Positions 1 through 64,000 of a DNA stretch of 64,000 nucleotides are shown piece by piece; positions within the stretch are counted from its first letter, which is position 1, and each line of letters opens with the position of its first letter. The translations under genes and the position numbers were made by a program. The notes below the pieces were generated by a model, which saw nothing but the letters and a program-made list of their open reading frames with translations, made no database searches and was not told where the DNA came from. Origin of the DNA: Elsinoe ampelina (taxonomy: Eukaryota); the NCBI GenBank assembly GCA_010093995.1, contig ML992510.1, forward strand, positions 385,504 through 449,503, in the 5' to 3' direction.

Positions 1-2239
1 AAGGAGTAGGCCCCTAAGCTTATAAGTACTTAATCTAATAAGGCTATTTACGTTCTTACTAACTACTAATCCTTAATATACTTTATAAAGACTTAGAAGC
101 TATTATACCGCTAAGTACGCTAGGCTCTCTACCTTGCGTAGTTTAACTTTAAGATTATATATAGGCCTAGCGCTACTAACGGCAAGGCTAATATACTTAC
201 GAGGAGGAATAGAAATATACTATATTCGAGAGAAGACTCTAATCTACGCTAGACACTACTACTATATAAGGTACTAGATTAGCGTATTATCGACGAACTA
301 AATCTAAGTTATATCCGAACTAGATTACTAATCTAAGCCGAACTAAAATCTAGTTCGGCATCTAGTTCGTAAACTAGTTTACTATCTAGTCTATTACCTA
401 TTTTACCTTCTATTTTACTACCTATATCGGCGCCTATTTCGGCTACTAAACTAGGTATCTACGTAGTACCTATCTTAGCTATAGAAGAGCCTTTACTCCT
501 TTTCGACGAAGTAGCTAAAGCTAACCTATAAGACTTCGATTTTAAGACAGTTTATAGTATTTACTATATAATAGAAGTCTTCCTAAAGAGGAAATAGCTA
601 CTATTAACTAATATTACAATTAAAAAGGGAATACTATAGGCTAATAGCCGACTAATTATACCTTTCTCTATAGCTACGAAGGTTATCTAAGGAGTTTATA
701 CATTAAAGAATTATATACACGTAGGAGCTACTAAGACGGCTACTATAATAAAGTCTACTTTCTATATCTCTAGATACAATAGTAACGTTAAGAGGTTTAT
801 TACTAACTATTATAACTATAAGCGTTTAAAGGCTCGTTATAGTTTACTAGCTAGTCTCTTATTACTATTGCCTATTCCGGAAAGGCCTTAGTAATATATT
901 ACTATAGACTTTGTTACTAGTCTACTCTTAGTAGATAGCTATAACGTAGTACTATATATTATAGATTACTTATCTAAGGAATAACACTTAATTTCTTACT
1001 TCTCTAGAGAAGGAGGCACCTTAGCGTTTAAGACTACTAAGTTATTATTCTTCTACGTTTAGAAACTATATAGCCTACTAGATAGTATTACCTCTAACTA
1101 TAGCTCTTAGTTCGTTAGCGACGTATAGAAAAAGCTCTACTAAATCCTAAAGATTACTACTAAACTATCTACTATAGAGTACCTATAAATAGATAGCTAA
1201 TTAGAGGTTATAAATTGTAAGTTTAAGCGGATTATTCGTTTATATACTACACGTTTTAGCAATTAGACTCTTATTCTACTAGTAGTAGAGTTCTCCGCTA
1301 ATACTAGCCTATTAGAAAGTACTAAGCTATTACTATTTAAGGTTACTAGGGGATATAAGCCTAGGCTAAGCTTCTAGCTCTCTTCTAACGTACTATTAAT
1401 AAGAGCTAAGCTAAATAAGACTAACATTTACGCCTTTACTAAGTAACTAAAAGAAGCGCTAGCTATTACTAAGGCTAACCTCGCTATTACCTAATTACAA
1501 ATAGTAGAGTAAGCTAATAGGCACTACTAGCTAATAGAGTTTAAGGTAGGCGATTTAGTTTAGCTATTAATAAAGAACCTCTAGTTACTAGGCAATCTAA
1601 AGCTACTACTAAAGTATATTAGTCCTTATAAGATCCTTAAAAAAACAGTTACTATTAGTATATAAGCTTAATCTACTAGCTACTCTATAAAGGATTTACT
1701 CTATATTTTACACCGACCTCCTTACTAAGCACCCGAATAACCCTCTACTAGGCTAAGCCTTTAAGGAACTACCTCTAGTAGAAGTCGATAGTAAAGAGAA
1801 ATACGAGGTAAACGATATAATTAATATACGTATACTATAAGAGAAGCTAGTTACTTATATAAGCTAGAAGAGCTATCTAGAGAATCTTACCTAGTAGCTA
1901 ATTAATAATCTTAAAGGAGTAGCCGACGTACTACGTAACTATCTAGACTCTTATACGGATAAGCTAAGGCTAAAATAGATTAATAAATAATATATAATAG
2001 TATTTAAGGGTAAATACGCTTAAGAGGGGAAGTAGTAATATAAGATAGATACGAACTAGATTTAGTTAGGATCTAGTTTAGATTAGTTATGTAATCTTAG
2101 TATCGTAGCCTAGACTTCCGGCTACTTTGCCCTCGATATTATATGTGCTTTATATACTAGCTCTTCTTCTTCTTCTTCTTCTAAGTCTTAATATCTTAAC
2201 GAATAGACATAATTAACCTCTTATCTTACTAGTCGTAAT
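1..2239 (+). mobile_element. RIP-degenerate Ty3/Gypsy LTR retrotransposon, family A (3' part: end of RNase H, integrase, chromodomain, PPT, 3' LTR)
   Basis: Degenerate motifs YRPSATNGKANILTRR (~160-210), LPIPERP*..IT.DFVT (~870-920), chromodomain-like segment (~1790-1960), purine tract aagagggga (2022-2030), then a ~200 bp LTR-like segment. Family B sequence resumes at ~2240. Many TAA/TAG stops. LTR edges approximate. Confidence 0.8.
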
Positions 2240-5200
2240 TAGTACTAGCGCTAGTACCTACTTAGCGCTACTACTCTAATTAAAGTCCTTTCTAACTATA
2301 ATAACCTTAGGTATTTCCTAACTACTAAGAAGCTTTTATAGTACTAGGCCTACTATACTAAGGTACTAGTATAGTTTAATATTGTTATCTAGCACTATAG
2401 TAGAAAGACTAACTCGGCTAATAGTCTATTACGTAGGCCTAACTACTATAAGTATAAAGAAGATATATAGAAAGAGCGCTATATATTAGTTTCTCTCTTA
2501 GAGTAAGTATTATAAATATAAAGTAAAGGAGTTATACTTATATCTATTATAGATAAGAAACCTAAGGCTAGTAGAGCCTAGGAAGATAGTAATAAAGCTA
2601 GTATAGCTTATATACCTTAAACTACTCCCTAATATAACATACTTATATAATTCTAATATACCTCTAGAATAGCGCCTATAAGTCTACCTATTACCTTAGG
2701 AGTGCTATAGCTATACTAAGAAGAGTTAGAGCCTCTAGAGTAAGAAGAGTAGCGCCTAGAAAGTACTTATATAAATCTTTCTCTAAGCCTAACTAGTAAT
2801 GTTAAATTAGAATAATATATATCTACTCTAGTATCCTAGGATATACTACTACTTACCTAGGAAATAATGGAGAGCTAAGAGTATAAAGATAGTATAACGC
2901 CTATATAACTCTAGGACACCTCTAGTAGAAAGCCTACTATAATTTTAGACTAGAGTTAGTAGATTATATACCTCTATACTATATAAGTATTAGTAGATAA
3001 GACTATATATATCTCTTCTACTTCTATATTACTCTAGGACCTTATCTACGTAGTATAGTAAAGGGACGCCTTTACTTATAGTAAGAAATAGAAACTTCTA
3101 AAAGAGAGAACCTTAACTAGTAATAGTACTACCCCTAAGTAGAGCCTATCTAGTAATAGCTTACTCCGGAACGGAGATAGAGTATATATCCTAGAAGAAA
3201 CTACCTTAAGAGTAGAGCTTATATAGTATAATTATAATAACTCCTTAGAGAGTTACTTTAGCTATATAAAGACCTACCTTAATATAAGGAGGAAGTACTA
3301 GTAGCTAGGTATATCCGTCGCTACGAAAGTATATATTAAGCACTATAATAGCTACTAAAGGTATAAGGTAATATAGTATAAGCCTTATAGCCTCCTATAA
3401 CTCTTACTAATTCTATCTATACTTAAGGCCTTATAATACTAGTTACTTAATTTTATTACTAGCTTACCCCTAGTAGAGCTCTAGCCTAGTGTTATTATAG
3501 ATATAATTATTATATATGTCTATTACTTATCTAAGTTTAGTATCTATATACTAATATTAACTAAGCTTAATACTAGAGACTTTACTAATCTATTTAAAAT
3601 AGATATTATAACGTTATTTAGAATGCTAAAGATACTAGTCTTAGATAGAGAGTCTATCTTTATAAGCAAATTCTAAAGTACGCTATACTAGCGCTAGAAG
3701 GTGTAATATAAGCTTAGCACCAGTTTCTATCTATAGATAGATAGCTAAACTAAAAGGTAAAACTAGACGCTAGAGTAGTACCTATACTACTTTATCGACT
3801 ATTACTAGATAGACTAGCTATATTAGGTTAAGTAGGCGCAATTTGTATATAATAACACATATTAAGTATTACTATACGCTACGCTAGTGTAGTTCTTATT
3901 TATATAGGAGATATACCTACTTAATAATATTAAGGCGCTAGCGCTACCTAGCTACGCGCTAGTATATAATCTATTAGTTAATAACTAAGTATAATCTATT
4001 ACTAAAACACACACGGAGCTTACCCAATACCTATATAAAGTATAGAAAGACTAAGCGCTAGCCTATAATAGAGGTTAATAAGTAAAGGTCTTCTATAATA
4101 GTAACGAAGTTATACTTAGCACTAAGAACCTTTATAGCGCTAGACCTAGCTATAAGCTATTAGCTAAGTATATTAGCCTATTTATAATTATATAACAAAT
4201 TAGTATATAGATATATAAGCTATACTTACTAGACAAAATAAAGCTAATCTATAACGTCTTTAACATTACGCTACTAGAGCTATATAGGTATAGTAAAGGT
4301 ATATACCTACTACCCCTAGAGGTAGAAGGGCAGGAAGAATATATTATTAAATATATCTTTAATAAGAGCTATACTAGCACCTCGAAGGTGCTATACTACC
4401 TAGTAAAGTAGTAGAGTTACTCTATAAAAGAAAGTATATAGAAGCTAGTAAAAAACCTTATAAATACTAAAGAATTACTATAGAAATACGAGGTAGCTTA
4501 GTATAAGTATAGCGCTAGCTAAATACTCTAGATATACTTAGGATTAATAAGTTAAAGGTATAAATTTTAAAGTAAAAAGTACCTAGGTATAGCACTAGGT
4601 TAGCTTAGAGTATTATTAGCTTACGTAGGGAGAACGCTAGCGTAGTAAAAACTATAGAATTATACTAAAGTAAAGGGGGCATAGCGTAAGTATAGCGCCC
4701 TAGCCCCCCCTACCTTAACTATCTATATTATCTATCTTAGTTTTATTCTTATTATTCTTCTTAATACTATTAATATATCTAGTTAGTACCCTTATAGCGT
4801 TATTAATTACCTACGTAGTAGTAGCTTACTTATTCTTAGTAACTACCTATAAGGAAGTTAGTATAGCTTAGGCATTATAGGGGCGTACTTCTAGACTTAT
4901 ATAATTAGCTAAAGCCTTAAGTATAAAGCTAGTATTACTAATTATACCTAGGCGTAGTGCCTTTACTAGCTACTTAGTATCGACTTTAGAGGTAAAGAGC
5001 GTAGTAAGAGTACTATTATAGCATAAAGAAGTTATACTATTACTATTACTCTTATTAACTACCTTACTCTTACTCTTAGCGTTAGACTTGCTCTATATAT
5101 ACTTAGCGCTAGCCTTCTCGTATATATAGTTAGTATAGGTAGTAATCTAGCGCTTTAGAAGAATAATGTTCTTCTTAGGAGTAGTAGTATTATTATAGAG

Positions 5201-5468
5201 TAGTATATATATAGTAAAGTATTTATTCTAGAGCTTCTTAGTAGTAACTTAATCCTTAGAGTTAAGCTTAGTAGGCTACTAAGGTTAGTATAAAGTAGAC
5301 GTAGTATAGGTATAGAGTATACCTAGTAGTAGTGTTTATTACTATAACTATAACAATTATAGTAGGTAGCTTTAGCCTTAGTAATATAGTAGAGAGAATC
5401 CTTAATAAAGAGTATACTATCTTTAAGCTAGAGGTACTTATCGATAGTAATAGCGTAGCGTAAGTATA

Positions 5469-5666
5469 TATAATAAAGGTAGAATATTAGAGCTAGAAAG
5501 ACAAGTATATAGGAGTAGAATAGGTGTTACACTAGTATACCCTTAATTATTATAAGACTAATCTCTACTCTATCTATTCTATAGGCGAGAAGTATTTTAT
5601 TCTTCTATAGAGAATAATATCTCTAGAGTAAGCTAGCGTAGTATACTTACTATGTTAGTTCTTATA
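5469..5666 (-). repeat. 3' LTR of B2
   Basis: Direct match to 12563-12760 and reverse complement of 20570-20767. TG...CA termini mutated to TA...TA. Purine tract adjacent on the minus strand. Confidence 0.9.
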
Positions 5667-6323
5667 ATTATTCCTTCTCTTCGAGAGGTATGCCCTTACG
5701 CCTATAAGCCTTAATAAAACCTAGAAAACCTAGTATAGAAGAAAACTAGGAAAGAGTATCTCGCTAGTGCCTCTTAGGTATAGTATACTCTTCGTACGTA
5801 TAGCGTGTCTATAGTAGCCTATACTATTCTTCGTATACTAGATATAGTAATAATAGTATAATTCTTTATATATAGAATATAGCGCTCTTACGTTGTTATT
5901 TTTATATATAAGGATCTACCTATTATTATATACTACTACCTATTATTCTCTAGATTAGGCTTAGCTTAGAGCTAGATATATACTCTTCTCTTTTTCTTCT
6001 CTTCTTCTTTTCTTCTTTATAATACTTCCTTTACGTAAGTATTCTACTTAACGCTAGCTCTATACTTACGTAGGTCTAATACTATACTAGTAACTTATTT
6101 TAGGTGCTATATAGTATAGACTAGGCCTTACTAGCCTAAGGGCTAGTAGGGGAGGCTTAGTATATACACTAAGCCTATACTACTATAGATCTAGCTATTA
6201 GGCTTATCTATTTAGTTGTTTATTTACTAACCTAGTATAGTATCTACGTAGTAATTTTTTTTCTCTTTGTTATTCTAGCTCTATACTAGCTTACCTTCTA
6301 TACGCTTATATACTTTAATAACT

Positions 6324-7194
6324 ATAGCTCCTAAAGTTCCTAAGGAGTAAGTATTATATATAGTACTTACGCTACGCTAGCGCTAACCTTTTATAGACCT
6401 TATAAGAGCGATTTTACTAACTAGAACTAGTACTCTATACTATACTTACGCTACGCTATTACTATTAATAAGCACCTCTAGCTCGAAGATAGTATACTCC
6501 CTATTAAGGATCCCCTCTACTAGATTACTAAGGCTAAAGCTACTCGCTATAATTGTTATAGTTATAGTAATAAACACTACTACTAGATATACTCTATACC
6601 TACGCTACGCCTACTTTATACTAACCTTAGTAGCCTACTAAGCTTAACTCTAAGGATTAAGTTACTACTAAGAAGCTCTAGAATAAATACTTTACTATAT
6701 ATATACTAACCTATAACGACGCTACTACTCCTAAGAAGAACATTATTCTCCTAAAGCGCTAGATTACTACCTACGCTAACTATATATATAAGAAGGCTAG
6801 CGCTAAGTATATATAGAGTAAGTCTAACGCTAAGAGTAAAAGTAAGGTAGTTAATAAGAGTAATAGTAATAGTGTAACTTCTTTACGCTATAATAGCGCT
6901 ATTACTATACCTTTCGCCCTTAAGGTCGACACTAAGTAGCTAGTAAAGGCGCTACGCCTAGGTATAATTAGTAATACTAGCTTTATACTTAAGGCTTTAG
7001 CTAATTATATAAGTCTAGAAGTATGCCCCTATAATGCCTAAGCTACGCTAACTTTCTCGTAGGTAGTTACTAAGAATAAGTAAGCTACTACTACGTAGGT
7101 GATTAATAACGCTATAAGAGCGCTAACTAGGTATATTAATAGTGTTAAGGAGAATAATAAGGATAAGAGTAAGGTAGATAATATAGATAGTTAA
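6324..7194 (+). pseudogene. Antisense accessory gene of family B (4 exons; Cys-cluster protein with acidic tail), RIP-damaged
   Basis: ATA(ATG)-GCT-CCT-AAA start at 6324. Intron-like segments 6347-6396 (gtaagt..gctaac..tag), 6587-6633 (gtatac in B1..tactaac..tag) and 7021-7062 (gtatgc..gctaac..tag). Splicing them gives one frame ending at TAA 7192-7194 in which the internal stops are RIP-type TAG/TAA. Confidence 0.6.
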
Positions 7195-10100
7195 GGTAGG
7201 GAGGGCTAGAGCGCTACGCCTATACTATACTCTCTTTACTTTAGTATAATTCTATAGTTTTCGCTACGCTAGCGTTCTCCCTACATAAGCTAATAATACT
7301 TCGAGCTAACCTAGCGCTATGCCTAGGTACTCTTTACTTTAAAATTTATACCTTTAACTTATTAATCCTAAGTGTATCTAGAGTGTTTAGCTAGCGCTAT
7401 ACTTACGCTAAGCTACCTCGTATTTATATAGTAATTCCTTAGCGTTTATAAGGTTTTTTACTAGCTCCTATATACTTTCTTCTATAGGGTAACTCTACTA
7501 CTTTACTAGGTAGTATAGCGCCTTTAGAGTACTAGTATAGCTCTTATTAAGGATATGTTTAATAATGTATTCTTCTTACCCTTCTACCTCTAGGGGTAGT
7601 AGATATATACCCTTACTACGCCTATATAGCTCTAGTAGTATAACGTTAAAGACGTTATAGATTAGCTTTATTTTGTCTAGTAAGTGTAGCTTATACGCCT
7701 ATATACTAATTCGTTATATAATTATAAACGAGCTAATGTACTTAGCTAATAGCTTATAGCTAAGTCTAGCGCTACGAAGGTTCTTAGTACTAAGTATAAC
7801 CTTATTACTATCGTAGAAGACTTTTACTTATTAATCTCTATTATAGGCTAGTACTTAGTCTTTCTATACTTTACGTAGGTGTTAGGTAAGCTCTATATAC
7901 GTTTTAGTAATAGATTATACTTAGTTGTCGACTAATAGGTTATACGCTAGTACGTAGCTAGGTAGCGCTAGCGCCTTAATATTATTAGGTAGGCATATCT
8001 TCTATATAAATAAGAACTATACTAGCGTAGCGTATAGTAATACTTAATATATATTGTTATACACGAATTACGCCTACTTAACCTAGTATAGCTAGTCCGT
8101 CTAGTAATAGTTAATAAAGTAGCGTAGGTACTACTCTAGCGTCTAGTTTTGCCTTTTAGTTTAGCTATCTATCTATAGATAGAAACTGGTACTAAGCTTA
8201 CGTTACGCCTTCTAGCGCTAGTATAGCGTACTTTAGAATTTACTTATAAAGATAGACTCTCTATCTAAGACTAGTGTCTTTAGCATTCCGAATAACGTTA
8301 TAATATCTATCTTAAATAGATTAGTAAAGTCTCTAGTATTAAGCTTAGTCGACGTTAGTATATAGATACTAAACTTAGATAAGCGATAGATATATACGAT
8401 AATTGTGTCTATAATAACGCTAGGCTAGAGCTCTACTAGGGGTAAGCTAGTAATAAAATTAAGTAACTAGTGTTATAAGGCCTTAAGTATAGATAGGATT
8501 AGTAAGAGTTATAGGAGGCTATAAGGCTTATACTATATTACCTTATACCTTTAGTAGCTATTATAGCGCTTAATATACACTTTCGTAGCGATAGATATAC
8601 CTAGCTACTAGTACTTTCTCCTTATATTAAGATAGATCTTTATATAGCTAAAGTAACTCTCTAAAGAGTTATTATAATTACGCTATATAAGCTCTACTCT
8701 TAAGGTAGTTTCTTCTAGGATATATACCCTATCTCTATTCTAGAGTAGGTTATTACTAGATAGACTCTACTTAGAGGTAGTACTATTACTAGTTAAGGTT
8801 ATCTCTTTTAGAAGTTTCTATTTCTTACTATAAGTAAAGGTGTCCCTTTACTATACTATATAGATAAGGTCCTAGAGTAACGTAGGAGTAGAAGAGATAT
8901 ATATAGTCTTATCTACTAGTACTTACGTAGCGTAGAGGCGCGTAATTTACTAACTCTAGTCTAAAATTATAGTAGGCTTTCTACTAGAGGTGTCCTAGAG
9001 TTACGCGGGCGTTATATTGTCTTTATACCCTTAGCTCTCTACTATTTCCTAGGCGAGTAGTAGTACGTCCTAGAATGCTAGGGTAGGCGTATATCGTCCT
9101 AATTTAATATTACTAGTTAGGCTTAGAGGAAGATTTACGTAAGTACTCTCTAGGCGCTACTCTTCTTACTCTAGAGGCTCTAACTCTTCTTAGTATAGCT
9201 ATAGCGCTCCTAAGGTAATAGGTAGACTTATAGGCGCTATTCTAGAGGTATACTAGAATTATATAAGTATATTACGTTAGAGAGTAGTTTAAGGTATATA
9301 AGCTATACTAGCTTTATTACTATCTTCCTAGGCTCTACTAGCCTTAGGTTTCTTATCTATAATAGATATAGGTGTAACTCCTTTACTTTACATTTATAAC
9401 ACTTACTCTAAGAGAGGGACTAATATATAGCGCTCTTCCTATATATCTTCTTTATACTTATAGTAGTTAGGCCTACGCGATAGACTATTATCTAGGTTAG
9501 TCTTTCTACTATAGTACTAGATAATAATATCGAACTATACTAGTACCTCGGCGTAGTAGGCCTAGCACTATAAAAGCTTCTTAGTAGTTAGGAAATACCT
9601 AAGGTTATTATAGTTAGAGAGAACTTTAATTAAGGTAGTAGCGCTAAGTAGGTACTAGCGCTAGTACTACGCTACTTCTATAATAGCGAGAAGCTCTTTA
9701 TTATAGGTAGTATAGTTTAGTTCTATACCTTATAGCTTCTAGGACTAGAATACTATAGAGTACTAGTGTTATATAGGAGTATTGCCTTCGTTTTACTAGG
9801 AGATTACTCTAGAGAGTATAAAATCTAAAGTATTAGTCTTAAGCTAGAGAGGCTTACCTAATAAAAAGTAGCGTAGTATAGGTACTTACGTAAAGGTAGC
9901 TTTAAGCCTATTAAAGGCCTACGCTACGTTATTACTCTATAGAAATAGGCCTACTTACTTCCCTTAAACTAACTCTTATATAAGTATAGTTAGTAGTAGT
10001 ACTACGTAGAAGAAGCCCTTAATAAATTAATAGTAGAAATTAGTAAATCCGAGAAAGGTTTATAACTTCTTAAGGCTAGTAGAGGTAGGCTAGTTAGCGA

Positions 10101-12562
10101 TAGCTTATACCTAGGGCTACTCTATTACAACGCTATTACTACTAATAACATAGCTTAGGAATACTATCTATATTACCTCGAAGATATACTTCTTTAGTTT
10201 TATATAGAGGCTATTCTTATATAGGTAGTCTAGTACACTCCTAATAGCCTAGTAATACTCTTACTTATCGCTAGTGTAGATTAGAATATCGTCTAGGTAT
10301 ATAATATAGTAGTAGTCTACTAAGCTACTTAAGTACTAATATATATAAGCCTAGAACGTAGCTAGGGCGTTAGTAAGGCTAAAAGGTATAATAGTATATT
10401 TAAAGTAGCTATAGTAATAGTAGAACGCTATCTTCTATTTATCGCTATACTAGATATATACTCTATAGTAGATATCTATAAGGTCTAGCTTACTAAATAA
10501 GTATACGCCCTTAATATAATTAAGCATCTTAGTAATTAAGGGTAAGGAGTAATAGTTCTTAATAGTAATATTATTTAGCCTATAATAGTTAATATATAGG
10601 TATAGCGAACTATTCTTCTTAGGAACGAATAGAATAGAAGACCCTATAGAGCTAGTGCTATACTAGAGTTAACCCGTCGCTAAGCTATTATCTATATACT
10701 CTCGAAGTACCTAAAGCTTCTTCTTACTAAGGGAGTAGATAGGTCCCTAAGGTAGCTATTTTCCCTCTTTAATATCGATAGAGTAAGTAAAATTATTACC
10801 TAGTAGCGCTATTACTATACTCTTATTAAAAACATCTATATAGTTATTAAGCTAGTATAGTAGAGTTAGGGCACTAGGTTCGTCCTAGCGTATATATACT
10901 AGGTAGAGCTAGGCGTTAGGCTAATTTAGCTCCTAGAAGAAGGAAGGTACATCTAGGATCGATACCTATATAGCGCTAGTATAATACCTCTACGTACTAG
11001 TGCTCTACTAAATCTTAGAGTCGTAGGATAATAGCTATAGTAGGCCTAATATAAGATTATAACTAGTTATATTAACGCTTTTAAACTACTAGCGTAATAC
11101 CTATATTATTCCTTTACTATCCTTAATAGTAAAGGCTAACTTAGTATATCTATAGGTAGTTAATTCGTATTTGTCTAAGCTACGTACTTAGTATACTACT
11201 AGGGGGTTAATAGCGATATAATAGCGTATAGTAAAATACTAGCTAATAAAGTTACTATCGGCGCTACTATCTATTAGAGCTACCTCTTCGATAGGGCCTT
11301 TAGGTAGATTAACTATAACGTTAGTATAAATTTAGTATATATCCTATATTACGCTAGAGCTACTTAGAATTAGTAAACGTAAGGATACTATCTATTTTAA
11401 AGAGTCCTTCTAGAGATAGTTTAGCGCCTAATAGTCTAGGCTCTTATAGATATTATAAGGGTAAGTAGCGCTAGGTTAGGGAGCTATAGGGGTAGCGTTA
11501 GTACTACTCTACTAGTCCTTTTAGCCCTTATAGTCTTCGTTATAGTAAGGCCTTTTAGTAAAAGTATTAGTCTTCTTTCTAGCGTTACGCTTATACTACC
11601 CCTATATAGGGTCGGAGTAGCCTAGTAGGTTCTACTCTAAATAGAATAGATATACTAGAAGTTCTACCTTAATTAAAAGTAGATTCCCCTAATAGAGTAC
11701 TTCCAAGTATAGCTCTAGCGTAGTATAGGCAATAAGCTATATATAGTAGGTATTATCTAGGAGTAGTACTATCTTAATATAGAACTTGTAACTATTAAGG
11801 AACATATAGAAATTAGTAATTAACTATTCTCTACGCTAGTATAACGTAAAGAACTTTACTATATAGCTATTACTATAGTTTTTAGAACTCTAGGCTTAGT
11901 CCTAAAGCTAGGACTATATTAGGCTCTATAAGAGTATAACGCTAGCGCTCTTAGTATATAAGTCCTAATTATAGCTAAGCTAACCTTTTAAGTAGCTAGT
12001 AGCTATATAGCACTAAGTAACTTCTTTAAAGTAGATATTTAGCACTATCTTAAAGACGTTATTATATATATATATAAATTCCTTAACTCTTACTATAATA
12101 GTAAACTCTAAAGCCTCGGGGTAGTATAAGTTTAGTATATACTCTCTTACGATTTATAGTTTTATTAGGCGAATATCGTCGAGTCGTATGTTATTAAAAC
12201 AACTATATAGCACCGGCGCTACAACTAGAGAGCAACTACTAAGTATATTCTTAAGCTAAGCGATATAAGTAAGAAGCGCTTTATATATAGTATTATTTCC
12301 TATATTAGCTATACTTCCTATAGGAGCTATATTAGTATAGTATAGTCTTAGCGCTAGGCCTTCCCTAGCCTAGTAATCTTTAATAGGAGTTGTCTCTAGA
12401 GTTGTAGCTAATTTAGTAAATGTCTCGCTAATAGCTAAGCTATTAGAGAGTTATCTATACTAGTGCTACTCTAGTAGTAGTTAGTCGTTTCGCTAGCGCT
12501 AAGTATAGGGTACTATCTTGTCCGTATAGCTCTATCTAATAGGATATAAGAGAGATTAGAAT

Positions 12563-12760
12563 TATAACGAAGGTAGAATATTAGAGCTAGAAAGACAAGT
12601 ATATAGGAGTAGAATAGGTGTTATACTAGTATACCCTCGATTATTATAAGACTAATCTCTACTCTATCTATTCTATAGGCGAGAAGTGTTTTATTCTTCT
12701 ACGGAGAATAGTATCTCTAGAGTAAGCTAGCGTAGCGTACTTGCTACGTTAGTCCTTATA
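12563..12760 (-). repeat. 5' LTR of B2
   Basis: 198-bp direct repeat of 5469-5666, followed by TSD gtata. Confidence 0.9.
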
Positions 12761-13111
12761 GTATAGTATAGAATACTAGTTCTAGTTAGTAAAATTACTC
12801 TTATAAGGTCTATAAAAGGTTAGTACTAGTATAGCGTAAGTACTATATATAATACTTACTCCTTAGGAACTTTAGGAGCTATAGTTATTAAAGTATATAA
12901 GTATATAGGAGGTAAGCTAGTATAGGGCTAGAATAATAAAGAGAAAAAAAATTACTACGTAGGTACTATACTAGGTTAGTAAACAAATAACTAAATAGAT
13001 AAGCCCGATAGCTAGATCTATAGTAGCGTAGGCTTAGTATATATACTAAGCCTCCTCTACTAGCCCTTAGGCTAGTAAGACCTAGTCTATACTATATAGC
13101 ACCTAAAATAG

Positions 13112-13574
13112 TGTTACGAACTAGTAGGACAGCTAAAACGTAGAGACGTTAGGACTAATTAAACTGCTAAGGTTATTACGTAACCTAGCCCGACGTTTAC
13201 TTAGTTCTCTATCTTCTCTAGCGGCTCTACCCTAGGGACTATAGAGTACGTAGGTTACTAGCGGACGTGTACTCTATATTGCCCCTAACTCTCGCTACGG
13301 AGCGCATAGAGCACATAGAGTATATAGTAAAGGGTATATATATATAGGAGTAGTTCTTACCTTATATAAGTACTATAGTTAACCTTATCTAGATAGCGAA
13401 CACTAGTATTGCTAAGGCTAGCCTTCGTAATACTATCTAATTGTACTTTATTATCTATAAGATATACCTTCTCTAACTCTTACCTTAGTACTATACTACT
13501 ATAGAAGTAGAACTACCTCGTTCTTAGCTTAGCTTAGACTACTAGCGTAGGCTATGTTTAGACAGTTCGTAACA
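13112..13574 (+). repeat. 5' LTR of C1
   Basis: TG...CA ends with a perfect 10-bp terminal inverted repeat; direct repeat of 19674-20136. Confidence 0.92.
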
Positions 13575-15673
13575 TTTTAACTACCCTTACTATAGTATAG
13601 CACGCTATAAGGTTAATAAGTAACTCTTACTCTAAGTTACTATTAGCATCTTCGATCGCTAGTAAGCTAGGAAAGCTTACTATTAACGACATATCTACTA
13701 CTAGTTTAACCTCGGGCAAACATAGAAGGTCTTTTAGTACGGAAGGACAGAGTAGGCCTAAGTTAGAGATAGAACTCTTCTACAGGGACTACGCCTACTT
13801 AAGGCGCTTCCTTATTTAACTTAAAGCCTTCTTTGCCCTAGAGAGAGATAAGTACGCTAACGACGCAGTAAAGGTCCTCTACGCCGAGATATACCTTAAA
13901 GGCGCTACCTTCGAGTAGTTCGAGCCTTATATAAGTAGCTACCTAGATAGATAACTAGGCCTAGATACAAAGGCTATCTTTAAGAGCTTTAGTATCTTCT
14001 AGGCAAAGATTGAGCAAGTCTTTAACATATCTAATAAGGAACGCATCGCCGTAACGAAGATCTAATAACTATAACAACGTAGGTCTATAGCCTAGTACTA
14101 TTCCTAGTTCTAACAACTTATAATGTATCTAGACTAGGACGATAGTACTAAATACTTAGTATTCTATTAAGGACTAAGCAACTTAGTTAAAGACTAAATA
14201 ATACTCGAGCTGCCTAATAGCCTTTAGGAACTAGTAGACACCTGTAATTACTATCGATAATAGACTTTACGAATGACGTATAGAACGTCGTAGAGGATAT
14301 AAGGTAAACACTAGATATACACGTTCCTCTCGAAACTATAGAGACTCTATAGAGCTTAATACTATATACGAAGGCTACCCCTTATAGGTACGAGGCTACG
14401 GCCGTAGAGGAAAGTTCCTTAGTAGAAAAGAGAAAGAGAAGTATAGACAAGACAACCTATGTTTTAAGTATAAAAGACCTAGGCATTAGGCTAGGGACTA
14501 CTAATAAGGGGCGCTAGCTAATGAATTATATATAATAGTTGCCGGGCTAGTAGAGAAAAAGGCTAACACTACTATAGAAGACCTAACGACCTTTAGTATA
14601 GGTAAGGAAATATAGAAGGAGTCTATAATAACTCGAGAGGTAGTAGAATCCTCTCCGGATGTTACGCTTAATATCTCTATAACTAATAGTAAATAACAAA
14701 GCTAATACGTAATACTATTATAGATAGTATATTATAATAACTCTTGTTATATTCACTTATTAGACAAGTAGGGATCTAGTTAGTTTCTATATAAGCTATC
14801 TAAGCGTAGGCAACTAACGAAATAGCTAGACTAGAAACCCGACCTAGAAGGGCTCTCTATAATTAGTAGCAACAGTAACTAACCTTAGAAGATAGTTAGC
14901 AATAATTACTAATATACAATTATCAAGACGAAGTATTAGAATACAAGTACTATACGACAATATAGTAGCCTTACCTTTAGCTCTTATAGCGTACTATAAG
15001 GAAAGGCATATTATATATTGCTCTAGAAATGTATAAATCTAGATTGCAAATAGTACTATACTATTTACTTATACGATGTACTTAGAGAAGATACCGTTAG
15101 TCTCGAATATACTATAGACTTCTTAGTAATCGAAATAGGTAGTACTATCCCCTATAGCTAAGTAAGAGAATATACTTAGTGTAGCCTTACTAACTATAAC
15201 TATGCTAGAGGTAGTAGCGACGAAGAGAAATATAATAAAGAATATACCGAACAACTATAACGTAATAACATAGATAAGAACTTATCTAATAACAACGACA
15301 ATAACAACAATATACTACTACTAGGCGGACAACTTAAAGCATACCTTATAGAGATATAGAGGAATCATATAATAATATACACCTACTACTAGAATAGGAC
15401 ACTATAAGACGAATCTATATAACTTGTTTTTGTCTTTAATGCTAATGCCTAGCTATATCCGGAAGAAATAGTTATACTAATACAAGTATATAACACTACT
15501 TAGTGCAACTAGTAGGGAATTATTGGACTTTATAGTTACTAAGGGACTTAGGCGCTAGAAGTTTACCTTACTATGTTAAATAGCAACAAAACACGACTTA
15601 CCTAATAGATATAGTACTAATAGTAGATACGTGCGGGAAGGGATTAGCTACTTATCTAAGGAGCTATAATAAC

Positions 15674-15683
15674 AAAAAACTAG
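15674..15683 (+). other. Probable -1 ribosomal frameshift site at the gag/pol junction of C1
   Basis: A AAA AAC slippery heptamer followed by TAG, ~115 bp before the protease motif. Conserved in C2 (~60334-60343) and C3 (~56067-56076, minus strand, partly mutated). Confidence 0.6.
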
Positions 15684-18600
15684 CTAGTTGTTGCCTAATA
15701 AGGCAAGATAATAACACTAGCTAAGGCCTTAACATAATAAAGATCTATACGTTAAACTACTTTATACTAGAAGTTAAAATATAAGGGAGTAAGGTAAGAG
15801 CAATAATAGATTCGGGAGCTAACTATAGCTACGTCTCTATAACAGTTACTAATTAGCTTAAACCTTATTAGCACTAGAAGGAGTTACCTTACTTACTTAC
15901 TATAGCGGATAGAACCCCTATAGGGAAGAATAGGAAAGTTACTTAGGAACTATAAAACGTTATAATTAAAATCGAAACATATATAGAAAAACAATTAATC
16001 GATATAGTAGACATGTAGTACAACATAGTACTTAGTATAGACTAGCTTTAATAACACAATCTAGACGTGGACTAGATTAAAGAAACACTCGAATTTCCTA
16101 AGTATAATTATAAAATATAGGGAGCATAATCGGCTCTATAGATACTAACTATAAGGACAGTATAGGTACGACTAATAGTTAGAGCTATCGCTAGCATAAG
16201 TAATTAAGCACTTCCGCCGGAATATAAAGACTTTAAGGACTTGTTTAAAGAAAGAGAAGGCATCGTAGCCTTACTCTAATATAAACTATAGAATTACAAA
16301 ATACTCTTTAAAGAGAGTAAATCCCTAATACACTATTAAGGTCTTATACCACTATCGAAATAAGAGGAGAACGTCCTTAAGGACTATATCGACAAGTACT
16401 TACTTAAAGGATTTATATAACTATTAAAATTACCTATTACGCACGGAGTGCTTTTTATACCTAAAAAGGATAGAATGTTACAAATATACATTAATTACTA
16501 GAAACTTAATATACTTACTAGGAAGAATCGCTATCCCTTACTAAGGATCGACGAACTTTAAGACCGACTACTTAGAGCTAAATAGTTTACTATAATTGAT
16601 ATTAGAGACGCCTATTATTAAGTACAAATAAAGGAGGGTAAGGAGTAGAAGATAGCTTTTAGGACGTAATAGAGTCTATATAAGTACCTTATTATGCCCT
16701 TTAGGTTAACTAACGCTCCTATAACCTTCTAAGAGTTAATTAATAACACTCTATAAGAATACCTTAATAACTTTATCTTAGTATATTTAGATAATATTGT
16801 TATCTTCTTAAAGATGTATAATAAACACGTAGGACATGTTTATAAAGTGCTATAGAAACTAAAAGAAAAAGACCTACTAGTAAAGCTCTCTAAGTATAAG
16901 TTTTATAAATATAAGATACAATTTCTAGGCTATATTATATCTACTAACAGCATCGGACCCGACCTAAGAAAGATTAAGTTAGTAAACAACTAGCTAGAAC
17001 CTACTACGGTTAGGGAGGTTTAAGCGCTACTAGAGTTCTTTAACTACTACTATAAGTTTATTAAAGAATTCTCTAAGGTAGCTATACTAATATCTAACCT
17101 TATAAAGAAAGAAACTAGATTTATCTTCGATAAGAAATGTAAGTAGGCCTTTAAGGAGCTAAAGCTTAGACTTATAATAGCACCTATTCTAGCACTCTTC
17201 GACCTAGACTAATAAGTACTACTAGAAACGGATGCCTCGGACTTTGCGATAGAAGTGTATCTAGCATAGAAGGACGCGGAAGAATAACGCTACCTAATTG
17301 TATACTACTTACGAAAAATAACCGGACCTAAACTTAACTACGACATACACGATAAGGAGTTACTTACGATTATAGAGGCATTCCGCAAATAGAGAGTATA
17401 CCTAGAAGAAACAACCTTACCTATGTAAGTCTATACTAACTATAAGAACCTATTATATTAGACAATAACTAAGGTTCTTAATAGATAATAGGTTCGATAG
17501 TTAGAAACACTTATAAGCTATAACTTTTAGATCTACTATGTTAAGGGATTAGAGAATAGTAGAGTAGACGCTCTTAGCCGACAACTAGATTATTTAAAGA
17601 ATATAACAATAATAGAGGCCTCTATACTAAAGTAGCAAGACGGCGCTCTAGTCTATAAGTACCCGAAGGTAGAGTAGTTATATAGCCTTACCTAGGAGCT
17701 TACGTAAGAATAGAAGAAAGAAGTTATTTAAATATACTATAATAACCTAATAGTAGGGCATAGCGGGATCGATAAGACTATTAAACTCATTATATAAAAC
17801 TACCTATAGAAAGGACTCTAAAACAATATTAAGACGTATATTGCCGTATATAATATATGCTACAAGTCTAAGTACTTACGACATAAGCTATATAGCCTAT
17901 TATAACTCCTACTACTACTAGATAAACTATAGCAATTAGTCACGATAGACTTTATAGGACCTTTACTACTATTAGAAGAACCTCTTATAGGTGTAAAGTA
18001 TAATAGTATTCTAGTTCTAGTAGATAGATTTACAAAGTATTACTACTTTGTACTATATAAGACAATAGTAACTACCGAGGATATAGCCTTTACCTTCCTT
18101 CGAATAATTGTTTTATAACATAGAGTACTATAAGACCTAATAACTAATAGAGATAAGCTATTTACGTTACAATTCTAGTAATTATTTATAAACCTACTAG
18201 GAGTTAAACATAAGCTATTAACCTCCTTTTATCTATAAACGGACAGACAAACTAAACAGGCAAATTAAGTACTAGAGTAGTACCTATAATGCTACCTAAA
18301 CTATAAGCAAGACTTATAGGTAATGCTATTATTGCTTATAAAGCTCGCCGTTAATAACAGAAAATTAGCAAATAGAATTTTACTATTCTATGTAAACTAT
18401 AGAATATACCTAGATCTATACTATAATATACTCGGAATTAAGCTAATATCTAAGGACGCTAATATACTAGTAGCTAACATTAAGAAACTATATAACTAGC
18501 TATACTACGATATAGTATTTATATTACAAAGAATAGTAGAATTTGCTAACTAGAAAAGAATTGTAGAACTAATTCTATAGGAGGGGGAGAAAGTTTACCT

Positions 18601-19050
18601 CCTTAGTAAAAACATTAAAACGAAACGACTAAGTAAGAAACTTAACTATACTAAACTAGGACCCTTTAAGATCCTAGAAAAGAAAAATAAGAACGTATAT
18701 AAACTAGAACTACTAAGACATATAAGGATCTATCTAGTCTTTTATATATTACTACTAGAGAAAGCACTATAGAATACTATACCCGGACCTATTAAACTAG
18801 ATAAAGAAACATAGGAGCTATAGTATAAGATCGAAAGGATTTTACGTTATAAACTTATAAAAGGAAAACGCTACTATCTTATTCACTAGAAGGGACATTA
18901 GTATAGCGAAGTAATATAGGAACTAGAGAAGCACCTTACCTCGTAAGTAATTCTAAATTACTAGATCGAGAACCTATTCTAAGTAAACTAACTAGATAGA
19001 CCTAGTACTCTAAACACTAAACAAAAACGAGAATGCCTAAGGAAGATTGC

Positions 19051-19599
19051 TTAACTAATAGAAGCACCTTAATCGTTACTAAGTAAGGAACTCTAATTAG
19101 AGTTAGGCATAAATAATTGCTAGTTCTATAGTAGGACGGGATCCACTAATAATAGCATTTTCTCCTACTCTAAGACTTAAGTATAGGTCTCTTCTAGAGA
19201 GATTACTTCCTCTACCTTATCCTCTAACTTTTATATCTCTTCGCGTAGATAAAGCTTATCGCCTATAGCTCTTTAATAAGCCTCTTTTGCCTTTTTATAA
19301 GCTTCTTTAGCTTTCTTTCTAGTAGCCTTAGCCGTAACTAATTCCTTTCGTAAATAAATATACTTAGACTAGAGACGCTACTATTTCAATTTTGTTACCT
19401 AAATATTATAACCTAAGTAGTTACTTGCGATATACTAGCTATAAATACCCGACCGAATGTGGACTTTATAGTCTAGCTCTTTTGACCTATAACAAGAGTA
19501 AGCCTACGGTATGTTAGTCCTAAACAATTTAATAAACTCTAAGAGGTTCTTTTATATAGATATACTAGATTTACTATGCCTTCGACAACTAGGAGGCAT
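19051..19599 (-). pseudogene. Antisense accessory ORF of family C (Zn2Cys6-like cluster plus coiled coil), RIP-damaged
   Basis: ATG CCT CCT start at 19599 (also at 52201 in C3). ~180 codons in one frame with only TAA/TAG stops. Tyr codons at C-x2-C-x6-C-x8-C-x2-C-x7-C spacing (TGY>TAY by RIP), then a K/E/A-rich helical region. Confidence 0.6.
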
Positions 19600-19673
19600 G
19601 TTTAGTACATAGCGTATAAGGATAAGGAAGGATACTTACTTATTAGGACAACTTAATTAAGGGAGAAGAGTAA

Positions 19674-20136
19674 TGTTATAAACTAGTAGGATAGCTAAAG
19701 CGTAGAGATGTTAGGACTAATTAAACTACTAAGGTTATTACGTAACCTAGCCCGATATTTACCTAGTTCTCTATCTTCTTTAGTAGCTCTGCCCCGGGGA
19801 CTATAGAGCACGTAGGTTACTAGCGGACGTGTACTTTATATTGCCTCTAACTCTCGCTACGGAGTACATAGAGTATATAGAGTATGCAGTAAAGGACATA
19901 TGTATATAGGAGCAGTTCTTACCTTATGTAAGTACTGTAGTTAACCTCGTCTAGATAGCGAACACTAGTATTACTAAGGCTAGCCTTTGTAATACTATCT
20001 AATTGTACTTTATTATCTGTAAGATATACCTTCTCCAACTCTTACCTTAGTGCTATACTGCTATAGAAGCAGAACTACCTCGTTCTTAGCTTAGCTTAGA
20101 CCACTAGCGTAGGCTATGTTTAGACAGTTCGTGACA
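19674..20136 (+). repeat. 3' LTR of C1
   Basis: 463-bp direct repeat of 13112-13574, ends gttcgtgaca. Confidence 0.92.
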
Positions 20137-20569
20137 AATAAGTTACTAGTATAGTATTAGACCTACGTAAGTATAGAGCTAGTATTAAGTAAGATACTTA
20201 TATAAAGGAAGTATTATAAAGGAGAAAAGAAGAAGAGAAGAAGAAGAGAAAGATATATATCTAGCTCTAAGCTAAGACTAATCTAGAGAATAATAGGTAA
20301 TAGTATATAATAATAAGTAGATTCTTATATATAAAGATAATAATATAAGAGCGCTATATTCTATATATAAAGAATTATACTATTATTACTATATCTAGTA
20401 TACGAAGAATAGTATAGGCTACTATAGGTATACTATATATATAAAGAGTATACTATACCTAAGAGGCACTAGCGAGACGCTCTTTTCTAGTTTTCTCCTA
20501 TACTAGGTTTTCTAGGTTTTATTAAGGCTTATAAGTATAAGAGTATACCTCTCGAAGGAGAGAAATAAT

Positions 20570-20767
20570 TATAAGAACTAATATAGTAAGTATACTACGC
20601 TAGCTTACTCTAGAGATACTATTCTCCGTAGGAGAATAAAACACTCCTTGCCTATAGAATAGATAGAGTAGAGATTAGTCTTATAATAATTAAGGGTATA
20701 CTAGTATAACACCTATTCTACTACTATATACTTGTCTTTCTAGCTCTAATATTCTACCTTTGTTATA
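20570..20767 (+). repeat. 3' LTR of B1
   Basis: Reverse complement of 5469-5666, 198 bp. Confidence 0.88.
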
Positions 20768-23540
20768 GAGCCTTAGTAGATTAAGTAATCTAATTAGTTT
20801 TACTTAAGGCTATTTCTCTAGCTTATAGAACTAAGTTTTATTAAATCTAATATCTCTTATTCTAATAACCTTCTTAGAGACTAGTATAAAGATTCTAAAT
20901 ATATTAGTTAAGTTATAACTAACTAGATAGCTAATATAAGCTCTTAGTATAAGCTTATTACTACTTATAATAAGCTTATCTAAAGTATAAGCTTTATATC
21001 TAAGTAGCCTAAGGTAAGTAACTAATAAAGAATATCTATAAACTAGCTTAAAGAAGGTTTTCTAGTCTAATTTCTTAAGAGATGTTCTATTAATTAAATA
21101 GGCTACTAATCTATAGAGTTTAAAGTATAATTCCCTTAGTAGATTAGTAAAGATAGTAATTACTCTTACTCTCCTTAATAGTATAGCTCCTATTCTTTTA
21201 TTATAACTATTCTAAGCTTAAGTATAGGAAGTAGATAGCTTATAATAGATTTCTTTACTATCTAGGAAGATAGTAAATTTAAGGCTAAAAGCTCTCTTAT
21301 TATTACTCCTAAGAAATCTAATTTTAAAGCTAAAATTGCTTTTAATATAGATAATTATCTTAATATAGATTTTATTAATCTTATATCTATAAGTATAGGT
21401 AGTAACTAGTTAATAGTTAGTAGTCCTATAAGTAAAGTAGCTTATATATCTTACTTTATTATAACTAGTAAATCTATTAATAATAATATTAAAGATAGTT
21501 CTTTTAAATAGCTTTAATATAGTAATCTTAGTATTAGAGCTCCTTAATATAATCTACTAAGCATTTAATAGCTTATAAGTCTAATATAGAGATCTAAGAT
21601 AGATTAGTTAAGCTAAACTAGACTTAGTTAGAGTTAGTTTACTACTAACTATAGTAGTTAGAAGGTCATTAATAGATTCTAAGCTTAGATAGCCTATAAC
21701 TTTATACTAAGATTAATTAGTCCTTATAATAACTATAGTAAAGGCTAAAGGTTAAGGATTATCTTCCCTTAATATAATAGTAATATAGAAAGCTTTAGAG
21801 TTATTCTCTAGTATATATTAGTTATACTTTAGTATAACTAAGAAAAGTACTTTTCCTTTATAGCTAATTTCTATAATTTAAGTATTCTAATAGACTTTAC
21901 TATTAATAAACCTCCTAAAGCTAACTAGATTAGTTATAATTAATAGTATATAGGCTACCTTTATAAGATAGATAGTTATAGGCTTTCCTTTATAAAGAGC
22001 TATAATATTAATAGTTCTCTAGCTCTTAATACTAAGTAAGGTATTACTATAGAATAGCTTCTTATAGAGCTCTATAATTCTAGTAACCTTATATCTATCC
22101 TTTATAGTATAATTATAGATATAATTAGTTACTCTAGAATCTAGTATCTATAAGCTTAAGATATTACTAGTAGCTAAAATAAATACTAAGTATAATCTAA
22201 TAGTTATAGCTATATTAATTAGCACTAGTAGAGTTAACCCCTTCTAATATTATACTTCCTTAGTAAGAATAGTATTAATTCTCTCTTTAAGAGTCTTATT
22301 ATTTAGCCTCTATCTAACCTCCTTTATAGTCTACTAGTTTAGTATCTATCTATCTAGCCTTATATACTTATTTAAGTAATAGTACTTACTCTACTTATAC
22401 TAGCTTTAATATATATATTTAAGCTCCCTAATAGAACTAGGTTTCTTATAAAGAATATTCTTAGTAGCTATAGAGAAGGCTATAGCTCTCTTACTAGTCT
22501 TTATAGTATTATATAGCTTATAAAGTTTATAGAACTATCTAAATTTAGTAATTAGTTTAAGTATAGTTAGTAGAGTTAGTAAATCTAGATTAATAAGGTA
22601 CTTATTAGTAAATACTAGTTTAGTTTTAGAGATAGAAAGTAAAAAGTCTCTCTATAGCCTTAAGCCTTAAGCTTCTAGTAGATTATAATTCCTAGCCTTA
22701 TCTATAACCTCTTTCTATTACTAAAGCTAATAGTCTATATTCTATAAGGAAGAGCTAGATAGCTACTTCCTCTAGAGTACTTTAACCTTAAGCTAAATAG
22801 CTATATTAGATAGAGTAAATCTATTTTTTAAGGCTTAAAGAATAGCTTATAGGTAAGGATCCTCTTCTAGTTAGATAATAGTAAGAACTTATAGTATAAT
22901 TAATAACTAAATAAGACTTATAAGATCTACTAAGGCCTTAAGCTATTTATTATATTAGACTTATTCCTCCTTATATATCTAGAAGAGTACTAAGAAGTTA
23001 GTATTTACTACCTCTAGTCTTTAAGGCTTAGAAAGCCCTTCTAGCTTAATAGTCTTCTAGGGATTAATAAGGTTCTATATCTTAGTATTTAAAGCTCTTA
23101 TCTTAATAATATATAGCTAGCTAGCCTATTTAGCTAATATAGTAAGAATAATAGGTATTCTAGCTATTAAGGTATTAGTATCTATAGTTATTTATCCCTT
23201 TATTAACACCTAAATCCTATAGTTATAGTTAAGGTAGTTCTTAATAGATTCTAATACTTAAAAAGTAAAATAATAGAGAATTAACTAATAAATAGAGTAG
23301 TTAAGTAACTAAGTAATATACTTATATAGGGGTAGTTATACTAGGCTTATAACTATTAACTTATGCAGGGAGGAAAAAGGATTAATTACTACCTAAACTA
23401 CTAAAATAAGGTAGACTATAACTATATAAATACTTAACCTAGTATACTAAACAATAGCTAAATCAAAAGAACTCCTTAATAGCAATAGATTAAGATAATA
23501 ACTATCTAATTTGATTATAAATTAGTAGAGTAGTAGATAA
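20768..23540 (-). mobile_element. Heavily RIP-degenerate element, probably the 5' end of a Ty1/Copia retrotransposon (LTR, PBS, gag)
   Basis: Minus strand from ~23185 reads IDTNTLIARIPIILTILAK*AS*LYIIKIRALNTKI*NLINP, which de-RIPs to the fungal Copia gag N-terminal pattern IIL...W..W..IIK..A....IW..IDP. gttataagcc (~23344-23353) resembles the ggttatgagcc Copia PBS. Downstream domains not recognisable. Confidence 0.55.
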
Positions 23541-24588
23541 GTATTTAGTTCCACCAGGGGATAAACTGAATCAGGGTCCTTCTTGGCGCTCCAGCTTATA
23601 CCTCGGTTGACAACAGCATTCTGCACCCGCCAATTTTCCATTTGCTCAAGCTTCATCTCTCCACCACAAGGTCGAGGTTCTTAGTTGTCTCAGCGCTCGG
23701 AAGGTCTATTCGGTGAAGTCAAGTCTTTAGAGTAGGTCAACAGCACCGCAATAACACTGTTTCTCCAGAGTGCTGTTGGTCGCAGAGCCCAAAGTGGAGA
23801 GCTGAAGACTGCCACATCACGCACCATGTAGACACAACCATGGAAGAAACTTCTGCTGGAACATGTCGGAAGCGGTGAACTCTCGTCGGACCCTCGTCCA
23901 AACCTCTTGCCGGGCCGCATGGTGGCTGAGGATGAGCAATCCATGGGCGCACATCCTCCCGTCTAGCCTTCGGTGCCTTCCTGAGACGGGCAAGGCGTGA
24001 GAAGCTTGGTACTCAGCTATCAATAGGATCATCGCAACCTGCACGACCACTTTTCGTTTTTGTTGCACTACATCTGCATCTCGGCCTCCCACAGGGATAT
24101 ACAGCCTCTCACAGTCGTGCCTTTGTCCGAGTGGCGCTCGCATATTCATCATGCCATGCCGTCCATCTAATCTACTGCATCCCGACACCCACACTCGCGG
24201 TGCTTTCTCCTCATGCCAATGCATGCTAGCTTATCAACGTGGCGACCTACGCCGTCCCAGTTGGCTTCAAGGCGTTCAGCTGAGATGATTTTTCGGGGTT
24301 CTGGTATCCTTCCAGCCTAGACGAAGCCTTTTAGTGGTAGCTGAGCTCGACCACGCGGGACCTTGCCGTTTCCTACACCCATCCTCGTTGGATCCATTGC
24401 GTGAACCACGGCCTGATGTTACCCTGTCTTCGGGAAGTAACAAAGTCTGTACGCCGCATTCTTCTCTTTTGATTTTTGCTTTACTCTTGCCATCGCACAA
24501 GATATCCTCGCGCATCGCACACACTCCTGCGGTCAAGGGGTGGACGATTGGATGTGATACACGCCGCGACAAAGCACTTCCCATCAAG

Positions 24589-25914
24589 ATGAGACTCCTC
24601 TTCCTCATCGCCGCCTTAGCGGCCACAGCCATGGCACAAGAAGGCACCACCGCATCCAGAACCTCCACGCGCGCCACATCCACCTCCTCTCGCTCGCCCT
24701 CAACCCACACCATCCTCGTCGGCAAAGCAGACCACGTCTTCGAACCCAACAACCTCGAAGCCTCCATCGGCGACACCGTCGTCTTCGAATTCTACCCCCT
24801 CAACCACTCCGTCGTCCGCGCTGACTACCGCTACCCCTGCATCCCCTACGAAGACACCGGCGCCGACCGCCGCGGCTTCTTCTCCGGCTTCCTCCCCATC
24901 TCGCGCATCGGCAACGACATGCCCCAATGGAACATCACCATCAACGACACCGCCCCAATCTTCTACTACTGCTCCGCCCCCGGCTCCTGCATCAACTACG
25001 GTATGGTCGGCGCCATCAATCCCAACTCCTCCGCGCAGGTATCAGAACAACAGAACCTCGCCCGCGCAGCAAACTACATGCTCCAACCAGGCGAGCCCTT
25101 CCCAGCAGAAGCCTCCTCCTCCATGTCCTCCCTCGCGACATCCACCCCGACAGCTCCCCCCGTAGTCTCATCAACCCCAACATCCTCCCCCACCCCGACC
25201 CCCGCTCCCACCTCCTCCCCCGCCCTCTTCAAAGGCGCAATAGCAGGCATCGCAATCGGCGCCGTCCTCGCCCTCGCCCTCCTCGGCGCCCTCTTCTACT
25301 TCATAGGCCGCTCCCGCTCTCTCAAGCAAAACCTCTCCATCGCCCGCTCCACCGTGCCCCACAACCCGGAAACAGGCTACAACCCGGACGGCCGCCGTCT
25401 CTTCTCCTCCTACGGGGGGAGCACCCACCCGTCCCACTCCCACTCCCAATCCCAGTCCGGCGCCCCCTCCGACGCAGGCGCGGGGTACGCCCCCTCCTCC
25501 TCCGCAGTCGGCAGGTGGACCGCCCAGCAAGCCGCCTCCACTCTGCACACCTCTCTCGTCCACGGCGCCGCGCAAGGCCCGGAGAAAAACGACCAGGTCC
25601 TCGCGAGGGCTTACCCCGACGAAGGGGCGAGTGTCCGCAGCGCCTCTCCGCCTGTCACACACCCTGGCACGCCGGGGTTTGTGTGCTCCTGGCCGGCCGG
25701 GGCGGGGATGCCGCCTTCGAGTGTGGGGAGTGCGCCGGTGGGGTGGTATTTTGATGGGCGGGAGGGGGCGACCCAGGGGCAAGGGCTGGGACATGGGAGT
25801 GTGGAGTTGAGGGGGAGTGAGGTCGGAGGGGGACTGGTGGTGGAGAGGGGGTTGGAGGGGAGGGTGCATGAGTTGGATGCTAGGAGGGGGAGTCGGGTTG
25901 AGGGGGAGAGCTAG
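24589..25914 (+). CDS. Secreted/membrane-anchored cupredoxin-like, Ser/Thr-rich protein
   Basis: Signal peptide MRLLFLIAALAATAMAQ; cupredoxin-like motifs (IGDTVVFEFYPLNHSVV, FYYCSAPGSCINYGMVGAINP); S/T/P stalk; TM helix GAIAGIAIGAVLALALLGALFYFI. Start placed at ATG 24589 within ORF 24334-25914. Confidence 0.8.
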   Translation: MRLLFLIAALAATAMAQEGTTASRTSTRATSTSSRSPSTHTILVGKADHVFEPNNLEASIGDTVVFEFYPLNHSVVRADYRYPCIPYEDTGADRRGFFSGFLPISRIGNDMPQWNITINDTAPIFYYCSAPGSCINYGMVGAINPNSSAQVSEQQNLARAANYMLQPGEPFPAEASSSMSSLATSTPTAPPVVSSTPTSSPTPTPAPTSSPALFKGAIAGIAIGAVLALALLGALFYFIGRSRSLKQNLSIARSTVPHNPETGYNPDGRRLFSSYGGSTHPSHSHSQSQSGAPSDAGAGYAPSSSAVGRWTAQQAASTLHTSLVHGAAQGPEKNDQVLARAYPDEGASVRSASPPVTHPGTPGFVCSWPAGAGMPPSSVGSAPVGWYFDGREGATQGQGLGHGSVELRGSEVGGGLVVERGLEGRVHELDARRGSRVEGES

Positions 25915-26087
25915 TGGGGATACAAGGGGGGAGGAGGCACGAGGGGTGATGACTTTCTTTGTTGATACCATGTTCGCTCGTTACGCATGAGCTGGAGGAC
26001 GGCCGCTCGCGAGTTGTAGATATGCAATGCATCGCTTTCGTGATTGATTTTTTTTGTACAGGCTATGACTTGGCTTCGCTCGATATC

Positions 26088-29000
26088 TTATGCCGCTTGG
26101 TACTTCCTTAAGTCGAGTGTCAAGGCTCTGCTCGAATTGATTGCTTGATCCCTCATGACACCGACCAATGTCTCACTGTTCTGGAAAAGACCGGCCTGTT
26201 GGATGTTAGTAAGGACCATCGAACGTCATGCTGTTAGACTTACCTTCAAGCTGATGACCACAAATTGCATTCCTGGTCTTGCATGCTTAGCCACATAGTC
26301 TGCCAAGCGAGTGGTGTTTGCCACGTCCAGTGCAGCATCGACCTCGTCCAGCACGAAGAATGGACTGGGGCTGTACGTGTGGATTGCAAACAGCAGTGCC
26401 AACGCCGCCATGGTCTTTTCTCCTCCAGACAAGTGCTCCATGTCTCGGAACCGCTTGAGTGGAGGCATGGCATGGTACTTGGTCCCACCAAGGTATGGCT
26501 CAGTGTCTTCTTCGAGCGACAGAGATGCCATGCCACCAAGGGGAAAGGAAACGGTCGACGTCAATTCCTTGTAGACAGTATCAATCTGCGCAGCAATATG
26601 CTCGTATGCCTTGGAGAACAACTCATCACGCTGCTCCTTGACTGCCTCAAAGGTACGCTTCGCGCGGTTCATGTCGTTGAGTGCGGCCTTGTACTGTGCA
26701 TCGTAATCACGCAGTCTGTTCTCGGTGCTCTCAAGACGTTCATTAGCACGAGCATGTGGCGCCATCTTGTCCAGCTCTGATGACAGTCGATCGATGGTCT
26801 CCTTGAGTTGACGCTCGGTCGACTCGTGCTCGTCCGAAGGTGCCTCCTTCAATTCGTCGTCGAGATTGTCAAAGTTGACAATGATGCCGTAGTCGTTGGC
26901 CTCTGGTGTCTGTGGTTGGGAGGGGTCTTCATCGATATCCATAGCATCTGGCTCAGCCTCTTCAGCATCATGTGGGAGCGACGAAAGCGGTCGAGATCCA
27001 CGCTGCAGCGGAATTTCAATCTTCTCAATCAAACATGTCTTGAGAAGGTTGTATCGTGACATGTTTGCTGACGAGATCTCCTCTTGCAGCGCTTCCACGG
27101 ACTTGATCGTGTCTTGTATCGACCTTGATCGTTTATCAACCTCGCGACGGGCTTTCGTGACCGTCTCTGCCCGTTGTCCCAAGGTCTCCTTTCGATTCTC
27201 CGACGTAGCATTCAATTGCTCAAGCTCGGACTGCAAGGACTCAAGAGCGGAATCAAGATCAGCTTTCTCGGCTTCGAGATCCTCGATACCACTCTTAGCG
27301 TCGGCCACTTCCTTTTCCAGCCTTGCGATGCGCTCATTTGTCTTTGAAAGGCGGTCATTCTCGAAAGAAAGCTGACCTTGCAATCGACTGATCTGCGTGG
27401 TGTACTCCAGCTTCCTTTGTGCAGCCTCTTGTTGCATAGTACCTTGCTGACTTTCGTACGACCGGATGGTAGGATAGCCAAGTCTGCGGCAAAAATCTGC
27501 AAACACCCTATCCTCGACCCCAGAGACCGTGGTTGTGGCCGTATTGAGTCGTGCGCGAAGACTTTCAAGCCCTCGAGATTGCTCCGTCAGTTTTGGTCGT
27601 GTCTCATTGAGCTGGTTATTGGCATTCTGAACTTCTCGTCGTTTGCTTTCGAGGTTTCGTGTGAGGTGCTTCAACTCGTCCTCGATGAAAGCCCGCTTCG
27701 ATTCCAATCCAGAGAGCTCACCCTGTAGCTCGTCTTCCTCATCCTGTCGATTGTGTGTACTGGGCATGGCGGCAAGATCAGACATGTACTTGTCCTTGAG
27801 CTTGTAGAACCCATCGACTTCGCTATCGTCAAACTTGCGAGCATTCCTCTGGTCCGGTCCTTGACCACCAGTCATGTTACCACCCTTTGAAATGACAGTA
27901 CCGTCGATCGTGACAGCTTTTGCGTCGATCCGCCTTTCGTAGCAAAGGTGACGAGCTATCTGGAGAGTGTCGCACACAATACTGTTGCCGCACGCGTAAG
28001 ATACTGCTCGCTCAATTGCACTGTCATAGTCGAAAGTGTCCACGGCCAAGCGCATACCAGGATGCATTCCCCTAAGACTTGCGTCCGGCGCTTGGTGCAT
28101 AATCGTGTCGAGTGGGATGAAGGTAGCTTGACCAGCGCGCTGTGCTTTGAGATAATCGATGCAGTCCTTCGCCGTCTTTTCCGTGTCGACGACGATGGCA
28201 TCGTGATGACGACCCAATACGGTGCTCACGGCAACATTGTACTTCTTTTGTTTCGGCTTGCAAAGACTGTACAGCTGGCCTCGCACACCTGGAAATAATC
28301 GTTTGAGCTGGGCGACCATGTCTCGCATCCTTGCATCCTTTTCCGATTCTTGTCTGGTCTCTCGCGCGTCGGCCAATTTACGGAGGACTTCTTGTAGCTT
28401 CTCCTCGATCTCACGGCGTCTCTGTTGAGTTCGGATGCGTTCAGATTGCATCGTGTTGAATGCCTTCTTCTTCGCCTCAACATCACGCTGAATCGACTTG
28501 ATGCTTGCATTGAGATCTTTCTGACGAGATTGCAAGTCGTTGATCTCTTCATTGAGGCGCGAGACCTGATTCTGACCAGAGTTGACCTTCTCTTGCAGAC
28601 TCTTCACGGTCTCCTCGTCAGTCTTGAGCTGTCGTGTAATCTCATCAATCTCGATTTGACTTGCAGCTGTTTCACGATTGACCTGTGCTCGGAGTTGTCC
28701 ATATTGTGTGAGGTCAGCCGCGCTCAATTCTCGGCCAGTCTGTTGTTGAGCATCTCTCCACTCGCGTTCCCACTTTGTCTGAGCTTTCTGGACATTGTTG
28801 AGATCCTTTTGCAGCTTGTCGACGGTCCTGGTATAGCCGTCTCGTTCTTTGGCAATGACAGCAATACGACCTTGAAACTTTTCGATCTTTTGCTGAGATA
28901 GGGTAACCTTTTCGTTGATCGGCAGCACGCTGTTCTCCGTCTCCTCGATTTGCTTCTCTTTGCGCTTAATCTGTTTCTCGGTTGCATCAACATCCCGCTT

Positions 29001-30059
29001 AGCCGCGGTCTGATCACGTCTCGCTCGTTCCAATTCGCTCTCATGTTGTGCTATCCCGCGCTTGAACTCCTTAAGCTCTTCCTGGTATTTCTGAATCTCC
29101 TCGGTCGACTCTTCGATTGTTTGCTGGAAGGTGTGCAGCTTCCAGAGAACGTGCGTGATGACCGCCTCGTCACGTTCATCTTGCTTCTTCGCAAAGTTGT
29201 CGGCCTCTCGCTTTTGTTCCTGGTATTGTTTGATTTCGGAGTTGATGCTGCGACGCTGTTGCAGCTTCGTGTTGTGAATTTCTGTCGTGCGATCTAGCTC
29301 AGCTTTAAGGTCGTCGTAGTCCTTCTTGTAGTCAAGACTGCCGCTGATTTGCTCGATTAAGCGGGTGAGATCCTTTGCGCTCTGCGACGCTATCGCTTCG
29401 ACGTCGCCTTGGAATACAAGAAAGTTGCGCGCCTTTATCAAGATTGACTCCTTCTCCAGCGCCTCATTATACTCTTTGGCGTCCACTCGACGATTGTTGA
29501 TGCGGTATTCCGAACTACCAGAAGAGGTGATGATGCGCTTCCACTGCTGTTCTGCTCCATCATCGTCTTCGTACACTGCCATTACCCATGCTGTGTTGGA
29601 TTCTCCGCCCCTACCAGAGCTTCTTTGCGTGCCATTCTCCTCTGGCTCCGAATCTTCCTCAGCATGACCATTGGTGTTGCCGTTCGTGGTGCCGTTGGTG
29701 TCGCCATCAGCTACCGCATCTCCATCTTCGTTGACCTTGTTTTGTTCGAGCACGCGACCGCGATACACCAAGTCGCGCAAATGGCTGGATCGAAGGTGGG
29801 ATGATTTGATTCCAAGCACAAAGGAAATGGCGTCCATGCTTGGATGCGTTAGCGAGCTTTGCCTTTCCTAATCATTCAGACGTACGAGTTGGACTTGCCC
29901 GAACCATTTGGCCCGATGATAGAGGTAAAGTACGAATCTCCAAAGTGCATGACATGGTGGTTTTTGTACGACTTGAAGTCTGTTGGGTGATTAGCGAGGT
30001 TCGTTCTGGAGGATAGTTGGTCGCATACTGAAAAGCTCCAGGCGTATAAGCTTGCCCAT
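26088..30059 (-). CDS. SMC1: Cohesin subunit SMC1 (4 exons: 30059-30029, 29979-29886, 29838-26244, 26195-26088)
   Basis: MGKLIRLELFNFKSYK start, Walker A GPNGSGKSN, NFLVFQGDVE, hinge GNMTGG, signature LSGGEKT, Walker B FFVLDEVDAALD, C-terminus LTLDLRKY. Three GT-AG introns with branch sites. Confidence 0.96.
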
Positions 30060-30141
30060 CTTGAGTCCTGGGTGAATTGCAACAGCGCTGATATGGTCAA
30101 GAGTGTAGCAGTGGAGAAGAGAAGAGGCGGAGACCACTTTG

Positions 30142-30158
30142 ACGCGAGCTCGACGCGT
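30142..30158. promoter_or_regulatory. Candidate MCB (MluI cell-cycle box) pair upstream of SMC1
   Basis: ACGCGA (30142-30147) and ACGCGT (30153-30158), ~85-100 bp upstream of the SMC1 ATG. Cohesin genes are established MBF targets in yeasts. Confidence 0.5.
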
Positions 30159-30537
30159 CTCTCAATTAGGAAACATTCATTTCTGCATACTCTGAGATAT
30201 AGTCAACTGTAGTCATCTTCACATGCAGAAACAAGAGCTTGGGCCAATGACGAATGACCTCAGAGGCACGTCCAGAAACAACAGGCACACCGACATGCAT
30301 TTTTACCCTCCATCCTGCCTGCGACATCTAGCCCCTCCTGTGGCCGTTCTCATGCTCTGCCCCGGATCTTTGCAGCCTGGTCTAGTCACAATAGCCTTTT
30401 CGCATCAGGGATAGACGTTCCGGGCGCGTGATACTTGAGCTCCGGTCTGGCACAAATCACCTGATCACTTGCGCGACTCCTGCCAGGATATTTGTCTGCC
30501 TTGGTTGGGCACACAGTGTCCTCGATCTCCTACCACC

Positions 30538-32273
30538 ATGTCAGACCCTATTGATATTCCAGCCTCAAGAGGCAAGAGTAAATCGATACCTGTCGGTTTA
30601 GAAGCCTCAAATCCTCCTCTACTGGATGAATCACCTCCTCAAGCAGATTATCTATCTGCTGGATACTCCACCTCCTCTGGATTCTTATCTGGTACGCCAG
30701 GATTTGACGGCATGCCTACCACTCCAGGAACTTCTGTCGGAACTCCAGGCGGCCTGTCCAGGAGTGCTTCTCAGTCAAATTTCAGCGATTATGTTGACGA
30801 TAGTTTCCCTCCTCTGGACCGATTGACCGTCTTCGACGTTCTCGAGAATTTTGCCCTGCCACAGCACTTCGAGCGCATTCAAGAAAGAGTCCGTAAGCAG
30901 CAGCAAAGAATACAGAGGAGCGGCAAGAACGCAAAGGACAAGGTCGTCGAAGAATGGCGCAGACGTGTCCCTCCCCCTGATGAGCAGCTCGAGAAGTACC
31001 GCAAGCGTATGCGCGACAACGTGGATCGCATGACCAAGAGATGGAATGATTCAAAGTATGTCACTGCTCGGGAGAAGATGAGCTTCATCTTTGGAACCCT
31101 CAACATCTTCATATCTGGTTACCTGATTGGCGCATTTCCACAATACTTCCACTACTGGTATACCGCTCAGCTGCTCTATTTCATGCCTATCCGTTGGTAT
31201 ACCTACCATAAGATCGGCTTTCACTACTTTCTGGCGGACCTCTGCTACTTTGTCAACTTTCTCCTGATACTCTGTATATGGTTCTTCCCGGGAAGTAAGA
31301 GACTCTTCATCTCGACCTTCTGCCTGGCATTCGGCAACAATGCAGTGGCAATTGCAATGTGGCGGAACTCTCTTGTCTTTCACTCTTTGGACAAGGTGAC
31401 AAGGTATGTACGACGCCCTCTCTTGTCAAATAGCTGCTTACATATGAAAGTCTGTTTATCCACATCATGCCATGCGTGACTCTGCACTGCATCATTCATC
31501 TGTTGCCAGTGGAGGATCAGATCAAGAGATTCCCAGCAATGCATACGATCAAATATTCTGCCCGAAACACTCCAGAGCACTATTCGTTGCGGAACATGGT
31601 CATTTGGGCGACTGTTCCCTATTTCGTCTGGCAAATATCTTACCATCTGCTTATCACTGTGCGACGACGAGAAAAGATCGCCGCTGGCAGACCAACTTCA
31701 TTCACATGGCTACGCAAATCTTATGCGAAAAACTTTCTCGGAAAATTCGTGCTTTCACTGCCAAACGCCTTGCAGGAGCCAGCTTTCATGGGCATTCAAT
31801 ACTCCTATGCCTTGCTTACTATGCTACCATGTCCACTCTGGTTTTGGTATAGATGGGCGAGTGCTGGATTCTTGATGGTTGTCTTCACCTGGGCGACTTA
31901 CAATGGAGCTACTTACTACATTGATGTTTTTGGTCGTCGAATGGAGAAGGAGCTCGACGCTCTCAAGAAAGAGGTCAGGGCTATGGCGTATGATGAAGGT
32001 AAGAGCCCGATGATCGCCGCGATTCGTGGAGACGACAAGGGCAAAGACGGCTTCAACCTAGATGGCAGCAATAATGGCAACGCCAAAGGTCACAAAGCTA
32101 GCGACTCCGTCGACAAGATCCCACTCCTGGACAAAGAGACAAAAAGAGAGTCCGCAGACGATGGAACGCGAGTGCAAGCGGACGAGAAGAAGGACGAAGG
32201 CAACGTGGCAGCAGCAGCGAGCACAGGCGCACAGAATGGTTCCATCACGGAAGAAGGCTTGCGAAAGAGGTAG
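30538..32273 (+). CDS. GPC1: Glycerophosphocholine acyltransferase (DUF2838 family), 2 exons
   Basis: Motifs HYFLADLCYFVN and WRNSLVFHSLDKVT-(intron ~31404-31450)-SLFIHIMP, GRPTSFTWL, YNGATYYIDVFG; multiple TM segments. Confidence 0.85.
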
Positions 32274-32529
32274 ACAGTACCGAGTTGACCGATTGGTTCC
32301 TAGATCGCGGAAGCATGTGGTATACTTGTCGTTTTTCGTTTCCGCAAGGCGTCCAGGATCTTCCTAATCACGTTCTCACGTAGTCTTCACGTTCAATGAT
32401 ACCCCAGCGCCCTCGAGCGCCGCTTCCAGCAACTCCTTCATACATCGACTGTTGCTTGAATCATCGGTACTCTCTTGACAACGTTGTGCATACGCAAGAT
32501 ACATGCATTGATCTACGAAATTTCCCCCA

Positions 32530-34686
32530 CTACACCACCGCCAACGTGACCACTACAGCCCTCAGCCTCCGCCCCTTCGCATCCCAAAGCCCAAAACACG
32601 GCACCAAAACCCCTCCTATCCCCCTCACCACTCCCTCCCCCACCTTCCCAACAGCGTACACCGTCCTCAACCCCTCCATCATCCCACTCATCACGCCCCC
32701 TAGATCCCCTCCCTCCTCCACAACGACCCACTCCGCCACGACCCTCCCCTGCCTCTCCGACACCACCCTCCACCTCTCCCCCCTCCCCCCTACATCCTCC
32801 ACACTAAACCTCCCCTCCTCCTCCTCCCGCCACCCAGTAGCACACCACTCCACCCCCGCCCCCCTCGGCAACCCCTGCACCTCCGCCGCAAAAAACGGCG
32901 TGATGCAGTCCCGCTGTATAGTGTCCCTATAAAGCGACTTCACCCCACCCGCTCCTCCCCCTCGGGAAGCGAGCCCATGCTTGACGTCCCATACATCGAC
33001 TTCATCATCACTCTCTACCTCCCCTGCCGCTTCTCTCCCCTGAACGGCAGTGGGGCAGGGGGAGTGCAGTGCAGCCCAGACTTGCGCCCCGGCCTGCACG
33101 TAGGTCAGGGGGTCGGGGACGGCGTCTCGGCCGATGCATAACACGCCGCCTAGCAGGCAGGTGGTTTTCATTGTCTGCGCGATGCGGGAGAGGTGTTGCG
33201 CTGACAGGAGGGTTTGTTCGAGAGCGAGGTCGGAGGGGGAGAGGGATTGCGGAGTGTACATCTCCATGGTTGCGGGGATGAGGGGGATTTGGCCTGCGAT
33301 GTGGACTAGGGATGGCGCCGGGCCGGTGTCGGAGGGAGAGGGGAGGCCGAGGGAGATGGCTTGGGAGTATGGGCCTATGTTGGCGGGGGCCCAGTAGGAT
33401 TGGGATTGCACGTGGAGGGCGGCGCGGGGGAGGGAGATGGAGTGGGTGAGGGAGAGGGAGATGTGGGTGGTTGGTGGGAGGAGGGGGCCGCAGGCGATGG
33501 TGACGCGGGAGGGTGGGTTGGGGGTGGTGAAGAAGCTGCCGTAGATTTTGTTGATGGTGGGGAAGTCGGCCATTGATTTAAGGAGGATGGTGGTGTGGTT
33601 GATGGTGGAGGGGTCGATTTGGTGGATCTCTCGCAGATCGTTGATGATACCCTGGGCCTGTTCTTCCGCTGTTGCGCCGCTGTGGGTGAGGTTTGCCAAT
33701 TGTTTGATCTCGCCAGCTGAACAAGTGGTGATGGGAAGGGTACCTTGAGGCGTTGTCATACCCTCGATAGGTGAAAGAGTATCAGTTCCGTCAGTATAGC
33801 GATTTGCTTGCCGGGCGGCTTGTCGAACAGCGTCGAAACGTCCGTCAAACATGTCAGGGATCCGAAGCGTTTTACCCTCTGTATTTTCAGGCTCCTTTGC
33901 TACCAGGACGGCATCCAAGAGTTTCAGTGTTGCAGTGCCGCCCTCGCCATACAGTGTCTCCATCGAGCCTTCACGGACTTGTATCCGATGCTTCCAAAGA
34001 GGTGGGGGTCCGTCCAAGGTAAGAGTCTCGTATTCGCCACCTTCCCCAATAGTCGATCCATCTCCAAGCTCTCCAAATCTCGACGACGCCTTCATCAATC
34101 GAGAGATAGTCCTAGCATTAGCCACGTTGCTCCAGAGCATTGATTCGTCCAGACTGCCCGAGGCGACCTTGATGATTCGACTGTCCTGTCCGGTCTCAGC
34201 CATGTCGTACAGCAACTGCTCTTCTTTGTAGGGTGGGAGGAATGGGAACTGCCATAGATAAGACAGAGGTGTGAGGCCGAGTCGGATGGCGACTGATTCG
34301 ACTCGAGTCCGCTGGTAGTCTGATAGAATGGCCCCGGAACAGACAGCGTTCACTTCTGGATGTGCAGACTTGACTGCGGTAAGGAGGGTGTGCATGCATT
34401 CAACTTCGTCCGATGTTTGCTCGGGTGAATAAGTCTTTGACGTGCTTGTTGCAGATCCAGAGATTGGCTGTCGATACAGAGGCAGTTCCAGAGCTTGTCC
34501 GATGAGCTCGATGACATTATGACCCACGGTCTGGTACATGAAGCTATCTATGTCTTGTGTGCTTGTCTGTTCAGGGTGGAGATTGGCGAGAGCAACGACA
34601 CAATGCCCATTGGCTATGCAATGTTGGATAGAGAATAAGGAGTCTTTGCCACCGGATATCAGTGCGACTACGTTGAGGGGCGGCAT
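32530..34686 (-). CDS. DPH6: Diphthine-ammonia ligase with C-terminal YjgF/RidA-like domains
   Basis: VVALISGGKDS, DSFMYQTVGH, GAILSDYQRTRVESV, GEGGEYETLTLDGP, LHVQSQSYWAPANIGPYSQA. Confidence 0.92.
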   Translation of the reverse strand: MPPLNVVALISGGKDSLFSIQHCIANGHCVVALANLHPEQTSTQDIDSFMYQTVGHNVIELIGQALELPLYRQPISGSATSTSKTYSPEQTSDEVECMHTLLTAVKSAHPEVNAVCSGAILSDYQRTRVESVAIRLGLTPLSYLWQFPFLPPYKEEQLLYDMAETGQDSRIIKVASGSLDESMLWSNVANARTISRLMKASSRFGELGDGSTIGEGGEYETLTLDGPPPLWKHRIQVREGSMETLYGEGGTATLKLLDAVLVAKEPENTEGKTLRIPDMFDGRFDAVRQAARQANRYTDGTDTLSPIEGMTTPQGTLPITTCSAGEIKQLANLTHSGATAEEQAQGIINDLREIHQIDPSTINHTTILLKSMADFPTINKIYGSFFTTPNPPSRVTIACGPLLPPTTHISLSLTHSISLPRAALHVQSQSYWAPANIGPYSQAISLGLPSPSDTGPAPSLVHIAGQIPLIPATMEMYTPQSLSPSDLALEQTLLSAQHLSRIAQTMKTTCLLGGVLCIGRDAVPDPLTYVQAGAQVWAALHSPCPTAVQGREAAGEVESDDEVDVWDVKHGLASRGGGAGGVKSLYRDTIQRDCITPFFAAEVQGLPRGAGVEWCATGWREEEEGRFSVEDVGGRGERWRVVSERQGRVVAEWVVVEEGGDLGGVMSGMMEGLRTVYAVGKVGEGVVRGIGGVLVPCFGLWDAKGRRLRAVVVTLAVV

Positions 34687-35244
34687 GGTGGAGAGGAGGA
34701 ACAGCAAGGGTTGATCTGACACAGCATAAGGATTGATTCAAGGAAATGGCCACGATATCCTACTGTTACAGAGAGGTATTCACAAAGTCCTTGATTGAAA
34801 GGTATGGATAAAATTTCTTGGTTGTTCGGCCACCAGCACGCCAAAAGAACCACTCACAGGCTCAGTCGGAGGCGGCTGACGGCCAATTATGCAATATTTT
34901 CGTTCTGTGGTGCTCTTGACGCTATGAAGCATCACAAAGATGAAGATGATCAAGCAACATTGGGAAACTATAATTTCGAGAGCACCGCCGCACGAAAGCA
35001 GAAAGAAAGAAGTTGGAAGAGAAGACGAGATTTTATGGGCGTGTGGGAGGTGACGCTATGCCTGATTGGGATCAAGGTCACGTGTATGCTCCACTTAATC
35101 ACCCCTTGCGGTATGATATTATGTCCTTCATGCTGCTATCTATTCATACTTTCATATCCATACTATTTGGATGCATTGCTTCGTAATATCTCATCTGAGC
35201 AGATATCGCTCCCCGTACCATGCATTCTTTTCTCATTCCATGGT

Positions 35245-36162
35245 CTACTTGGTAGACTCATTATCCACCGCTTGGACAATGGAACCAGCAGGACCCTGAT
35301 CAAGCCCGTCCAGCTTCTTCATGTCTTCCGAGTCTAGCTCAAATCCAAACACATCGGCATTGGCCTCGATCCTGCTTGGTGTGTCACTCTTCGGCAGCGG
35401 TGACCATCCCTTCTGCAAGCAATAACGAATCAAGACCTGTCCAGTAGTCTTACTGTGCTTGTCCGCAATCGAGTTCAAGGTAGGATCATCAGCCTTCTTG
35501 TTCCTGACCAGTGGGCAGTAAGCTTCGACGATTATCTTGTGCTTGTTGCAGTAGTCGACAATCTCCCTTTGCTGAAGCCAAGGGTGAAGCTCAATCTGGT
35601 TCACATGAGGCGGCCATACTGAGGCGTACTCCTTCATTTTCTCGATGTGACCAATGCCATGGTTGCTGACGCCGATAGCACGGATCAGACCTTCCTTGTG
35701 GGCACGCTCAAGTGCTAGCCACATGCGCTTTCGTGCGTCTAGTCCACCATTCGGCGAGTGGATGAGGAAGAGATCTGCGTACGGCTTGGTGCTTGGATCG
35801 ATCTTCTTGACGCTCTCAACTATGCTCTGATATGTGTCCTCGTCGCTGGATCCGGCTGACAGGATCTTTGTGGTCAAGAAGATCTCTGATCGCGGGATTC
35901 CAGACTGCTGAACTGCTTGTCCGACTTGAGCCTCATTGGCATAGTATTGAGCTGAGTCAATATGGCGGTAACCACTCTTGATAGCGTAGAGTGAAGACTT
36001 GAGGCAAGTGTCCCCATGTGACTGGACATTGATCAGTCTGGAGACCTCAAAATTGTATCGACTTGTGTGAGGTACCTGGTACACTCCAAAGCCCAGAGCT
36101 GGGAGCTTGTACTCAAGATTCACCAACGGAAGCGTGCTCTGCAAGGAAAGCTTGCCAGCCAT
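35245..36162 (-). CDS. Aldo/keto reductase (probably one short in-frame intron near the 5' end)
   Basis: LGFGVYQ, GYRHIDSAQYYANE, DLFLIHSP, IGVSN, VNQIELHPW, LPKS motifs. Confidence 0.92.
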   Translation of the reverse strand: MAGKLSLQSTLPLVNLEYKLPALGFGVYQVPHTSRYNFEVSRLINVQSHGDTCLKSSLYAIKSGYRHIDSAQYYANEAQVGQAVQQSGIPRSEIFLTTKILSAGSSDEDTYQSIVESVKKIDPSTKPYADLFLIHSPNGGLDARKRMWLALERAHKEGLIRAIGVSNHGIGHIEKMKEYASVWPPHVNQIELHPWLQQREIVDYCNKHKIIVEAYCPLVRNKKADDPTLNSIADKHSKTTGQVLIRYCLQKGWSPLPKSDTPSRIEANADVFGFELDSEDMKKLDGLDQGPAGSIVQAVDNESTK

Positions 36163-36449
36163 ATTTGAGGTTGTGTAATTCGAGCTTCAACGGAATTTTT
36201 TCGTAGGTGGTGTGAATATCTTGCTCGAGGTCAATTGGCGAAAAAGACAATGCATTGAATTGGCCAATGCAGGTTGAGGACAAACATAGACATGCATCAT
36301 GACGACAGAAGTTCTGCCACCCAGTTTCACCGCCTTCAACCAAGAGCCAGCACGTGGCAGGCGCTGGTGGGGCTGTCAAAAAATGGTCGATCCTGAAGAA
36401 AACATGCTCCGTTCTCACTGATACAAACAACAGAACATCAGGACGCAAC

Positions 36450-37635
36450 ATGGTCCTTCAGGCCATAAAGTACCAGCGAGGCAAGCTGGAAATCCTCGAC
36501 CAGCTTAAGCTCCCTCATGCCGAACATTATGATACCATCACAAATTCTCAGGATGCATGGGCGGCTATCAAAGAAATGCGGACACGGGGTGCTCCGGCTA
36601 TTGCCATTGTTGCAGCACTAGGTCTGGCAGTTGAATTGGCAGCATTAGACGCAACTTCACAGTCACAAGATGCGGTAAAATCATTCGTCATTAAACAGCT
36701 CGACTATCTTGTCACGAGCAGACCGACTGCAGTCAATCTAGCAGACGCGGCAAGGAAGCTGCGCAAGATTGTCGAGGCAGCTGCTGCTTCCTCAGATGCA
36801 AGCGGCGATACCGTCAAAGAGGCGTACATCAAGGCTGCTGAGCAAATGCTGATCGATGACGTCTCAGACAATGAAGCCATCGGTCGCCATGGTGCAAAGT
36901 GGATCGTTGACCATGCTGTACAGAAAGGACAGCAAGTTGGTGTGCTGACCCACTGCAATACAGGGTGAGATTGCTCTCGCTGATCTTCGGAATCGCCACT
37001 GATGACAATACAGGTCCCTAGCCACTGCTGGCTACGGCACAGCGCTGGGCGTCATCAGATCGTTACATGCCGAGAAGTCCTTGAAGCATGCCTTCTGCAC
37101 CGAGACCAGACCTTACAACCAAGGATCCCGGTTGACATCTTTCGAGCTTGTCCATGACCAGATCCCAGCTACACTGATTACTGACTCTATGGCTGCTGCG
37201 TTGCTGCAACTAAAGGGCAAATCAGAGAACATCTCTGCCATCGTCGTTGGAGCGGATCGAGTTGCGGCGAATGGCGATACTGCCAACAAGATCGGTACCT
37301 ACTCCCTCGCTATCCTTGCTCGACACCATGGCGTCAAGTTCTTAGTGGCGGCGCCGAGAACCACCATTGATAGGTCAACAAAGTCGGGGGCAGACATCGT
37401 CGTTGAGGAAAGACCAGGGTACGAGATGACCTTGATCAAGGGACCAAGAGTGAATGGCACGGACATCGTGCCCGGGACCGCCGAGACAGTCAAGATCGCG
37501 GCGAATGGTATAGACGTCTGGAATCCGGCCTTCGATGTAACCCCAGCAGATTTGATCGATGGTGTGGTCACGGAGAGAGGAGTGATAGAGAAGGACGCAA
37601 GTGGGCAGTTCAACTTCGATGGCATCTTTGCCTAG
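36450..37635 (+). CDS. MRI1: Methylthioribose-1-phosphate isomerase (2 exons, intron ~36965-37013)
   Basis: [80 protein letters not shown]. Confidence 0.95.
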
Positions 37636-37699
37636 ATGTTCCCCGGATAACAAGAAGTCAAAATGACCGTATTTGCAAGGGCAACGTGAATATACTAGG

Positions 37700-38024
37700 T
37701 CATTGAGAAGACCCAGTGGATTTCTCCTGATCCGATTTTTGGATCGTGCTGTCTGCTGCCGATCTCGATCTCTCCTCGCTCGCTGCTGATTCTGCCAGTG
37801 TTTGATTCTCGTTGGCCTGCTTCATCAACTCATCGATGCGTGCTTCCAATTTGGTGAGGTGATTTTCCAGCTGTGTTGCCGTTTGCTCTCCTTGAGCAAG
37901 AGCTTGGAATGCCTGCCACTTCCGTCAGGTGCCGAATCATAGCGTATCGTTAAGAGCATTTCACCTTTGCCATCTCACCATCTGCGCTGATGGCGTTCGC
38001 ACGGTCTTGTTCGTCGCCTGCCAT
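37700..38024 (-). CDS. Small (90 aa) coiled-coil protein of unknown function, 2 exons (38024-37965, 37912-37700)
   Basis: ATG 38024, 52-nt intron gtgaaa..ctgac..cag, spliced frame MAGDEQDRANAISADGEMAK/AFQALAQGEQTATQLENHLTKLEARIDELMKQA...SSQ*. Not in the supplied ORF track. Confidence 0.7.
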
Positions 38025-38301
38025 ATCTAAGACAGTGATATTTGGAAACGTCCCGTTCAAGGAGGCAGGGAAACAAGTAGGTATGTGATTGCGGGAATGT
38101 CAAAGGTATACTGATAGTTTACCTTATGCTTGGTGACGTCTGTCTGCGAATGACCCGGAGCAGAGCCGCAGAGCTTCATCACCAATGCACAGACCATTGG
38201 CTGGTTCAAGGCCACACCTCAGTGAGACACTTGCCATCTTCCCTTCACTCTACTCAGTCGGGCATATTCGCCCTTTTGTCTATGCTATTCAGCGCGTCAA
38301 T

Positions 38302-41300
38302 ATGTTTTCGGGCTCAAATTCCTTCCTGGGTGGAGCCAATTCTGGCCGCCCAGGTCAATCGCCATTCGGTAATCAGCAACAGCAGTATGGCGGCGTTCCG
38401 CCTCAGCAGCAGTTTGGAGGACTTCAACCTCAATATACTGGAATGCCACTGCAGTCGCAAATGACAGGCTATCCCGGTCAGCAACATCAGCAACAGCAAC
38501 AGTATCCACCGCAGCAAATGCCACAGTATACTGGATATCCACCACAGAACCAGATGCAGCAGCAGCCGCCGCAGCCGCCGCAACAGCAGCAACCTTTCCA
38601 GACAGGCTTCTCGAATCCCAGTCCGGCGCCTGCGCAGACGGCCATGAAGACCGGTATGACATCCAAGCAGATGGCCGACTCATTCCGTGGCAACACTTCC
38701 TCGCCTGTGCAGGCTTCGCCCGCTCCTCCGCCAAAGTCGACCAAGATTCCCAGTGTGCGCCTGTCATTCATCACTGCAAGTGATCAACAGAAGTTCGAGG
38801 AGCTCTTCAAATCCGCTGTAGGAAATGAGCAAGCACTGTCGGGGGACAAAGCTAGAGATCTCCTCATGCGGTCGAGGCTTCCGGGTGATGCTCTGGCTCA
38901 GATCTGGTAGGTTACCAATGGACGTGCATAGAGTGGCTCTAACACTTTACCAGGACATTATCCGATACTACAAAGTCCGGTCAGCTTCTCTTCCCTGAAT
39001 TCGCTTTATCAATGTACCTGTGCAATCTCAAGCTGAATGGCAAGGATCTCCCTGCTACCTTGCCAGAAAAAGTTAGGAACGAGGTATCGAGCATGGTGGA
39101 TATCATATCATTCGCCGTACCGGACGAGAACTCTTCTTCGTCTTCAAGGCCGGCTGCACCGCCGAAGCAGGAGACACCATCGAATACCGCGATCTTGTCC
39201 CAGCTGCAGACTCAGCCGACTGGCTTCATGCCACCTCAGCAGACTGGGTTCCAGCCGATGCCGCCTCAGCAGACTGGCTTCATGCAGAATCCGCAGGCCA
39301 GTGGTTACTCAGGACCTCGACCGCCAATGCCTCCGATGCCAACCGGATTTGGCTCACAACCAACGGGTCTCACAGCGCAGCCGACAGGATTTGGAATGGC
39401 TGCTCCTTTGAATGCGCAGCCCACTGGTCGTCCTGGTCAATGGGGTCTTGTCAACGCTCCTACCTCGGGTCTGCCTGGACTGAGAGAGCTGCAGCAACAA
39501 ATGTTGCCACAGCCAGGTCGCGAACAGGGCTTCAGTGCTGCTGGTCTCCGTGGAAATGCGACAGTACCTTGGGCAGTCACAAAGGATGAGAAGAAGATCT
39601 ATGACGAAATGTTCAAGACGTGGGACGGCTTTGGTAAGGGCTTCATTTCTGGCAACCAGGCAATCGAGATCTTCGGTCAGAGTGGTTTGGACAAATCGGA
39701 CCTTGAACGAATCTGGACTCTGTCGGACCCACACAATAAGGGTCGATTAAATCTCGACGAGTTTGCGGTTGCCATGCATTTGATCTACCGACGCCTCAAT
39801 GGATATCCTGTGCCTAATCAACTGCCGGCCGAGCTCGTTCCGCCATCTACGAGAAATCTCAATGACTCGATCGGAACGATGAAGGGACTGTTGTCGCGAG
39901 ATGCTGAACAGCGTAAGAGCTCGGGTGCATTTCTACAGCCACAAAAGACGGGAGTCAGCTACCTGAAGACCCATTCTTTCAGAGGTGACAACAATGCTGG
40001 AGCAGCTGGCGGTAGGAAAGATGCTACGGTGTTTAAGAACAACGACGAATTTGGAGGTTACAGGTCAAGCGCTCGGCGAAGAGTAGGCGGCGACGGCCGA
40101 TCCTCTCCCGTACAGCCAGGGTCACCCTCGTCAGAGACGTCTGCGGATGAACTGTCGGTTGATCAGCTTAAGAAGATCATCAGGGAGAAACAGGTCCTGC
40201 TTGACGCCATGGACTTTGAAGATGAGAATAGCGCCGAGCAAGAAGATGCTCTTGACAGGAAGGATCGCAGAGAGTCGGAAGATCTATTCCGTCGCATTCG
40301 ACGAACGCAAGAGGACATTGATAGCCACCCAAATGCTTCCTTCAGAAGCACAGACTCGGATGCTGAACGGCGGTCCATGCAGCGACAGCTTCGATCTCTG
40401 TCCGACAAGCTGCCTGAGCTTGCATCACACGTGCGAAAGTGCGAGCGCGCCATTTCCGACGCACAGCTGGAGCTCTTCCGTCTCAAGGACGCAAAGGCAA
40501 ATCCGAGCAGCGCTGCTGCGATCGTCGGTACTGGTCCTGGAGGTGAGGTGACCGAGTCTGATCGTCTCAAAGCTCGGGCAAAGACGATGATGCAGCAGCG
40601 TGCTGCGGCGCTTTCTGGCAAGGCGGTGCCCAAAGGGGACGACGGCGCCAGCGCAGCAAAGAGACTCGAAGAGGAGACCCTACGAGTCCGCCGCGAACGT
40701 GAAGATAACGAGCGTATGGTGCGGGAGGTTGAAGAAAGCGTGACAGACTTTTCTAGGACTATTGATGAGAGCTTGAGAGACGGTCAAGAAGACTCTTCAC
40801 GTGAGCATGAGCGTCGCAGATGGGAGGATGGCTTGGGTGTCGAAGACGAGGTCAAAGATTTTATCTACGAGATGCAGCGCAGTAGTAGGAGTGCGCGGCT
40901 TAGAAAAGACGAGTACGTAACCACAACCTGTAGTGCGGAACCTTTTCTAACATCTCACAGTAGCCCGAGATCTCATGAAGCACCTACACCTACCAAGGTA
41001 GAAGAGCCAGCAAGAGCGACAGAAAGTCCTAGACCCGAAGCTCCGCGGCAAGCATCTTCCAGCACTGCCGGCGGGGGTTCCTATTCGTCATACAAGACTC
41101 CTGAAGAGCGCGCTGCTTTCATCAAGGCTCAGGCAGAAGCGCGTATGGCTGAACGACTGGCTGCGCTCGGTCTTCGCGCCCCATCAAAGCCAGGCGAAAC
41201 TCCACAGCAGAGACAGGAGCGTGAGAGGAAAGAGAGGGAAGATCGGCTCCGTCAAGCTGAAGAGGAAGACTCACGTCGCGAGCAGGAGCGTCAGCAAAGA

Positions 41301-42681
41301 CTTGCAGACGAGTCCATTGCACCTCCATCGGGTGCTGCTGGCGCGAAGAAGCCCCCGGCTCCTGCACCACGCCGTCGTGGTGGCTCGATAGAAAAAGTCG
41401 AGAGTGCTCAAGCCGAAGCTGAAACTCAGAGGGCCAACACTCAAATTGCCGAAGGAGCACTGAAAGAGCAGCAGCAGGCTCAGCAGGCGGAGACAAGGGA
41501 GCTTGAGTAAGTTCTGCCAGCTCGTGACGAGGTGCTATGTGACTGACATACTTAACAGGAACGAAGGAGACGAGCTCGAAAGAGAGCGCAATGCTGCTCA
41601 GCAAAAGTTGCGTGACCTGGAGGAGCAAGTCCGCCAGGGTAAGGTAAGGAAAGAGGAAGAGAAGCGGAGGAAGAAGGAGGCACAGAAAGAAGCCAAGGAC
41701 AAGGAGTCACGTCTCGCCGCTCAACGAGCTGAGATTGAAGCGGCAAAGGAACGTGAACGCCAGCTTCGACTTCAGCTGGAGAGCATGGACGATGACGATA
41801 CTTCTTCGGACGAGGACGCTCCTGCTCAGCCAACTCCTGACACGAGCACGCCAACAACCAGTCAGGAGCTGCAACGTGAGGAGACGCCAGTTCCAGCTGT
41901 GACGTCCCCACCGACGGCACCTCCTATGCCTGGCGCATTCGTTACTTCGCCTGCTCCTGGCTCGGTCACGAGTCCAGCTGAAGGTTCCAACAACCCATTT
42001 TTCAAGTCAATGGGCCAACCTGCAGCCCCGTCAGTCACCTCGCCTCAAGCGGCTGGTGACGCCCCGTCGAACAACCCCTTCCATCGCTTGAGCACGAACG
42101 AGCCTGCCAAGACCGCTCCACCAGAGCCGGCCGCCGCGCCAGCTCGAACACGCGCCGCACCCAAGGATGACGATGACTGGTCCGTCGTTGACGACAGCTC
42201 ATCCGACGATGACGAGGACGACGATGACAAGCCTACAGGCGGGTCGGCCAAACAGCTCGCGTCGATCCTGTTCGGTACCATGGCACCACCCCGACCACTC
42301 TCGGCGATGGACTCACCAGCTCCCGGCTCGCCAGCGGGCCTCAAAGGGCCATCGTCACCACCACCGGTTCCTGGCGGCTCTGCTCCTCCACCCCCACCAA
42401 TGCCTGCAGGAGGCGCCCCTCCACCTCCACCCATGCCGTCGAACGGCGCGCCTCCTCCACCTCCCATGCCATCGGGTGGTGCCCCGCCCCCACCTCCCAT
42501 GCCTTCTGGCGATGGACCACCACCTCCACCTCCACCACCAGGTGCGGCTCCAGCCCCCAGGCCGAGTGGGGCCGGCGGTATCAGTGGTTTGTTAGGTGAG
42601 ATTCAGGCTGGGAAAGGGTTGAAGAAGGTGCAGACCAAGGATAGGAGTACGAGTAGTTCTGCCGGGAGGGTGTTGGATTAG
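38302..42681 (+). CDS. PAN1: Actin cytoskeleton-regulatory / endocytic scaffold Pan1 (4 exons)
   Basis: QxTG repeats, two EH domains ([30 protein letters not shown]...[14 protein letters not shown]), coiled coil, NNPF motifs, polyproline tract, WH2-like [17 protein letters not shown]. Introns at ~38908-38953, ~40913-40961, ~41507-41558. Confidence 0.93.
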
Positions 42682-43354
42682 GGGGACGAGGGATTGTAGA
42701 TTTGTGGTAATTAATTCATTTTTGTGTTTGCAGTTTTGGGTCATGCGTTTGTGCTTGTCGTGATTTCTAATGCATGTGGTTGTGCATTGTTACGTCCTTG
42801 TATGAGAGACGCCGAAGCACATCAGACACACGGAGCGTGTTACACGTGATAGGTTGCTTTCGTACACGTCAAGGAAAGAGACTCACCCCTGATTTATTAC
42901 CTATCTAGTGGCGTCGATCTAGATGGCTGTTCGGGCTGACCACCTGGGGGTTGTATCGGTGACGCCTGAGAGCAGCGTGAGCAACCCCAACGGACATATA
43001 ATGATTAATATCAAGTGCAGTGACTATGGTGAATGTCGACAATACCAGTTGTGTTTAGAGTGCGTGCATAATTTGCTAACCTTTTTTCCGATTCAACGTG
43101 CTATTAAAATCCAGCCAATCATGACTTGCCACTCGAATCGGGATGTGGATGCCGGTGGAAAGTCCTCGGGCGACACTAACGTGTGAACCCTCCGTGACTC
43201 CGTGAGCCCTCCATCTTGGTCCCAGGGTACCAAACCATGCGTTTCCATCCGAGACATTGGACGCGGAAGCTTTCTCTCCCTACAAGAATGTGCTGAGGGC
43301 CGACATAGGCACTTTGCCTCTTTCTCCTGCGCTACACCACTGCATACCGCCAAC

Positions 43355-45072
43355 ATGGGTCTCGGTGTGCTCGAAGACCGCAAGCTCGCTCACGTTCCAG
43401 GTCAGTAAACACGGCTGAGCAACCGAACTCACTTTCCTGACGTCTCCGCAGGCACCGCGACTCTCTCCGAACTCGTCTCTGCGGACGCTCCGCTGTCTGG
43501 TATTCCGTCACTCAAGAGAAGCAAGGAGGGTGTGATACTGGTCCCACAACCGAGTGATTCTCGGGATGATCCTCTCAATTGGCCGCTGTGGAGGCGCGAT
43601 CTGATTCTCTCGATCTTGTCGCTTCTCTCGGTCCTCGCCTCTACTCTGTCGCCTCTGCTGGCTGCGAATACACTGACTCTCACCCTGCACTTCCGACGTA
43701 ACTTCACCTTGATTGCACTGTTGACGGGATGGCATCTGCTCGGAGTGGGTCTCGCGGGATTCATCTTCGTTCCCTCGGCTCGAGTATGGGGGAAGCGCCA
43801 TCTTTACATCCTCGGAACTGTGATTATAATCATCTCGAGTGTATGGGGAGGTTTATCGGGCAAGAACTACAAGTCTCTTCTGGCAGCCCGTGTCTTCCAA
43901 GGCGTGGGTCTCGCTCCCTTCGAGGCATTGGTCAATGCCAGTGTTGGAGACCTCTTCTTTGTCCACGAGCGAGGCAAGCGGATGGCATTGAGTAATCTGG
44001 CTCTCTTCGGCGGTGCTTTCTTCACACCTGTTGTGGTCGGCAAGATGACCTCGACTCTCGGCTGGGAATGGACATTCCACTTTATCGCCATCTTCGCCGC
44101 TGTCCTGCTACCACTCCTGATCTTCTTTGTCCCTGAAACTGCATTCCGCCGTGAGGACCGCTTCGAGACAGATCTGCTGGCTGGTGGCGCGACTATCGGG
44201 GAGAAGTCATCTGGAGCCAGCGAAGGTGAAGTCGAGTCTCCGACAGAAGGCAACCGTGGTCCTACGATCCGTCAGACTCTACCCATCTTCAATGGCCGCA
44301 AGACGGACGAGTCCTTCTTCAAGCTGCTACTCCGGCCCTTTCCCTTATTCATCCAGCCTGGCTTCTTGATATCCTGCCTCATTCAAGGAACCATGATCGG
44401 CTGGACGGTGCTCATCGGCGTCGTCCTCGCAGCAATCATGCTTGGACCTCCTCTCTTCTTCAACGAAGTCGAGACAGGCTACATGTACACTGGCGCTTTC
44501 ATCGGCGCTCTCATCGGGTTTGTCATTGCCGGCGTCTTGTCCGACAGCTCCGCCAAATGGATGACCAAGCTCAACAGAGGCACATACGAGCCAGAATTCC
44601 GTCTGGTGCTGGTCCTCCCTCAGCTCATCCTGGGCTGCGCAGGCCTTTACGGCTTCGGCATCACAGCCAACAACACAGTCCGTTACGGCTGGGTGCGTCT
44701 CATCCTTCTTCGCGCGAGGGAGATAGCAAAGCTAACATCCCCCAGTTCTGGCCCGACTTTTTCTTCGCCCTCGAAGTCGCAGGCATGGTCATCGGCGCCG
44801 TGGCTTCTGCTCTCTACCTCGTCGACGCCCATCGAGACCTCGCCGTCGAAGCCTTCACGTGCATGCTCGTCTTCAAAAACTTGTTCAGTTTCGGTCTCAC
44901 CTTTAGAGGCTACGACTGGCTCGTCCAAGGCGGTATCAAGCCGACGTTTGTCGCTGTCGCGAGCGTGCAGGTTGGAGTATGTGCGTTGGCGATACCGTTG
45001 TATATGTTTGGCAAGAAGAACAGGAGTTTTTGGGCTAGGCACGATTTGTTGGGTATGCTGGGATTGAAGTAG
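43355..45072 (+). CDS. Major facilitator superfamily transporter (3 exons)
   Basis: MGLGVLEDRKLAHVPG exon, ILVPQPSDSRDDPLNWP, WGKRHLY, DLFFVHERGKRM, YEPEFRL; many TM helices. Introns at ~43401-43451 and ~44692-44745. Confidence 0.9.
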
Positions 45073-45161
45073 ACGGAATCGTACATGCTAGTTTGTATCA
45101 CACATTTCTCACCCTGCCACCCACCTACCACTCACTCTCCTCCATCTCCAGCCGCATCACT

Positions 45162-46271
45162 TCACCTCCAATCCCTCCCCTCCAGCCCCCGCAATTCCTC
45201 ATCCCTCTCCCCATCCACCCTCACCATCACAGCATGCGACACCTCCACCCCTCCCTTCCCCTCCTCCATCTCCAACCCCGTCCTCTCCTTCGGCCCTACC
45301 ATCGACCCCAACTTCACCTCCGTCCCCCTCCTCCCCGACCCCCCCACCGTCGGCACCGCCCCTTCCACCGTCGTCCGCTGCGTACTCAACAACTTCAACC
45401 CCACCAACACCTTGTGCAACAACACCTTTGCCATGGCCAGATTCGCCGCGCAAATCCCCACGGCCATCTCGATCAACACCCACAGCAACAACGAGAAGCT
45501 CTGCTGCGTGTAACGGGCAAAATCCGTCGGCTCCAAGACAACCGCCAGGCGCACGGTGGAGGCGACACCGCCCACGGAGCCGAGGGCGAGGACGACACAA
45601 GCCGAGATTTTGGTGGGGAGGGGGAGTTGGGCGACCCACAAGGCGGCGATGGCGAGGGCCGTGAGGGTAAAGTCGCCCAGGATGGTCACGAGGGAGAAGA
45701 TGACAAAGGTGGTGGTGGCGGCGGTTTGGATGGCGGAAGGGCAGGTGGTGGCGAAGCCCGGGAGGACTTTGACTTGGGCGCACGTGAAGGTGCCGACGGC
45801 GAGGTAGACGGTGCCGGTGAGGACGGTAATGGCCATTATGGTGTGGATGGTGAGGCGTTGGGGCCGGTGGTGGGTGAAGATGTTGAGCAAGAAGAAGCAG
45901 AGGGAGAGTTTGAGGGTGATAAGGGCGAGAGTGTAGGAGATGGCGGAGAGCTGGAGGACGAGTTTGAATTTGTCGACGAGGTCGAGGGCGCCGGACCAGA
46001 TGTTGTAGGTGATGAACGTGTTGTAGATGGAGAGGGCGTTGTGGAGGAGGGTGAAGAGGAAGGTGAGACCCATGAAGAGGTCTGAGAGGTCAGGGGTTTT
46101 GTGCCGGACGTAGAGCCGGAGGAAAATGGTGAGGGTGATGATGATGGTGAGGGCGATGGTTACGTGGCGGATGTAGAGGATGGAGGCGATTACTTGGGGG
46201 ATGGAGATGGAGGCGGCGTAGCCTGCGGTGGTGGCGCCGGTGGAGCGAGGGAGGAGTGAGTAGAATGCCAT
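45162..46271 (-). CDS. PTH11-like integral membrane protein (rhodopsin-like domain, no CFEM)
   Basis: LRLYVR, LKLSLCFFLLNIF, QLPLPTKISACVVLALGSVGGVASTVRL, LWVLIEMAVGICAANL; seven hydrophobic segments. Start codon uncertain. Confidence 0.8.
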   Translation of the reverse strand: MAFYSLLPRSTGATTAGYAASISIPQVIASILYIRHVTIALTIIITLTIFLRLYVRHKTPDLSDLFMGLTFLFTLLHNALSIYNTFITYNIWSGALDLVDKFKLVLQLSAISYTLALITLKLSLCFFLLNIFTHHRPQRLTIHTIMAITVLTGTVYLAVGTFTCAQVKVLPGFATTCPSAIQTAATTTFVIFSLVTILGDFTLTALAIAALWVAQLPLPTKISACVVLALGSVGGVASTVRLAVVLEPTDFARYTQQSFSLLLWVLIEMAVGICAANLAMAKVLLHKVLVGLKLLSTQRTTVEGAVPTVGGSGRRGTEVKLGSMVGPKERTGLEMEEGKGGVEVSHAVMVRVDGERDEELRGLEGRDWR

Positions 46272-46849
46272 TGTAATTGTTGGCTTGGTAGGGTAGACGC
46301 GGAGGAAGTGACGAAGAGGGTGTGGATAGTTAGCCACCATATGATAGAGCAAAGAGGAGAGGAGCTTACCTTATAACAAGATGCAGCCATGTATTTGGCA
46401 TGCTTGAAGGGACACTGGGGCGGCTCGGCCAGTGGACAGAATAGCTTGGTTATGCTTCATTAATGTCGAAGTTTCTTCAGCGGGTTTGTGGAAGTAAGGG
46501 TCGGCAATTGGTCGAGACTTTGACAAGGATTGAGCCACAAAGAGCTCGGAGAGACATGCCACGCCGACGGGGTGCCATGAACGGGGTGGTGAGATGCGAC
46601 AGTGAAAGCTTCGGTGAACTCCGTGGAATTGTTATTCGAGCTGCAACGACGGGTTGAACGGTTCGTGTTGACAGACGATTGATGACTGAAAGAGCTCTTT
46701 TGGGCGAGTTGCAGGCCCAAAAACTGTTAAAACTTTTGGCAAAACCATTAAAGGTAGTCTTCAGTTCCAGGCCATCCAGACGTTTAATTCATGACGAGAG
46801 AGGCTCAATTTTTGCGTTCCGTCACACTATAATCTGATGATCGAGGCAA

Positions 46850-47476
46850 CTACTTCTCGGCCGAAGTCTGACGTTCCTGCTCACGTTTCCTCTTCACTTC
46901 TTCCCACTCACGATCAATCATACCAAACAAAAACTCATCCCACCAGCGTCCATGCTGAAACCACTGCTCCTTAATCCGCCCCTCAAGTTTATACCCAACC
47001 TTCTCATACAAACGCACGGCACCTTCGTTGTACTCAAAAGTCCCAATCTGGACCTTATGCAGACCTGTCCTACGAAAAGCCCAGTCCGTAATCCAGTAGA
47101 TAGCCTCACTCCCATACCCCTTGCCCTGATACTCGGGCAGCAGCGAGATGCCCAGCCACGCCCGCCTATGGTGGATCATACCCGGATGCTGTGCACCAAG
47201 GTGGACCTGGCCGATGGGGATCAATTCGGGATCTGTCTTGCCAGTCGAAGAGTCTTCTGCCTCTCGCGGAAGACAGATGATGACGCCAATGGTTGCATTT
47301 TCGAGCTTCTCCATTGAACCCATGGCTTGCTTCGTACCGGGGATGATGGCATTCATGGGAGTCGCGCTGAGGTAGCTGTTGCCGTCGCGGCCGAGGCGTT
47401 TGAATAAGTCTAGATCGCCGGGATTGTCTACGGCGCGGTAGATCAGCCGGGCGGATCGATAGGGGTCGGCGGACAT
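46850..47476 (-). CDS. GNAT family (RimJ/RimL-like) acetyltransferase
   Basis: LGISLLPEYQGKGYGSEA, WAFRRTGLHKV, NEGAVRLYEKVGYKLEG. Confidence 0.9.
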   Translation of the reverse strand: MSADPYRSARLIYRAVDNPGDLDLFKRLGRDGNSYLSATPMNAIIPGTKQAMGSMEKLENATIGVIICLPREAEDSSTGKTDPELIPIGQVHLGAQHPGMIHHRRAWLGISLLPEYQGKGYGSEAIYWITDWAFRRTGLHKVQIGTFEYNEGAVRLYEKVGYKLEGRIKEQWFQHGRWWDEFLFGMIDREWEEVKRKREQERQTSAEK

Positions 47477-47628
47477 GTCTTGGATATGTACGAGATGAAG
47501 TCGTTTACGTGATGGGAGCTGGATAAAAGCAGCCGCTTTTCAGGTCGAGTCATCGCGCTTGTTGACCTACCTTCCGCATAGCGCCATCGAATGCGTCCAA
47601 TCGAGTCCGTTGGCTGAACGACTCTTTA

Positions 47629-48717
47629 TTGGTGCATCAATACTTCATGCACTGTCCTGAGACAAAGCGTGAGCATATCGATCGGTCACAACCGATGTTT
47701 ATGAGAGGTGGCAGAGTTCAAGCAGGAATTGTTAAACTTTCCAAGCTCGGGGTCGCACAATGGCCCGAAGAAGAATCAAAATGGGGACCCTGGCTCGGCA
47801 AACAAAGGCTTAGGTTTGGCATGCTCTCTGATCCTGCAAAGCAGGGCTCGCGCAATTCGATCATCTCACAGCTCGTACTCAACAGCGACTCACACTTGTC
47901 TGGTAGCAAGTCTGCCGGCTTGACCGAGACAGAGGTCTTTGGCAATCTCTTCGTCTTCACCGCCGCTGGATTTGACACTACTGCGAATGCTCTACAGTTT
48001 GCCATTGTCTTGCTCGCCATCCACTCCGACCTGCAGGCTTGGCTGTATGAAGAATTCCTCTCTATAATCAGACCGTATGAGAACAATACCGAGGCATCGG
48101 ACGATATAGAATATGCGGCGATCTATCCTCGCGCTATTCGATGTCAGGCATTCCTCATGGAAGTCCTCCGCGTGCATCCGCCTGTCGTCCACTCCATGAG
48201 GATCAACAAGTCAGGCAAGACACAGATGATCAAGACCAGCAAGCACACTATCCATGTACCCATCAACACCACCATCTATACTGACTCCAATTCTGTACAA
48301 ACAGATCCGAAGGTCTGGCGAGGTTTGAATTTACCTAATTTCAATGGACAGACTGGTGTAGACGTCATTGAGACCCCCGAAGACGTCGTGGAACGTACTC
48401 AGGATGAGTACCGCTTCCGACCCGGCCGGTGGGTCATGGATGACAACACACTCTTCAAGCCACCTCCTGGATCGTTCCTTCCTTTCGCTGCAGGACCTCG
48501 CATCTGTCCGGGACAAAAGATGGCTCAGGTCGAGTTTGTGGGTGTGATCATGACGCTGCTCAGGAGATTCAAGATCGTGCCCAACAGTAGACATGGTGAG
48601 ACGGAGATGGAGACCAAGAACAGGATGCAGTCAATCTTGGACGATGTGAGGTCGGAGCTTACTATCGTCATGCAGAGGATGAACGAGCTGGATCTAAGGT
48701 GGGAGCAGAGAGTGTAG
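47629..48717 (+). pseudogene. Cytochrome P450, C-terminal half only (truncated gene or remnant)
   Basis: I-helix AAGFDTTAN, EVLR (ExxR), FRPGRW and heme motif FAAGPRICPG are present. No N-terminal anchor or B-F helices, and only ~150 bp to the divergent GNAT start. Confidence 0.65.
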
Positions 48718-49095
48718 ACATGGCCGCAAATGCATCGAGATCATTCTTGCATTCGGGTGTGCTGTGTGACTGGTGCTCACGTCTCATGCTCAGAATACCT
48801 ATGAAACTACCAATAGAGTGTGTGGGTGCTTCCATGCAGAGGAATTCTCCTCTGAGCCCTGACCCCTGAAACCGGCCCCGCCCCCTAAATCCCCCCTTTT
48901 TTTTGACGGGAACCCCCCCCCTAACCTACCACCTCATTGGATATATGACCTTGTACGTCTGTATTATGAGCTTAGACCCATCCAGCCATTGACAAGTCAT
49001 TAGCTAGTTGATACTAGCAACAGTTTTGTTGTCACTTTTCGACCGATACCTCGATAGCTAGGACTGATACCGAGCAAGAGATGAGCAAAAAGTAT

Positions 49096-49235
49096 TTCCG
49101 TATCGGGGAATCGAACCCCGGTCCTGTCGGATCCTCAACTTCGGATGAAAGCGACCTATTGCTCTCATTAAAGGATGATCAGGGGGTATTAGATAGTGTT
49201 ACACATACAAATGATAACCTCTACACTAATACGGA
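49096..49235 (-). tRNA. tRNA-Glu (anticodon TTC) with a canonical 15-nt intron (49131-49145) and an extra 53-nt GT-AG insert (49156-49208)
   Basis: Minus strand: TCCGTAT TA GTG TAGAGGTTAT CAT T T[53 nt]GTCG CTTTCA[15 nt]C CGACA GGAC CGGGG TTCGATT CCCCG ATACGGA A. Acceptor, T and anticodon stems pair fully after removing both inserts. A and B boxes intact, T5 terminator at 49087-49091, TATA-like run ~30 bp upstream. Confidence 0.9.
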
Positions 49236-49789
49236 AGTTTGTCCAAGACTGCGAGGTGTAAACATATATAATCAATGTAAAATTGTCAGAAAGAATTGCC
49301 AGGTCCAAAGATTTGCTATGCCTTGGCGCCAAGACACATGTGGTCCTTGCGCTGAAGTCGCATAGGTTGCTAGCGGCTTGTACTTCTCCCTTGCTTGTAG
49401 TGACAGATCACTCACAGATTTGGAAACATTTCTGGACTAAACGAGTGTATACAAAGCGACTACAGCAAGCTATTCAAAGAGTGTATGCGTGAGCAATAAG
49501 AGAAATGCCCTCAGATTGTGCTTTGTCCGCTGCAAATCCAGATCCCGTGCGGCTCTTCCCATCAGATTTGTGTAAGCCGGACCCTCATCCTCAGTTACGT
49601 GATATGACTTGGCCAATGTTGGGTGAGACGTCGTTGAGATGATTGACCAGATCCGGCGTGGACCGTCAAGTCGAGGCATCAGCTAATTGGCCCTAGCTAA
49701 GCAGCTGCTACACTTATTGTCGTTAGTGTAGGGCTCGTCGTATTTGTTATAACTGGCAAATCGGATCGAGAGACGTGTGTTTCATTTAG

Positions 49790-50861
49790 AGAGTTACAAT
49801 AACTAATTTATCTACTATACGTACGCTAACTTATTAGTGCTAGTTCTTTAGTACTAGAGAAGCTATACTAGCTTTCTATTATAATACTCCCTCTCTAGTA
49901 TAGATTATTAAAGCTAGAGAACTATTCTATTATATATAAGTAAAGTAATTAGCTTATCACTTTATCTCTTTATAATTGCTTATAATTGTTAGTATTAGCT
50001 AATTATTAGTAAGAATTTACTATTAGTTTAGCTTATAATTACTAGCAACAATAGTAACTATTAATAATAGCTAGGCAGCTATTATTTATATAAATAGACT
50101 AGCTTATAAGTCTTAATTAAAGAGATATAAGTATCTAACTAGCCTCTTTATAATTTTTTCTTTCTTTATTATACTTATAGTAGTAGCCTTTTCTTTTATA
50201 TAATACTTTTACCTTCTTACTATACTATATTAATAATACTTATAATATAAGTACTATAGTATAGTAATAGCTAGGCATTAGTAGTATTACTACTAGTACT
50301 AGTGCTCTAAGTAGTCTACTAGGTAGTAGAGGTAGTAGTAAGAAGAGAAATTCTCTATCTAGGTTACCTAGTACTTCTAATATTAATTATAATACTACTA
50401 TAAGACTAATTATATATCTTAATACTTTTAGTAAGTAGCTATAAAGCATTAATAGTATAAGCTAACATTAATAGCTTAATTAACTTAGACTTTAACTTAA
50501 TAGTTAGCTAACATAATCTAGAATACTCTCCTTAGGCTTAGGATAATTAGTTATTATAACTATACTAACTTATATTCTATCTAGAGGTCTATAGTAGTCT
50601 AGGCCTTTAGTACCTATAGTATATACCTAGTAGTTACTAATCCTATTCTAGTTAAGGATCTAACTAAGTAAGTTAACCTTACTAGATCTACTAACTACTC
50701 TACTACTTTAATAGCTTCTAGTACTACTAGTAGAGTAGTCTACTATAGTACTAATTACTATACTAAGTATTAGGGATCTAACTCTAGTAATAATTAGAGC
50801 AAGAGTAAAGGTAGTAAGTTTAGTAAGTATATTACTTTACCTAGTTAGCTTAATAAGGCCT
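49790..50861. repeat. RIP-degenerate repeat of unresolved class (host sequence for the C2 insertion)
   Basis: Abrupt switch to TpA-rich, CpA/TpG-poor composition. A + strand stretch near 50300-50380 de-RIPs to a Gly/Pro/Ser-rich peptide, but no diagnostic domain was recognised. Confidence 0.5.
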
Positions 50862-52745
50862 TATTACAAACTAGTAGAATAGCTAGAGCGTAGGAACGTT
50901 AGGACTAATTAAACTACTAAGGTTATTATATAACCTAGCTCGACGTTTACTCGATTCTCTATCTTTTCTAGTAGCTCTACCCTAGAGACTATAGAGTATA
51001 TAGGTTACTAGTAGACGTATACTCTATGTTACTCTCGACTCTTACTATAGAGTATATAGAGTACATAGAGTATATAGTAAAGAATATATATATATAGGAA
51101 CAGTTCTTACCTTATGTAAGTACTATAGTTAACCTTGTCTAGATAGTAAACACTAGTATTACTAAGGCTAGCCTTTATAATACTATCTAATTATACTTTA
51201 TTATCTATAAGATATACCTTCTCTAACTCTTACCTTAGTACTATACTACTATAGAAGTAGAACTACCTCGTTCTTAGCTTAGCTTAGACTACTAGCATAG
51301 GCTATATTTAGATAGTTCGTAACATTTTAACTACTCTTACTATAGTATAGCACACTACGAGGTTAATAAGTAACTCTTGCTCTAAGTTACTATTAGTATC
51401 TTCAATTACTAGCAAGCTAAAAAAGCTTACTATTAATAACATATCTACTACTAGTTTAACCTCTAGTAAATATAGAAGGTCTCTTAGTATAGGAGAAGGA
51501 TAAAGTAGACCTAAGTTAGAAGTAAAACTCTTCTATAGAGACTACGCCTACTTAAGGCGCTTCCTTGTTTAACTTAAAGCCTTCTTTGCTCTAGAGAGAA
51601 ATAAGTACGCTAACGACATAGTAAAAGTCCTCTATGCTAGGATATACCTTAAAGGCGCTACTATTACGAACCGTCTAAACATAGCCTACGTTAGTAGTCT
51701 AAGCTAAGCTAAGAACGAGGTAGTTCTACTTCTATAGTAGTATAGTACTAAGGTAAGAGTTAGAGAAGATATATCTTATAGATAATAAAGTACAATTAGA
51801 TAGTATTATAAAGGCTAGCCTTAGTAATACTAGTGTTCGCTATCTAGACGAGGTTAACTATAGTACTTATATAAGGTAAGGACTATTCCTATATATATAT
51901 ATTCTTTACTATATACTCTATATACTCTATGTGCTTTATAGTAGAGCTACTAGAGAAGATAGAGTATACGTCTACTAGTAATCCTACGTGCTCTATAGTT
52001 TCTAGAGTAGAGCTACTAGAGAAGATAGAGAACTAGGTAAATGTTAGGCTAGGTTACGTAATAACCTTAGTAGTTTAATTAGTCCTAATATCCCTACGCT
52101 CTAGCTTATTCTACTAGTTTGTAATATTACTCTTCTTCTTTAATTAAGTTGTTCTAACGAGTAAGTATTCTTCTCTATCTTTATATGCTATATACTAAAC
52201 ATGCCTCCTAGTTGTTAAAGGCATAGTAAATCTAGTATATTTATACAAAAGAATCTCTCGAAGTTTATTAAACTATTTAGAACTAATATACTATAGGCTT
52301 ATTCTTGTTATAAATCGAAGAGGCTAGACTATAAGGTCTATATTTAGTTAGGTATCTATAGCTAGTATATCGTAAGTAACTACTTAGGTTATAATATTTA
52401 GGTAACAAAATTAAAATAGTAGCGTCTCTAGTCTAAGTATATTTATTTACGAAAGGAATTAGTTATAGCTAAGGCTACTTAGAAAGGAAGCTAAAGAAGC
52501 TTATAAAAAGGTAAAAGAGGCTTATTAAAGAGCTATAGGTAATAAGCTTCGCCTACGTAAAGTAATATAGAAACTAAAGAATAAGACAAAGAAAGTAATT
52601 TCCCTAGAGGAAACCTATATTTAAGTTCTAGAGTAAGAGGAAATACTATCGTTAGTAGATCCTATTCTACTATAGGACTAGTAATTATTTATACCTAACT
52701 CTAATTAGAGTTCCTTATTTAGTAACAATTAGAGTACTTCTATTA

Positions 52746-53210
52746 NNNNNNNNNNNNNNNNNNNNNNNNNNNNNNNNNNNNNNNNNNNNNNNNNNNNNNN
52801 NNNNNNNNNNNNNNNNNNNNNNNNNNNNNNNNNNNNNNNNNNNNNNNNNNNNNNNNNNNNNNNNNNNNNNNNNNNNNNNNNNNNNNNNNNNNNNNNNNNN
52901 NNNNNNNNNNNNNNNNNNNNNNNNNNNNNNNNNNNNNNNNNNNNNNNNNNNNNNNNNNNNNNNNNNNNNNNNNNNNNNNNNNNNNNNNNNNNNNNNNNNN
53001 NNNNNNNNNNNNNNNNNNNNNNNNNNNNNNNNNNNNNNNNNNNNNNNNNNNNNNNNNNNNNNNNNNNNNNNNNNNNNNNNNNNNNNNNNNNNNNNNNNNN
53101 NNNNNNNNNNNNNNNNNNNNNNNNNNNNNNNNNNNNNNNNNNNNNNNNNNNNNNNNNNNNNNNNNNNNNNNNNNNNNNNNNNNNNNNNNNNNNNNNNNNN
53201 NNNNNNNNNN
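52746..53210. other. Assembly gap (N run)
   Basis: Run of N. Confidence 1.
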
Positions 53211-56200
53211 TAATATAAATACTATATCGTAGTATAGCTAGGTATATAGTTTCTTAATGTTAGCTACTAGTATATTAGTATCCTTAGATATTAGCTTAAT
53301 TCTAAGTGTGTTATAGTATAGATCTAGGTATATTCTATAGTTTATATAGAATAGTAAAACTCTATTTACTAACTTTCTATTATTAATAGTAAGCTCTATA
53401 AGTAGTAATAGTGTTACCTATAAGTCTTACTTATAGTTTAGGTAGTAGTATAGATACTACTCTAGTACTTAATTTGCCTATTTAGTTTATCTATCTATTT
53501 ATAGGTAAAAGGAGATTAATAGCTTATGTTTAACTCCTAGTAGATCTATAAATAATTACTAGAATTATAATGTAAATAGCTTATCTCTATTAGTTATTAG
53601 GTCTTATAGTACTCTATATTATAAAACAATTATTCGGAGGAAGATAAAGACTATATCCTTAGTAGTTACTATTGTCTTATATAGTATAAAATAGTAATAC
53701 TTTGTAAATCTATCTACTAGGACTAGAATACTATTATACTTTACACCTATAAGAGGTTCTTCTAATAGTAGTAGAGGTCCTATAAAGTCTATTATAACTA
53801 ATTACTATAGTTTGTCTAGTAGTAGCAAGAGTTATAGTAGGCTATATAGTTTATGTCGAGAGTGTTTAGACTTATAGCATATATTATATATAGTAATATA
53901 TATCTTAATATCGTTTTAGAGTTCTTTCTAGAGGTAGTTTTATGTAATAAGTTTAATAGTCTTATTAATCCCGCTATGTCCTATAGTTAGGTTATTATAG
54001 TGTATTTAAATAACTTCTTTTTTCTATTCTTATATAAGCTTCTAGGTAAGGCTATATAACTACTCTACCTTCGGGTACTTATATACTAAAGCGCTATTCT
54101 ACTACTTTAGTATAGAGGCCTCTATTATTATTATATTTTTTAAGTAATTCGGCTAGTAGCTAAGAGCGTCTACTCCGCTGTTCTTTAATTCCTTAACATA
54201 GTAAATCTAGAAGTTATAGCTTATAAGTGTTTCTAACTATCGAACCTATTATCTATTAAGAACCTTAGTTGTTATCTAATATAGAAGGTTCTTATAGTTA
54301 GTATAGACTTATATAGGTAAGGTTATTTCTTCTAGGTATACTCTCTATTTGCGGAATGCTTTTATAATTAGCCTTTATAATTATAAGTAATTCTTTATTA
54401 TATATATCGTAGTTAAGTTTAGGTCTAGTTATTTTTCGTAAGTAATATATAATTAGGTAGCGTTATTCTTCTATATTCTTCTATACTAGATACACTTCTA
54501 TCGTAAAGTCCGAGGCATCTATTTCTAGTAGTACTTATTAGTCTAGGTCGAAGAGTGCTAGGATAGGTACTATTATAAGTCTAAGCTTTAGCTCCTTAAA
54601 GGCCTACCTATATCTCTTATTAAAGATAAAGCTAGTTTCCTTTTTCGTAAGGTTAGATATTAGTATAGCTACCTTAGAGAATTCTTTAACAAACTTATAG
54701 TAGTAGTTAAAGAACTCTAGTAGCGCTTAAACCTCCTTAACTGTCGTAGGTTCTAGCTAGTTATTTACTAAATTAATCTTCCTTAGATTAGGTCTAATAC
54801 TATTAGTAGATATAATATAGCTTAGAAATTATATCTTATACTTATAGAACTTATACTTAGAGAGTTTTACTAGTAGGTCTTTCTCTTTTAGTTTCTATAG
54901 CACTTTATAAATATGTCTTATATATTTGTTATATATCTTTAAGAAAATAATAATATTGTCTAAATATACTAAGATAAAGTTATTAAGGTATTTTTATAGA
55001 GTATTATTAATTAACTCTTAGAAGGTTATAGGAGCGTTAGTTAACCTAAAGAGCATAACGAGGTACTTATATAAACTCTATTATATCCTAAAAGCCGTTT
55101 TCTACTCCTTACTCTCCTTTATTTATACTTAATAATAGACGTCCCTAATGTTAATTACGGTAAACTATTTAGCTCTAAGTAGTTAGTCTTAAAGTTTATT
55201 AATTCTTAGTAGGGGATAGTAATTCTTCCTAGTAAGTATATTAAGTTTCTAGTAATTAATATATATTTATAACATCCTATCCTTTTTTAGTGTAAAAAGC
55301 ACTCTATATGTAATAGGTAATCTTAATAGTTATATAAATCCTTTAAGTAAGTACTTATCGATATAGTTCTTAAGGATATTCTTTTTATATTTTAATAGTA
55401 GTATAAGACCTTAATAGTATATCGGGGATTTACTCTCTTTAAAAGGTATTTTATAATTCTATAGTTTATGTTAGAGTAAGGCTATAATGTCTTTCCTTTC
55501 TTTAAATAAGTCCTTAAAGTCTTTATATTCCGGCGGAAGTACTTAATTACTTACGCTAGCGATAGCTCTAACTATTAGTTATACCTATACTATCCTTATA
55601 GTTAGTATTCGTAGAGCTAATTATACTTCCTATGTCCTATAATTACACTTAGGGAATTTAAGTGTTTCTTTAATCTAGTCTATGTCTAGATTATATTATT
55701 AAAGCTAGTCTATACTAAGTACTATATTATACTATATATTAACTATATTAATTAATTGTTTTTCTATATATATCTTAATTCTAATTATAACATTTTGTAG
55801 TTCTTAAGTAACTTTCTTATTCTTCTCTATAGAGGTTCTATCCGCTATAGTAAGTAGATAAGGTAACTCCTTCTAATATTAATAAGGTTTAAGCTAGTTA
55901 GTAACTATTATAGAGATATAGCTACAGTTAGCCCCTAAATCTATTATTGCTCTTACCTTATTTCTCTATATCTAGACTTCTAGTATAAAGTAATTTAATA
56001 TATAGATCTTTATTATGTTAAGGCTTTAGCTAGTATTATTGTCTTATCTTATTAGGCGACAACTAGCTAGTTTTTTATTATTATAGCTCCTTAGATAAGT
56101 AGCTAATCCCTTTCTACGCGTATCTACTATTAGTACTATATCTATTAGGTAAGTTATGTTTTGTCGTTGCTTAATATAGTAAGGTAAACTTCTAGTGCTT

Positions 56201-57188
56201 ATGTTCCTTAATAACTATAAAGTCTAATAATTCTCTACTAGTTACACTAAGTAGTGTTATATACTTATATTAGTATAACTATTCTCTCTAGGTATAGCTA
56301 GGTATTAGCATCAAAGACGAAAGTAGGTTAAGTAGATTTATCTTATTATATTCTATTCTAGTAATAGATGTATATTATTATATAGTTTCTCTATATCTCT
56401 ATAAGGTATACTTTAAGTCGTCTACCCGGTAGTAGTACGTTATTATTATTATTAGATAAATCGTTATTTGTATTGTTATATTATAGTTGTTTAGCGTATT
56501 CTTTATTATATTTCTCTTTATTACTGCTATCTCTAGTATAGTTATAGTTAGTAAGGCTACACTAAGTATATTCCCGTACTTAGCTATAGGGAATAGTACT
56601 ATCTATTTTAATTACCGAGAAGTCTATAGTGTATTTAAGACTAATAGTCTCTTCTCTAAGTATATTATATAAGTAAATAGTATAGTACTATTTATAATCT
56701 AGATTTGTACATTTCTAGAGCGATATATAATATACCTTTCCTTATAGTTTACTATAAGAGCTAAAGGTAAAGCTACTATATTATTATATAGTACTTATGT
56801 CCTAATACTTCGTCTCGATAATTGTATATTAGTAATTATTACTAACTACCTTCTAAGGTTAGTTAATGTTACTACTAATTATAGAAAGCCTTTCTAGGTT
56901 AGGTTCCTAGTCTAGCTATTTCGTTAGTTGCCTATACTTAGATAGCTTATGTAGAAACTAACTAGATCCCTACTTGTCTAATAAGTAAATATAATAAAAG
57001 TTATTATAATATACTATCTATAATAGCGTTATATATTAGCTTTGTTATTTACTATTAGTTATAGAGATATTAAGTATAATATCTAGAGAGAATTCTATTA
57101 CCTCTTAAGTCGTTATAGACTTCTTCTATATTTCCTTATCTACGCTAAAGGTCGTTAGGTCTTCTATAGTAGTATTAGCCTTTTTCTC

Positions 57189-58168
57189 NNNNNNNNNNNN
57201 NNNNNNNNNNNNNNNNNNNNNNNNNNNNNNNNNNNNNNNNNNNNNNNNNNNNNNNNNNNNNNNNNNNNNNNNNNNNNNNNNNNNNNNNNNNNNNNNNNNN
57301 NNNNNNNNNNNNNNNNNNNNNNNNNNNNNNNNNNNNNNNNNNNNNNNNNNNNNNNNNNNNNNNNNNNNNNNNNNNNNNNNNNNNNNNNNNNNNNNNNNNN
57401 NNNNNNNNNNNNNNNNNNNNNNNNNNNNNNNNNNNNNNNNNNNNNNNNNNNNNNNNNNNNNNNNNNNNNNNNNNNNNNNNNNNNNNNNNNNNNNNNNNNN
57501 NNNNNNNNNNNNNNNNNNNNNNNNNNNNNNNNNNNNNNNNNNNNNNNNNNNNNNNNNNNNNNNNNNNNNNNNNNNNNNNNNNNNNNNNNNNNNNNNNNNN
57601 NNNNNNNNNNNNNNNNNNNNNNNNNNNNNNNNNNNNNNNNNNNNNNNNNNNNNNNNNNNNNNNNNNNNNNNNNNNNNNNNNNNNNNNNNNNNNNNNNNNN
57701 NNNNNNNNNNNNNNNNNNNNNNNNNNNNNNNNNNNNNNNNNNNNNNNNNNNNNNNNNNNNNNNNNNNNNNNNNNNNNNNNNNNNNNNNNNNNNNNNNNNN
57801 NNNNNNNNNNNNNNNNNNNNNNNNNNNNNNNNNNNNNNNNNNNNNNNNNNNNNNNNNNNNNNNNNNNNNNNNNNNNNNNNNNNNNNNNNNNNNNNNNNNN
57901 NNNNNNNNNNNNNNNNNNNNNNNNNNNNNNNNNNNNNNNNNNNNNNNNNNNNNNNNNNNNNNNNNNNNNNNNNNNNNNNNNNNNNNNNNNNNNNNNNNNN
58001 NNNNNNNNNNNNNNNNNNNNNNNNNNNNNNNNNNNNNNNNNNNNNNNNNNNNNNNNNNNNNNNNNNNNNNNNNNNNNNNNNNNNNNNNNNNNNNNNNNNN
58101 NNNNNNNNNNNNNNNNNNNNNNNNNNNNNNNNNNNNNNNNNNNNNNNNNNNNNNNNNNNNNNNNNNNN
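57189..58168. other. Assembly gap (N run)
   Basis: Run of N. Confidence 1.
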
Positions 58169-61100
58169 AGGTAGTTCTACTTCTATAGTAGTATAGCACT
58201 AAGGTAAGAGTTAGAGAAGGTATATCTTATAGATAATAAAGTACAATTAGATAGTATTATAAAGGCTAGCCTTAGCAATACTAGTGTTTACTATCTAGAC
58301 AAGGTTAACTATAGTACTTATATAAGGTAAGGACTATTCCTATATATATATATTCTTTACTATGTACTTTATATACTCTACGTGCTCCGTAGTAGAGCTA
58401 CTAGAGAAGATAAAGTATACGTCTACTAGTAATTCTATACGCTCTATAGTTTCTAGAGTAGAGCTACTAGAGAAGATAGAGAACTAAGTAAATATCGAGC
58501 TAAGTTACGTAATAACCTTAGTAGTTTAATTAGTCCTAACGTCCCTATGCTCTAGCTTGTCCTACTAGTTCGTAATAGCTACCTTCGAGTAGTTTAAGCC
58601 TTATATAAGTAGCTACCTAGATAGATAACTAAGCCTAGATATAAAGGCTATCTTTAAGAGCTTTAATATCTTTTAGGCAAAGATTAAGTAAGTCTTTAAT
58701 ATATCTAATAAGAAATATATTACTATAATAAAGATCTAATAACTATAATAACGTAGGTCTATAGCCTAGTACTATTCCTAGTTCTAATAACTTATAATAT
58801 ACCTAGACTAGAATAATAGTACTAAACATTTAGTATTCTACTAAGGACTAAGTAACTTAGTTAAAGACTAAATAATACTCGAGCTACCTAATAGCCTCTA
58901 GAAGCTAGTAGACCCTATAATTACTATTAATAATAGACTCTATAAACGACATATAGAGCGTTATAGAGGATATAAGGCAAATACTAAGTATATACGTTTC
59001 TCTCGAAACTATAGAGACTCTATAGAACTTAACGCTATACGCGAAGGTTACCTCTTATAGGTATAAGGCTAAGGCTATAGAGGAAAGTTCCTTAGTAGAA
59101 AAGAGAGAGAGAAGTATAGATAAGACAATCTATGTTTTAAATATAAAAGACCTAGATATTAAGCTAGGGACTACTAATAAGGGGTACTAGCTAATAGATT
59201 ATATATAATAGTTGCCGGGCTAGTAGAAAAAAAGGCTAATACTACTATAGAAGACCTAATAACCTTTAGCGTAGGTAAGGAAATATAGAAGGAATCTATA
59301 ATAACTTAAGAAGTAATAGAACTCTCTCTAGATATTATACTTAATATCTCTATAACTAATAGTAAATAATAAAGCTATTACATAACGCTATTATAGATAG
59401 CATATTATAACAACTCTTATTATATTTACTTATTAGATAAGTAAAGATCTAGTTAGTTCCTATATAAGCTATCTAAGCGTAGGTAACTAACGAAATAGCT
59501 AGACTAGGAACCTAACTTAGAAGGGCTCTCTATAATTAGTAGTAACATTAACTAACCTTAGAAGGTAGTTAGTAATAATTACTAATATACGATTATCGAA
59601 ACGAAGTATTAGGACGTAAGTGCTATATAATAATATAGTAGTCTTACCTTTAGCTCTTATAGTAAACCGTAAGGAAAGGCATATTATATATCGCTCTAGA
59701 AATATATAAATCTAAATTATAAATAGTACTATACTATCTACTTATATAATATACTTAGAGAAGATACTATTAGTCTTAAATACACTATAGACTTCTTAGT
59801 AATCGAAATAGATAGTACTATTCCCTATAGCTAAGTAAGGGAATATACTTAGTATAGCCTTACTAATTATAACTATACTAGGGGTAGTAGCGATAAAGAG
59901 GAATATAATAAGGAATATACTAAATAATAGTAGTATAATAACATAGATAAGAACTTATTCGACAATAACGATATACTACTACTAGGTAGACAACTTAAAG
60001 TATACCTTATAGGGATATAGAGAAATTATATAATAATATATATCTACTACTAGAATAGGACACGACAAGATAAATCTATATAACTTACTTTTGTCTTTAA
60101 TACTAATACCTAGCTATACCTAGAAGAAATAGTTATACTAATATAGGTATACGATACTACTTAGTGTAACTAATAGAGAATTATTAGACTTTATAGTCAT
60201 TAAGGAACTTAAGCACTAGAAGTCTACCTTACTATATTAAACAATAATAAGATATAACTAGCCTAATAGATATAGTACTAATAGTAGATATACGTAGGAA
60301 AGGATTAGCTACTTATCTAAGGAGCTATAATAACAAAAAACTAGCTAGTTATTACCTAATAAGGTAAGATAATAACACTAGCTAAAGCCTTAATATAATA
60401 AAGATCTATATGTTAAATTACTTTATACTAGAAGTCTAGATATAAGGAAATAAGGTAAGAGCAATAATAGATTTAGAAGCGAACTATAGCTACGTCTCTA
60501 TAACAGTTACTAATTAGCTTAAACCTTATTAATATTAGAAGGAGTTACCTTACCTACTTACTATAGTAGATAGAACTTCTATAGGGAAGAATAGGAAAGT
60601 TACTTAGGAACTATAAAATATTATAATCTAAATCGAAACACACATAGAAAAACAATTAATTAATATAGTTAATATATAGTATAATATAGTACTTAGTATA
60701 GACTAGCTTTAATAACATAATCTAGACATAGACTAGACTAAAGAAACACTTAAATTCCCTAAGTATAATTATAAAACATAAAAAGTATAATTAGCTCTAT
60801 AGATACTAACTATAAGAATAGTATAGGTATAACTAATAGTTAGAGCTATTACTAGCGTAAGTAATTAAGCACTTCCGCTGGAATATAAAGACTTTAAGGA
60901 TTTATTTAAAGAAAGGAAAGATATTATAGCCTTACTCTAACATAAACTATAGAATTATAAAATACTTTTTAAAGAGAGTAAATCCCTAATATACTATTAA
61001 GGTCTTATACTACTATTAAAATAAAAGAAGAACGTCCTTAAGAACTATATTAACAAGTATCTACTTAAAGGATTTATATAACTATTAAAATTACCTATTA

Positions 61101-64000
61101 TGCACGAAGTGCTTTTTATACCTAAAAAGGATAGAATATTATAAATATATATTAATTACTAGAAACTTAATACACTTACTAGAAAGAATTACTATTCTCT
61201 ACTAAGGATTAACAAACTTTAAGACTAACTACTTAGAGCTAAATAGTTTACTATAATTAACATTAGGAATACCTATTATTAAGTATAAATAAAGGAGGGT
61301 AAGGAGTAGAAAATAGCTTTTAGGACGTAATAAAGTCTATATAAATACCTTATTATACCCTTTAGGTTAACTAATACTTCTATAACCTTCTAAGAGTTAA
61401 TTAATAACACTCTATAAAAATACTTTAATAACTTTATCTTAGTATATTTAGATAATATTATTATTTTCTTAAAGATATATAATAAACATATAAGACATAT
61501 TTATAAAGTGCTATAGAAACTAAAAGAAAAAGACCTACTAGTAAAGCTCTTTAAGTATAAGTTTTATAAATATAAGATACAATTTCTAAGCTATATTATA
61601 TCTACTAATAGTATTAGACCTAATCTAAAGAAGATTAAGTTAGTAAATAACTAGCCGGAACCTACTATAGTTAAGGAGGTTTAAGCACTACTAGGATTCT
61701 TTAACTACTACTATAAGTTTATTAAGAGATTCTCTAAGGTAGCTATACTAATATTTAACCTTATAAAAAAGAAAACTAGCTTTATCTTTAATAAGAGATA
61801 TAAGTAAGCCTTTAAGGAGCTAAAGCTTAGGCTTATAATAGTACCTATCCTAGTACTCTTCGACCTAGACTAATAAGCACTACTAGAGATAGATACCTTA
61901 GACTTTATAATAGAAGCGTATCTAGCGTAGAAAGACACGGAAGAATAATACTACTTAATTATATACTACTTACGAAAAATAACTAGACCTAAACTTAACT
62001 ATAATATATATAACAAGGAATTACTTATAATTATAGAAGCGTTCTACAAATAGAAAGTATATCTAGAAGGGATAACCTTACTAGTATAAGTCTATATCGA
62101 CTATAAGAACCTTCTATATTAGACAACAACTAAGGTTCTTAATAGATAATAGATTTAATAGTTAGAAACACTTATAAGCTATAACTTCTAGATCTACTAT
62201 ATTAAGGGATTAGAGAATAGCAAAGTAGATGCTCTTAGCTACTAGCTAGATTACTTAAAGAATATAACAATTATAGAGGCCTCTATACTAAAGTAGTAAG
62301 ATAGCGCTCTAGTCTATAAGTACCCGAAGGTAGAGTAGTTATATAGCCTTACCTAGGAGCTTACGTAAGAATAGAAATAAGAAGTTATTTAAATATACTA
62401 TAATAACCTAACGGCGGGGTATAGTAGGATTAATAAGACTATTAAACTTATTATATAAAACTACCTATAGAAAGGACTTTAAAATAATGTTAAAACGTAT
62501 ATTACTATATACGATATATACTATAAGTCTAAGCACTTACGACATAAGCTATATAGGCTATTATAACTCTTACTACTACTAGATAAACTATAGTAATTAG
62601 TTACGATAGACTTTATAGAACCTCTACTACTATTAGAAGAACCTCTTATAGGTATAAAGTATAATAGTATTCTAGTTCTAGTAGATAGATTTACGAAGTA
62701 TTACTACTTTATACTATATAAGACAATAGTAACTACTAAGGATATAGCCTTTATCTTTTTCTAAATAATTGTTTTATAATATAGAGTACTATAAGACCTA
62801 ATAATTAATAGAGATAAGCTATTTATATTATAATTCTAGTAATTATTTATAGAACTACTAGAAGTTAAATATAAGCTATTAACTTCCTTTTATCTATAAA
62901 TAGATAGATAAACTAAATAGGTAAATTAAGTACTAGAATAGTACCTACGCTACTACCTAAACTATAAGTAAGACTTATAGGTAATACTATTACTACTCGC
63001 GGAGCTTACTATTAATAATAGAAAGTTAGCTAATAGAATTTTACTATTTTATATAAACTATAGAATATACCTAGATCTATACTATAACATACTTAGAATT
63101 AAGCTAATATCTAAGGATACTAATATACTAGTAGCTAACATTAAGAAACTATATACCTAGCTATACTACGATATAGTATTTATATTATAAAGAATAGTAG
63201 AGTTTACTAACTAGAAGAGAATTATAGGACTAATTCTATAGGAGAGAGAGAAAGTTTACCTCCTTAGTAGAAATATTAAAATAAAACAACTAAGTAAGAA
63301 ACTTAACTATACTAAACTAGAACTCTTTAAGATCCTAGAAAAGAAAAATAAGAACGTATATAAACTAGAACTACTAAGATATATAAGGATCTATCTAGTC
63401 TTTTATATATTACTACTAGAGAAAGCACTATAGAATACTATACCTAGACCTATTAAACTAAATAAAGAAACATAGGAGCTATAGTATAAGATCGAAAGGG
63501 TTTTATATTATAAATCTATAAGAGGAAAGCGTTACTATCTTATCTACTAGAAAGGACATTAGTATAGTAAAGTAATATAGGAACTAGAGAAACACCTTAC
63601 CTTATAAACAATCTTAGATTACTAGACTAAAAACCTATTCTAAGTAAACTAACTAGGTAGGCCTAATACTACTAATACTAAATAAAAACGAGAATGCCTA
63701 AGGAAGACTACTTAGCTAATAGAAGTACTCTAATTGTTACTAAATAAGGAACTCTAATTAGAGTTAGGTATAAATAATTACTAGTCCTATAGTAGAATAG
63801 GATCTACTAACAATAGTATTTCCTTCTACTTTAAGACTTAAATATAAGTCTTCTCTAGAAAGATTACTTTCTTTACCTTATTCTTTAACTTTTATATCTC
63901 TTTACATATGCGAAGCTTATTACCTATAGCTCTTTAATAAGCCTCTTTTACCTTTTTATAAGCTTCTTTAGCTTCTCTTCTAGTAGCCTTAGCTATAACT

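Follow-up and report, generated by a model that had tools for sequence, protein, structure and literature searches.

The stretch of DNA analysed here (the window) comprises 64,000 nucleotides of contig ML992510.1 of Elsinoe ampelina (assembly GCA_010093995.1, positions 385,504 to 449,503 of the forward strand). Self-comparison of the window delimits a full-length fungal Ty3/Gypsy element, B1, at 5469-12760, flanked by a 5 bp target duplication (GTATA). Between its pol and its 3' LTR, on the strand opposite gag-pol, lies the region of interest, for which a preliminary description had proposed a spliced accessory gene. The features of the element and its immediate surroundings are as follows.

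4714-5468, minus strand: 3' part of the antisense gene of B2, a second copy of the family (ends approximate)
5469-5666, minus strand: 3' LTR of B1, 198 bp, a direct repeat of 12563-12760 at 93%
5667-6323, plus strand: non-coding stretch of 657 nt on the 5' side of the antisense gene, with inferred room for an internal promoter
6324-6346, plus strand: putative exon 1, 23 nt
6347-6396, plus strand: putative intron 1, 50 nt, phase 2
6397-6586, plus strand: exon 2, with the six-Cys pattern, RIP-mutated
6587-6633, plus strand: intron 2, 47 nt, phase 0, two codons past the last Cys
6634-7020, plus strand: exon 3, 129 codons, RIP-mutated
7021-7062, plus strand: putative intron 3, 42 nt, in frame
7063-7194, plus strand: putative exon 4, with an acidic tail
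7402-12558, minus strand: gag-pol frame of B1, with reverse transcriptase, RNase H, integrase and SH3, RIP-mutated
12563-12760, minus strand: 5' LTR of B1, a direct repeat with 5469-5666
12761-12882, minus strand: 5' part of the antisense gene of B2, severed by the insertion of B1 (ends approximate)

The LTRs, the 5-bp target duplication and the order of reverse transcriptase, RNase H and integrase place B1 among the Ty3/Gypsy elements, and its gag-pol frame matches Pfam RVT_1, RT_RNaseH, RT_RNaseH_2 and SH3_Tf2-1 above cut-off. At the integrase end chromodomain-like words can be recognized by eye, and Pfam Chromo is without a match on the RIP-mutated frame. Self-comparison also places B1 inside B2, which is split by family A as well. 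The point at which B1 entered coincides with the first Cys codons of the B2 antisense gene (5464-5468/12761-12765), which is probably chance; the second split of B2, by family A, came later and lies at about 13110/20136. By eye, the family A copies carry an antisense remnant of their own behind pol, at 19060-19620 (minus strand) and about 52180-52745 (plus strand), in which a Tyr/Cys pattern near the canonical 2-6-8-2-7 is followed by a Lys/Glu-rich, coiled-coil-like stretch, and which resembles L083, one of the relatives considered below. Runs of N occur within these copies from about 52750 onward and at about 57188-58168. Between 24000 and 49500 the window holds a GC-rich host gene island, flanked by two RIP blocks, with ORFs that we take to resemble SMC1, an aldo-keto reductase, a Pan1-like protein, an MFS transporter, a GNAT acetyltransferase and a P450.

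The three intron-like segments of 50, 47 and 42 nt that had been proposed for the antisense strand are all present, at 6347-6396, 6587-6633 and 7021-7062, and the putative exons 1-4 sum to 732 nt, or 243 codons and a stop. Tallied over the 28-29 family B copies that cover each site, intron 1 opens with GTAAGT and closes with TAG in 28/28, its signals being kept even in a diverged copy (L027), while intron 2 has the donor GTATAC in 26/29, the branch CTAAC in 26/29 and the acceptor TAG in 29/29. These two donors are as they had been described; the GTATGC given for the third is found in just 3/29 copies, the site varying among GTGCGC (11), GTACGC (8, the form also found in B2) and others, with a branch CTAAC in 29/29 and an acceptor TAG in 28/29 behind it. 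The signals had further been said to occur in both B1 and B2, which is true only in part: donor 2 reads GTATAC in B2, as in most copies, but ATATAC in B1, and the gene of B2 is split by B1. Nor are three introns the full set of candidates, since a fourth had been missed at 7080-7142 (63 nt, with the donor GTAAGC in 12/13 copies and a branch lying 12 nt ahead of the acceptor); this segment would take in both of the exon 4 codons that are stops in most copies. The acidic C-terminus is supported, Asp or Glu standing at 6 of the last 16 codons (in at least two copies) against 10 of 129 in exon 3. On the 5' side of the model, a CT-rich tract near 5985-6020 precedes the putative start by about 300 nt; a branch and acceptor-like site at 6238-6240 (within 6220-6240) could end a 5'-UTR intron, with no donor within 40-70 nt.

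The region occurs in at least 28 copies in the genome, a lower bound given that 30 loci were fetched. Twenty copies were fetched at length; 12 of them are full-length, and clear 5-bp target duplications flank most of these. The antisense region is kept in all 13 of the full-length copies aligned. Every copy examined is RIP-saturated (9-30 CA+TG in the region against 268-301 TA in full-length copies), and no working copy was encountered among those examined in the genome. Under these circumstances the claim that one open frame extends from 6324 to 7194 finds no confirmation in these copies: the start site reads ATA in 27/28 and ACA in 1/28 copies and ATG in none, and 12 codons of the model are stops in most copies, 8 of those in all, so that neither the open frame nor its end at 7194 can be demonstrated within this genome. 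The absence of ATG is itself uninformative, because TG before G is almost never kept in family B, and a codon-position test of transversions among the copies is likewise without information, the family being too young for it. Contigs from runs X3 and X4, which bear the label of another organism and were placed on 6582-6596, have a diverged form of the region that is mutated as well, its small indels and loose ends clustering at the start of intron 2.

It must be considered that RIP, by enriching TA, itself makes CTAAC, TAG and Tyr codons, and that the region might accordingly be non-coding or belong to an unrelated gene. The distribution of stops argues otherwise, as stop rates differ strongly by frame (0/0.208/0.079 in exon 2, 0.233/0.035/0.078 in exon 3 and 0.318/0.047/0.128 in exon 4; chi-square P 1e-8 for exons 3 and 4 together, 4e-4 for exon 2), and the stop-rich frame shifts across intron 2 by the amount expected of a 47-nt intron. 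This shift bears out half of the assertion that introns 1 and 2 must both be removed to keep the frame; for intron 1 the same is likely rather than proven. The frame test is blind to intron 3, whose 42 nt are a multiple of three. Intron 2 is the best supported of the introns, intron 1, the start codon and the gene end are likely as modelled, and intron 3 as modelled is uncertain. Stop periodicity alone leaves the strand undetermined, and it is the intron triplets that point to the plus strand: counting donor-branch-acceptor triplets that no fewer than 80% of the 13 full-length copies share, four donors lie inside 6324-7194, that of 7080-7142 among them, and none on the minus strand, though four others, which speak for the RIP reading, lie elsewhere on the plus strand. 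The enrichment corresponds to a Poisson P of about 0.002 for an 871-nt region that was picked post hoc.

Similar reasoning applies to the cysteines. The six-position Tyr/Cys pattern by itself recurs at three further places in the element, as an artefact of RIP would have it; pattern and a donor two codons on are found together at a single site on both strands of B, at 6443, with the spacing 2-21-9-2-6 (codons 24, 27, 49, 59, 62 and 69, at 6443, 6452, 6518, 6548, 6557 and 6578). The spacing is the one first described. TGY survives at just one of the six positions, as TGC at codon 24 in 5/29 copies, against 0/29 at the other five. The survival test has little power, as known integrase cysteines retain TGY in 0/13 and 1/13 copies. 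Judged from the family B copies alone, five of the six positions are compatible with an ancestral Tyr or His, and an exclusion of His at the six positions was rejected, the integrase His codons being also almost fully converted and the contexts uninformative. The retained TGC at the first position, the frame shift that fits 47 nt and the uniqueness of 6443, along with the same layout in the nearest intact pol relative, make a RIP artefact very improbable in our estimation, even with periodicity blind to strand and sequence similarity to the relatives weak. Introns 1 and 2 of L027, the diverged copy, have changed in their 5' halves while donor, branch and acceptor have not; the excess of changes falls short of significance, at 5/97 against 14/732 for these introns (P 0.06), and with intron 3 included 5/139 (P 0.21). 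An alternative plus-strand frame of exon 2 (6399-6586, x mod 3 = 0) has stops in 0/62 codons in any copy and is probably a shadow of the coding frame. A third ORF on the sense strand was rejected, its frame being without intron signals and the motif in relatives being antisense only.

Relatives were collected with an integrase-end profile, giving 80 metagenome loci (the best 80 of 540 stretches) and 8 from a viral collection. The motif was counted in the 48 of these 88 loci with at least 1 kb downstream, the 40 with under 1 kb being excluded, and all six Cys were required within one exon. By this count CxxC-x(6-29)-C-x(7-9)-CxxC-x(6-7)-C is found antisense in 8/48 loci and sense in 0/48, at 359-1176 nt behind pol, and the intact relatives envisaged in the preliminary description do exist. 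Their distribution follows the pol tree, a quick, midpoint-rooted one in which B is a long, composition-biased branch: 7/12 loci in the two groups nearest B bear the motif, and 1/36 outside. Of the five loci near B in which the motif was missed, three have a RIP-mutated look, and two of them align over the gene region of L051 at 77-82%. B groups with the motif-bearing L055 and an Elsinoe australis integrase (SH-aLRT 98), and B and L055 have in common nine residues between Cys3 and Cys4 and the word AKAT.

The gene structure recurs as well. A GT stands two codons past the last Cys in 8/8 motif-bearing relatives, as in B; that of L083 is doubtful because of a stronger donor 19 nt further on, and may be chance. 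L083 has the canonical spacing 2-6-8-2-6 and lies elsewhere in the tree. In L051, as in B, the intron after the last Cys is 47 nt long with CCT directly behind it, and the acidic tail is present there too. L054 and L075 have three introns each, by eye, and L051 and L052 two each in our models; an early intron of L075 is similar, by eye, to intron 1 but has phase 0. Behind pol in the eight motif loci, intron-like triplets number 11 antisense and 0 sense, and in L052 and L075 the antisense gene lies inside the LTRs. Over 280 codons L051 and L052 differ by a dS of 0.50 and a dN of 0.05, a dN/dS of 0.10 (pol 0.135), with a 10 nt difference between their first introns. A protein search gave 10 matches, all of them unnamed members of the L051 family. 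Another relative, L065, has antisense acidic ORFs behind pol (2958-3644, minus strand), and the six-Cys motif is absent from the 1.1 kb present; its motif exon may lie off the contig or be absent.

Direct similarity between the family B gene and that of the relatives is weak at the sequence level. A homologue search with the RIP-mutated profile of the exon 3-4 alignment returned 0/4335 candidates, and a word-based one with the pol alignment 0/8000; two antisense family B profiles gave no significant match against the 88 loci (best E 0.39), a profile-profile comparison of A7 with A4 gave a probability of 0, and RIP-tolerant scores of B against the relatives were inside the shuffle range. When RIP was simulated on the profiles, the top match fell in the corresponding exon and frame for 2/12 queries, with scores that 1/70 to 13/70 shuffles matched or beat. 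Homology of the B gene with the relatives rests instead on its position and strand, its Cys pattern, the placing of its intron and the kinship of pol.

With these lines of evidence it is very probable that the region is a real, antisense, spliced gene, and the central proposal of the preliminary description, a maintained accessory gene, is upheld by intact relatives with the same position, strand, motif and intron and by the dN/dS of 0.10. The region is best explained as a RIP-killed copy of a third gene, carried antisense between pol and the 3' LTR by one group of fungal chromodomain Ty3/Gypsy elements. One might suppose instead a fragment of a host transcription factor that was captured and is carried passively, its introns retained by virtue of the antisense orientation, or else a unit of which only the antisense RNA matters, a form of regulation discussed in the accessible text of PMC7264820. 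We consider this improbable. Passive carriage accords poorly with the dN/dS, and with a Cys pattern and intron position conserved across elements with divergent pol; moreover, own-genome searches, limited in reach, each scored 29 candidates, none of them an intact host paralogue.

What the product would be is suggested chiefly by its cysteines. Zn(II)2Cys6 proteins (Gal4, Ppr1, Leu3, Pho7; PF00172) have the spacing C-x2-C-x6-C-x5-12-C-x2-C-x6-8-C, and the present domain agrees with them in its two CxxC pairs, two single Cys and a second half spaced 2 and 6-7. It differs in the first loop, which instead of 6 residues has 21 in B and between 11 and 29 in seven of the relatives, so that the PF00172 spacing fails for B (2-21-9-2-6) and holds for only L083 among the eight relatives. 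Gal4-type clusters also have a basic first loop, which is missing from the alignment of the relatives. Membership of PF00172 is not supported on the further ground that neither exon 2 of B nor any of seven intact Cys exons of relatives matches the Pfam family, and a sequence search of the PDB gave no Zn2Cys6 match. The broader likeness to a Zn cluster draws weak support from structure. An AlphaFold model of the Cys exon, built for the relative L055 rather than for B and possibly biased by the Cys pattern, has two short helices (pLDDT 75, pTM 0.49), and a fold search with it over 48,161 chains returned only five with Z of at least 2: GAL4, Pho7, 1cld (which we take to be a Zn2Cys6 domain), PPR1 and Leu3. 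All five are small DNA-binding domains and weak matches, the best being GAL4 (Z 3.6, rmsd 2.9 over 40); in Foldseek, Leu3 and Pho7 made up 4/10 rows, at E 7 or worse. Weak as they are, the scores share one direction. A six-Cys zinc-cluster-like domain is likely, and its working is probably that of a Zn2Cys6 cluster whose first loop is long, though it fails the spacing and score tests of that family.

From these properties a mechanism may be sketched. A separate antisense mRNA would start from the 657-nt stretch beside the 3' LTR, or from the LTR, and would be spliced by the host; the introns could persist because reverse transcription starts from a genomic RNA of the opposite strand, which would remain unspliced at these sites. 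The product would be a nuclear protein of about 240 aa in which a binuclear cluster of Zn2Cys6-like type, its first loop long, is followed by a helical middle part and a tail that is acidic. It would bind DNA and regulate the element in trans, activation of LTR transcription being its simplest role; an acidic tail fits activation, as in Gal4-type factors. That the product is such a DNA-binding transcription regulator of the element is the function we favor, tentatively, at somewhat under an even chance.

Two other functions for the same gene deserve mention. An anti-silencing or chromatin factor, directed against heterochromatin, RNAi or RIP, would also be maintained under selection, as the dN/dS between L051 and L052 indicates, and a first loop ranging from 6 to 29 residues would be unlike a fixed sequence-reading module. 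DUF3716 (PF12511) provides a lead in this direction, being a Cys-rich fungal domain which, as far as the accessible text of PMC8232023 goes, occurs in genes of the Zymoseptoria DNA transposon REP9. It is a weak neighbor in the Atlas (score 0.78-0.79, 28% of members, all Atlas matches being below 0.9), and a score under 0.8 is a lead only; DUF3716 has no Pfam match in the seven intact Cys exons, and the same search found no known anti-silencing domain in them. In addition, family B is RIP-saturated here, and the protein therefore did not block RIP in this host. We regard an anti-silencing role as unlikely. A late nucleic-acid-binding cofactor, in RNA export, particle assembly, nuclear import or integration-site choice, seems to us rather unlikely as well. 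For the antisense ORFs of plants such roles have been put forward on the analogy of accessory proteins in retroviruses (PMC7264820, in its accessible text), and the restriction of the gene largely to one part of the pol tree is compatible with them; the structural neighbors, however, are transcription-factor DNA-binding domains only, and the acidic tail fits activation.

An antisense gene in this position has precedents. The brtn gene of the Botrytis element Boty was reportedly the subject of a 2011 paper (Zhao 2011, Virology 417:248). According to the accessible portions of later sources, it is an antisense gene of unknown function between pol and 3' LTR of a chromodomain Gypsy element (PMC7264820; bioRxiv 2021.04.13.439636; PMC4227169). 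B and its relatives have this same arrangement, with an antisense model that falls within a fungal Gypsy element, behind pol and ahead of the 3' LTR, the integrase of B ending in chromodomain-like words; a difference from Boty is that all family B copies are dead, and the likeness is one of layout. In plants, the aORF-3R class (maize Grande gene23, rice RIRE2, Silene Retand, PvRetro13) is similarly antisense, sits in the interval that separates pol from the 3' LTR, and is present in the majority of copies, and Grande gene23 has a promoter of its own, from which it is transcribed antisense (PMC7264820, in the text accessible); the plant elements have other named domains (SMC, transposase 28) and are likened by layout. 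PMC7264820 nowhere uses the word "intron". No title or opening abstract in our literature search concerned a spliced zinc-cluster-like accessory gene in a fungal Gypsy element, a search mostly outside subscription papers, among which such a report may be in print. The layout is in any case already published for brtn, and the family B gene is a variant of it with added structural detail.

The copy in the window is a real but dead accessory gene. Antisense extra genes of LTR retrotransposons are on record from plants and Botrytis, with their function described as an open question in the accessible text of PMC7264820. The fungal version gains a defined anatomy from the present analysis, namely a six-Cys zinc-cluster-like domain, a conserved intron and purifying selection, and its intact natural relatives make a direct test possible, by zinc and DNA binding and by LTR reporter. 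With more reserve than for the regulator itself, we suggest that this fungal chromovirus group may consist of "complex" retrotransposons, with their own antisense, spliced, zinc-cluster-derived regulator, variable in its first loop and with an intron fixed two codons past the last Cys, that would work in the manner of a retroviral accessory trans-activator, possibly acting on host genes as well. If true, the brtn-type gene, long without an explanation, would acquire a fold and a role open to testing.

Follow-up and report, generated by a model that had tools for sequence, protein, structure and literature searches.

Can a nuclear tRNA gene carry an intron of the kind that is cut from mRNAs? 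By the textbook division of labour, polymerase II transcripts, along with a few snRNAs, are the business of the spliceosome, and tRNAs are spliced by a protein endonuclease and a ligase. The question is raised by a locus of Elsinoe ampelina, a Dothideomycete fungus of grapevine. We analysed a 64-kb stretch of its genome (64,000 nt, hereafter the window, with positions counted from its first nucleotide). On the minus strand of this window the original prediction had placed a tRNA-Glu gene which carries, in addition to an ordinary 15-nt tRNA intron at position 37/38, a 53-nt insert between tRNA positions 27 and 28. We lean towards the reading that this insert is a real spliceosomal-type intron inside a working nuclear tRNA-Glu(UUC) gene, which would then hold two introns of different kinds.

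Genomic setting of the locus

The neighbouring MFS transporter exon, 413 residues long, was 100% identical to an Elsinoe ampelina protein. Its identity was 92% to E. fawcettii, 82% to Sphaceloma murrayae, 81% to E. australis and 77% to Myriangium duriaei. The tRNA-Glu gene is positioned at the right edge of a block that spans 24-50 kb and has 46-62% G+C, with genes for MFS, fungal-rhodopsin-domain, GNAT and P450 proteins, and the blocks that flank it have 16-35% G+C. The window also contains an assembly gap elsewhere (52727-53210).

Anatomy and detection of the tRNA-Glu(TTC) gene

We read the minus strand from 49235 to 49096 and ran ARAGORN on the sequence after excision of the 53-nt insert. 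The locus holds a tRNA-Glu(TTC) gene divided into three exons, with the following features.

49264..49270, minus strand: TATATAT element, about -29 to -35 from tRNA position 1 (sequence)
49096..49235, minus strand: whole tRNA-Glu(TTC) gene, 72 nt of tRNA plus the 53-nt and 15-nt inserts
49209..49235, minus strand: exon 1, tRNA positions 1-27, with the acceptor 5' strand, the D arm and the first anticodon-stem base
49228-49218, minus strand: A box, within the D arm of exon 1
49156..49208, minus strand: insert of 53 nt, spliceosomal in type, separating positions 27 and 28 (sequence, ARAGORN)
49146..49155, minus strand: exon 2a, positions 28-37, with the remaining anticodon-stem 5' strand, the anticodon TTC and A37
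49131..49145, minus strand: canonical 15-nt tRNA intron at 37/38 (ARAGORN; scan for bulge-helix-bulge-type structure)
49096..49130, minus strand: exon 2b, positions 38-73, with the anticodon-stem 3' strand, the T arm, the acceptor 3' strand and the discriminator A
49107-49117, minus strand: B box, GGTTCGATTCC, the sole B-box match in the 64-kb window
49087..49091, minus strand: T5 run, candidate RNA polymerase III terminator 4 nt past the gene (sequence), crossed by the RNA contigs

When nucleotides 49208..49156 were excised in silico, ARAGORN called a tRNA-Glu(ttc) of 72 nt with a 15-nt intron at 37/38. Pairing was complete in the acceptor stem (7/7), the anticodon stem (5/5) and the T stem (5/5). 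This agrees with the gene structure of the original prediction, together with its claim that removal of the insert re-forms the anticodon stem. Once the insert is taken out, the gene has what a functional tRNA gene should have, namely intact stems, the anticodon TTC and both the A and the B box. The claim that the rest of the gene is undecayed also held, with the T5 run and the 15-nt intron in place. The 15-nt intron has a GAA that complements the anticodon, and one of its G residues forms a pair with C32. The upstream TATATAT probably acts as a promoter element.

The locus had been expected to escape tRNA finders, and it did. Default ARAGORN found 0 tRNA genes over the 64-kb window and Rfam at gathering thresholds found 0 families, while Rfam at E up to 10 over 48900-49450 gave matches confined to the T arm and belonging to unrelated families. 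When introns were permitted, ARAGORN gave a poor tRNA-Leu(gag) parse, in which the intron is 67 nt long and the anticodon stem is mismatched. A long variable arm is the expected feature of tRNA-Leu. The parse is without one and puts the intron at 31/32, and with the mismatch in the anticodon stem we rejected it. Neither a B-box search nor removal of GT..AG segments followed by ARAGORN brought up further hidden tRNA genes in the window.

That default ARAGORN and Rfam see no tRNA here also speaks for the main rival reading. The gene could be a dead or dying tRNA-Glu(TTC) copy, inactivated by 53 nt of DNA, whose RNA is not matured while other copies supply the tRNA. We regard this as possible, although doubtful. 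The inserted DNA could be an mRNA intron that was reverse-spliced into the tRNA and copied back, or it could be filler from break repair. The integrity of the exons is no counter-argument, because a recent insertion would leave them undecayed. A dead copy is also favoured by the position of the gene, which borders on an AT-rich, repeat-like block.

Splice signals of the 53-nt insert

The insert starts with GTATGT (49208-49203), preceded by the exon bases TT, and ends with TAG (49158-49156). It has the sequence features expected of a U2-type spliceosomal intron: GTRNGT at the upstream boundary, CTRAY upstream of the 3' site, a YAG end and a length within the range of the host. Three branch-like motifs are present.

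49178..49182, minus strand: CTGAT, candidate branch site, with the branch A at 23 nt from the 3' end, where the predicted fold shows it as a bulge
49167..49171, minus strand: TTAAT, weaker branch-site candidate, A 12 nt from the 3' end
49188..49192, minus strand: CTAAT, a motif like a branch site, at 33 nt from the 3' end

For comparison, two introns of the neighbouring MFS gene are verified by RNA. The first (43401-43451) is 51 nt long and reads GTCAGT .. CTGAC .. CAG; the second (44693-44745) is 53 nt long and reads GTGCGT .. CTAAC .. CAG. The insert had been described as similar in size to the mRNA introns of the window, which is true of both. The original prediction had also warned that the branch site is not a perfect CTAAC. 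This warning was justified: the motifs of the insert end in T, and they look weaker than the CTGAC and CTAAC of the verified introns, in which the branch A lies 10-11 nt from the 3' end. A second warning concerned a boundary that can slide by 2 nt. Cuts shifted by 1 or 2 nt do give an identical product, and GT..AG is read in the first register alone.

We then counted how often such signals occur among all 53-mers on both strands of the window. GTRNGT..YAG was found in 9 of the 127,894. With CTRAY 8-40 nt from the 3' end as a further requirement there were 2, the insert itself and the MFS intron 44693-44745. The fungal 5' splice site, the branch-like motifs and the YAG end of the original prediction were all recovered, as was every other detail of its description that we checked. 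As judged from their sequence, the splice signals of the insert appear far beyond chance. Because a random insert would carry all three at a rate of about 2/127,894, the insert probably stems from an intron or was moulded into one by selection. The same rate argues against a dead copy that received random DNA. If the dead copy received an intron instead, its insert would keep everything that the spliceosome needs.

In a complementary scan of the window, 39,332 GT..AG segments of 35-100 nt were removed in silico and each product was given to ARAGORN. A tRNA spanning the junction arose solely at this locus (22 register variants), apart from 1 spurious case. The window was chosen out of a very large scan, therefore a rare chance match is not dismissible by sequence statistics alone.

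Tests for an endonuclease intron, a repeat and a templated origin

One rival named beforehand was that the insert is a bulge-helix-bulge (BHB) substrate of the tRNA endonuclease. Our scan looked for a pair of 3-nt bulges, one on each strand, with 4 bp between them. The 15-nt intron served as a positive control and gave 4/4 pairs in the central helix and 3/3 in the outer helix. At the ends of the 53-nt insert the motif was absent in all registers that preserve the product (27/80, 28/81 and 29/82). Here 0-3 of the 4 central-helix pairs were formed, and the highest total, 7/10, came with 2/4 in the central helix. By this test the 53-nt insert is not a tRNA-endonuclease intron. The eukaryotic ruler mechanism acts at 37/38, a position occupied by the 15-nt intron alone, and the insert lies at 27/28.

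Another possibility named beforehand was a transposon footprint. The 64-kb window contains no second copy of the insert, the best other match being 16 nt at 94% (E 0.13). A terminal inverted repeat was not seen by eye and the flanking repeat is the 2-nt GT.

A fold-back or templated-repair origin was also considered and rejected, as there was no significant inverted-copy signal at the DNA level. In DNA alignments of the insert with the reverse complement of exon 1, 650 of 2000 shuffles were as good, and with the reverse complement of the downstream part 123 of 2000. The alignment of the insert with 300-nt flanks in both orientations was likewise not significant. A metagenome scan with a word from the D arm returned 72 loci, with 0 tRNA-Glu orthologues among them.

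Predicted folding of the unspliced RNA

The unspliced gene is predicted to fold at -44.0 kcal/mol (z = -2.95). In this fold the insert contributes 39 of its 53 nt to pairs with the flanking parts of the tRNA. Shuffled inserts made 15.2 +/- 5.8 such pairs and 0/1000 reached 39, which was reached by 2/1000 random genomic 53-mers. The duplex between the insert and the downstream part has a predicted energy of -28.4 kcal/mol, against -16.9 +/- 3.1 for shuffles (3/1000 as good), and runs over the anticodon loop, the 15-nt intron in its 3' part and the anticodon-stem 3' strand. The energy of the duplex with exon 1 was not significant (162/1000). The two boundaries of the insert are each predicted to fall in a hairpin loop, UU/GU and AAUAG/GUC (the slash marks the boundary), and we know of no cleavage motif that these loops match. 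Speculatively, the complementarity of the insert may keep the precursor from folding as a tRNA as long as the insert is present; alternatively, it may be left over from the way in which the insert arose.

The predicted fold bears on two of the alternatives. An unspliced RNA drawn away from the cloverleaf by 39 insert-to-flank pairs is what a dead copy would produce. Polymerase III transcription would persist there through the surviving A and B boxes, and the misfolded RNA would be seen as read-through or degradation products.

The second alternative is that the insert is removed without the spliceosome, by a structure-guided endonuclease that cuts in the hairpin loops of the two junctions and a ligase that joins the exons. 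The enzyme could be the tRNA endonuclease acting on a relaxed motif, or another one; the non-canonical tRNA introns of archaea and some algae and the non-conventional introns of euglenids offer comparisons. Such cutting would be in line with the excess of insert-flank pairs over the shuffled inserts, with the strong downstream duplex and with the location of both junctions in loops. We nevertheless consider it very unlikely, given that no BHB is found at any product-preserving register and that the GTATGT..TAG ends and the host-typical length would become a coincidence.

RNA contigs at the locus

RNA from the locus was found in four runs from three studies (X3, X4, X7 and X11), in the form of assembled, strandless contigs of long-RNA libraries. 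The contigs represent RNA, since both MFS introns were skipped in 4/4 runs.

48929-49132, strandless: X3 contig, depth 87
48927-49155, strandless: X4 contig, depth 6.8, with one extra letter unaligned
48909-49155, strandless: X7 contig, depth 14, with three extra letters unaligned
48954-49208, strandless: X11 contig, depth 2.8, which keeps the whole insert and stops on its first base

The covered stretch extends from 48909 to 49208 and the right ends are 49132, 49155, 49155 and 49208. The tRNA-Glu locus is transcribed. The contig breaks on the left side fall in a homopolymer-rich tract (48861-48920), so the extent of the RNA is not set by them.

These contigs answer the possibility that the 53 nt are an assembly artefact and are absent from the real genome. 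X11 comes from another sample and another study, and it is colinear with the genome across the whole insert and downstream of 49208, with one SNP in the trailer. An artefact is hardly credible.

In X4 and X7, which belong to two studies, the contig ends at 49155, the first base that follows the insert. The left (upstream) ends of the MFS contigs vary, being 43228 in X4, 43237 in X7, 43270 in X11 and about 43357 in X3. Since ordinary contig ends vary in this way, an end common to two studies indicates a sharp feature at 49155. The pattern would fit a spliced RNA with an exon 1 of 27 nt, as contigs built from 31-letter words fade near a 5' end. A plus-strand RNA with a poly(A) tail added at 49155 could explain it equally well, since A on the plus strand is expected under either reading. 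A free end at 49155 also suits an endonuclease rather than the spliceosome. The hairpin loops predicted at the insert boundaries might favour contig breaks as well.

The joint of exon 1 to exon 2 (49209/49155) was seen in none of the contigs of the four runs, although contigs cannot show absence. With the same reservation, cover in the four runs was 0 over 49209-49525, which includes exon 1 and the sequence upstream, barring 0.02 in the 49275-49525 bin of X3. In each of the four contigs the 15-nt tRNA intron is still present, and the RNA continues for about 190 nt beyond the T5 run. An aberrant or read-through transcript would suit this better than a productive precursor, and the covered stretch could be antisense or read-through RNA.

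A dead copy would account for the insert kept in X11, for the joined contig that was not seen in the four runs, and for the retained 15-nt intron and the passage through the terminator in 4/4 contigs. It leaves the contig ends at both junctions unexplained. The discontinuity at both insert boundaries is a weak hint, and the contigs are not evidence of splicing.

Comparison with known introns

U6 snRNA genes, which polymerase III transcribes, carry mRNA-type introns in Schizosaccharomyces pombe and in further fungi (Tani and Ohshima 1989, 1991; PMC5855946). Fungal U6 is a precedent for spliceosomal introns in polymerase III genes. As in fungal U6, the insert would be a short GT-AG intron with canonical 5', branch and 3' sites and an unconserved remainder, in a small structured non-coding gene, presumably transcribed by polymerase III. 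Reverse splicing is the usual proposal for the origin of the U6 introns. A tRNA, however, lies outside the spliceosome's active site, and the proximity argument for reverse splicing is therefore inapplicable to it. The tRNA-Glu gene further differs from U6 by its second intron, of the type removed by protein enzymes, and in that splicing at the insert is read from the sequence.

The review passage on such introns names U6, U2, U5, U1 and rRNA as hosts (PMC5855946). Among these are U1, U2 and U5 of Rhodotorula hasegawae and ascomycete rDNA (Takahashi 1993, 1996; Bhattacharya 2000; in PMC5855946). They resemble our case in that they are fungal non-messenger hosts, including RNAs that are not made by polymerase II and RNAs outside the catalytic centre (U1, rRNA). 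Unlike our case, none is a tRNA and none has two splicing systems per transcript.

Non-canonical tRNA introns that are defined by the BHB and cut by the tRNA endonuclease are found in archaea, Cyanidioschyzon merolae and nucleomorphs. As in those cases, the E. ampelina gene has an extra intron away from 37/38, carries more introns than one and is missed by standard finders. In contrast to them, the insert fails the BHB test and has GT..AG ends and a branch motif.

The canonical nuclear tRNA intron at 37/38 is excised by the tRNA splicing endonuclease together with the ligase Trl1 (PMC10946435, PMC10275265). The 15-nt intron is like such introns in its position, its pairing with the anticodon and its C32-G pair three bases before the 3' cut. 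The 53-nt insert is unlike them. It lies within a stem, at 27/28, and its removal must precede the formation of the endonuclease substrate.

The Dothideomycetes also have introner-like elements, reportedly described by van der Burgt in 2012 and Collemare in 2015, which are said to be recently gained, predicted to be structured and present in many copies. The insert comes from the same fungal class but is single-copy in the 64-kb window.

Proposed maturation of the tRNA-Glu

If the insert is a spliceosomal intron, the internal A and B boxes would direct transcription of the gene by RNA polymerase III. The insert would split the anticodon stem at 27/28 and leave the tRNA endonuclease without a stem to measure from; at this stage the pairing of the insert with the anticodon arm and the 15-nt intron may, speculatively, hold the RNA in a non-tRNA fold. 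The spliceosome would then excise the insert as an ordinary short GT-AG intron, by means of GTATGT, CTGAT or TTAAT, and TAG. Joining of the exons would bring back the 5-bp anticodon stem in a pre-tRNA of 87 nt. From this pre-tRNA the tRNA splicing endonuclease and ligase would take out the 15-nt intron at 37/38 by their established pathway. Against this, polymerase III transcripts were reportedly left unspliced in animal cells, in work by Sisodia et al. from 1987.

Judged from the sequence, dependence of this tRNA-Glu on the spliceosome is likely. The original prediction that the pre-tRNA needs both the spliceosome and the tRNA endonuclease is upheld in part. The splice signals, the size of the insert, the restored stem, the failed BHB test and the lack of a repeat in the window stand in its favour. 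The contigs, which lack a joined product and in X11 keep the insert, do not.

The tRNA gene set of E. ampelina

In a survey of 459 fungal genomes, E. ampelina is one of 11 species with <30 anticodon types (PMC8826637). The supplementary table of this survey gives it 25 tRNA genes and 22 anticodon types, and the other Dothideomycetes in the same passage of the table have 57-113 tRNA genes and 39-42 types (PMC8826637). The explanations that the survey offers for small sets are import of host tRNAs, super-wobbling and adaptation to lifestyle, e.g. selection for rapid replication (PMC8826637). In the Elsinoe genome papers, the figures given for tRNA genes are 43 in E. fawcettii, 74 in E. mangiferae and 78 in E. 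perseae; for E. batatas they are 105 or 150, as the text and the table of that paper disagree.

Since 22 anticodon types are below the decoding minimum, hidden tRNA genes are plausible in E. ampelina. A fungus capable of free living must decode all codons, and for this reason tRNA genes invisible to tRNAscan-SE are the simplest explanation of its small set; the tRNA-Glu gene described here would be one of them. With so few tRNA genes, spare copies are also less likely in E. ampelina than in most fungi, which counts against a dead copy whose function is covered by others. Whether the case extends further is more speculative. Many tRNA genes of E. ampelina, and perhaps of other fungi with small sets, could carry spliceosomal introns, which would mean a genome-wide dependence of the tRNA supply on the spliceosome and a class of tRNA genes that finders systematically miss, with this locus as its first visible case. 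We think such an extension unlikely.

Erythrobasidium hasegawianum is, we presume, the current name of Rhodotorula hasegawae, the species with spliceosomal introns in its U1, U2, U5 and U6 snRNA genes. The supplementary table of the survey lists 38 tRNA genes and 19 anticodon types for it (PMC8826637). This is a lead to E. hasegawianum as a further candidate for tRNA genes with spliceosomal introns.

Meaning of the finding

Our literature search, in which few subscription journals were covered, brought up no report of a spliceosomal intron in a tRNA gene. Fungal non-coding RNA hosts of such introns are known. If the intron is real, what is new is its presence in a tRNA and its combination with a tRNA-type intron in one transcript. 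If the insert is truly spliced, this tRNA-Glu would be the first tRNA found to require the spliceosome. It would need both splicing systems in a fixed order, and it would mean that polymerase III pre-tRNAs can enter the spliceosome. A blind spot of tRNA gene finders would be exposed, and there would be a testable explanation for fungi that seem to fall short of the tRNA types demanded by the genetic code.

RNA contigs around the tRNA-Glu locus

We compared the assembled RNA contigs of four runs (X3, X4, X7 and X11) with the window. At the tRNA-Glu(TTC) locus, these contigs listed no differences within the tRNA or its 53-nt insert. Three nucleotides past the tRNA 3′ end, the contigs of X4, X7 and X11 carry a T>C change at window position 49093 (A>G on the gene strand), which is not present in X3. 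On the other side of the tRNA trailer, the following feature was read from the sequence:

48861-48920, homopolymer-rich tract between the 3′ end of the neighbouring P450 gene and the tRNA trailer

When read on the minus strand, this tract contains the runs G8, A8, G6, G5 and G4, and contigs break within it in all four RNA runs. Since the contigs break there, the P450 transcript and the RNA of the tRNA locus are compatible with either one molecule or separate ones.

Branch-site candidate in the modelled RNA structure

The branch-site candidate of the insert, CTGAT, lies at 49178-49182 on the minus strand. When the unspliced RNA is folded in silico, the branch A of this motif is predicted as a single bulged base, and the helix that holds it pairs the insert with the 3′ strand of the anticodon stem. 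The bulged position of this A in the modelled structure may be due to chance.

tRNA set of Erythrobasidium hasegawianum

Spliceosomal introns are carried by the snRNA genes of Rhodotorula hasegawae, an older name of Erythrobasidium hasegawianum. For E. hasegawianum, the supplementary table of a survey of 459 fungal genomes gives a tRNA gene count of only 38, with no more than 19 types of anticodon among them (PMC8826637).

Neighbouring transcripts and base composition

A single X7 contig spans two opposite-strand genes, the MFS gene and its neighbour. Beyond window position 46484 the same contig has eight non-genomic letters (AAAAAAAC, plus strand).

Along the edge of the AT-rich block (49745-49925), the summed RNA depth in X3 was very high, reaching about 780. 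Many contigs were found there, with loose ends and C/T differences, and the stretch looks like a transcribed multi-copy element. Further into the AT-rich block, the assembly has a gap, a run of some 484 N at 52727-53210, which gives rise to spurious ORFs in each of the six reading frames of the ORF listing.

The G+C content is 16-35% in 1-24000 and 50000-64000, on either side of the 24-50 kb gene block with its 46-62%. In Dothideomycetes, such isochore-like alternation of AT-rich and gene blocks is a typical sign of repeat-induced point mutation.
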